A DNA stretch of 64,000 nucleotides from positions 256,001 through 320,000 of the forward strand of contig CBDCCZ010000003.1 of NCBI GenBank assembly GCA_965215005.1, read 5' to 3'. Position 1 is the first letter of the stretch; each line of letters begins with the position of its first letter. Source of the DNA: Kofleriaceae bacterium (GTDB lineage: Bacteria; Myxococcota_A; Polyangia; Haliangiales; Haliangiaceae). The notes beneath the pieces were generated by a model, which was given only the letters and a program-made list of their open reading frames with translations, searched no databases and had not been told where the DNA came from. Of this stretch, positions 1 through 64,000 are shown piece by piece. The position numbers were made by a program, and so were the translations under genes.

Positions 1-866
1 CTCGACTCATAGCTGATCTCGGTGAGCTCGCGCTGCATCTCCGCGGCGCGCAGCGGCCGTTTTCCCGGCGCCCGCGCCAGCGCCCGCCATAGCACCTCAT
101 CGAGCCGCGGTGGCAACCCCGCGCGTTGCTCAGACGCCGGCGGAATCGCCATTCTGTGGATGTTGTCGATGATGTCCTCGGCCTCGTCGCCGGGGAACAA
201 CTTCTTGCCGGTGAACAGCTCGTAGAGCACCGCGGCCGCTGAGAACAGATCGGACTGAGTGCTCAGCGTCTCGCCCTGGGTCTGCTCCGGGGACATGTAG
301 CGCCACTTGCCCATGATGCGCCGCTGCCGCGAAGGCCGACCAACCAGCACCGGCTCGGCCGCGGTGGCCGCGACCGCGATGCCAAAGTCGGCAATCTTCA
401 CCTCGCCGGCACGCGACAGCAGGATGTTGGACGGTGAAACATCGCGATGCACCACCCCGTGCTGATGGGCGTAATCCAGACCGCGCATGATCTCGATAGC
501 GATCTGGAACGCTGCCGGCAGCGGAATGGGTTGTCCGCGATCGCGGTAGCGCTTGAGCATCGCCGCCAAATCGAGCCCCGCGACATACTCCATCGCGATG
601 AACAGCGATCCCGCAAAACGGCCGAAATCGAAGACTTGAACGATGTTGGTATGCGTGAGCTGAACCGCCAGCTTGGCCTCGGCGATGAACCGATTTTCAA
701 ACTCTCGATCTTTGGCCAGCTCCGGCAAGATGCGCTTGATCGCCAGCGTTTTCTCGAATCCGTGCGGGCCATACGCCTTGGCCCGATACACCTCGGCCAT
801 GCCGCCAACGGCGACGCGCTCGATCAAGTCGTAGCGTTCGAGGGGCTTGTCACCTGCGGCGGGCAT
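1..866 (-). CDS. Ser/Thr protein kinase (Hanks type), runs off left edge
   Basis: Manual translation from ATG 866: [40 protein letters not shown]. Missing from the ORF track because no stop lies in the window. Confidence 0.93.
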
Positions 867-886
867 CGCGATAGGTGGGGTATATT

Positions 887-2107
887 ATGAAGGTGGTAAC
901 CCGGATTGTGGCAGTAAGTTTCCGAGGACTTGCTGCGCTCGTCACGATCGTTTCACTGTACGTAGCCACCGCTCACGCGGCCCCGCAGCGAGTCGCCATC
1001 GTCAACATCGCGGCCGACCAGGTCAAGGGCGCAGAGCTTGCCAGTGCGTTGCGCGAGCAGCTGAGGCGCGAATCAACGCTGCGCGCGATTCCCATGGGCG
1101 ACCTCTCGCGGGCCCTCGAGGCGCCGCTGCCGCCCCCACAGCCCACCGAGGAAGCGCTGCGCCAACCCCGCGAGAGCCTGGCTCGTTCCAAGGACGCGCG
1201 GGCGCGATTCGACTTTCCCGGCGCATTTACCGCGCTGCGCAACGGTCAGCGCGCGTTGTTGGCGCTGCCGCCCAGCTCCGCCGTCACCGCGCTCATGGCT
1301 GAGCTCGAATTCGAAGCGGGCCTCGCCCACTTTGGCGCCGGCGATTTGGCTGCGGCTCTGGAAGCATTTCGCGCCGTACGTCGGTTGCATCCCGACCGTG
1401 CGGCGCTCGATCCTGCGCGGTTTCTTCCCGATATCGTCGCGACGTTCGAAGCCGCCGGCGTCGAGCTTGAGCCCTCCGCTGTGCTCTCGGTTTCGTCGCA
1501 GATCGACGGTGAAGCGGTGTATCTCGATGGTCGCTTGGCGGGCACGACGCCGGCGGAGCTCCCCGTGGCGCCCGGAATCCACTACGTCACGGTTCGCTCC
1601 GACGACTATCGCGTCATCGGCTCGCGCGTGGTGCTCGAGGCCGCGGCGAAACGCGAGGCGGAGCTCGGATTCGAGCGCCTCGAGGTCGATGAACGCGCGC
1701 GGGCCGCTCGCGCAGCGATGATCCCTGCGTCGGCCGCTGAGCGTCTCACCCGAGCCGCGGGTCGACTCGCAAGCTTGGTGGGCGCGGACGCGCTGATTCT
1801 CGTCGCCGGCGACGATTCGCTGCGCACGGCGCTGTTCAGCGGCCGACAAAATCGGCTGAGCGGCTGGCGCCCCGCAAGCGGCGTTGCCGCATCGCACCTC
1901 CTCGCACCGCTGCGCCCCGCCACCATGACCACTCTTGCGCTCCCCGACGCGATCGAGGTTCAGCCGGCGCCGCGGCCGTGGTATCGCCGTCGCTGGGTGC
2001 AAGCAACCGCCGCGGGTGGCGTAGTGGTCGCACTTCTCACCGCCGCAGCCTTCGGCTTATCAGCCAAACGAGACGAGATGGCCGTTCCCACGTTCGACCC
2101 TTTCTAA
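887..2107 (+). CDS. PEGA-domain membrane-anchored protein with TPR-like helices
   Basis: N-terminal signal-like segment, PEGA-like VYLDG..GTTP....VAPGIH, myxobacterial PWYRRRW motif before a C-terminal TM helix. Confidence 0.8.
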   Translation: MKVVTRIVAVSFRGLAALVTIVSLYVATAHAAPQRVAIVNIAADQVKGAELASALREQLRRESTLRAIPMGDLSRALEAPLPPPQPTEEALRQPRESLARSKDARARFDFPGAFTALRNGQRALLALPPSSAVTALMAELEFEAGLAHFGAGDLAAALEAFRAVRRLHPDRAALDPARFLPDIVATFEAAGVELEPSAVLSVSSQIDGEAVYLDGRLAGTTPAELPVAPGIHYVTVRSDDYRVIGSRVVLEAAAKREAELGFERLEVDERARAARAAMIPASAAERLTRAAGRLASLVGADALILVAGDDSLRTALFSGRQNRLSGWRPASGVAASHLLAPLRPATMTTLALPDAIEVQPAPRPWYRRRWVQATAAGGVVVALLTAAAFGLSAKRDEMAVPTFDPF

Positions 2108-2114
2108 CCCGCCA

Positions 2115-3305
2115 ATGACGCGCGCTTCGCTGCTTTCCATAGTCGCGCTCGCGGCCTGCTCCGATAGCGCCGCGCCGAGCTTCTCGATTGGCCTCGACTT
2201 CGACTCCACGAGCTGCGCGCGGGACAGCTGCGATGGCTACGCGATGTCGTGCGGCGCTCGGCTCAGCATTCGCATCGTCGATGCCAACGCCACGAGCGAT
2301 GCTCCTTACACGAGCCAATGCGTCGAGCTCGAAGGCGACACTTTGTGCTCCTTGGACCAGCTCGATGTCGAGCTGGGCTCGGTCCCGGTGGGCCGTGCAC
2401 GCATTGAGGTTGCACTGTGGGATCCGGCTCAGATCGGCCCCTCGTGCCCCGACGAGGATATCTTCACAGTGGGTAACGACGCCCGACCACGAGCCGATTT
2501 CCTCCCCAATCCCGCGTTTGGTGGCGCCAGCTACGTCGATGTCGGCAGCGCCACCGAGGTTCGCGTGTTGCTGCATTGCGACGACGCTCTGCAGCTCGAC
2601 GCGCCCGAGTGTCGCGACGCAACCACGGTGTCGGCTGGTGTTCAAGACCTCACCACGGGGCTGTTCGTGGTTCCCGAAGAGGCAATCGATCTATTGGTGT
2701 CGGTGGGTGAGCCGCGCACTCGCCCCACGGGTGCAGGCGAGGTGGAGTGGGTGCTAGAGCCGGGCGATACCACGCCGCTCGACATCGAGACGCTCGAGCC
2801 GGTGCCGCAGTGGATGGGTGAAGCACCGCGGCGCTTTGGTCGCGCTGCGTGCATCGTCGTGCTCGGCAATGAACCGCAAGCGACGCGGACGGTAACCTGC
2901 TCGCCCGCCGAAGAGATGCGCCCGCAGCTCGATTTGCAGGGCTATCTGTTGCCCAAGGCACGCCTGGACGAAATTCTCGCCGCCGCCGAGCTAACGACGT
3001 TTCCGCAGCAAGGGCTGGTGATAGGTCGCGTCGTCGACGAGCTCGGAGCGCCCGCGGCAGGCGTGACATTGGTGCCCGAGCAGGGCAGCGTGCAGTACCT
3101 TTCCGAAGACGGCACCACGTTTCTCGGCCGCGACCGTACCTCGTCAAATGGCTACTTCATCTCGCGCGACGCGCCGTTTGCAACGCGATGGCGGGCCTTC
3201 TTAGGCGCAACGCCCGCCGAAAGCGGCGAGTTTCGCGCCGGTCTGATCGCGGGCAAAGCGAGTGTGCTCGAGATTCGTCTCAAAGAGCCCCTCGCGCTGC
3301 CGTAG
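2115..3305 (+). CDS. Putative Cys-rich lipoprotein with C-terminal carboxypeptidase-regulatory-like fold
   Basis: Lipobox LAAC; GRVVDELGAPAAGV motif; 7 nt after the upstream gene. Confidence 0.7.
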   Translation: MTRASLLSIVALAACSDSAAPSFSIGLDFDSTSCARDSCDGYAMSCGARLSIRIVDANATSDAPYTSQCVELEGDTLCSLDQLDVELGSVPVGRARIEVALWDPAQIGPSCPDEDIFTVGNDARPRADFLPNPAFGGASYVDVGSATEVRVLLHCDDALQLDAPECRDATTVSAGVQDLTTGLFVVPEEAIDLLVSVGEPRTRPTGAGEVEWVLEPGDTTPLDIETLEPVPQWMGEAPRRFGRAACIVVLGNEPQATRTVTCSPAEEMRPQLDLQGYLLPKARLDEILAAAELTTFPQQGLVIGRVVDELGAPAAGVTLVPEQGSVQYLSEDGTTFLGRDRTSSNGYFISRDAPFATRWRAFLGATPAESGEFRAGLIAGKASVLEIRLKEPLALP

Positions 3306-3363
3306 CCGTGGCCGGCTGCGCGGTTCGATAGCTCTACGTCGCGGCGGTCGCTATCATATCCTG

Positions 3364-4170
3364 ATGAGCCATCGACTCCTCGCCGTGCTGCGACGGCCCG
3401 AGATCCTCGTGGCGGTCGTTAGCCAGCGCCGCGCCGACTTCGAGCGAGTGTCGCGTACCGACGTGGATCCCTACATCGAGCGCGCCGTGCCGCTGGCGCA
3501 AACGCCGGAGTCGATCTGCCCGTGGCGCGATAAAGACGTCAAAGCCTGGCGCGCGCTCGGCAGCGTTGGCCAGCTCAACAGCCGCGCAGCGCTCGCCATC
3601 GTTCGCACTCTGATCGGCTCGGTCGCCTGGCCTATCATCGACATCGTCCCTGCGCCACTGGCGAGCGCGCAGCGCGGCGTGCTCGATCTGCGTCCGCTGC
3701 TGTGTCATCCAAGCGGCGAGCAGCAGCTCATCGAGCAGATGCGCAGCGTGCTCGATGCGCTCACAGCAGACGATGCCACCGAGTTTCCCAGCTGGCATTG
3801 GAGCCGCCGTCTCGAGTTAGCCGCCCTTCCCGCCGAGTTTCGCCGCCTCTTCTTGTGGGGTCTGCACCTCTCGTCTTGGCGCCAACTCGAGCTCACGCTC
3901 GCCGCATTCGATGCCCTGGAGCTCGACCAAGCGCCGCCGCTGCGCCGCGCAGTCGCCCGGCTGTTGTCCATGGCCCCGCGCGATGTCGGCCTCGCATGGT
4001 GCGGTGTGCTCGCCGAGCTGCAGCCCGGCGCACGAACCCGCGGCGCTGAGCTCATCCTCGAATCTGGTGCCGTCGCCATGATGCCTACCGAAGCAGCCGC
4101 GGCTGCCTTGGAGCGCGCTGCGCATCACGGCGCCGACGCCCCTGCCGAGCTGGTCGCGCTGTCGTCGTAA
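3364..4170 (+). CDS. Hypothetical protein
   Basis: Long ORF with GC3 codon bias; start chosen at ATG 3364, 6 nt after TATCAT. Confidence 0.6.
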   Translation: MSHRLLAVLRRPEILVAVVSQRRADFERVSRTDVDPYIERAVPLAQTPESICPWRDKDVKAWRALGSVGQLNSRAALAIVRTLIGSVAWPIIDIVPAPLASAQRGVLDLRPLLCHPSGEQQLIEQMRSVLDALTADDATEFPSWHWSRRLELAALPAEFRRLFLWGLHLSSWRQLELTLAAFDALELDQAPPLRRAVARLLSMAPRDVGLAWCGVLAELQPGARTRGAELILESGAVAMMPTEAAAAALERAAHHGADAPAELVALSS

Positions 4171-4179
4171 CAGGCGCTT

Positions 4180-5598
<1,419 letters not shown>

Positions 5599-5652
5599 CG
5601 ATCAGCGAGACTAACACACCAAATCCAGTGCTATGCTGCGCAGGAAAGGGTT

Positions 5653-6768
5653 ATGGGAATGAGTCAGCAGTTGCCAGAATGCCTTGCACGTCTCGATGAG
5701 ATGGATGCCGTTTGGGGAGAATCGTGTCCCGGTGCGCGCTTGGCGATGATTCGCCCCGCTGGTCGAGCACTGCGCAAGCGACTCGTCCATGATGGAGCGG
5801 CAATCGCAGTGCGAACGGCCGAGCTCGTCACCTTTCCCTATCCCACGCGCTATGGCTTGGAAGGCGTTGCCGCCTCGCCGGCGCCCTACGTGATGATGAC
5901 CAACCGCGTTCAGCTGGTGCAGGTGAGCTGGCAAGGCGAGCTCATCAACGTCCTCATCAACCCCTCCGATCCAGAGCGCTCGCTGGCGGCGCCGTTCTTT
6001 GCGCGACAGCTCGAGCGCTATGGGCAGCTCCTCACGCGCCGCGTGCTCTCCAAGCAACACGGTACCGTGCGGGATGCGCTCGCGCTTTGGGGCGTGGCGC
6101 CCGAGGAGATCGATTACATCACGTTCGATCACCTCCACGTGCAAGACGTCCGCGGACTGCTCGGCACCAGCGAACCCGAGCCCGGCAACACCGAGCCGAC
6201 ACCGCCACTATTGCCCAATGCACGGCTGCTCGCACAAGCGAGTGAGCTGCAGACCTTTGCCCGACTGCATCCGCTGCAGCACACCTGGTACGTCGCCGAT
6301 GGCTTGCGCGGCGTCTCACATGACAAGATCATCGCTCTCGATGGCGACTACGCTCTCGGCGCAGGCCTTGCGCTGGTGCGGACGCCCGGTCACACGCGCG
6401 GCAATCACAGTCCCACGGTCGTCACCGATCGAGGGGTTTGGACGATCAGCGAGAACGGCATCGCGGTAGACGCCTATGCCCCCGAATCGAGCGCGATAGC
6501 GGGGCTGCGACGCCACGCTCGGCAAACTGGCGTAGAGGTAATCCTCAATGCCAACACCCGCGAGAACACGCTGGATCAATACAGCTCGATGGTGCTCGAG
6601 AAGACGCTGGCAGATCCGTCGGTAGAGCGGCCCGAGTTCCCGCAGTGCTTTCCTTCCTCCGAGCTCACGCGCAGCGCGCTCGCGCCGGGTCTTGCACCTA
6701 CCTACAGCCACGGTCACATCACCCACGGCACGCTACAACAAGCTCGACGCACTTCTTCAGCGGCGTAG
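5653..6768 (+). CDS. Metallo-beta-lactamase-fold protein with variant metal motif
   Basis: IDYITFDHLHVQD and TPGHTRGNHS motifs. Confidence 0.7.
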   Translation: MGMSQQLPECLARLDEMDAVWGESCPGARLAMIRPAGRALRKRLVHDGAAIAVRTAELVTFPYPTRYGLEGVAASPAPYVMMTNRVQLVQVSWQGELINVLINPSDPERSLAAPFFARQLERYGQLLTRRVLSKQHGTVRDALALWGVAPEEIDYITFDHLHVQDVRGLLGTSEPEPGNTEPTPPLLPNARLLAQASELQTFARLHPLQHTWYVADGLRGVSHDKIIALDGDYALGAGLALVRTPGHTRGNHSPTVVTDRGVWTISENGIAVDAYAPESSAIAGLRRHARQTGVEVILNANTRENTLDQYSSMVLEKTLADPSVERPEFPQCFPSSELTRSALAPGLAPTYSHGHITHGTLQQARRTSSAA

Positions 6769-6855
6769 CCTCTCAACCTCGCGAGTCACCGCATCGCTGC
6801 CGGCAGCCGGCTCATCCTGCATACTAGCTAGGATGGCCGCGCGGGCCTCGACTCA

Positions 6856-8499
6856 ATGGATCGACGCGTAAAGGTATTTCTTCCGGTGCTGGCTGCGGTG
6901 ACGCTGCTCATCGTTAGCACCTACCTAGCCATCGTTTCATCAGCGGCAGTCGAGCGCTTCATGCCAGCGCTCAACGATCCAACACCGCCACTTGCCGCCG
7001 AACCTGCGGTGCTCGAGCCGGCGTCGGCGCCGCTCGCCCAGCGCGTCGTGTTGGTGATCATCGATGGGCTACGACTCACGGAGTCGTATCGGTTGCCGCT
7101 CCTCGACGCGCTTCGCCGCCGCGGCGTCGATACCAGCGCCCAGTCGCACTATCCGACCATCTCCAGACCCAACTACGTCACCATCCTCACCGGCGTGCCG
7201 CCGATTCTCTCCGGCGTACGCAACAACTTCTATTCGCAGCCGGTGCTGCTCGACTCGCTCATGGACCGAGCGGCAGCGACCGGTCGCGGCTCGGCCTTCG
7301 TGGGCGACGCGAGCCACGGTCCCGCGGAAATGTTTCGTGCACGCGCGGCCAACGGCCACTGGCGAGATGACTTCAATGAGGCGCTTTTTACACCGTGGGA
7401 CGGCGGCTTCGTCACCGCGGCACAACACTTGGCTGCAGGCACGAGCGCGCTCGTGGTGATGCTGCCAGGCGCGGTGGACATCGCTGGTCACGCCCGCGGC
7501 GCCGCTTCCGAGGACTATCGCGCCGCCGCTCGCCAGGTGGATGCGCAGCTCGCCGATGCGCTCGCTGGCCTCGATTTCTCGCGCGATGCCGTCATCATCA
7601 CCGCCGATCACGGCCACACCAATCGCGGCGGTCATGGCGGGGTCGAGCCGCAGGTTCTCGAAGTTCCTCTGGTGCTGGCCGGCGCGGGCATTCGCCCAGG
7701 CGCCGCGGTGGTGGGCGCCGAGCTCATCGATATCGCGCCCACTGTCGCGGCGCTGCTCGGTGTTCCGGCTCCTGGACACGGTGTTGGCCGCACCCTCACC
7801 CGCGCGCTTCAGCTCACCGAGCAAGCAGCGGCCCGCATCGAGGCCGCTGACTCGCGTCGCATCGCGAGGAATCTCGCCGTGGCCGACGCCGCTCGAGACG
7901 CGAGCGCAAAACTCGCCAGCAGCGTACGCGTCAAACGTCTGGCGTGGGCCGCTGTGCTCATCGGCCTAGTGATCGTGGCGATCCTTCTCGCGCGACGACT
8001 CGGCGCGCTGTTCATCGACTGGCGGGTCATTCTCATCGCATTGCCGGCGTTCCCACTCACGTACTACGCCTTGCTGGGAATCTTTGGGCAGCAGTACTCA
8101 CCATCGTTCATCCCGATGCCCGGCCGACTCCTCGACAAGCTGCTTCGGTTTGGCCTCATCTCTACCGGCGTCACCGCAATTGCCTGTTGGATAGCGCTGC
8201 ACGGTCGCGTCGTCTTGGCCAAGCGACTGGCGGCCGCCAACGGTCTTGTCGCCTGTGGCTTGGTCACCGCGCTCATTCCAGCCGCCATTGCGTGGATTTC
8301 GCTTCCCACGTCTATCCTGCAGGTTCCCCGACCAGCGCTCTTCATGCTAGTTCCGGCGACCTACGTGGCGGTTGCCTGCTACGCGATCTCGGTGACCGTT
8401 AGCCTAGGGCTCGAGCTCATCGTTTTCTTCGCCCGCGCTGTCGACCCGCGCCTTCACCGCTTCACTCGCTCACGCTGGCGCCGCGACACCTGGCCTTAG
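6856..8499 (+). CDS. Alkaline phosphatase/phosphodiesterase-superfamily membrane protein
   Basis: LVIIDGLR, PTISRPNY, VDIAGH and TADHG motifs; multiple C-terminal TM helices. Confidence 0.85.
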   Translation: MDRRVKVFLPVLAAVTLLIVSTYLAIVSSAAVERFMPALNDPTPPLAAEPAVLEPASAPLAQRVVLVIIDGLRLTESYRLPLLDALRRRGVDTSAQSHYPTISRPNYVTILTGVPPILSGVRNNFYSQPVLLDSLMDRAAATGRGSAFVGDASHGPAEMFRARAANGHWRDDFNEALFTPWDGGFVTAAQHLAAGTSALVVMLPGAVDIAGHARGAASEDYRAAARQVDAQLADALAGLDFSRDAVIITADHGHTNRGGHGGVEPQVLEVPLVLAGAGIRPGAAVVGAELIDIAPTVAALLGVPAPGHGVGRTLTRALQLTEQAAARIEAADSRRIARNLAVADAARDASAKLASSVRVKRLAWAAVLIGLVIVAILLARRLGALFIDWRVILIALPAFPLTYYALLGIFGQQYSPSFIPMPGRLLDKLLRFGLISTGVTAIACWIALHGRVVLAKRLAAANGLVACGLVTALIPAAIAWISLPTSILQVPRPALFMLVPATYVAVACYAISVTVSLGLELIVFFARAVDPRLHRFTRSRWRRDTWP

Positions 8500-8656
8500 T
8501 CGGCGCTCCGAAACAAATGATCCGTTCTAGGCGACTGTGCATCCGTGCTGGCGGCGTTGCTCTTCGGTCGTTGGGGATGACCCAACTCCCTCAGAGCGCC
8601 TTGCCAGCCCGGCGCACAGACGCCGATCTCCTGACCATTTATTCCTGCGCGCCTCC
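8499..8656. mobile_element. Palindromic MITE-like element, full-length copy (158 bp)
   Basis: Imperfect 24-bp terminal inverted repeats (17/24), nested internal inverted repeats, flanking TTA duplication (8496-8498, 8657-8659), second copy at 38951-39027. Confidence 0.75.
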
Positions 8657-8731
8657 TTAGCCCGGTTGAGCTTCGTCGGCTTGCTCGCCAGCGAGCTTCC
8701 GTGAGAGGTTGCTGCTCTCTCGAGGTGGCCG

Positions 8732-11281
8732 ATGCAGCGTGAATTTGCTCTCCCTGGAACTCGTGCGCGGTATCCGCGCGACCGCTCCTTCGATATCGAA
8801 CACATCGATCTCGATCTCGAGCTCGACCTCGAAGCCCGCACGGTGTCGGGCCGCTGCTCGCTTACTGTCACACCGCTTGCCGATGGCGCGCGATGGCTCG
8901 AGCTCGACGCCGTCGAGCTCGACATCCATACGGTGCGCTGTGGCAGCGAAGATCATCACTTTCGCCACGACGGACTGCTGCTGCGCGTCGATGTCGGGGA
9001 GCATCGACCGGGGGGCCAGTCCTTCACCCTCGACGTGACCTACAGCGGGCGGCCGCGGCGCGGGCTCTACTTCATCCATCCCGACGAAGGCTATCCCCAT
9101 AAGCCGGTCCAGGTTTGGAGCCAAGGGCAAGACGAGGACTCGCGCTACTGGTTTCCCTGCTTCGACTCGCCCAACGAGAAAGCCACCAGCGAAGTTCGAG
9201 TCACCCTTCCCGCTGAGTTGTTCGCGTTGTCCAACGGCACCCTGCAAAGCGACACCACTGAGGGTGATCGGCGGACGCTGCACTGGCGTTTCGACGTTCC
9301 GCACTCGTGTTACCTCATCACGCTAGTCGCTGGTCACTTCAGTGAACAAACGGATCGCTGGAATGAGGTCGAGCTTGCCTACTACGTCGAGCGCGGCCGG
9401 GAAGAAGCGTGTCAACGCACCGTGGCGCGAACGCCGCAGATGCTCGAGCTGTTCTCGGATCTGTTCGGAGTTCGCTATCCATATCGGCGCTACTCGCAGG
9501 TGTTCGTCGCCGACTTCATCTTCGGCGGCATGGAGAACACCACCGCCACCACATTGGCCGACGTGGTGCTGCTCGATGAACGCGCCACTATCGACTTCGA
9601 CATGGACTCGCTCATCGCTCACGAGCTAGCCCACCAGTGGTTTGGCGATCTCATCACCTGCCGCGATTGGAGCGAAGGCTGGCTCAACGAAGGCTTTGCT
9701 ACCTACGCTGAATACCTCTGGCGTTACCACCATGAAGGCGCCGACGCGGCCGCCGTCGAGCTGCAGAGCTTCGCCGATCACTACTTTGGCGAAGACTCTT
9801 CGCGCTATCGCCGGGTCTTAGCCACCAAACACTACGACGACCCAATTGATATCTTCGACGCTCATCTTTACGAGAAGGGCGCGCGGGTGCTCCACATGCT
9901 CCGCCGCGAGCTCGGCGATGAAGCCTTCTGGGATGCGATTCGCCACTACTTGACAAAACATCGCGGCGGCTCGGTCGAGACCCGCGATCTGCTCAGAGCC
10001 ATTGAAGACGCCACTGGCCGCGCGCTCGACTGGTTCTTCGAGCAATGGGTCACCGAGAGTCACGGTCACCCGGAGCTGACGGTGGATTTTCGCTGGGACC
10101 CCGAAGCTCGGCTTGGCGAGCTGACAGTGTCGCAGACGCAAAAGGTCGAGGGCCGCACACCGCTGTTTCGGCTGCCCACGCAGCTGCGATTTCGTACCGC
10201 GGCGGGCGATGTCGAGCTGCCGCTCGAGGTTGTCGAGCAGACGCAGACGTTTTTCTTGCCACTCTTCGATGAGCCGCAACAGGCAATTTTCGACCCTGGA
10301 AAGCACCTTCTTGCCCACGTGGTCACGACCAAGTCGCTGCCGCTTTGGATCGCTGAGCTCGGCAACGCCACGGAAGCCATCGACCGAGCCCACGCCGCCA
10401 CCGCCCTCGGCAAGCTCGGAGGACCTCGTGCCGAAGCTGCGCTGGTCGCGGCAATGACCTCAGATGACTTCTGGGCCGTCCGCGCCGCCGCCGCGGAGGC
10501 GCTCAGCCGGGTTCGCACGCCGACCGCGCGCGACGCATTGATCGCCGCTCTCGGCGCCACCCAACATCCCAAAGCGCGCCGCGGAGTCGCCCGCGCCCTC
10601 GGCGCATTTCGCCACGATGAGCGTGCGGCGGCGGCACTCGCCAGCGCCCTAGCCCACGGCGATTCGAGCTACTTCGTCGAAGCCGAGTTGTGCATTTCGC
10701 TCGGCAAGACGCGCAGCCCGCGCGCCGCCGAGCTTCTACGCGCCGCCAGCAATCGCGAATCATTCACCGATGTCATCCGCAGCAGCGCCTACCGCGGCCT
10801 TGCCGAAGCTCGCGACGACAGTGCCATCGAGCTGCTGATCGACGCGAGCCGTTATGGTCGCAATGCCCCTCACGGCCGCCGAGCCGCCATCTCCGCACTT
10901 GCGCAGCTGGTCCGCGGGCGGCGCGATCACGCCGCGGTAGTGGTGCGTGAGCACGTCGAAGAGCTGCTCCATGACGCCGACTTCCGCGTTCAAGCCGCCG
11001 CCATCGAAGCACTCGCCACCATCGGCGATCCAGCCGCCGCGCCGGCAATCAACGCACTCATCGCGCGCGCTCTCGACGGCCGACTACGCCGCCGCGGACG
11101 CGAAGTCGTGCGCGACCTGGACGCTGCACAACCCGCTGGCGAGCAGCTCCAAACCGTGCGTGATCACCTCGAAACCATGCAGACGGAGCTCCGGCAAGTG
11201 CGCGAACGCATGGCACGCGCCGAAGCCGAGCTCGAGCAGCTGCGCCGCAGAAAATCAAAGAAGAAGAAGAGCAAGAAGTAA
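8732..11281 (+). CDS. pepN: M1 family aminopeptidase with C-terminal HEAT repeats and coiled coil
   Basis: GGMEN, HELAH...WLNEG and YEKG motifs; HEAT-like repeats; Lys-rich tail. Confidence 0.93.
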   Translation: MQREFALPGTRARYPRDRSFDIEHIDLDLELDLEARTVSGRCSLTVTPLADGARWLELDAVELDIHTVRCGSEDHHFRHDGLLLRVDVGEHRPGGQSFTLDVTYSGRPRRGLYFIHPDEGYPHKPVQVWSQGQDEDSRYWFPCFDSPNEKATSEVRVTLPAELFALSNGTLQSDTTEGDRRTLHWRFDVPHSCYLITLVAGHFSEQTDRWNEVELAYYVERGREEACQRTVARTPQMLELFSDLFGVRYPYRRYSQVFVADFIFGGMENTTATTLADVVLLDERATIDFDMDSLIAHELAHQWFGDLITCRDWSEGWLNEGFATYAEYLWRYHHEGADAAAVELQSFADHYFGEDSSRYRRVLATKHYDDPIDIFDAHLYEKGARVLHMLRRELGDEAFWDAIRHYLTKHRGGSVETRDLLRAIEDATGRALDWFFEQWVTESHGHPELTVDFRWDPEARLGELTVSQTQKVEGRTPLFRLPTQLRFRTAAGDVELPLEVVEQTQTFFLPLFDEPQQAIFDPGKHLLAHVVTTKSLPLWIAELGNATEAIDRAHAATALGKLGGPRAEAALVAAMTSDDFWAVRAAAAEALSRVRTPTARDALIAALGATQHPKARRGVARALGAFRHDERAAAALASALAHGDSSYFVEAELCISLGKTRSPRAAELLRAASNRESFTDVIRSSAYRGLAEARDDSAIELLIDASRYGRNAPHGRRAAISALAQLVRGRRDHAAVVVREHVEELLHDADFRVQAAAIEALATIGDPAAAPAINALIARALDGRLRRRGREVVRDLDAAQPAGEQLQTVRDHLETMQTELRQVRERMARAEAELEQLRRRKSKKKKSKK

Positions 11282-11325
11282 CGCTGGCACGTGCTTCGCG
11301 AAGTAGCGCTGGCACGCGCTTCGCA
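11276..11325 (+). promoter_or_regulatory. 25-bp tandem duplication, each unit holding a sigma54 -24/-12 motif
   Basis: AAGTAACGCTGGCACGTGCTTCGCG / AAGTAGCGCTGGCACGCGCTTCGCA (22/25 identical); TGGCACG-N4-TCGC at 11285-11299 and 11310-11324 with GG-N10-GC spacing. Confidence 0.65.
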
Positions 11326-11337
11326 AAGACGACGGCA

Positions 11338-11505
11338 ATGGACATCCTTCGGATCATCATCGCCATCCTCTTGCCGCCACTGGGCGTCTTCATGCAGGAG
11401 CGCCTCAGCAAACATTTTTGGCTCAACGTCCTGCTGACCCTGCTCGGCTACATCCCCGGCATCATCCACGCCGTCTACGTCATCTTGAAATACGAGCGCC
11501 GCTAG
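11338..11505 (+). CDS. yqaE: YqaE/Pmp3 family small membrane protein (55 aa)
   Basis: Manual translation MDILRIIIAILLPPLGVF...FWLNVLLTLLGYIPGIIHAVYVILKYERR; too short for the ORF track. Confidence 0.93.
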   Translation: MDILRIIIAILLPPLGVFMQERLSKHFWLNVLLTLLGYIPGIIHAVYVILKYERR

Positions 11506-11663
11506 TCCCGTCAACACCGCGGGGTTTCCGGAAATCGTGCACCGATCGAGCCGGATTGCTACAGCCGCGATTTCGGTGCCTCGCAACTCGCGACGGCCAA
11601 GGCTTCCTCGTCACTTGTGAAGCTATACCGCCGACGCGCACGATCGCGAGACGACAGCGACAC

Positions 11664-12053
11664 TCAGGTCAGTGTTCCTCGGAGCCAGCATATAGCGCTC
11701 TCGACCAGCTCGCACAGTGGGATGCTCTCCCAATCTTCGGGTGCTGCGGGTGCTTCGCCGAAGCCGAACTCGACAATCGGACTCACCCTCTTCAGTTCAA
11801 CTACTTCGTCCGAGTCCGTCAGAACTCGATTCAGCACCACGTATAAAAAGCTCGCTGTCGCTTCCTCTTCCGCATCCGACGCCACCGCTAACCAGCGCTC
11901 CAAGAACGTCGCCACGGCCTTGCATGTCGGCGGCCGATACCTCGTCGCGGCCGCAATGGTCGACTCGAGGCGCGTCATAAATACGACGACTTCGTGTGTC
12001 TTGCCCGCAAATCCGATAGGGGGGCTCCATTCTCTATTAGGGGACGAACCCAT
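11664..12053 (-). CDS. Hypothetical protein (start uncertain)
   Basis: ORF with protein-like C-terminal composition in an atypical islet; no recognised motif. Confidence 0.35.
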   Translation of the reverse strand: MGSSPNREWSPPIGFAGKTHEVVVFMTRLESTIAAATRYRPPTCKAVATFLERWLAVASDAEEEATASFLYVVLNRVLTDSDEVVELKRVSPIVEFGFGEAPAAPEDWESIPLCELVESAICWLRGTLT

Positions 12054-12346
12054 GAAACAGCTCCCTGATGTGATCCTCGAACTCCCGGAGCAAGTGACGT
12101 GGATTTCACAGTCTTACCGATCGACGGCCCCATGCCTTGACGTGCAGGAGAGATGCGCTTCGTGTGCACGGAGCGATACAACATACTCTGACCGTCTCCG
12201 CGCGGTCTGCGGCTCACGGTTCTCCCCGCGGGAGTCCGTGTACGCTGCATCGACGCATTTAGGTCTGTGCTCATCGATGCATTGAACCGACTGGCCCGTC
12301 CGCTACGCCTCCCTTGCGGCACTGAGATGCCCGGGTGTCGCTGCAG

Positions 12347-12697
12347 CTAGCGCGTTTCGTCTGAACGCGATTGCCAGCAAGACATGCAGAGCGTGACACC
12401 CGCCTCGCCGAGGCGCCTCATGTCCTGCGCAGACAGTTCCAGATTGCACTGCTCATCATACTCATAGAGCAGCCAGACTGTGATGTCGTTGCGCGTCACG
12501 CCCAGCCTCTCCAAACAGGTGAAGCGGCCTTCAAGGAGATTCATGAACACGTCCACGAACGGTATCGGCTCATCATCAGCGCGCTGGTCAAGAAACCAAT
12601 TCCACTCTCGCGTATCGTCGGACGATTCGCGGCCCAGCACGTGAGCCACCTCGGCACGTGCTGCGTTCGCAATGCGAAGGATATAGTTGTACCGCAC
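12347..12697 (-). CDS. Small hypothetical protein, DUF4279-like
   Basis: C-terminal YEYDEQCNLELSAQDMRRLGEAGVTLCMSCW resembles a conserved small-protein pattern (recalled, not searched); GTG start. Confidence 0.6.
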   Translation of the reverse strand: MRYNYILRIANAARAEVAHVLGRESSDDTREWNWFLDQRADDEPIPFVDVFMNLLEGRFTCLERLGVTRNDITVWLLYEYDEQCNLELSAQDMRRLGEAGVTLCMSCWQSRSDETR

Positions 12698-12930
12698 GCG
12701 CGTCGCTCCTAACCTTGGAGCCGGCTTACCGCCGGCAGCTTTACCCTCTAGCGTTGTTCAAGCAGTTGCGTTCCGAAGCCTCGCGTCCTCGGACAGACTC
12801 CATAGAGTCGTCATGAACGCGCAGCTGTCGTCCTTTCTCTCACGGCGCCCACTCAAAGCCGAAGGTCGGTCCCGCAGAAATGGAGCTGATTTTTTCGACC
12901 TGCTATCAGGAGACGTCGTCGCGGCGTTGC

Positions 12931-15900
12931 TCACGTCGGCGGCCAGAGCGGCCAGGAGGTTTCTGTCCAATTGGCAGCTTCGGCTTGTAGCTTGGCGCGC
13001 AAGATGTCGATGCTCGGCCGCGCTGCTGGATCGGTGCGCAATGCGGTGGCCAGAATTCTGGCTAGGTTGGTGAGCGGCGGTGGGGCGCCCGCTATGGTTG
13101 GGAGGACGTCGCCGCGGCGATGGGCTGCTATCACGGCGGCTGGTGTGTCGCCGGCGCAGGCGACGCGATTGGTGAGCACTTCCCAGGCAACGCAGGCAAA
13201 GGCGTAGACATCTGCGGCGCTCGGTGCAGTCGCCACCGCGCCGGACCAGATTTCGGGGGCGCCGTACTGCAGCGTTGCGCAGCCTGGGCGCAGGTTGCGC
13301 CCGGCCAAGCCGAAGTCGACCAATACGGGCTGATCGAGGGCATCGCCGCGCAGGACGACGTTGCTCGGTTTTACATCTAGGTGCGCGATGTCGGCGGCGT
13401 GCATCGCACGCAGACCCGCGGCAACGCCATCAAGCAGCGCGAAGGCCGAGGCGGTCGTGAAGAGCTGCTCTTCCAACGCCGCTTGCAGGGTTCGGCCGGC
13501 GATGAGCTCCATGACGAGAATCGGCTTGGGGCGCGCGCCGGCGTCGAAGGTGATGAATCGCGCCAGATGCGGATGCTCGGGGAGCGCGAGCAAGGCGCCG
13601 GCTTCCTGGCGAAACATGCGCGAAAACTCGGCTTCCGAAAGGGTGTGCGCGACGGCGCCGACGTACTCGGGCACTTTGAGCGCAAACGTTTCCGCACGCG
13701 GATCATGGCGCTCCTCGGCGCGCCGAGCTGCAAAGACCGTCCCCACAGCGCCGCCACCGAGGGGCTCGAGCAGGTAGAAGCCGCCGATGATTCGGCTCGG
13801 AGGCACCCACGAAGCCAGCCGCGCGGTGCCTCCGGTGCCGCTGCGCATCGTGGGCTCTTGCACGACGCTGGCGTTGGTCACGGTGGCGGGCAGCTCGAGT
13901 AGGCGCTGAAGATCGCGCCCGATGGCGTCTGCAAAAGGCGGCGGCAGCTCGCGGCGCAGCGCACTCAGTGCCTGCTGCGCAACGTCGGGAAGCTCACACA
14001 CCTGCCCGCGCAGACGACGCTCGAGTGTCCATCCAAGGCGTTGCAGTGCTGCCGCCGCGCGCGGGGCCGCATCGCCCGTAGACTGGCCCAAACGGCGTCG
14101 CGCGCCCATCGCGAGCCGCGCCAAGCGACTCACGGCCTCGGCGAGCTCGGCGAGAAATCGCCCACTGGCGACTGCGCGCAACTGCGCGAGGCTGTGCGCT
14201 TGGGCGAGCACCGCCAGCGCCATCGAGGTGCGCACCAGCGCCAGTCGCAACGCCTCGACTCGCGCCGCGGTTGCTGCCGGCAGTGCGTCGGCGATAGCGC
14301 GCAACCCCAGCGCGCTACCCATCGGGTCCGCCGCCCGCACCAGCTTCGCTAGTGCCGCAATGCTGCTTTCGAGCGCGGGTTGCATGCTCGCTTCGGCCAA
14401 GATGTCGAGCTGCTCGCAACGTGCGGCGCGATCACTTACCACAAGCAATACATCTGACACTTCGCACAGCTCCTCGCGAATCATCGCGTCGGCAGTGCGC
14501 GCCAGTGCAGCCCACACGGTGCGCTCGAAGCGTGAATGACTCTCTCGCGGCGCTCGCGCTAGCAGAACATTCCAGCTCGCGATGCGTCGCGCCAGCCGTG
14601 GCGCTTCGGCAGGAGCAGCATAGCCGTCGGCGTCGATCACGTGCAGCAGCGTGCGCAAGGCGCGCCTGTGCATCACCGCGCGCTGCGCCTCGGCCGGCGG
14701 CGGATCGCGCTCGCGCTCGAGCAAGCAGTGGGTAACGTGCTCGAAGACCCCGGCGAGGCTCGCATTGGCTTCGTCCTCCCCCTTCGCGCGCGTTGCGGCC
14801 AATAGATCGAAGAGTATCGCGGTTTCAAACACGTTATGATCGAGCTCTCGCAACGCGAGGAACGCCGCGCCCTCATCCCCAATGGTCACCGCTTCCTGCA
14901 GCGCCGCCGCCGCCGCGCCGGCCAGCTGCACGGCACGCTCGGTCGCGGGCCTCGCAGCAGCGACACCGCCCCGCGCAAATTCCTCCAGCGCCTCGCGCAG
15001 CGCCCCCGCCAAACCGGGCTTCGACGCGGCGGTGAGCTCGTACTCGAGCGACTCTCGCAGCGCCGCCAATCCAGCATCGGTGGCACGTGGGCGGCTCGCC
15101 AGATGCGTTTGCGCCAGCTGTCGCGCAGCTGCAAACGCTGGCGCTGCGCACTCCCCTGCAATCTCGACCAACGCTTCGATCGCGCTCAAGCCGCCGCAAG
15201 AAATCAGCAGTTGCGCCAGCGTCTGGGCCGCCTCAGGCTCGGCATCGGCGACGGCGACAAGCCCGAACATCGCGGCACCAGCGAGGCCGCGATCGCTTCG
15301 CGGGGTCGCAAACAGCACTCGGGCCTGGGCAATGGCGTGCTCGGGCTCAAACGCCGCACTGGCTATCAGCGAGGCAGCCGCGCGGCGCCATTGCGTGGCA
15401 TCCAGCGCGGGGTCGAGATCGCGCTCGACCTCGGCGGCTTGGGTGCCATCGACCGCCATGAGCGAGCCACGCGCGGCGGCAACGTGGCGCCAAACCAGTG
15501 GCTCGCGGTCGGCTAGCAGTCGTCGCCATGCTCCTGGAACGCCGCCGGCTTCGAAAACGAGCAGCGCGCCATCGTCTCCGAGACGAGCGCGGCGAGCCGC
15601 CTGCCGTGCGGCGCGCTCGATGAGCAAGGCCGCCAACCGTCGGGCCGGCAGCGAACCCGTGGCGGGACCGGTGACCCACTCGCGGGCGAGCTCGCGGCGG
15701 CTCAGGAGCGCCAACGCCAAGGCATCCACGGCGGCGCCAAGCGCTGCCGGCAGTCGCAGCGCCAACGCAATGCGCGCCCGCATTGGCTCGCTGGAAAGCG
15801 CGCGACCTGAGCTCGCAGCCATCGCGGTGGCAACCGCGACGAAGGTGGTCGCATCGCCATGTTGCATCGCTTCGAGCACCCGGCGACCGAGCTCGCGTTT

Positions 15901-16182
15901 CTCGCCACTGCGCGGCAACGCGGCAGCAAGCTCAAAGAGCGCCGCCGTAGCGGCTGGCGCGCTTAGCCACTCGAGCTCGCTCAACAGACCGCGTTGCATC
16001 GCCGCGCGCACCCCGAGGAGCAGCGCCTCGGGGCGCAATCCCTCGAGCGGCACCGGGTGTTGCTCCGCGGCCAACGCCGCCAGAGTCGCCATGGCTTGTC
16101 GCCATACCGCGCGCTGACGGGTATCGTCTTCGATCTGGCCAAGCTCGGCGAGCCCGGCCAAATACTGCTGCGCATCGCTCAT
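12931..16182 (-). CDS. Ser/Thr kinase with long helical N-terminal region and C-terminal kinase domain
   Basis: LGGGAVGTV, FALK, HLDVKPSN, DFG, YGAPE and DVYA in the last ~290 aa. Confidence 0.9.
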   Translation of the reverse strand: MSDAQQYLAGLAELGQIEDDTRQRAVWRQAMATLAALAAEQHPVPLEGLRPEALLLGVRAAMQRGLLSELEWLSAPAATAALFELAAALPRSGEKRELGRRVLEAMQHGDATTFVAVATAMAASSGRALSSEPMRARIALALRLPAALGAAVDALALALLSRRELAREWVTGPATGSLPARRLAALLIERAARQAARRARLGDDGALLVFEAGGVPGAWRRLLADREPLVWRHVAAARGSLMAVDGTQAAEVERDLDPALDATQWRRAAASLIASAAFEPEHAIAQARVLFATPRSDRGLAGAAMFGLVAVADAEPEAAQTLAQLLISCGGLSAIEALVEIAGECAAPAFAAARQLAQTHLASRPRATDAGLAALRESLEYELTAASKPGLAGALREALEEFARGGVAAARPATERAVQLAGAAAAALQEAVTIGDEGAAFLALRELDHNVFETAILFDLLAATRAKGEDEANASLAGVFEHVTHCLLERERDPPPAEAQRAVMHRRALRTLLHVIDADGYAAPAEAPRLARRIASWNVLLARAPRESHSRFERTVWAALARTADAMIREELCEVSDVLLVVSDRAARCEQLDILAEASMQPALESSIAALAKLVRAADPMGSALGLRAIADALPAATAARVEALRLALVRTSMALAVLAQAHSLAQLRAVASGRFLAELAEAVSRLARLAMGARRRLGQSTGDAAPRAAAALQRLGWTLERRLRGQVCELPDVAQQALSALRRELPPPFADAIGRDLQRLLELPATVTNASVVQEPTMRSGTGGTARLASWVPPSRIIGGFYLLEPLGGGAVGTVFAARRAEERHDPRAETFALKVPEYVGAVAHTLSEAEFSRMFRQEAGALLALPEHPHLARFITFDAGARPKPILVMELIAGRTLQAALEEQLFTTASAFALLDGVAAGLRAMHAADIAHLDVKPSNVVLRGDALDQPVLVDFGLAGRNLRPGCATLQYGAPEIWSGAVATAPSAADVYAFACVAWEVLTNRVACAGDTPAAVIAAHRRGDVLPTIAGAPPPLTNLARILATALRTDPAARPSIDILRAKLQAEAANWTETSWPLWPPT

Positions 16183-16295
16183 CGGCAACGCCAGTGTATC
16201 GCGGCGCCGACGGCAGAACGTGCGAAGCTCGACTCGATGCCTTCTTCGCAGCTCGCCGCGTCTTCACCGCTCACATGGCAGTACACTCTTTGAGC

Positions 16296-17840
16296 ATGAC
16301 GGCTTTGCCGGTCCTGGGAATCGACCTTGGCACCACCAACTCGGTGGTCGCAGCCGTCATCGACGGGCGCGTGCAGGTACTTCCCGATGCCAGCGGCAAC
16401 TACTTGCACCCCTCCGCCGTTGCCTTCGTGCCCAGCGGCGAAGTGCTCATCGGCGAGCCGGCGCGGGCGCGACGCATCATCGATCCCGCCAACACCGTCA
16501 TCTCTTCTAAGCGCATCATCGGCCGCGCGTTTCATTCGCCAGCAAGCCGAGCCGCTATCGCCCAGCTGCCTTACGAGGTCGCACCGGGGCCCAACGAAGA
16601 GCCGCTCATCCTTACTCGCGCCGGCGCCGTGGCGGTCACCGATATCGCCACCATGATGCTGACGCATTGTCGCAATCTGGCCCAGGCCTACCTCGAGCGT
16701 TCGATCGAAGCGTGCGTGGTGACGGTTCCCGCCAACTTTTCCGACGCTCAGCGGCAAGCAACCCGCGCAGCGGCCAGTCGCGCCGGCATGGAAGTGCTGC
16801 GGGTTCTCAACGAGCCCACGGCGGCTGCGCTCGCCTATGGCGCCACGCGAAGCGGCGGCCATGAGCGCATCGCGGTATTCGACCTCGGCGGTGGCACCTT
16901 CGATCTCACCGTGCTCGCGGTGCGCGATGACCTTTACGAGGTTCTGGCCACCGGCGGCGAGTCCTACCTCGGCGGCGATGATTTCGATCAGGCGCTGGCG
17001 GAGCTGCTAGCGATGCAGGCACTGCGCGAGCTGCGCGTGGATCTGCGGGCGGACCCGCTGGCGTGGCCGCGGTTGGTCGCTGATGCCGAGCGCATCAAGC
17101 TCGAGTTAACCCGCGCAGAGCTCGCTTCCGGGGTGCTCGAAGAGATCGGCTATGGGCCCGGTGGCAAGCCGCTAGCGCTTCACTACCGAATCACACGGGC
17201 GGAGCTCGAAGCCGCGATCGCGCCGCACATTTCGCGCGCGATCGACTGCGCCGCTGCAGTGCTGGCCGAGGCAGCGATCGCTCCGAGCGCGATTGACACC
17301 ATCATCTTGGTGGGCGGCTCAACGCTGATTCCGGCGGTGTATCAGCACGTGGGCCAGTTATTTGGCCGGCGACCGCAGCTCGTGGTCAACCCGATGCAAG
17401 TTGTCGCCGCCGGCGCCGCGCTGCACGCGCAGGCGCTCTACGACCCCGATCCCACGCGTGCTCGCGGTTTGCTCATGGACGTCACGTCCCATGCGCTGGG
17501 CATCGCCACCACCGGGGGCTTTGCCGAGGCGCTCATCGCCAAGAACACGCCCATTCCCGCGGAAGGCGTGCGCGCGTTCACTACCGCGCACGATGGCCAG
17601 GATCAGGTGCGAATCCGCATCTGCCAGGGCGAAAGCCGCATCTTCGAGGAGAACACGCTGCTTGGAGAGCTCCGGCTGTCGAAGCTGCGCCCAGCGCGGC
17701 GCGGCGAGGTCACCATCGACGTGAGCTTCTTGGTCGATGCCAACGGCATCTTGCAAGTCGCCGCGCGCGACGCAATCACCGGACAAACCGCGGCGGCGAC
17801 CCTCGAGGTCCTGGGCGTCACGACGGCCGAGGAGCTATGA
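16296..17840 (+). CDS. Hsp70/DnaK-family paralog lacking the C-terminal lid
   Basis: GIDLGTTNS, TVPANF, NEPTAAALAYG, DLGGGTFD, VGGST; ends shortly after VDANGILQV (514 aa). Confidence 0.93.
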   Translation: MTALPVLGIDLGTTNSVVAAVIDGRVQVLPDASGNYLHPSAVAFVPSGEVLIGEPARARRIIDPANTVISSKRIIGRAFHSPASRAAIAQLPYEVAPGPNEEPLILTRAGAVAVTDIATMMLTHCRNLAQAYLERSIEACVVTVPANFSDAQRQATRAAASRAGMEVLRVLNEPTAAALAYGATRSGGHERIAVFDLGGGTFDLTVLAVRDDLYEVLATGGESYLGGDDFDQALAELLAMQALRELRVDLRADPLAWPRLVADAERIKLELTRAELASGVLEEIGYGPGGKPLALHYRITRAELEAAIAPHISRAIDCAAAVLAEAAIAPSAIDTIILVGGSTLIPAVYQHVGQLFGRRPQLVVNPMQVVAAGAALHAQALYDPDPTRARGLLMDVTSHALGIATTGGFAEALIAKNTPIPAEGVRAFTTAHDGQDQVRIRICQGESRIFEENTLLGELRLSKLRPARRGEVTIDVSFLVDANGILQVAARDAITGQTAAATLEVLGVTTAEEL

Positions 17841-19096
17841 CCAGCGTCGCCCGTGAAAGCCTCGAGCACGCCATCGCGATGGCCGCCAATCTCGATGCCC
17901 ACAGTTACTATGAGCTCCTCGGGGTACCGAGCAACGCCAGCGCTGATGCCATTCGCGATGCGTACTACGAGCTGGCGCGCTGGATTCACCCCGACCGTCA
18001 CGCTCGCGCCACCACGGATGAGCGTTGGGCCTTCACGCGCCTCTACGCGCGCATTGGTGAGGCGTATCGCGTGTTGTCGCTGCCGGAGCAACGGCAAGCG
18101 TATGACCGCGGTTTAGCCAGCGGCAAGCTGCGCTTCGATCGCGAATCGGAGCTCGCCACCAGGCCTGCCACCGACCCGCGCACGGATCAGGGACGGGATC
18201 TGTACGGACGCGCGCTTGCGCTGCGCGAACAGGGCGATCGCCGCGCCGCGCGCGCGCTCCTCGATCTCGCGCGCCAGCTCGAGCCGACCTCGCGGGCGAT
18301 TCTCGAGTTGCTCGCGCAAGTGCAACCGGGAACCACCAAGCCGCCCAGCTTCGAGGCTGCCAGTGCGCCGCGCCGCCCCTCGAGCACCGCTTCGCCGCCG
18401 ATGACGGGCTCCTCGAGCCCTCCGCCGATGGCGCGCCGACCATCGGGCACCACCGCCCCGCCGATGGCGCCGCGCCCGGCTAGCGCGGCTCCCTCATCGC
18501 CGGCATCGAGCGCTGCGGAGCGACCGCGCCGCAAGACGCAAACGCTGCCGCCTCCTGCCGTCACTGTGCGCTGCACCAGCCTGCAGCAGGCATCGGCGCT
18601 GCTGGCGCGGCTTCGCTCCGGCGCGGTCTTCGTCAAGAGCGCCACCCCCGCGGCGCTGTCGAGTAGCGTCACGCTGCGCATCATCCTGTTCGACGAGCGC
18701 GAGCTGACTATCGAAACCACGGTCAAGGCCACCAGCTCCGGCGAGCGCGTCGGCATGGAGCTCGAGCTTCGCGACGAGCTCCAACCGGGTGTGGTCGAGC
18801 TCGAAACCCTACTGCAACCGAGCGATCGTGCAAGCGACCTCGAGCGGCTCCTCGATGCCGCCGATCGCGCCCTTGCCGAGAGTCGCTACAGCGATGCTCG
18901 GCGGTTTCTCACCAAGGCCATCGAGCTCGAGCCCCAGCACCGTCTCTGCCGCGCCCGCTACTATCTCGCCTTGGCCCACGAAGCGCTGGCCGCAGGGGAT
19001 CCTCGCGAAGCGCGCGTCCACCTGCAGACGACCCTGATCTTCGAGCCAGAAAACCAGCCCGCGCGCATACGGCTACAGTCGCTGCAGGAAGCATAG
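17837..19096 (+). CDS. J-domain protein with TPR-like helices, Pro/Ser linker and PilZ-like region
   Basis: YYELLGV...WIHPDR J-domain; ATGA overlap with the Hsp70 stop; GAVFV...GMELEL PilZ-like segment. Confidence 0.85.
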   Translation: MTSVARESLEHAIAMAANLDAHSYYELLGVPSNASADAIRDAYYELARWIHPDRHARATTDERWAFTRLYARIGEAYRVLSLPEQRQAYDRGLASGKLRFDRESELATRPATDPRTDQGRDLYGRALALREQGDRRAARALLDLARQLEPTSRAILELLAQVQPGTTKPPSFEAASAPRRPSSTASPPMTGSSSPPPMARRPSGTTAPPMAPRPASAAPSSPASSAAERPRRKTQTLPPPAVTVRCTSLQQASALLARLRSGAVFVKSATPAALSSSVTLRIILFDERELTIETTVKATSSGERVGMELELRDELQPGVVELETLLQPSDRASDLERLLDAADRALAESRYSDARRFLTKAIELEPQHRLCRARYYLALAHEALAAGDPREARVHLQTTLIFEPENQPARIRLQSLQEA

Positions 19097-19118
19097 CGCG
19101 CGCCCGGCCACTGCCATG

Positions 19119-22100
19119 CTACATGTTGCGGCGGTACTGCCCGCCCACCTCGTAAAGAGCGGCGGATATCTGGCCGAGCGTACAACTCTTCACCGTCTCC
19201 ATTAGAGTCGTAAAGATGTTGCCGTGCGTGAGCGCGGTCTCGCGCAGCGCCGCCAACGCCGCCGGAGCGCGTTCGGCATTGCGCCGCTGAAACGCCTCAA
19301 TGGAGGCGATGGCGTACTCTTTCTCCTCTTTGGTGGCACGAATGACCTCGCCCGGCAGAATGGTCGGAGAGCCTTTGGCATCGAGAAACGTGTTGACCCC
19401 CACGACCGGCAGTTTCCCCGAGTGCTTGAGCGACTCGTAGTGCAACGACTCTTCTTGGATCTTGGTGCGCTGATACATGCGCTCCATCGCGCCGAGCACG
19501 CCCCCGCGCTCCGAGATGCGGCGAAACTCGGAAAGCACCGCTTCTTCGACCAGGTCGGTCATCTCCTCGATGATGAACGAGCCCTGGAGTGGGTTCTCGT
19601 TCTTACTCTGGCCGAGCTCCTTGTTGATGATCAATTGGATCGCCAACGCCCGCCGCACGCTTTCCTCGGTGGGGGTCGTGATCGCTTCATCGTAGGCGTT
19701 GGTGTGTAGAGAGTTGCAGTTGTCGTAAAGTGCGTAAAGAGCTTGCAGAGTGGTTCGGATATCGTTGAAGGCAATCTCCTGCGCGTGGAGCGAACGACCC
19801 GAAGTCTGAATATGATACTTGAGTTTCTGCGACCGCGCGTTTCCTCCATACTTGCGCGCCATCGCCTTGGCCCATATGCGCCGCGCTACCCGGCCAATCA
19901 CTGAATACTCGGGATCCAATCCATTGGAGAAGAAGAAAGACAGATTGGGCGCGAATGCATCAATATGCATTCCGCGCGCGAGATAATACTCGACGTAGGT
20001 AAATCCATTGGCCAGCGTAAAGGCGAGCTGACTGATTGGATTGGCGCCCGCTTCTGCAATGTGATAGCCGGAGATGGAGACGGAGTAGAAATTTCTCACC
20101 TCGTTCTCCGTGAAGTACTGCTGAATGTCGCCCATCATGCGTAGTGCGAACTCGGTCGAGAAGATGCATGTATTCTGGGCTTGATCCTCTTTGAGGATGT
20201 CTGCTTGCACCGTGCCGCGCACCGACGACATGACCTCTGCCTTGATCTTCTGATAGACCTCCGCCGGAAGAACCTGATCGCCGCTCACGCCGAGGAGCAT
20301 CAAGCCAAGGCCGTCGTTGCCCGCGGGAATCTGCCCCTGGTAGCGCGGGCGCGGCAACTCGAGCTGACGGTAAATCGTCTCGATTCGCGCCTCAACCTCG
20401 TTTTCTAGCCCCTGGGCGCGGATGTACTTCTCGCAGCCCTGATCGATGGCCGCATCCATGAAGAACGCCAGCACCATCGGCGCCGGACCATTGATGGTCA
20501 TAGACACGCTCGTCGACGGATGAGCGAGGTCGAAGCCCGAGTAGAGCTTCTTGGCATCATCGACCGTTGCGACGCTAACGCCAGAGTTGCCGACCTTGCC
20601 GTAGATGTCCGGCCGATAATCGGGATCCTCACCATACAGCGTGACGGAGTCGAAGGCGGTCGAGAGACGTTTGGCAGCCAACCCGCTCGACACGTAGTGA
20701 AACCGCTTGTTCGTGCGTTCAGGGCCACCCTCTCCCGCGAACATCCGCGCCGGGTCCTCGCCTTGGCGCTTGAGCGGAAACACGCCCGCAGCGTACGGAA
20801 ACGCCCCTGGAACGTTTTCCGTGAGCAGCCAGTGGAGAATGTCACCCCAGTCTTGATACTTGGGCAACGCGATCTTGGGAATGCGCAGGTGGGAGAGCGA
20901 CTCGCTAAACAGCTCTTGCTCAATGACCTTGTCGCGCACCTGAAATCGATACTTGTCCGCTCGATAGCGCTCGACGACCGCCGGCCAGGTTTCCAGAAGC
21001 TGCTTACAGCCGGCGTCAAGACGGCGCTCGAGCTCCTGATACAGCGTCTCGAGCTCGCCGAGATACGCCGGAGCACTCTCAGTGGTTTGCACCGCGTGAA
21101 CCAGCGCGGCATCGCTATCGACGAGCTCGACCTTGGGCTTGCCCACGCGTGCCCGGAGCAGCTCGATGGTGCCCCGCAGTCGGTACAGCTCGCGGGCGGT
21201 GCGACACTGCGCATCGACCCAGTCGCGATAGCGGTCGCTGGTTTCCACGATCTCCGCCAGGTAGCGGACGCGCTCGGGAGGAATGATGTAGCGCTTCTCG
21301 CTCCTGGCTCCGCTCGGCTCGAACGTCGAGTGCAGCGGAGCACCGGTGGTTTCAGCCACTTTGTCGATGAGCCGCCGATAGAGGACATTGGTTCCCGGAT
21401 CACTAAACTGCGAAGCAATGGTGCCGTACACCGGCAGCTCGTCGTCTTCAGCGTGCCAGAGTCCGCGATTGCGCTTGTATTGCTTCTTGACGTCGCGCAG
21501 CGCATCGAGCGAGCCGCGCTTATCGAACTTGTTGATGGCAATCAAGTCGGCAAAATCGAGCATGTCGATCTTTTCGAGCTGGGTGGCGGCGCCATACTCA
21601 GACGTCATCACATACAATGAGACATCCGAGTGCTCGACGATTTCGGTATCCGACTGGCCGATTCCGGACGTCTCTACAATGATCAGATCGAATCCAGCCG
21701 CTTTGCAGATGTCGATTGACTCTTGTACGTAACGACTGAGCGCTAAGTTGGACTGCCTCGTCGCCAGCGAGCGCATGTAAACCCGCGGCGAGGCGATCGC
21801 GTTCATGCGAATGCGGTCCCCCAACAAGGCGCCGCCGGTGCGTCGCTTCGACGGATCGACGGAAATTACCGCAATCGTCTTATCTGTGAAATCGAGCAAG
21901 AAACGCCGGACCAGCTCATCGACCAGCGAAGACTTACCAGCGCCGCCGGTGCCCGTGATACCGAGAATCGGCACCGCGCGCTCCGCAATCCGCTGCCGCA
22001 GCGGCGCCCGCACCGTCTCGAATGCCTCGGGATGATTCTCGGCCAGCGTGATGAGCCGCGCGATCGCCTGCGGATTGTCCACCCGCAGCGCCTCCACGAG

Positions 22101-22565
22101 CGGCTCCGCCGGTGGCTCGGTAGCGGGGAAGTCGCACTGCTTCAGGAGGTCATCGATCATCCCCTGAAGTCCCAACGCGCGACCGTCATCCGGCGAGTAG
22201 ATGCGCGCGACGCCGGCGGCGTGAAGCTCGTCGATCTCGCTCGGCAAGATGGTGCCACCGCCCCCGCCGAAGACGCGAATGTTGGCGCCGCGCTCGGCGA
22301 GCAGCTCGACCATGTACTTGAAGTATTCGACGTGACCTCCTTGATAGGAAGTGATCGCGATGCCTTGCGCGTCCTCTTGGATGGCACAATCGACAATCTC
22401 GGCGACCGAGCGATTGTGGCCCAAGTGAATCACCTCGGCCCCGGATGCTTGGAGGATCCGCCGCATGATGTTGATCGCCGCGTCGTGACCATCGAAAAGC
22501 GACGCGGCGGTGACGATGCGAACGTGGTGCTCAGGACGATACGGGTCGGTTTTCGTTGCTTGCAT
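19119..22565 (-). CDS. icmF: Fused isobutyryl-CoA mutase / MeaB-like GTPase
   Basis: B12-binding FDGHDAAIN, GTPase GTGGAGKSS and NKFD, mutase domain RMFAGEG and [15 protein letters not shown] before ATG 22565. Confidence 0.95.
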
Positions 22566-22688
22566 CGCGGGACCTCCGCCGCATGCATAGCGCATGCTCA
22601 CCAAGCGCCACAAGGGCAGCTCGCCCGCGCGGGCTCACACCAATCGGGGGGTGCGGGCCCCGCGGCCTGCATCGCACGAGCGAAGGCG

Positions 22689-23912
22689 ATGCCGCACGTG
22701 CCACGCGATCTCCGAGGTTTGCGGAGCCCGCCCACCGGCGACTCCCGCTGGATCGACCGTTGCAAACGCCACAGTCGAAGGCGCTTGGTTCCGTTGAAGT
22801 ACCCGCAAACCATTGGTGACTATCAAGTCGTTGGCTTCCTGGCGAGTGGTCGCGACTGCGATATCTTGCTCGCGCGCACCAGCGAGCTGCGCCGTTTCCG
22901 CCATACCGTCGCGATCAAGTGGCTGCGCGATCCCTGCGCCGTCGATGGCCCGCGGGCCCGGCTCTTCGTCGAAGAAGCGCTCTTGGCCAGCCGCTTTCAT
23001 CATCCTCACGTTGCCGCCGTGCACGACATTGGCGAGGACGGCGGCCGTTTGTTCATCGCCATGGACTACATCCGCGGCTGGAGCTTGCGCGCGATTGCCA
23101 TGGCCACCCGCCGCTCACCGCGCGCGCTGCCGCTGAGCGTAGCGATGACCATCCTCTATCAGGCGGCCGCAGGGCTGCATCACGTGCACGAAACCGGCGC
23201 CGCCGACGGCCGCGCGATCGTTCACGGCGAGGTCTCGCCAACCAACCTGCTGGTGTCCGACCAGGGCTTTGCCGCCGTGCTCGACTTTGGCGCGGCGGCC
23301 ACGTGGCTCCGCGGCAAGCGCCCCACCGTCTCGCCCGGCGCCGCGGGCTATCTATCTCCCGAGCACGTCCGCGGCGAGCCAATCGATCATCGCGCCGACA
23401 TCTACGCCCTCGGCGTTCTGCTCTACGAGCTCACGTGCGGCACCCAGCTCGCCGGCCGTCACCTGCTCGAGAGTGACGTCCGCCGCGCGATTGTCCGACC
23501 TTCCAAGCTTCGCGATGGCTATCCGCGCATCCTCGAAGACGTTCTCCTCACGTGTCTCGACCGCCGCGCCGACCACCGCTACCAAACCGCGGAAGAGCTG
23601 CAAATCCATCTCGAGCTGGTCGCGAGCCGCATGGGGGTTGGATTATCGCCTATTCGATTGGCTCGCGCCCTGCGCCATCTCTTCCGCCATGAAGGACAAC
23701 TCGAGCACGCCAGTCGGCGCGCTCCTAGCGTTGCCTCTCCTCTTGCCGACAGCGGCAAGACCAGTGTCATGATCGACCGCACCGAAGTAGGTCCCCCGCC
23801 AGCACCGCGGCGACGTCGCTCGACCTCTCCGCCCGCCAATGGCCTCGTTCCGCGTTACAAGCTGTTCGAGAACGGCTTTGGTTGGGGCCGGGCATCGTCC
23901 GAAGGCGATTGA
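22689..23912 (+). CDS. Ser/Thr kinase-like protein, probable pseudokinase (start uncertain)
   Basis: VAIK, DFG and YLSPE present; catalytic loop reads HGEVSPTN and Gly-loop reads LASGRDCDI. Confidence 0.8.
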   Translation: MPHVPRDLRGLRSPPTGDSRWIDRCKRHSRRRLVPLKYPQTIGDYQVVGFLASGRDCDILLARTSELRRFRHTVAIKWLRDPCAVDGPRARLFVEEALLASRFHHPHVAAVHDIGEDGGRLFIAMDYIRGWSLRAIAMATRRSPRALPLSVAMTILYQAAAGLHHVHETGAADGRAIVHGEVSPTNLLVSDQGFAAVLDFGAAATWLRGKRPTVSPGAAGYLSPEHVRGEPIDHRADIYALGVLLYELTCGTQLAGRHLLESDVRRAIVRPSKLRDGYPRILEDVLLTCLDRRADHRYQTAEELQIHLELVASRMGVGLSPIRLARALRHLFRHEGQLEHASRRAPSVASPLADSGKTSVMIDRTEVGPPPAPRRRRSTSPPANGLVPRYKLFENGFGWGRASSEGD

Positions 23913-23937
23913 GGAGCCGCCCTACCGCAGCCGTGGA

Positions 23938-25845
23938 TCACGCAGCGTCTTTGCTGGCGGTGGCGTCGTCGTGGGTGGGATCGAGCCGCTCTTTGGCGAC
24001 GGCCGGCCGCAAGTGAGCAGCTTCGAGGCTGGCACGGGCCACATCAGCGCTGGCGACCGCGATGGCGACGACGAGCCGATCGCCTTTCTGGAGACGGGTG
24101 TCATCGTGAACAGGGCCAACTTCATCTTCGCTGATGAGTAGCAGCGGCAGGATGCCTTCGGCGTCCTCTTCCCCGGAGAAAATTGCCGGCTCGGCCACCG
24201 ATTCCGAGGCGACCCAAGTCTCCAGCAAAACGTCGCCGTTTTCTTGCGCCTCGCTCCACCAGCCCAGCGCCCGCTCCTCATGAAAAAGGATCTTGGCGCC
24301 GCCTTCTCGAGCTGCTTCTTGCGAGAGACCGCCGCTGCGACTATCGAGCGCGATCGCCACATCAACGCCGTGGAACAGCTCTTTCACCCGCCGCGCGAAC
24401 GCATAGTTGATGCTGTCGTTGGCGGTGAGGCCAATGCACCACGCGCTGCGATCGGCGCCGGCGGAACGCAGCGTCACCTCTTCTAAGCCGTTGCCGCAGC
24501 GGGCTTCGATGCCCAGGCCACGCGCATTGACGCAGGCATCGGCATTCGAGTCGACAAGCACGGCAGGATGGCCGGCCTTGCGGAACAGCTGAGCCAAGAG
24601 CACTCCGAGCGGATTGGCGCCGAGGATGAGCGCGCCGCGCCGAGGCCGACTGACCCCGAGCAGCCGGGCGACCACACCGCTCGTGAGGCCTTGAAGCGTC
24701 ACCGTGCACGCGATGACCAGAAACACCAGCGCCTTGAGCTGCTCGCCGCCCTCGATACCGACGCGGCCGAGCTCGATAGCGAACAGGGATGCCACCGCGG
24801 CGGCCACGATCCCGCGCGGCGCTAGCCACGAAAGAAATAGCTTCTCCCGCAGCGACAGCCCGGTGCCCCAGGTGCAGATCGCGACGCAAATCGGTCGCAC
24901 GACGAAAGCCAGGGTGACGACCGTTGCGACGCCCGGCCAACCCAGCTGCTCGACATCGGCCAAGCGGACGTCGGCAGCCAAGAGCACGAATAGAGTCGCA
25001 ACTAGGAGCACCGTGAGTTGCTCTTTGAACGTGACGATTTCCCGCAGCGCATGGCTCCGCGAATTTCCCACCACCATGCCCGCAGCAATTGCCGCCGCGA
25101 TGCCGCTTTCATGGACAATCGCGTCGCTGAGCTCGAACGCCAATACCGCCACCGCGAGCGCGAGCACGTTGTGCAGCCCCGGTGGCACCAGGCGCGGTTT
25201 GCGCAGCAGCGCGGCGAGAGCAAGCCCCATCACGCCGCCCACCGCCATGCCGGTCGCTGGGCCAAGCACGATGGACGCGAGCCCAAGCCCCACCTCGCTG
25301 CGGGTCTGAGCAATCGTAACCTCCAGCGCCACGACAGCGATCGTGGCTCCGACCGCATCGATGAAGATGCCCTCCGCTTCGAGAATGGTGGCGACTCGCT
25401 CGTCGAGCCGAATCCGCCGGATGAGCGGCGTTACGACAGTGGGGCCGGTGACGATGACCAACGTGCCGAACAGCACCGCCAGACGCCAGCCCCAGGGCAT
25501 CCACAGCACCGCCGCCAACGCGCCGCCGATCGCGGTGACCACCGCTCCCACGGTGACCAGACGGCGAATCGGGCTCGCCTGCTCGCGCAACACCGACAGC
25601 TTTAGATTGAGGCCACCTTCAAAGAGAATGACTGCCACCGCGACGCCGACGATGCCCGACATGCCACTGCCGAGCGTCTCCGGGCGAATTAGATTGGCGA
25701 AGTCGGGGCCGAGCAGCACCCCAACGGCGAGGAGGAGCACGATGCCAGGTATCGCCATGTGGCGCGCGAGCCCTTGCGCAATGACGCCAACCGCCATTGC
25801 CGTGGCGAACACCAGCGTAGGGCTGTCGAAAAGTCCATGAAGCAC
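23938..25845 (-). CDS. Cation:proton antiporter (NhaP/CPA1) with TrkA-N (RCK) domain
   Basis: ILFEGG, TGPTVV, EGIFIDAVG and PRGIVAA motifs; ILGANPLG nucleotide-binding motif; GTG start inferred. Confidence 0.9.
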   Translation of the reverse strand: MLHGLFDSPTLVFATAMAVGVIAQGLARHMAIPGIVLLLAVGVLLGPDFANLIRPETLGSGMSGIVGVAVAVILFEGGLNLKLSVLREQASPIRRLVTVGAVVTAIGGALAAVLWMPWGWRLAVLFGTLVIVTGPTVVTPLIRRIRLDERVATILEAEGIFIDAVGATIAVVALEVTIAQTRSEVGLGLASIVLGPATGMAVGGVMGLALAALLRKPRLVPPGLHNVLALAVAVLAFELSDAIVHESGIAAAIAAGMVVGNSRSHALREIVTFKEQLTVLLVATLFVLLAADVRLADVEQLGWPGVATVVTLAFVVRPICVAICTWGTGLSLREKLFLSWLAPRGIVAAAVASLFAIELGRVGIEGGEQLKALVFLVIACTVTLQGLTSGVVARLLGVSRPRRGALILGANPLGVLLAQLFRKAGHPAVLVDSNADACVNARGLGIEARCGNGLEEVTLRSAGADRSAWCIGLTANDSINYAFARRVKELFHGVDVAIALDSRSGGLSQEAAREGGAKILFHEERALGWWSEAQENGDVLLETWVASESVAEPAIFSGEEDAEGILPLLLISEDEVGPVHDDTRLQKGDRLVVAIAVASADVARASLEAAHLRPAVAKERLDPTHDDATASKDAA

Positions 25846-26059
25846 CGGCAGAGCATGACGCGAGCCGCTTCCGCATGCAGCAGGAAAGCCGCTCAATCGA
25901 CCAGCGCTCGTGGCCGAGCCGAGCGCGCCCCTCGCAAAGAAGCCGTGGATGGGGGAGACGCCATTAGGCAGGCTCGGGCAGCGTCGTCGGCCACCCTCGC
26001 CTCGCATCCGCGCCGCCGGCAACCGCGGTGGGCTCAGCGGCGGCGTGCCCAGCTGGCGA

Positions 26060-29000
26060 TCAAAAGCCGGGGACGATGACCCGAAGCATTCGGTCCGGCG
26101 CCGCCACACCTTCGACCGCAAGCCGCCGCAGCGCCGCGGCGCGCAGCTCCTCGCCCTCGTCGCCACCGACGATGCCGGCAAGCCGCAGCCGCGCCAGGTC
26201 TGCCGCCAGGTGCATCTCTCGGCTTTCCGCGAGCTCCATCGCTTGGCGGAGCCTGTCGCACGCGCGCGACGCATCGCCTTCCTGATGCGCCAGAGCCGCC
26301 TCGAGTAGCCCCCGCCAGACCCGAGCGTAGCTCTCTTTCTCGCGCGCCAGAAGCCGGATGCTCTTGGTCACCTCGCGGCGCATCGTGCTCGGCTCGTGCC
26401 CCGCTGCGGCCGCCGCCAGCCGCAGCCGCGCTTGCAGCCAATGATGCAGCGTGCGCGGCATTTTCACCCGCATCAAGAGTGAGCTTCCCATCGCTTTAGA
26501 ACCCGTAGAAAGCGCTTCCAACGCACCAACGGCGAGATCTTCGTAAAGCGCGAGCTCGCCGCGCGCCTCGAGCTCGAACCAGTGCTGCACGTGAAAGTGT
26601 CCCTCGAGCGGCAGCCAGTCGGCTTGCGCAAGGTTGAGGTGCGCGGCGGCGGCCTCATCGCGCGCGAGCCAAAGCTCACTGCAGTAGCGGCGAATGGTGG
26701 TCTCGGTATAGCGATCGCCGCGCTGCGCCGCGTCGCGCACCATCTGCTCGAAAGTGGCTCCGAGCTCGCGCATCGACCCCATCCGACGGAGCGCGAACAA
26801 CCGAAACATACGCACCTGACCGATCTCCCAAGGAGCGCCGCGGGTCTCGCTGCTGAGCAGCGACAAGCTGCGATCGAACGTCCGCACCGCCTCGCCGAAG
26901 CTACCTTCGAAATAATGCAGCGCGCCCCAACATGCATCGGTCCACGCGCGGATGTACGGATCATGGTTCTCATCTGACAGTCGCTCGGCGACGCGGGCAA
27001 TGCGCCGAGCTCGACGAAATTGCCCCTGGGCCGCCATGTGGCCAAACTCCAGCGCCAACGCCCGGGCGACCCGCTTGACCTCCCCGGTGCGAAGCGCCCA
27101 CAACAGATCACGGGTGTTGAAGTCCGAGCCGCGAATCGAGTCGACCATCGATAGCCCTTGGCTAATCGACTTGAGCACGTCGACGCGCATGAGCTCCTCG
27201 CGCGCCACTTGGCTCTCGAGACGAGGCTTGAATTTCAGCCCTCGCAGGCGCAGCTTGAGGCGATTCCACAACAGAGACGTGAAGGCGCGGCCAGCGGTCT
27301 TTGGTAAGTAGACGCCCATCTCCACCAACAGCGAGTCCATGGTGTCGAGACCGCGTTCGATGTGGCCACTGATCATCAGCTGCTCGGCCGCCAGTCGCCG
27401 GCACTCCATGCGCGTGGTCGGCTCGGCGCCCTCGGCCGCCGCCAAGAAACAATCGGCGGCCTCAGGTCCGCGCGCCGCGTTGAGCAGCGCATCGCCGAGC
27501 GCCAGCTGCAACGCCCGTAGCGCCGGCCCCTGCGGCTCACTCAATCGCAGCGCGGTGCGATACAGCTGAGCGGCACGATCGAACGCCAAGGCTCTCGCAG
27601 CATGCGCTGCGGCGCGTTCCGCGTAATCCGCCGCTTTCAATCGCTGCCCCGCGGCCTCGAGGTGACGCACTAGCAACTCCGGGCGCTGATCCTCGACCTC
27701 GAGCGCAGCCGCTAGCATTTCGTGCCGCGCGCAGCGCTGCCGGTCATCAAGATGCGATATCACCGCTTCGAGCACGCGGTCGTGATATGGCTCGACCGCA
27801 TTGCCACTGCCGTAGGCGCGCATTCGCACCAGGTGCGCCACCCGCAACAGCGAGAGTCCCTTCTGAAAGTCTTGCGGCGGCAACTTGGTGGCGCGCCGCA
27901 GGACCTCTTGCGACAGCGGCGCGCCAGCCACAGAAATCGACTCGAGGATCAGCTTTGCGCTGGGTGGCAAGCCCTGCACGCGACTCCAGATCGCCTCATC
28001 GAGCCGCACCGGCGCCGTGCCATCTCCCGTCGATGCCACTCGATGTACGAGCTCTGCGATGAACAATGGATGGCCTTCCGCTTCCCGCGCGATCGCGGCG
28101 GCATCGGAATCACTGCTGATACCGCTGCGCAAAAGCAGGGCCCGCGCCAGCTCCAGCGCGCTCTGCGGTACCAGTGCACGAACCTCGAGCTCGCGCACCG
28201 GTGGCGGCAGCACGCGCGCGAGTCGACCGCGTACCTGCTCGAGCGTATGTCCTTCGTCGATGCGCGCGGTGAGCACCAGAAGCAGGCGCGGTGGATCGGG
28301 AGGTCGCAATAGCTCGCGTAGCAGCGCCAGGCTATCGGCATCGGCCCATTGCACATCGTCGATGACGATCATCAGCAAAGAGACTGTGCCGAGGTTGCTC
28401 ATGAGCCGGCGCACCGCTGCGAAGATCCTGCCGCGAAGCTCCTGACTGCCACCGACCTCGAGTCCCGTTCGCGCCCGCGCAATGGCTTCAACCCGTCCGA
28501 GCACCGGAAACATCCGCCGCGCCAGCGCGATCTCGGCAGGCATCACCGCGGCTACGCGGCTATCGTCGAGCGTTCGCAGGTGCTTTGAAAGAGCATCTAT
28601 CACCCCATCGAACGCTTTATAGGGCAAGGCCTCCCGCTCATAACAGCGGCCACTGAGTACCACCACGGCCGGATCGCTAGTGGCGGCTTCGTCGGCAAAC
28701 TTGCGCACCAGCGCCGACTTACCCAAACCAGAAGCACCATGCACCAGCATCGCTGCGCCGCCGCCCCCACGTACTTCGGCCAGCGCTTCGGCCAGCGCCT
28801 TCGCTTCGTGGGTTCTGCCGATGAACGGGGCGTTCATCGACAGGTGTGGAGCTGCCAGAGCTGCTCGTGCCTCGGCTTCGGTGGCTCCCAGACGCTGCAT
28901 GATCGAGCGCTCGGGCGGCCGCTCGCGCGGATCGTACTTGAGCAGCTCGCAACACAGCGACTCGAGATCGTCCGGCAGGTTCGGCACGTGGGAACGCGGC

Positions 29001-29692
29001 GGCGCCGGCACGTGCTGTTGCTTGTCCATCAAGATCTCCAGCACGCTGCCGGTGAACGGCAGGCGGCCCGTGAGTGCCTGATAGAGCAATACGCCCGCTC
29101 CGTACCAATCGACCTCGGGCCCCACCGCCTTGGAAGCCGCTTGCTCTGGCGCCATGTATTCGGCGGTGCCCACCGCGCTACCGTCCGCCGATTGGCGCTC
29201 GAGATCGACCTCGGTGCTGAGACCGAAGTCGAGCAGCACCACACGACCGCTGCTGCTCACCAAGATATTCGACGGCTTGATATCGCGATGAACGGTGCCG
29301 GCGCGATGCAGGGCCGAGAGGCCGAGCGCGAGCTGGCGCAGCGCATCGCGCAGCCGACGCTCATCGAGAACCTGATCAGGACGGACGTAGGAGAGAAAAT
29401 CCACGCCTTCCACCAGCTCCATGGTGAAGAACCAGGCGTGGCCGCTTTGAATCAGCTCGCCCAAGCTCACGAGGTTGGCGTGCTCGAGATCCTGAAGCGT
29501 GCGAAATTCTTTCTTGAGGCGATAGAGCGACTGAGCGTCTACGTTGTGAAGCGTCTTTAAGGCGACGCGCGCCTCCTGGGCGCGGTCGAATACCTCGTAA
29601 ACGACGCCCATCCCGCCAGCGCCGAGCCGACGAATGACCTCGAAGCGCTCCGTCCCTTGAAAGTCGAATGAGGCGTGTGGATTGCCAAGCAC
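26060..29692 (-). CDS. Ser/Thr kinase fused to AAA ATPase and helical repeat region
   Basis: LGAGGMG, HRDIKPSN, DFG, YMAPE; Walker A GASGLGKS and Walker B IDDVQW. Confidence 0.93.
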   Translation of the reverse strand: MLGNPHASFDFQGTERFEVIRRLGAGGMGVVYEVFDRAQEARVALKTLHNVDAQSLYRLKKEFRTLQDLEHANLVSLGELIQSGHAWFFTMELVEGVDFLSYVRPDQVLDERRLRDALRQLALGLSALHRAGTVHRDIKPSNILVSSSGRVVLLDFGLSTEVDLERQSADGSAVGTAEYMAPEQAASKAVGPEVDWYGAGVLLYQALTGRLPFTGSVLEILMDKQQHVPAPPRSHVPNLPDDLESLCCELLKYDPRERPPERSIMQRLGATEAEARAALAAPHLSMNAPFIGRTHEAKALAEALAEVRGGGGAAMLVHGASGLGKSALVRKFADEAATSDPAVVVLSGRCYEREALPYKAFDGVIDALSKHLRTLDDSRVAAVMPAEIALARRMFPVLGRVEAIARARTGLEVGGSQELRGRIFAAVRRLMSNLGTVSLLMIVIDDVQWADADSLALLRELLRPPDPPRLLLVLTARIDEGHTLEQVRGRLARVLPPPVRELEVRALVPQSALELARALLLRSGISSDSDAAAIAREAEGHPLFIAELVHRVASTGDGTAPVRLDEAIWSRVQGLPPSAKLILESISVAGAPLSQEVLRRATKLPPQDFQKGLSLLRVAHLVRMRAYGSGNAVEPYHDRVLEAVISHLDDRQRCARHEMLAAALEVEDQRPELLVRHLEAAGQRLKAADYAERAAAHAARALAFDRAAQLYRTALRLSEPQGPALRALQLALGDALLNAARGPEAADCFLAAAEGAEPTTRMECRRLAAEQLMISGHIERGLDTMDSLLVEMGVYLPKTAGRAFTSLLWNRLKLRLRGLKFKPRLESQVAREELMRVDVLKSISQGLSMVDSIRGSDFNTRDLLWALRTGEVKRVARALALEFGHMAAQGQFRRARRIARVAERLSDENHDPYIRAWTDACWGALHYFEGSFGEAVRTFDRSLSLLSSETRGAPWEIGQVRMFRLFALRRMGSMRELGATFEQMVRDAAQRGDRYTETTIRRYCSELWLARDEAAAAHLNLAQADWLPLEGHFHVQHWFELEARGELALYEDLAVGALEALSTGSKAMGSSLLMRVKMPRTLHHWLQARLRLAAAAAGHEPSTMRREVTKSIRLLAREKESYARVWRGLLEAALAHQEGDASRACDRLRQAMELAESREMHLAADLARLRLAGIVGGDEGEELRAAALRRLAVEGVAAPDRMLRVIVPGF

Positions 29693-29818
29693 AGCGAGTC
29701 CTTCGCCACGTCTCCACCCGCTGCTTCCCCCAATCGCGAGTGTACCTCATGGAGCGGTTGCCCTGTGAGACCCTCTTCAGAAGGGTCTATGGGCAAATGA
29801 GCGAGAATGTCGGAGGCG

Positions 29819-30031
29819 TCAAACCAACGGGTCTGCGGTGGGCAGCGTCCCCGCGGCCGTCTTCGCGCTGTACAGGTCGACCAGCTGTTCCTCGAGGCTA
29901 CGCACCATCGCGATGATGCGCTCGGCATCGGCCGTGCCTAGCACCCGAGCCAAGCGTTCTCGCTCGGCATAGAGACAGGTGAGCTGGGCCTCCATGTCAC
30001 CGCGATCTGCGGGCGGATTCTCGTGCGGCAT
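29819..30031 (-). CDS. Small helical protein with duplicated E.QL..LY motif (70 aa)
   Basis: MEAQLTCLYAER and LEEQLVDLYSAK internal repeats; divergent from the HTH-PYP gene. Confidence 0.7.
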   Translation of the reverse strand: MPHENPPADRGDMEAQLTCLYAERERLARVLGTADAERIIAMVRSLEEQLVDLYSAKTAAGTLPTADPLV

Positions 30032-30078
30032 CAACTGGCCAACGCTAGCACTAGTGCGCTACAAAGACGAGAGGCGAA

Positions 30079-30606
30079 ATGGACGATTTACTCACAACCC
30101 AGGAAGTGGCGAAGCTACTCGGCGTTGGCACCACCAGCATCAAGCGGTGGTCCGACGAAGGGAAGCTCCCGGCTTTCAAGACCGCCGGAGGACACCGCCG
30201 TTACCGCCGCGAGGACGTGGAAAAACTGCTACAGCACGCCACCGAGGACGAGGCCCTCCACGCGCGCCTGTCCGGGATGAGTCGCCGCGAAATCGACGCG
30301 TTAGCAGTGGGAGTCGTGCAGCTCGACGATGCCGGAATGGTGCTGCTCTACAACGCCGCAGAGGCGCGGTTTGCCGGTATTTCGGCCGAGGAAGCCGAGG
30401 GCAAGTGCTTCTTCACCGAAGTGGCACCTTGTACCAACAATCGGATTTTGATGGGGCGGTTTCGCGAAGGAATCCGGATCGGCCAACTCGACGCCCGGAT
30501 CGACTACACGTTTACCTATCGCATGCGGCCTACATTCGTCGCCTTGCACCTGTACCGAGATCCGCAGAGTCAGACCAACTGGCTGATCGTCGACCCGCGG
30601 CTCTAG
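30079..30606 (+). CDS. MerR/excisionase-type HTH fused to a photoactive yellow protein (PYP) domain
   Basis: N-terminal [13 protein letters not shown]...IKRW...TAGGHRRY; C-terminal YNAAE and FFTEVAPCT (PYP Y42/E46/C69 equivalents), [19 protein letters not shown]. Confidence 0.88.
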
Positions 30607-31077
30607 GGACGGGCTAAGTGAAGTCCACAGCGCCTTGCCGTGGAGCAGTGCGGTCGCGGGCTGAGAATCTGGCCTGAGCCGACTCGCCTCCATAGGCACG
30701 CAACGATAGGCGGTCGACCGGCCAACATCACTGCACGCACGCGGCCAGCTGCGCCACGGCAACGTCATGGTCGAGATAGTCGTTCCCGAAGTCGCTTCGC
30801 AGGCCATTATGAGCTCATCGCGGTGCTTGCTCGCGAACCAACGTTGAGGAGCCGTGAGCTGCGGCAGAGCCAGAAAATTGGCCCTACCGCTCGGTATCGT
30901 ACGCCGATCCGACCCGTGCGCGCTCACTTAGAAGAACGCGTCACAGCAGCTCCCCGGAATTGAGCACGCCGCGTCACCTTCGTACATGAACCGCAGCAGG
31001 TGCAACGGCGGCCGACGCCCCCGAGCACCGGGCGCGCTATCTGGCCTCCGCGAAGCCGCGTGGCCAAGCGCAAACCG

Positions 31078-32412
31078 CTAGCGCGAATTCGCGCGCGGCC
31101 GCGGAATGGAATACTTCTCGAGCCGCCGCACGAGCATGCGACGGGTCATGCCGAGCATTTGCGCCGCGCGAGTCTGGTTGCCAGCACAATGATCGAGCGC
31201 GGCGACGATGCGCGTTTTCTCGCTGCCACCGATTGGTAGCCGCGCCTCCGCAGGCAGCGACACCGATGGCTCCTCGCCGCGCGCGGCGCCTGCGGTCAAG
31301 GGATCGAGGGCCACGTGATGGGCCTCGATGGGCCCGCCGCCGGAAAACGCGACTGCGCGCTCCATGGCATTGCGCAGCTCGCGAATGTTTCCCGGCCAGC
31401 TGTGGCTGCGAAGCAGCGCCATCGCAGTCGGCGTGATGGTCGGTGCCGGAACCCCGGCGCGATTGGCAGCACGTTCGGCGAGCGCGGTGGCGAGCGGCGC
31501 GAGGTCGCCGGGACGCTCACGCAGCGGCGGGATCACGATTGAGACGCCGTTGATGCGAAAGTAGAGGTCGCGGCGGAACCGGCCATCGCGCACGTCTGCC
31601 GGCAAATCGCGATTGGTAGCCGAAATGAACCGCACGTCGATGGGGATCGACGTGCGACCGCCGATGCGCATCACCCGACGCTCCTCGAGCACCCGCAACA
31701 GCTTCACTTGCAGCGACAGCGGCAGCTCGCCTATCTCATCCAGGAAAACCGTGCCGCCCGAGGCTGCTTCGAGTAGTCCGGCGCGGGTTTGCTGGGCACC
31801 GGTGAAGGCGCCGCGTTCGTGGCCAAACAGCTCGCTCTCGAGCAACGTCTCGACCAGCGCGCCGCAGTTGATGGACATGAAGGTGTGATCACGACGCGGA
31901 GACAGGGCATGGGCGCGACGCGCAAAGACGTCTTTGCCGGCACCACTCTCGCCGAGCAGTAGCAGGCTCAGCTCCGAAGGGGCTAGCCGCGCGACCATCT
32001 CGTCGACGCGCAACGTTCGCTCATCGACGATGATCGGTGCCTCGCTCGGCTGCTCGCGCCGATGATCGAGACGCGCGAGCAACCGCAAGCTCGCAGCGCC
32101 GATCAACAGCTCGTCGCCTTCGCGCACCACGTGCGGCGCCCGGGGCTCGAGCGCTTTGGCATCTGCCAACGGCGCGGTGACGGTGGCGTTGCCAAGCTCG
32201 CAGTCCGTTGCCGCCATCAGCGTTCCGTTGCGACTTCCGCAGTCGACGATCTGCAGCGGCTGCCCGAGAATGAGCTCGGCGTGCAGACGCGAGACGCTCG
32301 GATCCCCGAGCAGACGGATGTCACTTTGCGGCCCGCGACCGATACGCAAACGACCCTCGCTGGGCAAAGACACGTGCCAAGAACGACCTTGATGACGAAC
32401 AGCTAATAGCAT
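31078..32412 (-). CDS. FHA-domain sigma54-dependent transcriptional activator
   Basis: GR...VSRLHA...SRNGT FHA; GESGAGKD, GAFTGA, WPGNIREL and HTH. Confidence 0.93.
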   Translation of the reverse strand: MLLAVRHQGRSWHVSLPSEGRLRIGRGPQSDIRLLGDPSVSRLHAELILGQPLQIVDCGSRNGTLMAATDCELGNATVTAPLADAKALEPRAPHVVREGDELLIGAASLRLLARLDHRREQPSEAPIIVDERTLRVDEMVARLAPSELSLLLLGESGAGKDVFARRAHALSPRRDHTFMSINCGALVETLLESELFGHERGAFTGAQQTRAGLLEAASGGTVFLDEIGELPLSLQVKLLRVLEERRVMRIGGRTSIPIDVRFISATNRDLPADVRDGRFRRDLYFRINGVSIVIPPLRERPGDLAPLATALAERAANRAGVPAPTITPTAMALLRSHSWPGNIRELRNAMERAVAFSGGGPIEAHHVALDPLTAGAARGEEPSVSLPAEARLPIGGSEKTRIVAALDHCAGNQTRAAQMLGMTRRMLVRRLEKYSIPRPRANSR

Positions 32413-32500
32413 GAGGTTCCTCTCGTGCCCGACCTGCTCGACGCGTGCGCTCGAGCCCAAAATAGTGCCAGCGCGACAGTGATGAGCGGCAGGGCTGGAG

Positions 32501-32698
32501 CGCGGCGGTGAGAACGGCTCGTGGCGCTATGAGAACGCCGGAACAAAGGCCGCGTGCAGACGTAAGAGCGACCACTGCCGCGTCGTCAACGCTTGGCTGG
32601 CCGCCGACGATGGTGGAGTCCGCGGGGGCGGCCGGTACGGCAACCAGCGCGACCGTTGCACCAATGAAAGCAACTATGAGAACTCGAGGAAGCTGCAT
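32501..32698 (-). pseudogene. N-terminal fragment of a secreted S1 (trypsin-like) protease
   Basis: Signal peptide, IVGG, CSGVLIAPRAVLTAA; similarity stops where the catalytic His (TAAHC) is expected. Confidence 0.7.
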
Positions 32699-32950
32699 AG
32701 CAAGCGGCGAACCCGTCGTTTGCCGCTTGTGCAAAGCACGGACCGCGCGCAGCGCCAGAAGCCGCGCACGAGGGACCAGCGAGAGTCGGTCCAATTCGTA
32801 CCGGCAGAGGCGGTCTACTCACCCCAGCAGCGGGGTCTAATACGCCGATATTACAGAACAAACAGTTCCGGTAAGACCAGGCTACCGCGCTGCTTAGGCC
32901 ATCCCCGGATCACTCTGGACCGACGCTTGGCTGTCCTGCACACGCGCAGC

Positions 32951-33754
32951 TCAGGGCTGCCCGAAGCGCTCGCTGTTCGATAGACGTTGGAGGCGCGCCG
33001 TGAGTATCTCGACGCCGTCGTCGGTGACGAGCAACGTGTGCTCGAACTGCGCGGACCACGCGCCGTCGACAGTGACCGCCGTCCAGCCATCGTCGAGCAC
33101 CTGCACGTCAAAGCTGCCGAGGTTGAGCATGGGCTCGATGGTGAAAGTCATCCCGGCGGACAGTCGCTTGCCGGTGCCGCGCTTGCCCACGTGATGAATC
33201 GTGGGCGGCTCGTGAAAGATGCGCCCAATGCCATGCCCAGTGAAGTCGCGTACGACCGAACAGCCACGCTCCTCGGCCAGCTCATAGATGACGGCACCGA
33301 TATCTCCGAGGCGCGCGCCAGGCCGAACGACCTCGATCGCCCGCGCGAGCGCTTCGCGGCTGGCCTCGACGACCCGCCGAGCATCTTCACTGGGCTCGCC
33401 CACGTAAAACGTGGCCGAGGTATCGCCGTGGTAGCCCTCATAAATGTGGGTAACATCGACATTGATGATGTCGCCGTCGCGAAGCACCCGCGCCGACGGA
33501 ATCCCGTGGCACACCACTTCGTTGACCGAGGTGCACGTGCTCTTGGGAAACCCTCGATAGCCGAGCGGCGCGGGAATGCAGCCTTTGGCGAGAGTATCTT
33601 GGTGAACGAAGCGATTGATGTCTTCCGTGGTGATCCCGGGAGCTATCAGCGCGTCCACTGCGCACAAAGTCTCGGCAGCGAGCCGGCCGGCAGTCCGCAT
33701 GAGCTCGATTTCCTGCGGCGACTTGATGCGCGAGAATGTCTCGAGAAGATTCAT
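32951..33754 (-). CDS. map: Type I methionine aminopeptidase
   Basis: CTSVNEVVCHGIP, GDIINVD, GHGIG, FTIEPM and SAQFEHT motifs. Confidence 0.96.
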   Translation of the reverse strand: MNLLETFSRIKSPQEIELMRTAGRLAAETLCAVDALIAPGITTEDINRFVHQDTLAKGCIPAPLGYRGFPKSTCTSVNEVVCHGIPSARVLRDGDIINVDVTHIYEGYHGDTSATFYVGEPSEDARRVVEASREALARAIEVVRPGARLGDIGAVIYELAEERGCSVVRDFTGHGIGRIFHEPPTIHHVGKRGTGKRLSAGMTFTIEPMLNLGSFDVQVLDDGWTAVTVDGAWSAQFEHTLLVTDDGVEILTARLQRLSNSERFGQP

Positions 33755-33825
33755 ACAGCGACCGCTACCGTAGCGCTGGCTCGTCAACGCGGCAAATCGC
33801 GCAGCAGTGTTACCCTCGGCCCTCG

Positions 33826-35454
33826 ATGGAACTGCACGCCTTGTCGGCGACTGAGCTGCTCGCGGCGATGGATCGCGGTGAGCTCACCTCTGAAGCGATC
33901 GTCACCGCGCTCATCGCGCGCCGGCAGGCGATCGATCCAAGCGTCAACGCCTTTGTGCTTTCTCGGCCCGAGGCGCTCGAAGAAGCGCGCGCTGCTGACC
34001 GAGCGCGTCGCACCGGGCAGCCGCTCGGCCCGCTCCACGGCCTACCGATCACCATCAAAGACAACGTCGACGTCGCTGGCACCGACTCGACCTTGGGGCT
34101 GCGCGCTCGACGTGGACGAGCAGCGCAGCGCGATGCCGTGGTGGTTGCCGAGCTGCGCTCCACGGGCGCTATCATCCTCGGCAAGACCAACGTTCCCCAG
34201 CTGCTACTGGCGCAGGAAACCGAGAACGCGGTTTTCGGAGTCACCAACAATCCGTGGAATCTCGAGCGCGTTCCCGGCGGCTCGAGCGGCGGCGAAGCGG
34301 CGGCGATTGCGGCGGGAATGAGCCCGCTTGGCATCGGCACCGACATCGGTGGCTCGATTCGGATGCCGGCGCATTTTTGTGGCATCGCCGGCTTCAAGCC
34401 CACGGTCGATCGCTGGTCCAATCGCGGCTGTGCCACCGCCATCGCCGGCCAAGAGGTGGTGCGCGCGCAGATCGGCCCAATGGCGCGTTGCGTGGACGAT
34501 TTGCTGCTTGCGTGGCGCGCGGTCGACCCGCGGCGCATGCACCGCTGCGACCCACGCGTCGCTCCTCTGCCAGCGGGCGAGCCGGTAGACATCGACCTGC
34601 GCGGCCGCAAGATCGGGTTCGTTGCCGACGATGCGTTTCTGCAACCAGCGCCGGCCCTGCGGCGAGCCGTCGCAGAGGCCTGCGAGTATCTCGTCGCCGC
34701 CGGTGCCGAGCTCGTGCCGTACCAGCCGACTCCGAGCGACGAGATCGTCTTCTTATGGCTCGCCGCGCTTACCGGTGACAGCGGCGAGAGCATCGATTTG
34801 GCGCTCGCGGGCGAGGACATCAGCCCGCAGCTGCGCCCGATGCGGCTGCTGTTAAAAATGCCGGCGCTGGCGCGGCGTGCGGCGAGCGTGGTGATGCTCC
34901 GCCTCGGTCAAGAACGCCTCGCGCGCCTTCTCGAGGTCGTTGGCGAAAAGACTGTTGCTGAGCTATGGCGGCTCACGGCACGTCGCACCGAGCTGCGCGA
35001 GCGCGAGCTCGACAACTGGCGTCACGCCGGCCTCGATGCGGTGGTGTGTCCGCCGCACGTGACCGCTGCGTTGGGACATCGCCAATCAGGCGATCTGGCC
35101 GTGTCGCTCGCCGCGCAGTTTCGCTGGGCGCTGCTAGATTTTCCCGCGGGGGTGGTGCCGGTGACCCGGGTGCGCGCGGCGGAGGCCGGAGGTCCTGTAC
35201 GCACCAGCGGCGACCGCATCGAGCGCAAGCTCGACGCCATCGACGCGGCGAGCGCGGGCCTGCCGGTGGGCGTGCAGATCGTCGCGCGGCCGTTCGATGA
35301 CGAGCTCGCGCTGGCGGTCATGCGCGCCGTCGAGACCAGAGCACGCGCCGCGGGAGAGGCGCCGCGGACACCGGTTGATCCGCCGCCTCGGAGGTCACGG
35401 CAGGGCGGTTCCAGCGGCGCGGTGATTGCAAGGCGGCTGGACCATGCGCGCTGA
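33826..35454 (+). CDS. Amidase signature family protein (fatty-acid amide hydrolase-like)
   Basis: ITIKD, PGGSSGGE and GTDIGGSIR (Lys-Ser-Ser triad). Confidence 0.92.
   Translation: MELHALSATELLAAMDRGELTSEAIVTALIARRQAIDPSVNAFVLSRPEALEEARAADRARRTGQPLGPLHGLPITIKDNVDVAGTDSTLGLRARRGRAAQRDAVVVAELRSTGAIILGKTNVPQLLLAQETENAVFGVTNNPWNLERVPGGSSGGEAAAIAAGMSPLGIGTDIGGSIRMPAHFCGIAGFKPTVDRWSNRGCATAIAGQEVVRAQIGPMARCVDDLLLAWRAVDPRRMHRCDPRVAPLPAGEPVDIDLRGRKIGFVADDAFLQPAPALRRAVAEACEYLVAAGAELVPYQPTPSDEIVFLWLAALTGDSGESIDLALAGEDISPQLRPMRLLLKMPALARRAASVVMLRLGQERLARLLEVVGEKTVAELWRLTARRTELRERELDNWRHAGLDAVVCPPHVTAALGHRQSGDLAVSLAAQFRWALLDFPAGVVPVTRVRAAEAGGPVRTSGDRIERKLDAIDAASAGLPVGVQIVARPFDDELALAVMRAVETRARAAGEAPRTPVDPPPRRSRQGGSSGAVIARRLDHAR
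35415..35430 (+). promoter_or_regulatory. Putative sigma54 promoter of the cardiolipin synthase gene
   Basis: CGGCGCGGTGATTGCA with GG-N10-GC spacing, 15 nt before ATG 35444; lies inside the amidase 3' end. Confidence 0.45.
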
Positions 35455-36685
35455 ATCTAGCCAGCCGCAGGATGAGCACCGGGCACGCCGGTCGGAATCC
35501 ACGGTGGACGAACCCGTTCGTGAGGAGCGCTTGTCGCGCTGCGTGCATCTCCTCGAAACCCGCCTTGGCACGCCCTTCTTTCCCGGCAACCGCATCGACG
35601 TCCTCAAGAACGGCCGGCAAATTTTCCCAGCGATGCTGGAGGCGATGGAGCAAGCGCAGCGATCGATCGATCTGCTGACGTTCGTGTACTGGAAAGGTGA
35701 CATTGCGCGACGGTTCGCGTCGCTGCTGTCGCGCAAAGCGCAGGACGGCGTGCGCTGCCGCGTCCTCCTCGACGGTTACGGCGCGTTTCCCATGGACCAC
35801 GACCTGGCCCAGCAGATGGATAACAGCGGCGTCAAGCTCACTTGGTTTCGTCCAATGCGCGGCTGGTGGAAGTTTTGGCGAATCAATCACCGCACGCACC
35901 GCAAGGTGCTCATCTGCGATGATCGGATCGGCTTCACCGGAGGCGTCGGCATCGCCGAAGAGTGGGAAGGTGATGCCCGCACGGAGGGGCAGTGGCGCGA
36001 CACGCACTTTCGCATCCAAGGACCGGCGGTCGCCGGTCTGCACGGCGGCTTTCTCGGCAACTGGGCCGAGGCCGTCGAAGACGAAATGTATGACCCGGGC
36101 AGTGTCGATCCACCGGTGCTCGATCGTGCTGGCGCCGCACCGATTCAAGTCATTCGCGCCACCGCCGGCTACGGCTGGAGCGACATTGCCACGCTGCAGC
36201 GCACGCTCATCGAAATGGCGCAAGAGCGGCTGCGCATCCAGACGGCCTACTTCGTACCGGACCGCACGACGCTGCGCCTGCTTCGCGAAACCGTGCAGCG
36301 CGGCGTGGCGGTCGAGGTGCTCGTGCCGGGCCCGCATCACGACGAGAGGGTGTCAGACCTGGCGGGCGACGCTATCTACGAACCGCTCCTCGCCGACGGC
36401 ATCCGCATCTTCGAGTTTCAACCGTCGATGATGCACGCCAAGGTCATGACGGTGGACGGCCGACTCGCTTGCATCGGCTCCGCCAACTTCAACCAGCGCT
36501 CGATGAAGAAGGACGACGAGCTGTCGCTGGTCGTGGCCGACACCGCGCTCACCGCCACCCTCGATGAACACTTCGACGAAGACTTGACGCGGTGTCGCGA
36601 GCGAACACTAGAAGATCATCGGCGGCGCGGCCTGCAGCAGCGCATCGCCGAGTGGTTTGGTCGGCGCGCTCGCAATCACGTGTAG
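35444..36685 (+). CDS. Cardiolipin synthase-like phospholipase D family protein (ClsB-like, no N-terminal TM)
   Basis: Two HKD motifs, HRKVLICD and HAKVMTVD; WRDTH and GSANF. Confidence 0.92.
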   Translation: MRAESSQPQDEHRARRSESTVDEPVREERLSRCVHLLETRLGTPFFPGNRIDVLKNGRQIFPAMLEAMEQAQRSIDLLTFVYWKGDIARRFASLLSRKAQDGVRCRVLLDGYGAFPMDHDLAQQMDNSGVKLTWFRPMRGWWKFWRINHRTHRKVLICDDRIGFTGGVGIAEEWEGDARTEGQWRDTHFRIQGPAVAGLHGGFLGNWAEAVEDEMYDPGSVDPPVLDRAGAAPIQVIRATAGYGWSDIATLQRTLIEMAQERLRIQTAYFVPDRTTLRLLRETVQRGVAVEVLVPGPHHDERVSDLAGDAIYEPLLADGIRIFEFQPSMMHAKVMTVDGRLACIGSANFNQRSMKKDDELSLVVADTALTATLDEHFDEDLTRCRERTLEDHRRRGLQQRIAEWFGRRARNHV

Positions 36686-36732
36686 CCGCGCGAGCATCGA
36701 CCCGTCTCGCGCTCGATTGCACGCGCGGCGAT

Positions 36733-37233
36733 TTACGCGCCGTGGTTGCGATAGCGATCGCGAAGCTCGACCAAGAGCTGCCGCGAGTCGCCAGTGACGT
36801 GTTGGTTGGCGATTGCGCGATCGTAGGCGGCGCTGAGCGCGGCCATGTTCTCGGCCGCAGCACCTCGCACCGCCTCGTCGCCGTCGCGATACGCGAAGTC
36901 GGTCGCCTCGTAGGGCAGACTGCGCCCAGAGGAGTCGCTGGGAGGCGACGCGCCAAGCTCCGTCACGTGCTTGTTGAGGCGCGTGAGCGCCTGCTCGTGC
37001 CGCTGCCCCCAGAGTTTGGGATCGTCGTGCTCCCCACGCTCTTGAATGCGGCCCGCTGCCGCCACCGCCGCGGCTTGGGCTTCGTGCTCGAGCTCGACCA
37101 GGTGATTGAGCGCGGCGATGAGCTCGGGATCGGGCGCCGGACTGGGATGATCGTGCTCGTGCTGCGCGCGCTCGTAGCTGGGAGAACGACTAGAGACGAG
37201 CGGGTGATCATTGCCATCCTTGTTAGCAGCCAT
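36733..37233 (-). CDS. Ferritin-like (DUF2383-like) helical-bundle protein
   Basis: IAALNHLVELEHEA, RHEQALTRL..HVTELGASP and AYDRA pattern; start set by the sigma54 motif. Confidence 0.65.
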   Translation of the reverse strand: MAANKDGNDHPLVSSRSPSYERAQHEHDHPSPAPDPELIAALNHLVELEHEAQAAAVAAAGRIQERGEHDDPKLWGQRHEQALTRLNKHVTELGASPPSDSSGRSLPYEATDFAYRDGDEAVRGAAAENMAALSAAYDRAIANQHVTGDSRQLLVELRDRYRNHGA

Positions 37234-37245
37234 GCCGGCCGCTAT

Positions 37246-37261
37246 CGCAAGCGGTGTGCCA
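37246..37261 (-). promoter_or_regulatory. Sigma54 promoter
   Basis: TGGCACACCGCTTGCG, near-perfect TGGCAC-N5-TTGC consensus, 14 nt before ATG 37233. Confidence 0.7.
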
Positions 37262-37372
37262 TTGACGGCCGCCATAGCTCCGCTCGCGGCTGTCCCGTCA
37301 GCCGCCGATGAGGCGCCGCGCCCTCGGGATTGCAACGAGCCCGACGGTCCTGCCTCACCGAGGCAATGCGCC

Positions 37373-38785
37373 TCATCGCAGTCGGCGCAGAAGTCGAGCG
37401 CGCCGATCCGTGGCTTCCGCAAGCGCCTCGCGATATGCGCCATCACCGATGATGCTGGCGTGAAATCGACCGCGCTCGCCGATCCAGCGCCCCGCCACCA
37501 AGAGCCCATCGATGGCCGGCGCAATGGAGGCATATGCCAACGCACGCAGCGGATCCGCCAGCGGCCATACCGCTGGGTGCGCTGGGTCGAGCACCAGCAG
37601 GTTGGCAAGTGCGCCAGAGGCGAGCTCGCCAGCGGGGCATCGCGGATGCAGACGGCCCGGCACGCTCCAAACCCGCGACAGCAGAAACGCCGGCTCCGCC
37701 AGCTCGGCGCGGCCGTCGATGCATTCGATTCGCGCGTCCTCGAGCTGCGCCGCACTGCGCGCGCTGCCAGTGATGCGCAGCGCCGCCGCAGCCGACGAGA
37801 AACTTGTCGGAAGCGTGCGCAGGCCGGCGCAGAATCGCAGCTCTTTTTGCACGTCCATCGAGTCGTTGGACGCAGCGCAGTCGCTCGCCACGAGCCACGG
37901 CACCCCCGCAGCCGTCCATGATCCTGCATCGGCAGCAAAGCCGAACTGGAGCTGCGAGAACGGGCAATAGCCGAGCACGTGACGCGCCGGATCGAGCAGC
38001 GCGAGATCGGCAGCGCTGGTGAAGAGAGCGTGCACGAGCAGCGCCTGCCCCTGGTCGAGCACGCCGAGTCGGTGAAGGCGCGCCAGCGGCGAGCAGCCAA
38101 AGCGTTCGGTGCTGCGGCGATATTCGCCCCATGATTGCGCCAGGTGCGCGTGCACGGGCAGCTCGTGGGCGTGCGCCAGAGCTACCGCGTGCTCCCACAG
38201 CGCATCGCTTACGGTATCGGTGGCGTGGGGTCCGAGCGCCGCGCTGACGCCGCGCTCCGCGAACGTGTCATCGCCGGCGAGGTCAACGGTGTCGGCGAGC
38301 GCGCGTTCCCAGCTGCCGGCGCCGGGGCCGGCGCCATCTTGCAGAGTGGGAGCAACGACGCCGGCGAGGCCAACATCGGCGAGACCATCAGCAACGGCGC
38401 GACCGCTGTAATAGTGATCCCACACGCAGCCCACACCGCTGAGCACGCTCTCGTAGGCGCCGAGCCGGGTGAACGCACGAATGTCGGCTGGCGTGAGCTC
38501 GGATTCGAGAGCGAAGTACACGTCTTCGATAACGTTGCCGCGGACCGCCGCAGCGCCTTCGATGCCGCGCAAAGCCGACATCGCCAGATGGGTGTGGCCG
38601 TTGATGAAGGCCGGCGCGATGAGCCGTCCCCGCAGGTCGAAATCCGCGGGTGGTCCGTCGACGGGGGGCGGCTCGATGACGCTCGAGATGCGACTGCCGG
38701 CGATGCTTAGCCGTGCCGCCGATACCCGCAGAGTCGCACCAGCGCCGAGCACCACCGCATCGGACTCGATGGACAGCTCGGTCAC
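37373..38785 (-). CDS. Amidohydrolase family protein (MTA/SAH deaminase-like)
   Basis: PAFINGHTH, GPHA, VHAHLAQ, LVH and ASD metal-binding motifs. Confidence 0.88.
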   Translation of the reverse strand: MTELSIESDAVVLGAGATLRVSAARLSIAGSRISSVIEPPPVDGPPADFDLRGRLIAPAFINGHTHLAMSALRGIEGAAAVRGNVIEDVYFALESELTPADIRAFTRLGAYESVLSGVGCVWDHYYSGRAVADGLADVGLAGVVAPTLQDGAGPGAGSWERALADTVDLAGDDTFAERGVSAALGPHATDTVSDALWEHAVALAHAHELPVHAHLAQSWGEYRRSTERFGCSPLARLHRLGVLDQGQALLVHALFTSAADLALLDPARHVLGYCPFSQLQFGFAADAGSWTAAGVPWLVASDCAASNDSMDVQKELRFCAGLRTLPTSFSSAAAALRITGSARSAAQLEDARIECIDGRAELAEPAFLLSRVWSVPGRLHPRCPAGELASGALANLLVLDPAHPAVWPLADPLRALAYASIAPAIDGLLVAGRWIGERGRFHASIIGDGAYREALAEATDRRARLLRRLR

Positions 38786-38950
38786 GGCGCAGCGGGTCCA
38801 AGAGCAAGAAAAGACGCTGGCGGAGCCATGGCCGAACGTATCACGGCGACTGGAAATCAGGCCGCCGCCACTAGCATCGAGCAGTTGGTGCAGCGCTGTG
38901 GCACCGACGGCGCGAAGCTCCGGCGATGCTCATGCATCACACGCGAGTTA

Positions 38951-39027
38951 GAAGGCGCGCAGGAGGCAACGCCGCCAGCACGGATGCACAGTCGCCTAGA
39001 ACGGACCATTCATTTCGGAGCGCCGAC
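38951..39027. mobile_element. Internally deleted copy (77 bp) of the palindromic MITE-like element
   Basis: 38966-39027 matches the reverse complement of 8499-8560 with 3 differences; 38953-38964 matches the other end; TTA duplication at 38948-38950 and 39028-39030. Confidence 0.75.
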
Positions 39028-40506
39028 TTAGTCGCGGTCGGTCTGGCGAAAGTCATGCACCTCGATGCCAAAGCGGCGACACCAACGACGGATCTGCACC
39101 GGCGCTTTTTCGAAGCTGCGCGCCACCGCAGAGACGTTGCCGTCGTGCTCCTCGAGCCGCGCGATGAGCACAGTCCGAAGCGCTCGCTCGGTTTCCGTCA
39201 TGCGTTTCCCAGCGTCTCGCGCGGACGCGCGCATGGTCGCAGGCAAGTGCTCGGAGCGCACCCGGCCAGTTTCTGCAAGCGCTAGCGCCGCGTGCAACGC
39301 CTGGTCGAGCTCGCGAATATTGAGCGGGTAGTCGTAGCTCATCACCAAGCGCGCCGCGGCGACCGAGAGCCGTGGCGTGACGCCCGCGCCGTGCCGACGC
39401 AAGCTAACGGCGGCGAGCTGGCCAAGGTCTTCGCGGCGGGCGCGCAGCGGCGGCAGCTCCAGCTGATGGCCCCGTAGCCGCGCGAACAAGTCGGGTCGAA
39501 ACAGCCCCTTCTCCATCTGCGCCGTGAGATCCGCGTGCGTCGCCGCGATCACCCGCGCATTGACCGGGACGCTTTCGAGCCCCCCCACCGGCCGCACCTC
39601 GCGCTCCTGGAGCACGCGCAGTAGCTTTACTTGCGCCGTAGCCGGCATCTCCGCAACCTCGTCGAGGAACAGCGTTCCGCCATCGGCGCTGCGCACCAGG
39701 CCCTCGCGATCTTCGGCAGCACCAGAGAACGCACCGCGGCGATAGCCAAACAGCTCGCTCTCGATGAGCGTGCCCGGCAACGCGCCGCAGTTGACCGCTA
39801 CGAAGCGACCCGCACGACCCGAGAGGGCGTGAATCGCCTTGGCCACGAGCTCCTTGCCGGTGCCCGTCTCGCCACTCACGAGCACCGCCAGATCGGTGCC
39901 GGCAATGCGCCGCAGTTGGGCGAACGCGGCGGCCAAGTCGGGATTGTAGGTCGACAGCGGCTGGCCCAGCGGCTCGTCGTCCCGCGCAAACGCGCCGAGC
40001 ACCGGTGCCACAGGCGGCGCCGGACAACCCGCGCGCGCGCCTCGAAAGACGAAGAAGACGCCGCCCGCTTCGATGAGCATGCCATCAGCAACCGCTGCCG
40101 TCGTCACCGAGGTTCCATCTACGAAGGTTCCGTTCTTCGACTGCAGGTCGCTGAGCAACCACTTCTCACCCAACGCTTGCAAGCGCAGGTGGTGCCGCGA
40201 CATGCGCTGATCGCAGACGTTCCACCGCAGTTGCGGGCCGCCCGCGCCACGACCGATGACCTCGATGCCGGGCGTGGACCCGCGGCCGATGATGAGCTCC
40301 TCGATACCGTCGAGCTCTAGCATCTCACCGCCGCGCAGCGGCCAATCGGCCTCTAGCGCCAAGACCAAACGCGGCGGCGTGAAGTCGGCAGCCGGCAGCT
40401 CGTCGTGCTCACTGAGCGACAGCGTCTGCGATGCATCGGAGCTCGCCGCCGATGCAAGCTGGTTTCCTGACCCTGTCGCGGCGTGTCGGTGTGCTGCCAC
40501 TGTCAT
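39028..40506 (-). CDS. FHA-domain sigma54-dependent transcriptional activator
   Basis: MSRHH...[28 protein letters not shown] and HTH. Confidence 0.92.
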
Positions 40507-40587
40507 ACCCCTTTCACCGGGGAGGTATCGGCGCGGGCGCTCGGCGGTTGCCTACGCTTTGCGCCTTCCTCTCGGTACAGTCAGCGC

Positions 40588-41451
40588 ATGCGCACCCTCA
40601 CCTCCGTGCTCGGCAACTCGCAGCGCCTCGATGGCGGCGCCATGTTCGGCAACGCTCCGCGCGCGCTGTGGTCTCGCTGGATCGAGCCCGACGAGCAAAA
40701 CCGCATCCCCCTCGCCTGCCGTTGCTTGCTCGTCCGCGAGCCCGGCCGCGTCATTTTATTCGAGACCGGAATTGGCGCATTCTTCGCGCCCAAGCTCAAA
40801 GATCGCTTTGGCGTAGTGGAAGATCGCCACGTCCTTCTCGACTCGCTAGCCGCGGTCGGAATTGAGCCCGCCGACATCGCCGTCATCGTCCTGTCGCACC
40901 TGCACTTCGATCACGCCGGTGGGTTATTGACTGCATGGCAGCCGGAGCGTGAGGCCGAGCTCGCGTTTCCCGCGGCGCGCTACGTGGTGGGCAGGCGCGC
41001 GTGGCAGCGAGCCGCAGCGCCGCACTCGCGCGATCGCGCTTCGTTCATCCCCTCACTCATCGAGCTGCTCGATGCCACCGGCCGCGTCGAGCTCATCGAC
41101 GGTGAGCACTCGCAGACCCTCGGGCAGGGCTATCGCTTTCACGTCAGCGACGGTCACACGCCGGGGCTCCTGCTCGGAGAAATCACCACGAACGGCGGCC
41201 CGGTGTTGTTTGCCGCGGACTTGATCCCAGGTACTCCGTGGGTGCACCTGCCGATCACCATGGGCTACGATCGCTATCCAGAGCAGCTGATCGATGAGAA
41301 GGAAGCGCTGCTAACAGACCTGGTCGCGCGCGGCGGCCGCTTGTTCTACACCCACGACCCCCGGCATGCCATGTCGTCGATCGGCCGCGACGACCGCGGC
41401 CGTTTCGTCGCTGTCGAGCCACAGTCGGAGCTATGCGCCTGGACTGGCTAG
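40588..41451 (+). CDS. MBL-fold metallo-hydrolase
   Basis: [23 protein letters not shown] and MGYD motifs. Confidence 0.92.
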
Positions 41452-41512
41452 CGGTCGGCAACCCCAGCGATGGTAGCTGCGCCTCGACGCAGTCGCGTTC
41501 ATACTTATCGCC

Positions 41513-42010
41513 ATGATGGAGAAGACACCTCGGCTCGCCCACCTGCGCAACGCGTTGCTTGCGTGTTTGCTGCTGAGCATCGCCGCCGCGCCGTCCATGG
41601 CTGAGACCAACGCTGACAGCGAGGGCAGTCGCAAGGTCGCCGACCTCACCGTCGTCATCCACGGCGCCAAGAGCGATCGCGGGCATATGCGCTGCATCTT
41701 GTTTCGCGGCAAGGACGGCTTTCCGGACGACTACAAGCGCGCGGCCGGCCTCGCAATGAGCGATATTCGCAAGGGTGAGGCGACCTGCACCTTTGACAAC
41801 GCGCCCGCCGGAGTCTACGCGGTCGCTGTGTTGCATGACGCCAACGACAACAAAAAGCTCGACACCAACTGGGTCGGCAAGCCGAAAGAGTCCGTCGGCA
41901 TGTCGCGCAATGCCAAGCCCGGCATGATGTCGCCACCGAAGTATGAGGACGCGCGGTTCCGGCTACCCGCTCGGCCTTCGAAGATCGAGATCACGCTGCA
42001 GCACTTCTAA
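41513..42010 (+). CDS. DUF2141 family secreted protein
   Basis: Signal peptide; YAVAVLHDANDNKKLDTNWVGKPKE..GMS pattern. Confidence 0.85.
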   Translation: MMEKTPRLAHLRNALLACLLLSIAAAPSMAETNADSEGSRKVADLTVVIHGAKSDRGHMRCILFRGKDGFPDDYKRAAGLAMSDIRKGEATCTFDNAPAGVYAVAVLHDANDNKKLDTNWVGKPKESVGMSRNAKPGMMSPPKYEDARFRLPARPSKIEITLQHF

Positions 42011-42118
42011 GCACCTCCAGGCGCCGGCACCAGCTCGCAGTCGCCTCGCCGACGCGGCGGTTCTCATTTCCACCCGTGACATCGCCGGCGGCGACGCCGT
42101 AGAGTCCGCGCCGCTGCC

Positions 42119-42913
42119 ATGCGCCTCATCGATCATCTAAAACAGGACCTCGGGTTGTCGAATCGACAAGCCCAGGCGGCCCTCCGTTCCGGGAAGGTGC
42201 GTCTTCGAGGTGTGCCCACTGCCGACGCGGCACGCGAAATCGAGCCCGCGGAGGTTCATTACGAACCAACGGCGCCACGAATTCTGGTGGGTAGCGATCC
42301 GGCGGTGGTGTTTGCGGATGCCCACCTCGCCGTAATTTGGAAGCCAGCGGGCCTGCTATCGGTGCCTGCGCCACGTCGCGGCGGTGAGCCCGATCTCGTT
42401 GGGCGCCTGCGCCGCGTCCTCGGCCAAACGCTACCGGTGCATCGACTGGACGAGGAGACGTCAGGACTGATGCTGGTTGCGCGCACCCCCGAGGCGCAAG
42501 GTGCAATCAAAGAGTTGCTGTTTCGTCACCAGCTCGAGCGTCGTTACCTGGCACTTGCGATGGGACGCTTGGCGCGTGAGCCGGTGACGGTACGAGCGCC
42601 AATCGAGAACAAACCAGCAACGACGCATCTGCGACTCATCGAGCCACTCGGCTCCGCCGCTTCGCTCGTAGAAGCCAGCTTGGAAACCGGACGTACGCAC
42701 CAAATCCGCATTCATCTAGCAAGCATTCGCCATCCCATCATTGGCGATACTCGCTACGGCGCTCGTGCGGCATTTTCTCGCATCGCACTTCATGCAGCGG
42801 TGCTCGGCTTTCGACATCCGGTAACAGGCGCTGACATGCGTTTCGAAGCGCCGCTCGCCGACGATCTCGAACAGCTTCGACGAAACCTGTTGGGACAACG
42901 CCGCCGCAGTTAG
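42119..42913 (+). CDS. RluA-family pseudouridine synthase
   Basis: KPAGL, VHRLDEETSG, TGRTHQIR, HPIIGD and LHA motifs. Confidence 0.93.
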   Translation: MRLIDHLKQDLGLSNRQAQAALRSGKVRLRGVPTADAAREIEPAEVHYEPTAPRILVGSDPAVVFADAHLAVIWKPAGLLSVPAPRRGGEPDLVGRLRRVLGQTLPVHRLDEETSGLMLVARTPEAQGAIKELLFRHQLERRYLALAMGRLAREPVTVRAPIENKPATTHLRLIEPLGSAASLVEASLETGRTHQIRIHLASIRHPIIGDTRYGARAAFSRIALHAAVLGFRHPVTGADMRFEAPLADDLEQLRRNLLGQRRRS

Positions 42914-42951
42914 AGCTGTTCTTGCGTGCGAAAGGTGCATGTGAGAGCTCT
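42912..42951 (+). terminator. Stem-loop directly after the RluA-family gene
   Basis: AGAGCT...GCGTGC-GAAAGGT-GCATGT...AGCTCT pairs with G-U wobbles; no U-tract. Confidence 0.3.
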
Positions 42952-43249
42952 CGAGTCGTCCCCCCGAAACCTGCGACGCCAACATCGCTATCGATGGCAG
43001 CAACTGACAACGAGTGGTCAGTGCGCACTCATCATCCGGCAAAAAAATTGTAGGAGTAGCTGAGCCGGTCTGCGAGAGTGCGTGCACTGCAAGTACCGTA
43101 GGCGTGTACTGCGTCCATTTCCGTGCTCATGGCTCCGATACGTACTCAAGCCGCATTCGCGCGCGTTTGGGGAACGGCGCGCTGAGCTTCACGCAATCAT
43201 CGCATCGTCATTGTAGGGCAGCAACGGCGGCGCGAGCTCGGGGGAGAGT

Positions 43250-46200
43250 GTGAGTAGTAGCAGCTTCGAAGTCGTCGGTATCTCACCGTTCGAGCAGCCT
43301 GATCCCACCTTGGTCATCGCGCTCTGTCGAGCCGGTCACGTAGGCATGCTCGACCTTGGCCGCGACCCAGATGCGCGTCGCCTCGCCCTCGCGCGGCTGC
43401 TCCGCGCCGAGCTCGAGAGCTTCGCCGTGCGCGTTCCCGCCGATCAGCCGCTCGATCCGGCTGAGCTGCCGCCGCAGGCGCGACGAATCATCTTCAGCAG
43501 CGAGGTCGATTTGGCGCCGTGGCTCGCCGAGGCCACGCCGCGGCAACTTTGGATGGAGGTTCGATCGGCCCGGCAGGCCGCCGCAGCCATCGCCGCCGGC
43601 GCACACGGTTTGGTCGCCGTGGGCCACGAAGCAGGCGGGTTGGTTGGCAGCGAGACCAGCTTCGTGCTCCTGCAGCGGCTCGTAAAGCGATTCGATCGGC
43701 CGATTTGGGTGCGCGGCGGCATCGGGCTCCACACCGCCGCCGCGGCCATCGCAGGCGGCGCCGCGGGCGTCGTGCTCGATAGCCAGCTGGCGCTCGTGCG
43801 CGAATCAACGCTGCCGGAGTCGGTGCGCCGTGCCATCGCTAATATGGATGGCAGCGAGACCATCGTGGTCGCTGGCCACCGGTTGTTCACCCGTCCCGAC
43901 CTGCCAGTCGCGCAGCTGACTCATCTCACCACCGCCGCCGAAATCGCGCCTCGCCTGGGCGGTATCGATCTAACTGCGCAATATCTCCCTGCCGGGCAAG
44001 ATGCCGCGTTCGCCGCGCCTCTGGCCGCTCGCTTCCATACCGCCGGTGGCGTTGCCTCGGCCATCGCCAACAGCGTCGTCGAGCATGTGGCGCTCGCGCG
44101 TGAGCATCAACCGCTGGCGCGCGGCGCGGCGCTTGCTAACTCCCACGGCACCGAGTTCCCCATCGTGCAAGGGCCGATGACTCGCGTGAGCGACGGCGCA
44201 GGATTTGCCGCGGCGGTCGCGGAGGCCGGCGCGCTGCCGTTTCTGGCGCTGTCGCTCATGCGCGGAACCCAGGTTCGCAAGCTCCTATCGGAGACCCGCA
44301 TGCTCCTCGCGGGGCGGCCCTGGGGTGTTGGCATCCTCGGTTTCGTGCCTCCTGAGCTGCGCGACGAGCAGCTAGCGGCCATTGCCGACTTCGCGCCGCC
44401 GTTCGCGCTCATCGCCGGAGGCCGTCCGTCGCAAGCGCGGCCGCTCGAAGCGCAGGGTACCCAAGCCTATCTGCACGCGCCCTCGCCAGGCCTGCTGGAC
44501 ATGTTTTTGAAAGACGGCGCGCGGCGTTTCGTGTTCGAGGGCCGCGAGTGCGGCGGACACGTCGGGCCGCGCTCGAGCTTTGCGCTGTGGGAGGCGCAGC
44601 TCGAGCGGCTGCTGCACGTGGAAGACGCCGCTAACCTGCACCTGCTGTTCGCCGGCGGCATTCATGATGGGCGCTCGGCGGCAATGGTCGCTGCGATGGC
44701 AGCACCGCTGGCGGCCCGCGGCGCAAAGATCGGCGTCCTCATGGGCACCGCGTATCTGTTCACTCGCGAAGCCGTCGAGTCCGGCGCGATTGCCCCCGAG
44801 TTTCAAGCGCAAGCGCGCGGCTGCGACGAGACGGCCCTGTTAGAGACCTCTCCGGGGCATGCAGTGCGCTGCGTCGATACCGACTTCGTCGCGGTGTTCG
44901 AGCGCGAAAAGCAACGCCTGCTCGACGCTGGCTACTCCACCAAGGAAGCGTGGGCCGAGCTCGAGAAGCTCAACCTCGGCCGGCTGCGCATCGCCTCCAA
45001 GGGCCTGCGACGGCAGGACGGGTCGCTGGTGGCGGTGGATCTGGCCGAGCAGCGTCGCGACGGCATGTACATGATTGGCCAGATTGCTGGCCTGCGCGCC
45101 GACGTCTGCACCGCAACCGAGCTGCACGCCCAGGTTAGCGACGGCAGCACCGCGCACCTCGAGCACTTGCCAGTGCCCCACGTGGCGCCTGCAGAGGTGC
45201 CAGAGCCGCCGCAAGTCGATGTCGCAATCGTCGGCATGGCGTGCATTCTTCCAGGCGCCGCGGATCTCGATGCCTACTGGACCAACATCCTGCGCGGCAA
45301 GAACGCCATCACCGAGGTCCCGCGCGAGCGCTGGAATCCCGACGTCTACTACGACCCGGCGGCAGTTGGCGCCAACGCCGGCGCAAAGACGCCCTCGAAA
45401 TGGGGCGGCTTCATTCCGGCAACCGCTATCGACCCACTCGCATACGGCATCCCGCCGCGCTCGTTTGCCAGCATCGAGCCGGTCCAGCTTCTCAGCCTCG
45501 AGGTCGCCCGGCGCGCCCTCGAAGACGCTGGGTACGCTTCGCGTCCCTTCGCCCGCGAGCGCGCCTCGGTGATCTTTGGCGCCGAGGCCGGCACCGATTT
45601 GTCAGGAGCGTACGGCTTCCGCGCCTTCTATCCCACCGTTTGCGGCGAAATGCCGGACTCGGTCGACAGCGCGTTGCCGCGCCTCACCGAAGACTCGTTT
45701 CCCGGCGTGCTCGCCAACGTCATCGCCGGGCGCATCGCCAACCGCCTCGACCTCGGCGGGGTCAACTACACCGTCGACGCCGCGTGTGCCTCGTCGCTTG
45801 CTGCGATTGATTTGGCGGCAAAGGAATTGGCGAGCGGTGGCAGCGACATGGTGCTGTGCGGCGGCGCCGACGTCCACAACAGCATCAACGACTATCTGTT
45901 GTTCTCGAGCGTGCACGCGCTCTCCCCGACCGGCCAGTGCCACAGCTTCGACGCCCACGCCGACGGTATCGTGCTCGGCGAAGGCATCGCCTGCGTGGTG
46001 CTCAAGCGACTGAGCGATGCGCGCCGCGATGGCGACCGCGTGTATGCAGTCATCAAAGGCATCGCCGGCTCGAGCGATGGCCGCAGCCTCGGCCTGACCG
46101 CTCCGCGCAAAGAAGGCCAAATGCGCGCCCTGGAGCGCGCCTATCGCCGCGCCAACATCTCGCCCGCCGAAATCGGCTTGGTCGAAGCCCACGGCACCGG

Positions 46201-49200
46201 CACCGTGGTCGGGGATCGAACCGAGCTAGCGACACTTACAGAAGTCTTTACCGCGGCCGGCGCTGAGGTCGGCGGCTGCACCCTCGGCTCGGTCAAATCG
46301 CAGATCGGTCACACCAAATGCGCCGCGGGCATGGCCGCACTGATCAAGACTGCGCTGGCGATTCACCACGGGGTGCGGCCTCCCACAAACAACATCGAGC
46401 AGCCAAACCCCGGCTGGAAGGCCGACGTAAGTCCCTTTCACTTTCATCAACGCGCTCGCCCGTGGCCGTCGCCGCGGCGGCGCGCGGCGCTTAGTGCCCT
46501 CGGCTTTGGCGGCACCAACTTCCACGCAGTCATCACCGAAGCCGACAGCGAGCCAGCACCAGCGGGGCTGCGGCAGTGGCCTAGCGAGCTGTTCTTGGTG
46601 CGTGCCCGCAGTCGCGACGACGCCAGCCGCGTGCTCGATGCGCTCGAGCGTTGGGCTGACGCCATCGACGCCGGCAGCGACATTCGCCTGCGCGATCTCG
46701 CGCGCACCGTCGCCGAGGCAGACGCACCGGTGCAAGTGGCGTTCGTCGCCGGGTCTTGCGCCGAGCTCCGTCAGGCGTTGGCCTCGGCGCGTCGCTTCGC
46801 CGGCGATGGCAAGCGAGTTTTCGCGGCCGCGGAAGGCGCCGAGCTCGGCAAGGTCGCGTTTCTGTTTCCCGGCCAGGGCAGCCAACGCCCCGGCATGCTC
46901 GCGGAGCTGTTCGTCGCGTTTCCGGCGCTCCAGCGCCTCCTCGAGCTCGACGCCGAGGTCGCCCGCGCCATGTTCCCCGCCGCGAGCTTCTCGCCCGCTG
47001 ACGAAAGCGCTGCCAAACAGGCGATCACCGATACCCGCATCGCGCAGCCGGCGCTGGGAATCGCCGATCTCGCAATGGCCAGAATTTTGGCCAGCGTCGG
47101 CCTAACGCCAGACATGCTCGCCGGTCACAGCTATGGCGAGCTCGCCGCATTGTGCGCAGCCGGTGCCTTCGACGAGGCGACGCTGATCGCATTGAGCCGG
47201 GCTCGCGCTCGCTGCATCCTCGATGCTGCCGGCGATGATCCCGGGACCATGGCGGCGGTGGCGGCCGCTCCTGCAGAGCTCGAACGCGTGCTCGCCGAGC
47301 ACGACGTGGTCATCGCCAACTGCAACGCGCCGGCGCAGACGGTGATCTCGGGCGCCACCGCCGCGGTCGCGGGTGCGGTCGCGGCACTGCAGCAAGTCGG
47401 CATCACCGCGCGCTCGATTCCGGTGGCGTGCGCGTTCCACAGCCCGCTGGTTGCTAGCGCGCGCGAGTCCTTTGCAGCGGTACTCGGCGACGCCGCCATC
47501 GCAGCGCCAGCCGCGCCGGTGTACTCCAACGTAACCGCCGCGCCGCACGTGCTCGCCCCTGAAGCGATTCGCCAGGGCCTTGCCGCGCAGCTCGCCGAGC
47601 CCGTGCGCTGGGTCGAGCAAATCGAGGCCATGTATCAAGCCGGTGCGCGCGTCTTCGTCGAGGTCGGTCCTGGTCGCGTGCTTACCGGACTCACCGCCAA
47701 GATCCTCGGCCAGCGGCCGCACCTCGCGATCGCCTGCGACGATGCTGCCGCGCCGCTAGAAGGCCTTTTGGCGACTCTTGCACAGCTGGCCGTCCTCGGT
47801 CTGCCGCTCGATCCGAGCGCGCTGTTCACCGGTCGCGACGCGCGCGTCGTGCGTCTGGAAAACGAGCCACCGGCGCGACCAGCCTCGGTATGGCTCGTCG
47901 ACGGCCACACCGCCAAACCTGCCCGCGGAGAGCCGCCAGCAGGCTCGTATCGACCCATCACCGCGCCGGTGGTGCGCCATTCGTCATTGTCACCCGGCGC
48001 TGCCGGTTCTGAGGGAGAAGCCATGTCCTCTACGCCTTCGGTCGATCCACGCGAAGCGGTGGTCGTCGAGTTCTTGCGCACCATGCGCGAGACCGTCGCC
48101 GCGCAACGCGACGTTATGCTCAGCTACCTCGGGCAGTCGACAGCCGTCACCTACGCGCCAATCGCTGCGCCCTCGCCCGTGACCACGCTACATGCGCCGG
48201 TGATGACGCCAGCCGTGGATCTCGTGCAAGCCGTGCCCGCCGAGGTGACCGCGGTCGGCTCCAGCGCCGTCGCCACGCCCTCCCGCAGCGTCACCGACAC
48301 GTTGCTCGGCATCGTGAGCGACCGCACCGGCTATCCCCTCGAAATGCTCGACCTCGACTTGGATCTCGAAGCCGAGCTCAGCATCGACTCCATCAAACGC
48401 ATTGAGATTCTCGGCGCGCTGCGCGAGGAAACCGGTCTCGAGCCGCCTGCTGGCGCCACCGAAGACGAGGTGGTCGAGGAGCTGGCGCAGATGAAGACCC
48501 TGCGCGGCATCATCGATTGGCTCGAGGCCAACCAGGGCGCTGAAGCCGCAGAGGCTGGCAAGCCCGCCGGGCAAATCGCCGACGGCGGCCCCGCGCAGCT
48601 CACTAACGGCGACCCCGCGCAACTCATCAATGGCCGCCCGGCGCAAATCACCAATGGCGCGCCTGCGCAACTCACCAATGGCGGTCCCGCGCAAATCACC
48701 AATGGCCCGCCTGCCGCCAGCCCCGCGCAGCGCATCGTTGCCGACGAGCTGCCCCTGCGGCGCTACGTCCTGCGGCTCCGCGAGGCCGGCCCGGCAGTGG
48801 TCAATGCCGCTGGTCTCGAAGGCCAGCGCTTTGCCGTCACCGACGATGGTCGCGGCATCGCCCAAGCAATGGCCGAGGCGCTCCGCGAATACGGCGCTGA
48901 GGTCGATATTCTCGGGCCCGGCGATCGCCCCGGTCTGGTCGACGGCTTGGTTCACTTAGCGACGCTCGCAGATGGCGCCGATCACGAATCCATCAAGCAG
49001 CTGTTCTCGCTCTCGCGCGATGCGCTGGTCGGCGGCGCCCGCTGGATCGTCGCTGCCTCGCCGCTCGGCGGCCGCTTCGGCATCGGCGGCACGAGCTCAG
49101 GGCTCCGGCTCGGCGGCGTCTCTGGCCTCATCAAGACCCTGGCGCGCGAGTGGCCCGAGGCGCACGTGCGGGTGGTCGACGTCGATCCCGCAGCGGTTCC

Positions 49201-50221
49201 AGACTCGCTCGCCCGCCTTCTATGTATCGAGCTACTCGACGGCGGCCATTCGGTTGAAGTCGGCTACGACGGCGAGGTTCGCTACACCGTCGCCGCCGAG
49301 GCCTTGGACGCACGCGCCGATCGCGACCTCGGGCTCGACAGCAACTCGGTCGTCCTCCTCACCGGCGGTGCCCGCGGCATTACCGCCCGCGTCGCGGTGA
49401 CACTAGCCGAACGGTATCGCTGTCAGCTCGAGTTGGTCGGCCGTTCGCCGCTGCCCAAAGCAGACGAAGATCCCCAGCTGGCGCGCGCCGAATCTGCCCC
49501 CGCGCTGCGCAAAGCCCTCCTCAGCAACGGCCTGCGCAGTCCCGCCGAGATCGAAGCCGAGTGCCGCCGCATCCTTGGCGCCCGCGAGATCCGCGCCACG
49601 TTGAAGGCCATCGAAGCCGCCGGCGGCACCGTCACCTACCACTCGTGCGACGTTCGCGATGCCGAAGAGTTCGCGGCGCTCATCGACCGCATCTACGCCG
49701 ACCGCGGTCGGCTCGATGGTGTCATTCATGGCGCTGGAATCCTCGAAGATAAGCTCGCTCGCGACAAAACCGATGCTTCGTTCGCACGCGTCTTCGATAC
49801 CAAGGTCAATGGCGCCTTGGTGCTGGCTGACAAGCTCCGTCGCGACACTCGCTTCGTCGCGTTCTTCGGCAGTGTCTCTGGAGTGTTTGGCAATCGCGGT
49901 CAAGCAGACTACGCCGCCGCCAACAACGCGCTCGACCACATCGCGCGCGCGCTCAACGAGAAGATCGCCGGTCGCGCGGTAGCGGTCGATTGGGGGCCGT
50001 GGAGCGGCACCGGCATGGTGTCTGCCGAGCTCGAGCGCGAGTACGCACGGCGCGGCATTGGCCTCATCGAGCCCAGTGATGGCGTTGGGCGTCTGCTCGA
50101 CGAGCTGGCCCAACGCAGCTCTGAGCCGCAGGTGGTGTTCATGTGCGCCGAGCCAGCAGCGATGGGCATGAGCGTGTCGAGCAAGAAGGGCCGCCGAGGA
50201 AGCACCGCCAGCCATGCCTGA
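43250..50221 (+). CDS. Pfa-like type I PKS: two FabK/nitronate-monooxygenase-like (ER-like) domains, KS, AT, ACP, KR
   Basis: GHEAGG and EGRECGGH TIM-barrel motifs; KS DAACASS/HGTGT/GHTK; AT GQGSQ/GHSYG/AFHS; ACP IDSIKR; KR TGGARGI/YAAAN. Confidence 0.93.
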   Translation: MSSSSFEVVGISPFEQPDPTLVIALCRAGHVGMLDLGRDPDARRLALARLLRAELESFAVRVPADQPLDPAELPPQARRIIFSSEVDLAPWLAEATPRQLWMEVRSARQAAAAIAAGAHGLVAVGHEAGGLVGSETSFVLLQRLVKRFDRPIWVRGGIGLHTAAAAIAGGAAGVVLDSQLALVRESTLPESVRRAIANMDGSETIVVAGHRLFTRPDLPVAQLTHLTTAAEIAPRLGGIDLTAQYLPAGQDAAFAAPLAARFHTAGGVASAIANSVVEHVALAREHQPLARGAALANSHGTEFPIVQGPMTRVSDGAGFAAAVAEAGALPFLALSLMRGTQVRKLLSETRMLLAGRPWGVGILGFVPPELRDEQLAAIADFAPPFALIAGGRPSQARPLEAQGTQAYLHAPSPGLLDMFLKDGARRFVFEGRECGGHVGPRSSFALWEAQLERLLHVEDAANLHLLFAGGIHDGRSAAMVAAMAAPLAARGAKIGVLMGTAYLFTREAVESGAIAPEFQAQARGCDETALLETSPGHAVRCVDTDFVAVFEREKQRLLDAGYSTKEAWAELEKLNLGRLRIASKGLRRQDGSLVAVDLAEQRRDGMYMIGQIAGLRADVCTATELHAQVSDGSTAHLEHLPVPHVAPAEVPEPPQVDVAIVGMACILPGAADLDAYWTNILRGKNAITEVPRERWNPDVYYDPAAVGANAGAKTPSKWGGFIPATAIDPLAYGIPPRSFASIEPVQLLSLEVARRALEDAGYASRPFARERASVIFGAEAGTDLSGAYGFRAFYPTVCGEMPDSVDSALPRLTEDSFPGVLANVIAGRIANRLDLGGVNYTVDAACASSLAAIDLAAKELASGGSDMVLCGGADVHNSINDYLLFSSVHALSPTGQCHSFDAHADGIVLGEGIACVVLKRLSDARRDGDRVYAVIKGIAGSSDGRSLGLTAPRKEGQMRALERAYRRANISPAEIGLVEAHGTGTVVGDRTELATLTEVFTAAGAEVGGCTLGSVKSQIGHTKCAAGMAALIKTALAIHHGVRPPTNNIEQPNPGWKADVSPFHFHQRARPWPSPRRRAALSALGFGGTNFHAVITEADSEPAPAGLRQWPSELFLVRARSRDDASRVLDALERWADAIDAGSDIRLRDLARTVAEADAPVQVAFVAGSCAELRQALASARRFAGDGKRVFAAAEGAELGKVAFLFPGQGSQRPGMLAELFVAFPALQRLLELDAEVARAMFPAASFSPADESAAKQAITDTRIAQPALGIADLAMARILASVGLTPDMLAGHSYGELAALCAAGAFDEATLIALSRARARCILDAAGDDPGTMAAVAAAPAELERVLAEHDVVIANCNAPAQTVISGATAAVAGAVAALQQVGITARSIPVACAFHSPLVASARESFAAVLGDAAIAAPAAPVYSNVTAAPHVLAPEAIRQGLAAQLAEPVRWVEQIEAMYQAGARVFVEVGPGRVLTGLTAKILGQRPHLAIACDDAAAPLEGLLATLAQLAVLGLPLDPSALFTGRDARVVRLENEPPARPASVWLVDGHTAKPARGEPPAGSYRPITAPVVRHSSLSPGAAGSEGEAMSSTPSVDPREAVVVEFLRTMRETVAAQRDVMLSYLGQSTAVTYAPIAAPSPVTTLHAPVMTPAVDLVQAVPAEVTAVGSSAVATPSRSVTDTLLGIVSDRTGYPLEMLDLDLDLEAELSIDSIKRIEILGALREETGLEPPAGATEDEVVEELAQMKTLRGIIDWLEANQGAEAAEAGKPAGQIADGGPAQLTNGDPAQLINGRPAQITNGAPAQLTNGGPAQITNGPPAASPAQRIVADELPLRRYVLRLREAGPAVVNAAGLEGQRFAVTDDGRGIAQAMAEALREYGAEVDILGPGDRPGLVDGLVHLATLADGADHESIKQLFSLSRDALVGGARWIVAASPLGGRFGIGGTSSGLRLGGVSGLIKTLAREWPEAHVRVVDVDPAAVPDSLARLLCIELLDGGHSVEVGYDGEVRYTVAAEALDARADRDLGLDSNSVVLLTGGARGITARVAVTLAERYRCQLELVGRSPLPKADEDPQLARAESAPALRKALLSNGLRSPAEIEAECRRILGAREIRATLKAIEAAGGTVTYHSCDVRDAEEFAALIDRIYADRGRLDGVIHGAGILEDKLARDKTDASFARVFDTKVNGALVLADKLRRDTRFVAFFGSVSGVFGNRGQADYAAANNALDHIARALNEKIAGRAVAVDWGPWSGTGMVSAELEREYARRGIGLIEPSDGVGRLLDELAQRSSEPQVVFMCAEPAAMGMSVSSKKGRRGSTASHA
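48584..48715 (+). repeat. In-frame 24-bp tandem repeat (5.5 copies) encoding G.PAQ[LI][TI]N
   Basis: Units start at 48584, 48608, 48632, 48656, 48680 and 48704 (partial), in the ACP-KR linker. Confidence 0.9.
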
Positions 50222-53200
50222 TGACGCTTCTTCGAGCGTCGCCATCGTCGGCATGGCCGCGGTGTTTCCGGGCGCTGCAACTCTAGACGCGTTCTGGAGC
50301 AACATCGTCGCCGGCGTCGATGCCATCGGCGAGGTGCCGGCGAGCCGTTGGGATCCGGCGTTTTACGATCCCAGCGCCTCCGGCATCGATCGCTTCTATT
50401 GCAAGCGCGGCGGCTTCATCGACGACTACGCCACGTTCGATGCAGTCGACTTTGGCGTGATGCCAGCGGCCGCCGAAGGCGCCGAGCCCGATCAACTGTT
50501 GTGTCTGCGTGCCGCGGCCGCGGCACTCGCCGACGCCGGCTGCCCTCGGCCCGCCTCCGAGCGCACCGGCATCATCATGGGTCGCGGCGGCTACTTGACG
50601 CCGGGCATGGCGCGACTCGATCAGCACGTGCGCACCGCAGAGCAGCTGGCGGTGAGCTTACGGGGCTTGATTCCTGGCCTCACCGAGGCGCAGCTCGACG
50701 AGGTCAAGCGCGAGTTTCGCGCCCAGCTCGGCGCTGTGGGCCCCGATTCGGCCATCGGCTTGGTTCCCAATCTGGCCGCCTCGCGCGTGGCCAATCGCCT
50801 CGACCTGCGCGGTCCCGCCTACACCGTCGACGCGGCCTGCGCCTCCTCGCTGGTGGCCATCGACCAAGCGTGCAGCGAGCTGCGCACCGGTCGCTGCGAC
50901 CTCATGCTGGCGGGCGGCGTTCACCTCTGCCACGACGTCACCTTCTGGAGCGTCTTCAATCAACTCGGCGCCCTCAGCCGCAGCCAACGAATACGCCCGT
51001 TTGATCGCGACGCGGACGGTCTACTCATCGGCGAGGGTGTTGGCATCATCGTCCTCAAGCGGCTCGTTGATGCCGAACGTGCAGGCGACCGCATCTGGGC
51101 CGTCATCCGCGGCACCGGCGTTGCGAGTGATGGCCGCGCCTCCACTCTCATGAGCCCGCGGGTCGAGGGCCAGGTGCTGGCGCTGCAACGCGCGTGGGCG
51201 GATGCGCGCCTCTCGCCGCAAACCGTTGGCCTCATCGAGGCTCACGGCACCGCCACTCCTGCCGGCGATGCCGCCGAGCTGCGCACGCTGCGCCAGGTCT
51301 TCGGGGACGAAGGCGCACCGGTCGCGCTCGGCTCGGTCAAGTCGATGATTGGCCACGCCATGCCGGCTGCTGGCATCGCCGGCGTCATCAAAGCAGCGCT
51401 CGCCCTGCATCATCAGGTGTTGCCACCAACGCTGCACTGCGAAGCGCCGCATCCGCTGCTGCAGGGAGCGCGCTTGCGGACATCGGCTGCTGCTGCACCG
51501 TGGCACGAGCGTCGCCGCGCCGCGATCAACGCGTTCGGCTTCGGCGGCATTAATGCGCACCTAGTTCTCGATGCTGTTGACGAAGCGCCCCGCCGTGCCC
51601 GCCGCACCGGCGGCCGCAGCGTTCATCGCAGCACGCCCGCGCTCGCGCTCTATGCTGCCGATGACCTGCCATCGCTAGACGCCATGCTCGCAGAGCAGCG
51701 CCCCGCCGGCCGCGACGGTCGATGCCGCGTCGCGCTCTTGGATCCATCGCCCGAGCGGCGCGAGCGCGCGCGCCAGCTCGTTGCCCGCGAGCGGCCATGG
51801 AATGGTCGTAAGGACATCTGGCTTAGCCCCGATGCGCTGGCGCTTAGAGGCGGAAAACTGGCCTTCGTATTTCCTGGCCTCGAAGCCACGTTCGACCCCC
51901 GCGTCGACGACCTCGCCGCCCGCTTCGGCATCGACGTACCGCCAGTGCGCGGGGCCACGGAGCTCGAACGGCACGGCACCGCGCTGGTATCGGTGTCGCG
52001 GGTTTTAGACCTGGCGCTTGCGCGCCTAGGCGTTCGCCCCGACGTCATCGCTGGCCACAGCGTCGGCGAGTGGGCCGGAATGATCGCCGCCGACATGATT
52101 CCCCAGAACCGCATCGAGCAGTTTCTCGACACCATCGCGCCCGGCGGCCTCGAGGTTCCCGACGTCGCGTTTTTGGCGGTTGGCGCCGGCGCCGACCGCG
52201 TGCGCGAGGTGATTGCGGAGCTGCCTGCAGTGGCCATCTCGCACGACAACTGCCCGCACCAATCCATTCTCTGCGGGCCAGACGCCGACATTGCCGAGGC
52301 CAGCACGCGGCTGCGTGCAGCGCGAATTTTGTCGCAGTTGTTGCCGTTCCGCTCGGGCTTCCACTCCAAGAGCTTCGCGCCGCATCTGGCCGGTCCGCGC
52401 GCCAACATCGAGGCATTGCCACTCGGCCCGCCGCGAGTGCCGGTGTATTCGGCAACCACCTGCGCGCCCTACCCCACCGAGCTACCCGCGGTGCGCGCAC
52501 TGATGATCGATCACCTCGTCGAGTCGGTGCGTTTCCGCCAGCTCACCCAGCGACTGCACCGCGACGGCGTTCGGCTGTTCGTGCAAGTCGGCGGCGGCAG
52601 CTTGGTAAGCTTCATCGAAGATACGCTCCGCGATGAGCCGCATCGCGCGGTGGCAGCGAGCGACAGCAAGCGCTCGGGACTCGAGCAACTGCGCCGTCTG
52701 GGCGCCGCGCTGTGGGTCGAGGGTGTCGATGTCGACTTTGAGTGTCTTCCCGGCGCGTTGTTGCGTGGTGAGCGTGCGGCCAGAAAATCGGCCCCGATGC
52801 GGCTCGCGCTCGGTGCGCCGCTGGTGCGCTCGGCGCGCCCGCTCGAGGGCCTTAGCGGAAGCGGTTCGCAAGGCGCCGCTCACGCCAGCTTCCAAGGACT
52901 CTCGCCGGCGGTCGCGCGCGAGCTGCAGACCACGCTCGGACAGCTCCACGCGGTGAGCACGGAAATTTCTCAGGCGCTGCAGCGACGGCCCACCGCCGCG
53001 CCCAGCGCCGCCGCGCCAATCGCCGCCGCGCCAATCGCCGCAAGCCACAGCGTCGCCGCGCCCAGCGCCGCCGTCGCGTCCGCAGCGAGAATCTGGAAAG
53101 TCCCGCTGTCGGTAGTCGAATACCCCGAGCTTCTCGACCACTGCTTCTATCGCCAACCCGCCGGCTGGTCGTCCATCGAAGACCGCTTCCCGGTCGTGCC

Positions 53201-54560
53201 GATGACGGCGCAGCTCGACCGCATGATGCGCGTCGCCGCTGAGATCATGCCAGGCAAGCGAGCGGTGGCCCTCGAGAATGTCCGCGCCTTCCGCTGGTGT
53301 GCCGTGGCACCCGCGCTCGAGGTCGAGGTCCGCGCGCAGCGGAAAGACCAAGACCGCGTCGAGGTGCGCATCGGCGACTATGCGCTCGGCACCGTGGTCA
53401 TGGCCGAGCGTTACCCACAGCCGCCAGCTCCAAGTCAGCGCCTCATCGCCGGTGCCGCGCCGTCTCCCGTGGACGCCGTCGCGCTCTATCGCGACCGCTG
53501 GATGTTTCACGGCCCGAAGTATCACGGTGTCAGCCACATCCAATCTCTCGGCAGCGATGGCATTCGCGGCACCTTGATCACCAAGCCAGCGCCAGGTCAG
53601 CTCCTTGATAACGCCGGTCAGCTAATGGGGTTTTGGCTGATGATGAGCGTCAAGCTCGACCGCCTGGCGTTTCCGATGCGCATCGAGCGCATGGAGTTTT
53701 ACGGCGAGCATCCAGCGCCCGGCGCGGAGCTCCAGTGCACGGTGTGGATCCGGGACGTCGCGCCGGTCGAAGTCAAAGCCGACATGGAGCTCATCGACGC
53801 TAGCGGCCAGCTCTGGTGCCGGGTGAGCGGCTGGGTCGATCGCCGTTTCGACTCCGACGCCGTGTTGTGGCCAGTGCTGCTGTTTCCCGAGCAGAACCTG
53901 GCCGCCGAGCCGCAGCCAGGGGGCTACGTGCGCTGTCGCGAGCGCTGGACGTCGGCAGCGTCGCGCGAGCTCATCGCCCGTCGCTTCCTCGATAGCCATG
54001 AGCGCGAGCAATGGAATCAGCTCGGTCCTCGCCGCCGGCGCGGCTGGCTGCTCGGTCGCATCGCCATCAAAGACGCCGTGCGCAACTTCTTGCGCGAGCG
54101 CGATGGCCGCGACCGTTTCCCCATCGAGGTCGCCGTTCGCGCCGCTTCCTCCGGCCGGCCGCGTATCGAGATCTACGGCGAGTCCGCCGACGATCTTCGC
54201 GTCTCGGTGGCGCACAAGCCCGACATCGCGGTTGCCATCGTAGGCGAGGGCCGCGACGTCGGTATCGATATCGAGACCATCGAAGCGCGCGGCGACGGCT
54301 TCGCCAGCTTGGCATTTCACGACCACGAACGAGAGCTCGCCCGCGGCGCCGACGAGGCCGAGTGGCAAACCCGGCTGTGGGCGGCCAAAGAAGCGGCCGC
54401 CAAAGCCGCAGGAACCGGCTTGGAAGGCAATCCGCGCCGGTTCCGCGTCCGCGAGCGCGCAGGCCATCACCTGCAGATCGAAGGCCCCGACGGCGTGCTG
54501 CGGTGGATCGCCACCGAGCGCGACGGCGACTACATCATCGCGTGGACCACGGAGCTATGA
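50214..54560 (+). CDS. Type I PKS: KS, AT, DH-like region, C-terminal 4'-phosphopantetheinyl transferase
   Basis: KS DAACASS/HGTAT/GHAM; AT GHSVG/GFHS; DH-like LLDHCF...VVP and MFHGP; PPTase GIDIE...WAAKEAAAKA. Confidence 0.92.
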   Translation: MPDDASSSVAIVGMAAVFPGAATLDAFWSNIVAGVDAIGEVPASRWDPAFYDPSASGIDRFYCKRGGFIDDYATFDAVDFGVMPAAAEGAEPDQLLCLRAAAAALADAGCPRPASERTGIIMGRGGYLTPGMARLDQHVRTAEQLAVSLRGLIPGLTEAQLDEVKREFRAQLGAVGPDSAIGLVPNLAASRVANRLDLRGPAYTVDAACASSLVAIDQACSELRTGRCDLMLAGGVHLCHDVTFWSVFNQLGALSRSQRIRPFDRDADGLLIGEGVGIIVLKRLVDAERAGDRIWAVIRGTGVASDGRASTLMSPRVEGQVLALQRAWADARLSPQTVGLIEAHGTATPAGDAAELRTLRQVFGDEGAPVALGSVKSMIGHAMPAAGIAGVIKAALALHHQVLPPTLHCEAPHPLLQGARLRTSAAAAPWHERRRAAINAFGFGGINAHLVLDAVDEAPRRARRTGGRSVHRSTPALALYAADDLPSLDAMLAEQRPAGRDGRCRVALLDPSPERRERARQLVARERPWNGRKDIWLSPDALALRGGKLAFVFPGLEATFDPRVDDLAARFGIDVPPVRGATELERHGTALVSVSRVLDLALARLGVRPDVIAGHSVGEWAGMIAADMIPQNRIEQFLDTIAPGGLEVPDVAFLAVGAGADRVREVIAELPAVAISHDNCPHQSILCGPDADIAEASTRLRAARILSQLLPFRSGFHSKSFAPHLAGPRANIEALPLGPPRVPVYSATTCAPYPTELPAVRALMIDHLVESVRFRQLTQRLHRDGVRLFVQVGGGSLVSFIEDTLRDEPHRAVAASDSKRSGLEQLRRLGAALWVEGVDVDFECLPGALLRGERAARKSAPMRLALGAPLVRSARPLEGLSGSGSQGAAHASFQGLSPAVARELQTTLGQLHAVSTEISQALQRRPTAAPSAAAPIAAAPIAASHSVAAPSAAVASAARIWKVPLSVVEYPELLDHCFYRQPAGWSSIEDRFPVVPMTAQLDRMMRVAAEIMPGKRAVALENVRAFRWCAVAPALEVEVRAQRKDQDRVEVRIGDYALGTVVMAERYPQPPAPSQRLIAGAAPSPVDAVALYRDRWMFHGPKYHGVSHIQSLGSDGIRGTLITKPAPGQLLDNAGQLMGFWLMMSVKLDRLAFPMRIERMEFYGEHPAPGAELQCTVWIRDVAPVEVKADMELIDASGQLWCRVSGWVDRRFDSDAVLWPVLLFPEQNLAAEPQPGGYVRCRERWTSAASRELIARRFLDSHEREQWNQLGPRRRRGWLLGRIAIKDAVRNFLRERDGRDRFPIEVAVRAASSGRPRIEIYGESADDLRVSVAHKPDIAVAIVGEGRDVGIDIETIEARGDGFASLAFHDHERELARGADEAEWQTRLWAAKEAAAKAAGTGLEGNPRRFRVRERAGHHLQIEGPDGVLRWIATERDGDYIIAWTTEL

Positions 54561-54847
54561 GACCAAACGAAGTACTGCAAACCGTTAGCAAGCTCATCGA
54601 AGAGGTCGTTGGAGATGACCTGAGCCTCGATGAGCCCATCACCATGGAAACCTCGTTCAACGACGACCTCGAGCTCGAGAGCATCGAATTCGTCGCGCTG
54701 GCCGAAGCGCTGCAAAACACCTACGGCGCGCAGATCGATTTCGTTGGCTGGTTGTCGACCAAAGAGCTCGACCAGATCATCGAGCTCACCGTCGGCGAGC
54801 TGGTGGAGTTCATCGTCACGTGTCATTCGTCAGCGCCCGCGGCCTAA
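54557..54847 (+). CDS. Stand-alone acyl carrier protein
   Basis: SFNDDLELESIEFVALAE...LTVGELVEFI; ATGA overlap with the PKS stop. Confidence 0.9.
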   Translation: MRPNEVLQTVSKLIEEVVGDDLSLDEPITMETSFNDDLELESIEFVALAEALQNTYGAQIDFVGWLSTKELDQIIELTVGELVEFIVTCHSSAPAA

Positions 54848-55602
54848 CCTTTCACGTGCAGCGCCTCGGCCACGGCCCGCCGGTGGTGATGCTGCATGGG
54901 CTGCTCGTCGGCAGCTTGGCGTCTTGGTACTTCACTACCGCTCCGGCGCTGTCCAAGACGCATGAGGTGCTGCTCTACGATCTGCGAGGTCACGGCAAGA
55001 GCGAGCGCACGTCGCGAGGCTACGACCTGGCGACCATGGCAGGCGATCTCGAGGCGCTGACCGCCGAGCTCGGGCCGATGACCCTCGTCGGCCACAGCTA
55101 CGGCGCATTGATCGCGCTCCGCTTTGCCCTCGAGCACCCGCAGCGGGTGCACCGGCTGGTGCTGGTCGAGGCGCCGCTGCCGCCGTCTCGCTACGACCAA
55201 TTCCGCGAATTTCTCGGCCGCGGCCCCGAGCAGATGATCGCCGCGCTGCCGGCGCCGCTGCAGGCGATGGTCGCCAGTGGCAAGCGGCAGGCCCGGCGCC
55301 TGGTCGACGCGCTCGGCTTTCTGGTGCTAACCAGCAGCCTTCCCGCCGACGTCGAAGCCGAGGCCGACGTCCCCGATGCCGAGCTGCGTGCTCTCTCATG
55401 CCCGGTGCATTGCATCTACGGGGAGGCCTCCGCGTGCCTAGAGGCGGGGCAGCGAATTGCGGCGATCGTCCCCCGCGCCACTCTCGATGTCCTACCCGGC
55501 GGCCATTTTCTGCACGCCGACTGCGCCGCACTTCTCACGGAAACCATCGTCCGCCGAACCGCGGCGACTTCTTCTCCGGCGCAGGAGCACCTTCATGGCT
55601 GA
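54820..55602 (+). CDS. Alpha/beta hydrolase (thioesterase-like)
   Basis: MLHG, YDLRGHGKS, GHSYG and GGHFL motifs. Confidence 0.9.
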   Translation: MSFVSARGLTFHVQRLGHGPPVVMLHGLLVGSLASWYFTTAPALSKTHEVLLYDLRGHGKSERTSRGYDLATMAGDLEALTAELGPMTLVGHSYGALIALRFALEHPQRVHRLVLVEAPLPPSRYDQFREFLGRGPEQMIAALPAPLQAMVASGKRQARRLVDALGFLVLTSSLPADVEAEADVPDAELRALSCPVHCIYGEASACLEAGQRIAAIVPRATLDVLPGGHFLHADCAALLTETIVRRTAATSSPAQEHLHG

Positions 55603-56381
55603 AATTCTGGCCAACGGCATCCGCCATCACGTTCAGCGAATAGGGCCCGGTGGCGGCGTTCCGGTGATCTTCCTCCACGGACTGGTCATGGACAACTTGT
55701 CGAGCTGGTACTTCACCGCCGCCAGCAAGGTTGCCAGTGACGCGCCCGTGGTGCTCTACGACCTGCGAGGCCACGGCAAGAGTGAGCGCCCCGCCGCCGG
55801 CTACGATCTCGATACCTTGCTCGCCGACCTGCACGCGCTCATCGATGCTCTCGACGCCGATCGCGTCGAGCTCGTCGGCAACAGCTTTGGCGGCTTGTTG
55901 GCCCTAGCGTTTGCCGCCGCTCATCCGAGCCGCGTCGCGCGCATCGCGCTTGTCGATGCCCACGCGCCCTTGCCCGGTTGGGGAACAGCCATGGCCGAAA
56001 CGCTGGCGCTCGACGGCGACGCTGCCGACGCCACCATCGCCCGCGAGTTTCAAAGCTGGCTCGGCCGCCACAGCGAACGCAAATCCAACCGCCTTGCCCG
56101 CGCCGCACACGCCTTGGTGCACCAGACCAGCCTCATTGGCGATATGCGTGGGTCCCGTGGCCTCTCCGATGACGAGCTGGCCAGCATCGCGTGCCCAGTG
56201 CTTGCGATGTACGGCCGCAACTCCGACGTGCTCCATCACGGCGAGCGCCTGGCGCGGCTGCTACCGCACTGCGAGCTGCGCATCCTCGAAGGCTGCAGCC
56301 ATTCGGTGCTTTGGGAGGCCACGGAAGCTGTATGCGCCGCCCTCACCGCGTGGTCGACCTCATGGCGGCGACGCTATCTGA
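55595..56381 (+). CDS. Alpha/beta hydrolase, paralog of the upstream gene (3' end affected by a probable +1 indel)
   Basis: FLHG, YDLRGHGKS, GNSFG, CSHS; removing one G at 56367-56368 gives stop TGA at 56379-56381. Confidence 0.8.
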
Positions 56382-57526
56382 TCGTGGTACCGCCGCTCAC
56401 CGGCCACATCAATCCAACCACGTCGGTCGCCGCCGCACTCACTCGCCGCGGCCATCGGTGCGCCTGGGTGGGCCACCGCACCGCCTTGCAAAGTCGTTTG
56501 CCGAAAACTGCGCGCTGCTTCTTTCTCGACGATCACGTGCCGGCCGAAATTCTGGCTGAGAAGAGCGAACGCGCCAACAGAGCGCGCGGCGCGGCGCGCC
56601 TCAAGTTCTTGTGGGAAGAGTTTTTCGTGCCCCTCGCGCGCGGCATGGTGCCCGGCGTCGAACGCGCGGTCGATGACTTTGCGCCGCATTTGCTGATCGT
56701 CGACCAACAGGCGTTCGCCGGCGCCATCGTCGCGCGCCGGCGTCAGCTGCCGTGGGCGAGCTTGGCCACCACCGGCGCCGACCTCGCCGACCCGCTCGCG
56801 GAGCTGCCCAAGGTCAAGGCGTGGCGCGATGAACAGATGGTTGCGCTAGCCAGTGAGCATGACGTCGACTGCGACGCCGATGGGCTGTATCTGTCGCCCC
56901 ACTGCGTCATCGCCTTCACGACTGCCGAGCTGCTCGGCGACGCATCGCTGCCGCCGCAGGTTGCGCTCGTCGGGCCGGCGATTGCGGCGCGGGCCGACGC
57001 CGCCGAGTTCCCGTGGGATAGTCTCGAGCCCGTTCCACGGATCTTGGTGAGCCTTGGTACCGTCAACCGCCGAGCTCGGCGCCCGCTTCTTCGCCGAAGT
57101 CGCCGCCGCCGCGCAGCAGTTGCCGGTGCAATTGATTTTCGTCGCCGCTGCTGATGCCGTCGCGGCGCCCCCTGCGAACGCGATCATCGAGCCGTGGGTG
57201 CCGCAGCTCGCGCTCCTGCCTCACGTTCACGCCGTCATTTGTCACGCCGGTCAAAACACCGTCGCGGAGGCGCTCGCCCATGGGCCTGCCGCTGATCCTC
57301 GCGCCCATCAAAGATGATCAGCCGATCATCGCCGACCAAGTCGTCCGCGCCGGCGCCGGCATTTCGCGTCAAGTTCGGTCGCGTTCGCGCGAGCGCTCTC
57401 GCCGCTGCCATCGGTGAGCTGTTCGAAAACCCGTCCTATCGGCGCGCAGCCGGCGAAATCGCCCGCTCGATGGCCACTGCGGGCGGCGCCAAGCGCGCTG
57501 CCGAGCTCTTGGAGGCACTGTCGTGA
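56362..57526 (+). CDS. GT1/MGT-family glycosyltransferase, broken by four +1 indels (likely sequencing error)
   Basis: VVPPLTGHINP, VSLGT, WVPQLALL..V...ICHAGQNT..EAL.HG and DQP motifs spread over three frames. Confidence 0.82.
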
Positions 57527-59330
57527 GCTGGATTCTTGGCATTCTCGCTGTCCTTCTAGTCATCGATGGGCTGCGCCTGCGCGGCAAGCTCGTCTCCCTG
57601 CGCCCGTTGCCGCCAAGTGATGGCACCGCCGGCACCCTCGAGCTGGCGCGCCTGCTTCGCGTGGAGGTCGCGCCCGATACTCGCGCGGCCGCCGCTTCCT
57701 ACATGGAACGCGAAGGCCTCGAGGTTCTCGACTTGATCCCCGAGCGACTGCCCGCGCTCGCCGCGATGGCGTTGGCGGCGACCCACCGAGCTACCGGCGT
57801 ATCGCCGCGGACCGGCTGCATCCTGGCCGCACCGCGGGCCACGCTATCGCCTTTTCAAGCAATGTCGGCCGCCGCGCCGGCGTGAGCGATGGCCCCGTCG
57901 AAGATGGGGTGGCGTTGATTCGGGTAGCCAAGCGGCTCAAGCAGTATGCCTCCACCAGCAGCGACTTTGCCGTGGTCTCGCGGGCTCGGAGTGGTCGCAG
58001 AAGACCCCGCGCGAGCGCCACGAGCTGCTCCGCGAGGTCGCCACCGGCGGTGCCATCTTCGTGCTGGTGCTGCAGATCGTCGTGTTCCTGCTGATCGCGG
58101 TGGGAGTTGCGGTACCGGCATGGCGGCCCTTCGGCTCTCGCCGCGCTGCTCGCGTTTCATGTGCAACCGCTCATCGCGCTCGTGGGCACCGCGCTCAAGC
58201 CCCGCGAACTTGCTGCTGTTTAGCCTGCTGCGCTTGCCCATCGAGCTCGTGGTTTGGGTGCGCGCCGTCACCAGCCGGCGCCCCGCTCGCGATCTCGCCG
58301 AAGCGGAAGCCAAGCGCGCCGATTACCGCGCGCTGCTCGCCGTGGCCCCCGAGCGCCGCTTCGAGCCGCGCCGCGATGACTGCCCGATATGCCACGAAAG
58401 CGACCTGCGCGAGCACCTGCGCTCGCGCGACATGCATCAACACAAGCCGGGCGTGTTCACACTCGAAGAATGCACCAGCTGTGGCCACGTGTTTCAGAAT
58501 CCGCGGCTGTCGATCGAAGGGGCTCAACTTCTACTACAAAGACTTTTACGATGGCATTGGCGAGCGCAGCGTCGACGCCGCGTTCGCCGCCGGCGGCAAG
58601 TCGTATCGCGACCGGGTGCAGATGGTGGCATCGCGCGCCGAGCCCAGCCGCTGGCTCGATGTTGGCTGCGGTCACGGACATTTTTGCAGCATCGCGCGCG
58701 ACGTGCTTCCCGGCACTCGCTTCGAAGGCCTAGACATGTCGCAAAGCGTCGAGGAAGCTGCGCGCCGGCGGTGGATCGACCACGGCTATCGCGGCTTGTT
58801 TCCCGAGCTCGCCCCGGAGCTTGCCGAGCAATACGACGTGGTGAGCATGCACCACTACCTCGAGCACACGCTCGATCCCACCGTCGAGCTCGATGCCGCT
58901 GCCATTGCGCTGCGCAGCGGTGGCCACCTGCTCATCGAGCTGCCCGACCCGCAGTCGTTCTTGCGTCACCTGGGTCGCTTCTGGATGCCGTACTTTCAGC
59001 CGCAGCATCTCCATTTGTTGTCGGTCCCCAACCTCGTGCGCTTGCTCAGTGAGCGCGGCTTTACGGCCATCGAGCTGCACCGCGCTGAGGCCCACCAGCC
59101 AATCGACTTTCTGATCGCGGCGATCCTACTGGTGGTCGCATCGCATCGCTCCCGCCGCCGGCCGGCCTTGGCTTCCCCCGGCCCGTTGGTACCATCACGC
59201 CTGGCGCGGCTCTGTGTGGCTGCTGGGCGCTCCGCTCGTTCTCCTAGCCGCGATCGTCGATAGGCTCGCGGCACCGCTGTTTGCGCGCACCGCTTCCAAC
59301 ACCTACCGCGTGCTGGCGCAAAAGAGCTGA
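57523..59330 (+). CDS. Membrane-associated class I SAM-dependent methyltransferase with Zn-ribbon, multiply frameshifted
   Basis: N-terminal hydrophobic segments, CPIC...CTSCGHVFQNPRL, WLDVGCGHG, YDVVSMHHYLEH, PQHLH; ends ASNTYRVLAQKS at TGA 59328-59330. Confidence 0.75.
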
Positions 59331-59415
59331 CTGAGCACAATCGCTGCTCGCAACACGAAGCGCAGCGGTTCAGCCATCGTTCGATAGCGCGCGATGCCCG
59401 TGGTATTGAATCGAC

Positions 59416-59648
59416 ATGCGCTGCCGCCAACTCGTAGCCGCCGGTGTCGCCCCTGTGCCGGGGGGCCCTTCTGACCATGTCAATCGCGGCCGTCCTCGGA
59501 TGCGGCCCCGACACTCCTTCCCCTGTGCCCCCCGTGCCTCCAGAGGTCGATCCCGAGAATCCCGACGACGTGCCGCCCCCCCGAAGTGCCGGACCCGGAT
59601 GACGATCAAACCGATCCCGTGGTTCCTCCCCAGGTCGGGGCCAAATAA
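59416..59648 (+). CDS. Small Pro/Asp-rich putative lipoprotein (frameshifted in homopolymer runs)
   Basis: Reconstructed ...MSIAAVLGC-GPDTPSPVPPVPPEVDPENPDDVPPPEVPDPDDDQTDPVVPPQVGAK; needs one C removed from the C7 run at 59576-59582. Confidence 0.45.
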
Positions 59649-60144
59649 CCGGCTCCGTCGTGCTCAGCGCCGCGGCATTCTGCCGAGCCACACCGAACGA
59701 GCCAGCTTTCCGGCTCGCGCTTCACTGGCTAGTCCACTAGCCATCTTCGCTGCACGATCGAAGCTCCCGCTCAGGAACCGCGACAAGCCAGCACGCCAGC
59801 CTCGCGCCGCGCACCCTCAAACAGTACGCGCAATCGCATGATTCCCTGGCGATGCAACGAGGCGTCGAATGCCAGCAATTTTTATGTAGCTGGCGTTAAC
59901 AGCACCCTGCCCGCAGCAAGCCGGCTACCAGCCGCATCTTGCCCAATATTGCCAGCACGAGCGCAGCCGGACACACCTTAGGGCTCGAAGCGTTCGCTCG
60001 CGTACGGTCGCTCGCGCCGGTCTAACAAAACCTTTGTTCGCAGCGATGTGCACCGGCTTCACTCCTTGCCGGATTTTGCACGGCGGTTGCACCTGCCGCC
60101 GCCCGCACACGTTTAGGTCACCCTAACAAAAGGAGTTTCATCAC

Positions 60145-63100
60145 ATGAGAGCATTCTCGGAGAAGACGCGGTCGTGGTTGCTAGCGTCTTCACTCCTCGC
60201 GGTCGGTTTCATCACCGGGCTGCGCCACTGACTCGAGCGAGCCGCCGCAAGCGGGCACCGCAACGGCACCGTCGATCCAACATTCTTGGCTCGACCAAAA
60301 GCCGTCCACACCCCCGGGTAGCCGCGCAACGGTCACCTATCCGAGCAAGCGTGCGGCCTCGCCGGCCTTACGCGACCTCGCCACGGTCCCGCAAACGGGC
60401 CGCGCCGGCGAGCTGCCACTGGGCCGGCTCAACACGCCGTCCCCACGACGCAGCGTGCTGCCGTTCGCTGACGACCCCGTTCTGCAAGACGGCCCCGTTC
60501 CGCAAGCACCGGGCCCGCAGCTGTCGTTCGAAGGGCTCGGCAATGCCGACAATCAAGCGGTGCTTGGCTTCACCCTGTTCCCGCCCGACACCGTCGGTGA
60601 CGTGGGCCCCAACCACTATGTTCAGTGGATCAACCTGGTGCTCGCCGTTTGGGACAAATCAGGCAACCTGCTCTACGGTCCCGTCGCCGGCAACACCCTC
60701 TGGCAAGGCTTCGGCGGCCCCTGCGAGACCAACAACGACGGCGACGTGTTGGTGGTTTACGACCAGCTTGCCGACCGCTGGGTGCTCAGCCAGTTCGCGC
60801 TCGCTGCCGATGGCCATCAATGCATCGCGGTGTCGCAAACGCCCGATCCCCTCGGCGCCTACCATCTATATGACTATGTCGTCTCGCCGGGCGGTCTCAA
60901 CGACTATCCCAAGATCGGCGTCTGGCCCGATGGCTATTACGTCACCATCAACGAGTTCGTGGGCTTTGGCTTCAACGGCTCGGCTGCGCTGGCGTTCGAT
61001 CGTGAATCGATGCTGCAGGGCTTGCCGGCGGCAATGGTTCGCTTTGAGCTGAATGACCCAGCTGGCCAAGATCAGTTCTTTGCGCTGCAGCCGGCGCATA
61101 TGGAAGGCCGCACCCCGCCACCGCCGGGAACGCCCAACTTCATCGTGCAGGCGTTCGACGATGAGGTTGCCTCGGCCAATCCCGATGCCACCCAGGACTC
61201 CTACAAGATCTGGGCGTTCTCGCCAGACTGGACCGATCCGGGCGCTTCGACGTTCACCGGTCCGGTCACTGTTCCCACGGCCGAGTTCGCCACCGGCCTC
61301 TGCGAGTCCAATCGCGAGGAGTGCGTGCCCCAGCCGGATACCGATCAACAGCTGGAAGCGCTCAGCCAGTTCACCATGTATCGACTGGTCTATCGCAACT
61401 TCGGCGATCACGACGCGCTCGTCGGCAATCACACGGTTGCCGTCGACGATGGCGGCCGCGCTGGCGTTCGCTGGGTAGAGATGCGTGACCTCACGACCAT
61501 GCCCGTGGTGCACAACACCGGCACCTTCGCCCCCGATGACGGCAACTACCGCTGGATGGGCTCGGCCAACATGGATGCTTCCGGTAACCTCGCCGTTGGC
61601 TATTCCGTCTCCGGCCCCGATACCTTCCCCTCGATTCGGTACGCCGCGCGCCTCGCCGACGACCCGCCGGGCGTTCTCGGTTTTGGTGAGGGCGAGCTGC
61701 ATACCGGCACCGCATCACAAACCGCCGCCGGCCGCTGGGGCGACTACTCCGCGCTGAGCATCGACGAGACCGATGACTGCACCTTTTGGTACACCACGGA
61801 GTACTTCTCGGCCGAAGATCCGACCAACTGGCGGACCCGCATCGCGACCTTCTCGCTGCCTACCTGCAACGCGTCGGGCATCGGTCGCATCACCGGCACC
61901 GTCGTCGATCAAGACGGCGCTCCGATTGCCGGCGCCACGATTCGCGCCGGTGCGTTCACCACGGTCACCGCCGACGATGGCACCTATCGCTTGACCGTCG
62001 TCGAAGGCACCTATGACGTCACCGCCAGCAAGTTCGGCTACGGCGTTGCCACGATCAGCGATGTCGAAGTCGTTGACGGGCAGGAAGTCGTCGTCGACTT
62101 CACCCTCGAAGAGGCTGAGACGGTCGCGGTCCGCGGCTTCGTCTATGACGGAGGCGCCGCCGGATGGCCGCTTTACGCCGAAGTGCTGTTCACGGCGCAA
62201 GGCTCGCAGCCGATCAAGATCTTCACCGATCCGGAAACCGGCTACTACAGCGCCGAGCTGTACGCTGGCGCCGAGTACACCGTCCGCGTCACCTCGCTGG
62301 TGCCGGGCTATGTAGCGGAGACGCGCCCCATCGTCCCGGGTCCGGGCGACACCACCGCCAACTTCGCACTCGAGGTCAACCTCGGCACCTGCGAGGCGCC
62401 GGGCTATGAGCTCGAAATCGAGCCTCTGCTCAGCGAAAACTTCGATGGCGGCATCCCCGTCGATTGGTCCACCGAAGAAGAGAGCGTCGGCTGCACCAAC
62501 GGCAATCCCGGCTGGAACACTGTCGATCCCGCCGCGCGTGGCAATCTAACCGGCGGCGAGGGATTGTTTGCCATCGCCGATAGCGATGCTTGCGGCCCCG
62601 GCTCGACCATGGACGCCCGGCTCATCAGCGAGCCGCTCGACCTCTCGGAGTTCGGCGCAAATCAGGGCCTGCAGATCGAGTTCAATCAGGACTTCTTCAG
62701 CTTGCCCGGCAGCACCGCAATGGTCGATGTATGGAACGGCACCGAGTGGGTGACAATCGACACGCAGACGCAGGATGCCCGTGGTCCCGCAACCCGCACC
62801 GTCGGCACCTCCGCGGCCAATGGTCAAGCCGAAGCCAAGTTCCGCTTCCGCTTCACGACCAACGGCTGGCATTGGTGGTGGCAGGTCGACGACGTCAACG
62901 TCGAGCGCACCAGCTGCGAGTTCACCCGCGGCGGTCTCGTGTTCGGCAACGTCTACGACGAAAACACCAGCGAAGCAGTCAACGGAGCCACCGTGTCGGT
63001 TCTGGGTGGCGACACCGTCGTGACCACGGCGACCCCCGACGACGCTAACATCGACGATGGCTTCTACATCACCTTCGCCTCGGGCGCCTCGACGATCACC

Positions 63101-64000
63101 GCCACGGCTCCCAACTACGGCGAGGTGACGAGTTTCGTCATTCCGCAGATCAATGGCGCCAAGCGCAAAGACTTCGTGCTGCCCGCGGGACTTCTCACCG
63201 TCGATCCAGCCGAAGTATTCGCTCGCGTCACGGTCGGCGAGTCTTCGCAAGAGCAGCTTGCGCTCATCAACAGTGGTGGTGCTCCGGCAAGCTTCCAGAT
63301 CATCGAGCTCGATGCGCCACCGATGGCGCGCCCGTTCGGGCCGTTTGGTGAGACGGGTCGGCGCAGCAGTCCCAAGCGCCTGCACGAGATGGACGCGAGC
63401 AACGTCCGCATCCCGTTCGTGCCGCCGCAAGTGCCGGTGCTGGCTGCCGGTAACGTAGCGCGTAGCTTTGCGACCGGGTTGCCCGGCGGCTGGGGCATCG
63501 GCTACGACCTCAATCAAGACAAGCTGTGGATCGGCAACTTGGTCGGTCTCGGTGGCGACGATCAACTCTATGGGTTCTTGCCAGATGGCACGCCCACGGG
63601 TGAGGTCATCGACACCACCTCCTACGGCAACGTGTTTGCTGCCGATATCGCCTACGACATCCGCGAAGGCCTGCTCTGGCAGGTCAACGTTGGCGGCGAC
63701 AACTGCATCCACGCTGTCGATCCGGTGGCGCAAGCGGTCACCGGCCGCACCATCTGCCCGGCATTCGGTACCTCGCAGCGCGGCCTGGCCTACGATCCGG
63801 TGACCGACACCTTCTACACCGGCTCGTGGAACGACGGCTCGCTGGTGCAGTTTGACAAGAGCGGCACCATCCTGCGGTCGATGAACGTCGGCCTCGACGT
63901 CGCCGGCTTGGCGTACAACCCCACCAGCGGCCATCTGTTCGTGCTCACCAACAGTGCGCCGCCGCAGCTCGACGTCTACGTCGTCGACACCGCCACCGAC
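60145..64000 (+). CDS. Large secreted/lipoprotein with carboxypeptidase-regulatory-like domains and a beta-propeller-like region; 5' end frameshifted, runs off right edge
   Basis: AAGGAG RBS; ITG-C lipobox after removing one G at 60217-60219; long open frame with PPDTVGDVGPNHYVQWIN, RWGDYS, GTVVDQDGAPIAGA, WQVDDV and GLAYDP motifs. Confidence 0.8.

Follow-up and report, generated by a model that had tools for sequence, protein, structure and literature searches.

In stand-alone photoactive yellow protein (PYP), the N-terminal cap detaches in the light-activated state. The engineered chimeras GCN4-PYP and opto-DN-CREB, which carry a bZIP element on the PYP N-terminus, use this response of the cap to place DNA binding under the control of light. 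A DNA-binding head is coupled to a different sensor in the CarH/LitR-type repressors, which consist of a MerR-like helix-turn-helix (HTH) followed by B12-binding_2 and B12-binding domains, and the myxobacterial CarA and CarH proteins work with CarS, a small acidic anti-repressor with an SH3-like fold. In EL222, a flavin (LOV) sensor is placed N-terminal to a LuxR-type HTH, and light releases a helix from the PAS sheet. HTH_17 domains are not limited to regulators of this kind: excisionases have them, as do BldC and other architectural proteins. The natural multidomain PYPs described in section 6 of a recent survey (PMC12826048) are Ppr (PYP-phytochrome-kinase), Ppd (PYP-phytochrome-GGDEF/EAL), MCP-PYP, PYP-V4R and REC-PYP, and the engineered CREB-PYP work appears as reference 13 in another survey (PMC9664959). 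In the Rc-PYP system, an adjacent small acidic protein, PBP (142 aa, pI 3.9, helices plus beta-sheet), binds the photoproduct (bioRxiv 10.1101/2021.06.01.446672). Passages in all three of these sources still describe the signal output and partners of PYP as an open gap.

Here we describe a locus, in a 64,000-nucleotide stretch of a Kofleriaceae bacterium genome (the window), where an HTH related to that of CarH is joined to a PYP domain within one protein, termed HTH-PYP, next to a divergent small gene (Table 1). The source genome is assembled in 62 contigs (6.2 Mb, 92.8% complete). Both open reading frames named in the original prediction were found, and its description of a MerR/excisionase-like HTH directly joined to a PYP was upheld by HTH_17, MerR and PAS matches above the Pfam cut-offs. 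We consider it rather probable that HTH-PYP regulates transcription in response to blue light as a one-component factor, together with a co-evolving small co-factor. The data described below show the architecture, the conserved pocket, the fold, the kinship of the HTH, and the linkage and fusions of the partner motif, whereas we infer that the chromophore is attached, that DNA is bound, that light affects this binding, which way the switch works and that the partner makes physical contact.

Compared with stand-alone PYP (Halorhodospira halophila PYP; TIGR02373), HTH-PYP has the same fold, including the N-terminal cap (36-41% identity, rmsd 0.8-1.6 Å), and retains the counterparts of Tyr42, Glu46, Cys69, Pro68, Tyr94, Phe96 and Met100. 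In contrast to stand-alone PYP, it carries an N-terminal domain of DNA-binding type, has Ala and Ile in place of Thr50 and Arg52, lacks a linked p-coumarate-CoA ligase (pCL) or TAL gene, and scores below the family's equivalog cut-off. CarH/LitR-type repressors have an HTH of the same subfamily and follow the same logic, in which a module that senses light carries a head that binds DNA, but the PYP domain of HTH-PYP comprises about 115 aa versus about 210 aa for the B12 domain of CarH. The direct joining of a PAS-fold blue-light sensor to an HTH, in ∼200 aa, is also the plan of EL222 and related LOV-HTH regulators, and light would be expected to act in a similar way, by freeing a helix from the PAS sheet. 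EL222 differs in its flavin chromophore, its LuxR-type HTH and its opposite domain order. Engineered bZIP-PYP chimeras likewise place the DNA-binding element N-terminal of PYP, but are man-made, whereas HTH-PYP is natural and conserved, uses a winged HTH and comes with a partner protein. That partner is a helical hairpin, unlike the SH3-like CarS. HTH-PYP resembles the natural multidomain PYPs in that its PYP domain provides the input to a signaling protein of greater length, but differs from them in having this domain at the C-terminus and a DNA-binding output that is not in the section 6 list of PMC12826048. The pairing of a PYP with a neighboring small acidic protein resembles that of Rc-PYP and PBP as reported in bioRxiv 10.1101/2021.06.01.446672, although, compared by description, the helices plus beta-sheet of PBP differ from the ∼50-aa hairpin core of the partner found here.

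Table 1. Features of the HTH-PYP locus, in window coordinates.
Feature	Position	Strand	Details and basis
HTH-PYP gene	30079..30606	+	175 aa plus stop, ATG start; ORF listing, two-domain matches, 96-cluster family
HTH_17/MerR-like winged helix-turn-helix	30088..30234	+	aa 4-52; Pfam, NCBIfam, model
Connector	30208..30297	+	helix 44-58, hinge, then the two cap helices at the PYP N-terminus (60-66, 69-73); AlphaFold model
PYP domain, N-cap plus PAS core	30250..30591	+	aa 58-171; TIGR02373, PDB sequence matches, Foldseek
YNAAE (Tyr91, Glu95 = PYP Tyr42, Glu46)	30349..30363	+	codons TAC 30349-30351 (Tyr91) and GAG 30361-30363 (Glu95); alignment to solved PYP
Cys118 codon (counterpart of chromophore-binding Cys69)	30430..30432	+	TGT; alignment to solved PYP
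Shared divergent control region, candidate operator lead	30035..30078		perfect 10-bp palindrome GCACTAGTGC at 30048-30057
Small partner gene, acidic	29819..30034	-	71 aa from TTG, 70 aa from ATG at 30031
Conserved helical-hairpin core of small protein	~29855-30004	-	aa 10-59 of ATG-started form

To place the PYP domain, we compared it with profiles, solved structures and relatives. The NCBIfam model TIGR02373 (photo_yellow) matched with an E-value of 2.5e-32 and 111.6 bits, aligning aa 58-171 to profile positions 8-121 of 124, and Pfam PAS matched at aa 69-155 (34.7 vs cut-off 22.6). The profile search suggested in the original prediction was thus borne out for HTH_17/MerR, which passed their cut-offs, and for the match to the PYP model as such, but the TIGR02373 score remained below the curated equivalog cut-off of 143.05. 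Of 24 stand-alone relatives scored, 21 fall below this cut-off as well (at 80-123 bits) and 3 lie above it, and many accepted PYP homologs are entered as 'photo_yellow (< cutoff)' in the supplement of PMC9664959. Among solved structures, the sequence was matched best by 1otd, a PYP (E 5.3e-24), and by 1mzu, which is the PYP domain of Ppr (E 6.8e-24). The alignment register to solved PYPs is ungapped, query residue 57 corresponding to PYP residue 8, and it reproduces the proposed PYP signature, with Tyr91, Glu95 and Cys118 equivalent to Tyr42, Glu46 and Cys69, and Met149 equivalent to Met100. The same alignment places Ala99 and Ile101 at the Thr50 and Arg52 positions, again as predicted.

Across the HTH-PYP family of 96 protein clusters, the equivalents of Tyr42, Glu46, Cys69, Pro68 and Tyr94 are kept in every cluster, that of Phe96 in 95 and that of Met100 in 86, and the chromophore cysteine is preceded by Pro117 in 96/96 and Ala116 in 95/96. 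Since the Tyr, Glu and Cys are kept throughout, the PYP match is not a chance one, and by sequence the five residues kept in every cluster are the signature of a covalent chromophore pocket. The Thr50 position is variable (Ser in 56, Ala in 31, Thr in 8 and Phe in 1 of the 96 clusters), Arg is found at the Arg52 position in 22/96, and the structure matches included solved PYP variants T50V and R52Q (1f98, 2d02); because these positions vary in the family and such variants have been solved, Ala and Ile there are not disqualifying. The AlphaFold model of the 175-aa protein, built from the 96-sequence alignment, was confident in both domains (pLDDT 93.5) and contains a PAS fold with a PYP-type N-terminal helical cap. 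When this model was searched with Foldseek, the best 37 among the matches listed were all PYP or PYP-derived chains (rmsd 0.8-1.8 Å, 32-41% identity), with target-normalised TM scores of 0.86-0.95 for 36 PYP chains and 0.78 for a PYP-derived FAST chain at rank 37. In a quick IQ-TREE analysis of 173 PYP domains with SH-aLRT support, all 96 fused domains fell in one 100-row group (SH-aLRT 88), and 3 canonical PYPs above the TIGR02373 cut-off lay in the same 123-row group as the fused domains. Matches, model fit and tree therefore all put the PAS domain inside the PYP radiation, a point on which the original prediction had been exposed to refutation.

The HTH part was matched by Pfam HTH_17 at aa 4-52 (E 2.5e-15, 56.9 bits vs cut-off 27), MerR (36.8 vs 28.2) and MerR_1 (37.1 vs 21.6), and no MerR effector-domain model in Pfam or NCBIfam matched HTH-PYP. 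In the model it comprises strand 4-6, helices 7-14 and 18-26 and strand 40-43, and W24, G37, G38, R40 and R41 are invariant in 96/96 clusters. To determine which proteins carry related heads, 77 loci fetched by HTH or PAS similarity were examined, and 72 of them contained an HTH of the same type without a fused PYP. In 56 of these 72, a tail of 205-245 aa carries Wx9EH followed by DxHxxG, which we take to be the B12 photoreceptor motifs of CarH-type proteins. Five HTH-only proteins analyzed with Pfam all contained HTH_17/MerR plus B12-binding_2, and three also contained B12-binding. The HTH of HTH-PYP is 45-70% identical to the HTH-B12 heads in the fetched Myxococcota and Planctomycetota loci. 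The comparison with CarH drawn in the original prediction is therefore closer than was claimed, and, because its nearest HTH relatives are the heads of CarH-type B12 regulators, HTH-PYP looks like a CarH-type head with a PYP in place of the B12 module. It is not itself a member of the CarH family, since B12-binding_2 and B12-binding domains are absent, the TransRegCarH model scores 16.6 bits against a cut-off of 400, and the HTH head alone is shared; by analogy, it may function like CarH. A split form was seen at one locus (L052), where a stand-alone PYP is divergent from a CarH-like gene, and supplement file 4 of PMC9664959 contains PYP genes adjoining MerR_1:B12-binding or MerR genes.

The HTH-PYP family is tight and confined to Myxococcota-type metagenome-assembled genomes (MAGs). 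Besides the window protein, 21 species-level genomes and 95 protein clusters carry the fusion with an intact frame, and differences from the closest ortholog fall mainly at third codon positions (38/26/89 for positions one to three). The linker between the two domains varies from 16 to 86 aa, and the cap motif LPxMSxxE[IL]DAL is kept across the family despite this. In the model, a single helix (aa 44-58) follows the HTH and runs into the PYP cap through a hinge, with block 51-60 at pLDDT 65.

The small gene adjoins HTH-PYP in 20 of the 21 other loci (tblastn, blastp), consistent with the two-gene module that had been proposed, and its differences from the closest ortholog also lie mainly at third codon positions (16/13/27). 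When 401 Myxococcota genomes were sampled evenly, each of the 12 strong matches to the small protein lay next to a full-length HTH-PYP, and when a small-protein HMM was run over 110 loci, all matches were in HTH-PYP loci and none was beside an HTH-only (CarH-like) locus. By this pattern of linkage and conservation in sequence, the small gene is a genuine conserved partner gene of HTH-PYP. Its product (pI 4.6) is modeled as two helices, 10-31 and 36-59, with a core pLDDT of 98. No Pfam family was assigned (best E 0.0065, in 2/21 members), NCBIfam gave no match, Foldseek against the PDB gave none at E≤10, and VIA-align, run against 48,161 chains, reached no Z above 4.7 and matched generic helices only; in the ESM Atlas the best score was 0.80, in unnamed clusters. 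The small protein is represented by at least 200 clusters in the protein collection, and in 52 of 77 longer relatives the hairpin motif is followed by a PYP-like domain in the same chain. Fused relatives in other phyla, from Rhodothermales- and Bacteroidota-type organisms, carry 3-14 motif copies. The PYP-like domain lacks Cys69 in 50 of the 52 fused forms (LAS in 18, VGS in 14, AAG in 7, and others), and what the fusions thus link to the motif is the PYP fold, which need not be that of a photoactive PYP. Four proteins of 160-175 aa (P0105, P0107, P0109 and P0113) have a half-motif ahead of a PYP with intact Tyr, Glu and Cys. The motif also occurs, duplicated or in multiple repeats, as the neighbor of stand-alone PYP homologs in Armatimonadota and in another myxobacterial lineage: in Capsulimonas corticalis, a motif protein and a stand-alone PYP homolog have consecutive accessions (BDI31640, BDI31641), and in genome G190 the two are adjacent. 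We raise tentatively the possibility that the acidic hairpin, with its ∼50-aa core, is a new PYP-binding module used across phyla.

The region between the two genes was searched for regulatory elements. The palindrome listed in Table 1 occurs once in the 6.2-Mb genome, compared with 5 times for its reversed control, and a single genomic copy means that it does not define a regulon; judged by eye, part of the palindrome core survives in L031, the closest ortholog. A sigma-70 promoter and terminator scan returned 0 sites, a repeat scan of 29960-30110 found no inverted repeats, and the intergenic regions of the 17 divergent loci gave no alignment and no conservation from which an operator could be defined. 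In the window, the module is flanked by genes for a Ser/Thr kinase-AAA_16 protein and for an FHA-sigma54 activator, and neighborhood clustering of the 21 loci found no recurring gene apart from the small partner. No RNA data set was listed for 29500-30900, and one sequencing run of unspecified type contains the stretch.

The genes that could supply the chromophore were also sought. No match to PF00221 (aromatic ammonia-lyase) was found in the source genome, and it therefore appears to lack a TAL; nor does it contain a dedicated pCL, the best match to TIGR02372 (PYP-type p-coumarate-CoA ligase) being 50.9 bits against 334.7. None of the 21 other fusion genomes reached the TIGR02372 cut-off: a 124-140-bit ligase was present in 4, and no pCL match at E≤1e-20 in 17. 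A ligase and a second lyase lie ∼2 kb apart in 2 of the 21 only (G064, G081), and no TAL or pCL gene is present in the 21 HTH-PYP neighborhoods. Section 7 of PMC9664959 gives at least 10% of pyp genes as adjoining TAL and at least 30% as adjoining pCL, and section 8 of PMC12826048 reports TAL in 5% and pCL in 32% of predicted operons and suggests uptake of p-coumarate. Because most pyp genes or operons in these surveys are without them, the absence of TAL and pCL weakens the case for a photoreceptor but does not exclude it.

If HTH-PYP is a light-responsive transcription factor, p-coumaric acid would be attached as a thioester to Cys118 and hydrogen-bonded to Tyr91 and Glu95, and the N-terminal HTH, as a member of the CarH-type head subfamily, would bind DNA. 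The last helix of the HTH is predicted to continue through the short hinge into the PYP cap helices and, given the cap detachment known from stand-alone PYP, photoisomerisation would therefore be expected to move the HTH or change the oligomeric state. DNA binding would then change as the HTH is re-oriented or released, or as the oligomeric state is altered. A likely target is the promoter region common to the two divergent genes, and the 70-aa hairpin protein would most likely serve as a co-regulator, adaptor or anti-repressor that makes contact with the PYP domain. The switch could operate in either direction, as a repressor freed by light, as in CarH, or through light-induced binding, as in EL222.

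Other explanations were weighed against this one. As a transcription factor indifferent to light, HTH-PYP might use its PYP-like domain to sense a small molecule or redox state; the ligand could be, for example, free hydroxycinnamates from plant litter, and redox sensing could perhaps involve Cys118. The missing lyase and ligase genes, the sub-threshold TIGR02373 score and the replaced Thr50 and Arg52 would fit such a sensor, and parts of PMC9664959 treat residue-altered PYP homologs as possible redox sensors. However, five pocket residues are kept in every cluster of the family, the HTH subfamily is otherwise joined to B12 light sensors, and a nearby TAL is missing for most pyp genes in the sections of PMC9664959 and PMC12826048 that deal with gene neighborhoods, and we regard both the ligand and the redox version as improbable. 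It is even less probable that the HTH is an excisionase-like or BldC-like architectural binder, or part of a mobile-element module, with the PYP modulating recombination or nucleoid binding. The excisionase domain model TIGR01764 does pass (47.9 bits vs cut-off 28.8), the BldC chains 6ama and 6amk match the HTH at E about 1e-8, 228 phage records show similarity to the HTH part by itself, and the module sits in unrelated neighborhoods in different genomes. Yet no integrase or recombinase flanks the module in the window or recurs in the 21 loci, where the small partner is the one recurring gene, and the fused form is absent from the mobile records: coverage of the query stays under 80% in all 228 phage records, and the one plasmid record among 55 that reaches this coverage is annotated as a histidine kinase. 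These results speak against an excisionase or recombination directionality factor. The BldC subfamily model NF033787 reached 61.6 bits, below its cut-off of 77, BldC is a stand-alone HTH of ∼70 aa whereas HTH-PYP has two domains, and the nearest HTH relatives are CarH-type regulators.

A more serious alternative, although still an unlikely one, accepts that the fusion is a light-regulated transcription factor and holds that the small gene is merely its regulated target, or an unrelated neighbor, instead of a physical partner. With the window included, 17 of 21 gene pairs are arranged divergently around a short common control region, as is typical of a regulator and the gene that it controls, and nearly all of the fused forms have Cys-less PYP-like domains. 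Against this, the remaining pairs are tandem (3) or convergent (1), most longer relatives carry the motif in one covalent chain with a PYP-fold domain, a half-motif precedes an intact PYP in four proteins, and the motif adjoins stand-alone PYP homologs in two other lineages. The chance that HTH-PYP is a random open reading frame, a pseudogene or an assembly chimera is negligible: although the assembly is fragmented, the spread of the intact fusion over other genomes and clusters, its conservation, the third-position excess of substitutions and the confident model over both domains refute an artefact.

The original prediction knew of no characterised example of this architecture, and our literature search, which included PMC9664959 and PMC12826048, found none either; judged by its listings, the search returned general, crystallographic or optogenetics papers. 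Those two surveys do not discuss an HTH-PYP, the supplement of PMC12826048 (2025) contains a single 'HTH_17 PAS' row, and the older surveys of Kumauchi (2008) and Meyer (2012) may mention it. The family has probably been overlooked because its members are confined to uncultured MAGs, a source that surveys based on RefSeq do not cover, and because, at 175 aa, the protein is shorter than the 200-aa 'multi-domain' threshold of PMC12826048.

A natural PYP on a DNA-binding head offers an output that can be measured in vitro, as DNA binding in the dark versus the light, and the conserved small protein is a candidate PYP partner for testing. The sharing of one HTH head between B12 and p-coumarate light sensors, which are unrelated to each other, points clearly to modular exchange among bacterial photoreceptors. 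If the proposed role is correct, HTH-PYP at 175 aa would rank with the smallest one-component transcription factors regulated by light, a size of practical interest for optogenetics, where PYP-DNA-binding chimeras had to be engineered. Should the hairpin prove to be a PYP-binding module, HTH-PYP together with its neighbor would form a complete minimal blue-light gene switch of sensor, DNA-binding head and co-factor, and the hairpin would be one of the signaling partners of PYP that are still listed as unknown. If confirmed, these findings would give a long-studied blue-light sensor a directly testable output, the control of genes.

The original prediction, made from the sequence alone, described a helix-turn-helix (HTH) domain joined to photoactive yellow protein (PYP) and encoded divergently from a small gene, and this description was correct in every detail, because both open reading frames, the domain models and an ungapped register to solved PYPs all agree. 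Besides the domains listed in the table, the MerR and MerR_1 models of Pfam exceeded their gathering scores on the fusion protein (HTH-PYP), as did HTH_17, and the NCBIfam photo_yellow model TIGR02373 matched residues 58-171 (E 2.5e-32; profile positions 8-121 of 124) with 111.6 bits, under its equivalog cut-off of 143.05. Among solved chains, PYPs matched best (1otd at E 5.3e-24), together with the Ppr PYP domain (1mzu at E 6.8e-24). Alignment to solved PYP, at an offset of 49, placed Tyr91, Glu95, Cys118 and Met149 at Tyr42, Glu46, Cys69 and Met100, with Ala99 and Ile101 at the positions of Thr50 and Arg52, as had been predicted. The kinase and FHA-sigma54 genes on either side are typical myxobacterial signalling genes, and show no conserved adjacency to the module elsewhere.

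Coordinates of the divergent gene pair, the domains of HTH-PYP and neighbouring genes in the window
Feature	Position	Strand	Details
HTH-PYP gene	30079..30606	+	ORF, 175 aa, ATG start; GAGAGG a few bases 5'
Small partner gene	29819..30034	-	ORF, 71 aa from TTG, 70 aa from ATG at 30031
HTH_17	aa 4-52 of HTH-PYP		Pfam, E 2.5e-15
PAS	aa 69-155 of HTH-PYP		Pfam, gathering score passed
Ser/Thr kinase gene, flanking	26060-29692	-	1210 aa, with AAA_16/STAND region
FHA-sigma54 activator gene, flanking	31078-32460	-	
Second FHA-sigma54 activator gene	39028-40506	-	7 kb further along the window
B12-binding, MeaB GTPase and methylmalonyl-CoA mutase fusion gene	19119-22613	-	1164 aa, IcmF-like architecture

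An AlphaFold model of HTH-PYP, built on a 96-sequence alignment, had a mean pLDDT of 93.5 and a pTM of 0.71, with lower confidence only at residues 51-60. When it was compared with the PDB by Foldseek, the top 37 rows were all PYP or PYP-derived chains (e.g., 2phy, 1mzu and the apo form 9o8v), superimposed with rmsd of 0.8-1.8 A over 100-118 columns at 32-41% identity. A quick maximum-likelihood tree built from 173 PYP domains (119 columns, many forks unresolved) put all 96 fused domains into one 100-row group (SH-aLRT 88); the other four rows of this group, nominally stand-alone, start within the linker and probably reflect truncated gene calls. Three canonical PYPs scoring above the TIGR02373 cut-off (173-198 bits) lay with the fused domains in a larger 123-row group, which places the PAS domain inside the PYP family, as proposed. 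The window's genome carries a second PYP-like gene (G000:C23:40687-40959; locus L010, 1435-2538, + strand), whose 367-aa product starts with a PYP-like PAS domain (TIGR02373, 63.6 bits) followed by HisKA and HATPase_c, and in which Phe occupies the Tyr42 position and Glu46 and the VAPC motif with its Cys are retained.

Among 5.8 billion clustered proteins, 490 matched HTH-PYP, and the first 96, the window protein included, covered both domains (163-247 aa, 41-82% identity). In all 96, the wing residues W24, G37, G38, R40 and R41 of the HTH and Tyr42, Glu46, Pro68, Cys69 and Tyr94 of the PYP domain (PYP numbering) are invariant; Phe96 is retained in 95 and Met100 in 86. The Thr50 position holds Ser in 56, Ala in 31, Thr in eight and Phe in one, the Arg52 position varies, being Arg in only 22, and the linker between the domains spans 16-86 aa. 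After 50% clustering (1.84 billion representatives) the two-domain form was left with 2 full-length representatives and 1 fragment, and the family is therefore tight. A pattern-seeded scan of species-representative genomes identified 21 loci with the full fusion, all in metagenome-assembled genomes (MAGs), the closest (69% identity) being labelled uncultured Haliangium sp., so that the architecture recurs in 96 clusters, the window's among them, and at 21 other loci. It was present in only 1 of 60 relatives of the window's genome. The fused form was absent from annotated phage records, of which 228 match the HTH only, and from plasmid records, of which 55 match the PYP part only; the one plasmid record that spans 83% of the query carries a histidine-kinase annotation. 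Variant arrangements were also seen, including two tandem HTH-PYP paralogs with the small partner gene next in line on their strand (L043, 7926-9423; L118 is arranged alike), a 1174-aa protein in which four PYP domains stand in tandem and all have a Cys at the place of Cys69 (P0318), and two proteins composed of 7-8 tandem HTH_17-like domains (P0321 and P0322).

Of the 21 other loci, 20 have the small gene next to HTH-PYP (tblastn and blastp, E 1e-17 to 8e-9), the exception being a 2.8-kb contig, in keeping with the two-gene module of the original prediction. Counting the window, 17 pairs are divergent, 3 tandem with the small gene downstream and 1 convergent, and no other gene recurs in these neighbourhoods. 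In an even sample of 401 Myxococcota genomes, which overlaps the genomes of the 21-locus scan and is not independent of it, 14 matched the small-protein profile, and all 12 strong matches adjoin a full-length HTH-PYP. Across 110 loci, every match to the small-protein HMM was in an HTH-PYP locus and none beside the HTH-only, CarH-like loci. By eye, 27 of the 95 other HTH-PYP clusters have a longest contig equal in length to that of a small-protein cluster. The small protein, which has relatives in at least 200 clusters, matched neither a Pfam nor an NCBIfam family. It proved acidic in all 21 cases (pI 4.1-5.4) and is predicted to form a helical hairpin (helices 10-31 and 36-59; core pLDDT 98), for which no informative structural match was found. 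Differences from the closest ortholog favor third codon positions (16/13/27). The small gene is a conserved partner of HTH-PYP, of a new kind.

In other phyla, too, the hairpin motif is associated with PYP. When longer proteins were searched, 77 relatives were found (155-1290 aa, top score 805 bits), of which 25 are repeat-only and 52 have 3-14 tandem motif copies followed by a C-terminal PYP-like domain, none with an HTH. The Tyr/Glu/Cys triad is lacking in 50 of these 52 (LAS in 18, VGS in 14, AAG in 7, and others); it is complete only in P0241, and P0290 retains the Cys only. Members of this series (P0241-P0299) range from 343 to 1290 aa, and some are from MAGs labelled Bacteroidota or Longibacter. 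The long repeat proteins resemble long 'hypothetical' PYP homologs of Longibacter and Longimonas in the PMC9664959 supplement, where their accession numbers adjoin those of true PYPs. Similarly, a duplicated motif form in Capsulimonas corticalis (BDI31641) is numbered next to that species' PYP homolog (BDI31640), a multi-repeat form lies ∼500 bp from a stand-alone PYP in another genome (G190), and four proteins of 160-175 aa have a half-motif before an intact PYP domain. These neighborhoods and fusions are evidence suggesting that the motif is functionally linked to the PYP fold.

Loci fetched by HTH similarity alone (77 loci, L013-L030 and L052-L110) mostly encode proteins of ∼260-340 aa, and the HTH is of the HTH-PYP type in 72; identity to the query HTH is 45-70% across the fetched loci. 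Of these 72 proteins, 56 carry Wx9EH and then DxHxxG within a 205-245-aa tail, the signature motifs of the adenosylcobalamin photoreceptors of the CarH family. All five proteins tested by Pfam contained HTH_17/MerR with B12-binding_2, and three of them B12-binding as well. Because the HTH relatives mostly bear B12 tails, the window protein appears to be a CarH-type head with a PYP domain in the usual place of the B12 module. In one PYP fusion, P0096 (207 aa), the scores assign the head to the classical MerR/CarH type (NF052513, 44.8 bits) rather than to the BldC/excisionase type, through either divergence or a second fusion event. An Acidobacteriota MAG (L052, 7049-8354) has a split arrangement, possibly the unfused precursor, in which a CarH-like gene of HTH-B12 type and the same HTH subfamily lies divergent to a stand-alone PYP. 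For Massilia and Acidithiobacillus, supplement file 4 of PMC9664959 lists PYP genes that adjoin MerR genes or genes of the 'MerR_1:B12-binding' type.

A full-text literature search, which did not cover the older surveys of Kumauchi 2008 and Meyer 2012, found no description of a natural PYP-HTH protein, in agreement with the original statement that no characterised example was known. By term searches of supplement file 4 of PMC9664959 (2022), none of its 789 RefSeq PYP homologs itself contains an HTH or MerR domain: the 3 occurrences of 'HTH' and the 12 of 'MerR' are without exception in the neighbor-gene columns. PMC12826048 (December 2025) defines multidomain PYPs as >200 aa and lists PHY, HisKA/HATPase, GGDEF/EAL, V4R, MCP and REC; term searches of its main text returned no mention of HTH, DNA binding, coiled coils or repeats, its supplement file 1 has one row parsed 'HTH_17 PAS' (MBX2811747.1), and its sequence list has two 'helix-turn-helix domain-containing' entries. 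By term search, a 2022 review of light-regulated bacterial gene expression (PMC9614035) has PYP only within the reference list.

The main weakness of the photoreceptor reading is chromophore supply. No PF00221 lyase (aromatic or histidine ammonia-lyase family) was found in the window's own genome (6.2 Mb, 62 contigs), although the gene may be missing from an assembly that is 92.8% complete, and the best match to the PYP-type p-coumarate-CoA ligase scored 50.9 bits vs. a cut-off of 334.7. By contrast with this genome, each of the 21 others that carry the fusion has a PF00221 gene, and the top matches (∼600-670 bits) are probably histidine ammonia-lyase; a second lyase is present in 3 of the 21 and a 124-140-bit ligase in 4, and in two genomes (G064 and G081) ligase and second lyase are ∼2 kb apart. 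The same supply pattern is reported for PYPs generally, with p-coumarate uptake or unlinked genes suggested (PMC9664959 section 7; PMC12826048 section 8).

The analysis establishes the architecture, pocket, fold, HTH kinship and partner linkage, whereas how the protein would work is inferred. In the model, the last HTH helix (44-58) continues, across a short hinge, into the cap helices of PYP (60-66 and 69-73). Stand-alone PYP detaches its N-terminal cap in the signaling state, and engineered bZIP-PYP chimeras use the same junction. Because the HTH helix runs into this cap, blue light would be expected to alter the position of the HTH or the oligomeric state, and with it DNA binding. The first candidate operator would be the shared 44-bp control region, which contains a 10-bp palindrome unique in the genome. 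The switch could run in either direction, as a dark repressor like CarH or a light-activated binder like EL222, and a role as adaptor or anti-repressor, exerted on the PYP domain, is conceivable for the small acidic hairpin.

The HTH-PYP architecture is real, conserved and previously uncharacterised, and relates both to PYP photoreceptors and to one-component regulators of the CarH or EL222 type. We regard the gene and its family as virtually certain to be real and photoactivity as likely, lean somewhat less firmly towards a light-switched DNA binder, and consider a physical partnership with the small protein only tentatively. The window's own genome also carries B12-binding ORFs, so that PYP and B12 sensors probably coexist in the organism; in the region G000:C42:168931-172352, one such ORF, of 316 aa, is separated by 2.4 kb from a gene for phytoene synthase and may regulate carotenoid genes in the manner of CarH. 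For HTH-PYP itself, the reading we favor is a one-component transcription factor that is regulated by light through PYP and has a conserved small partner.
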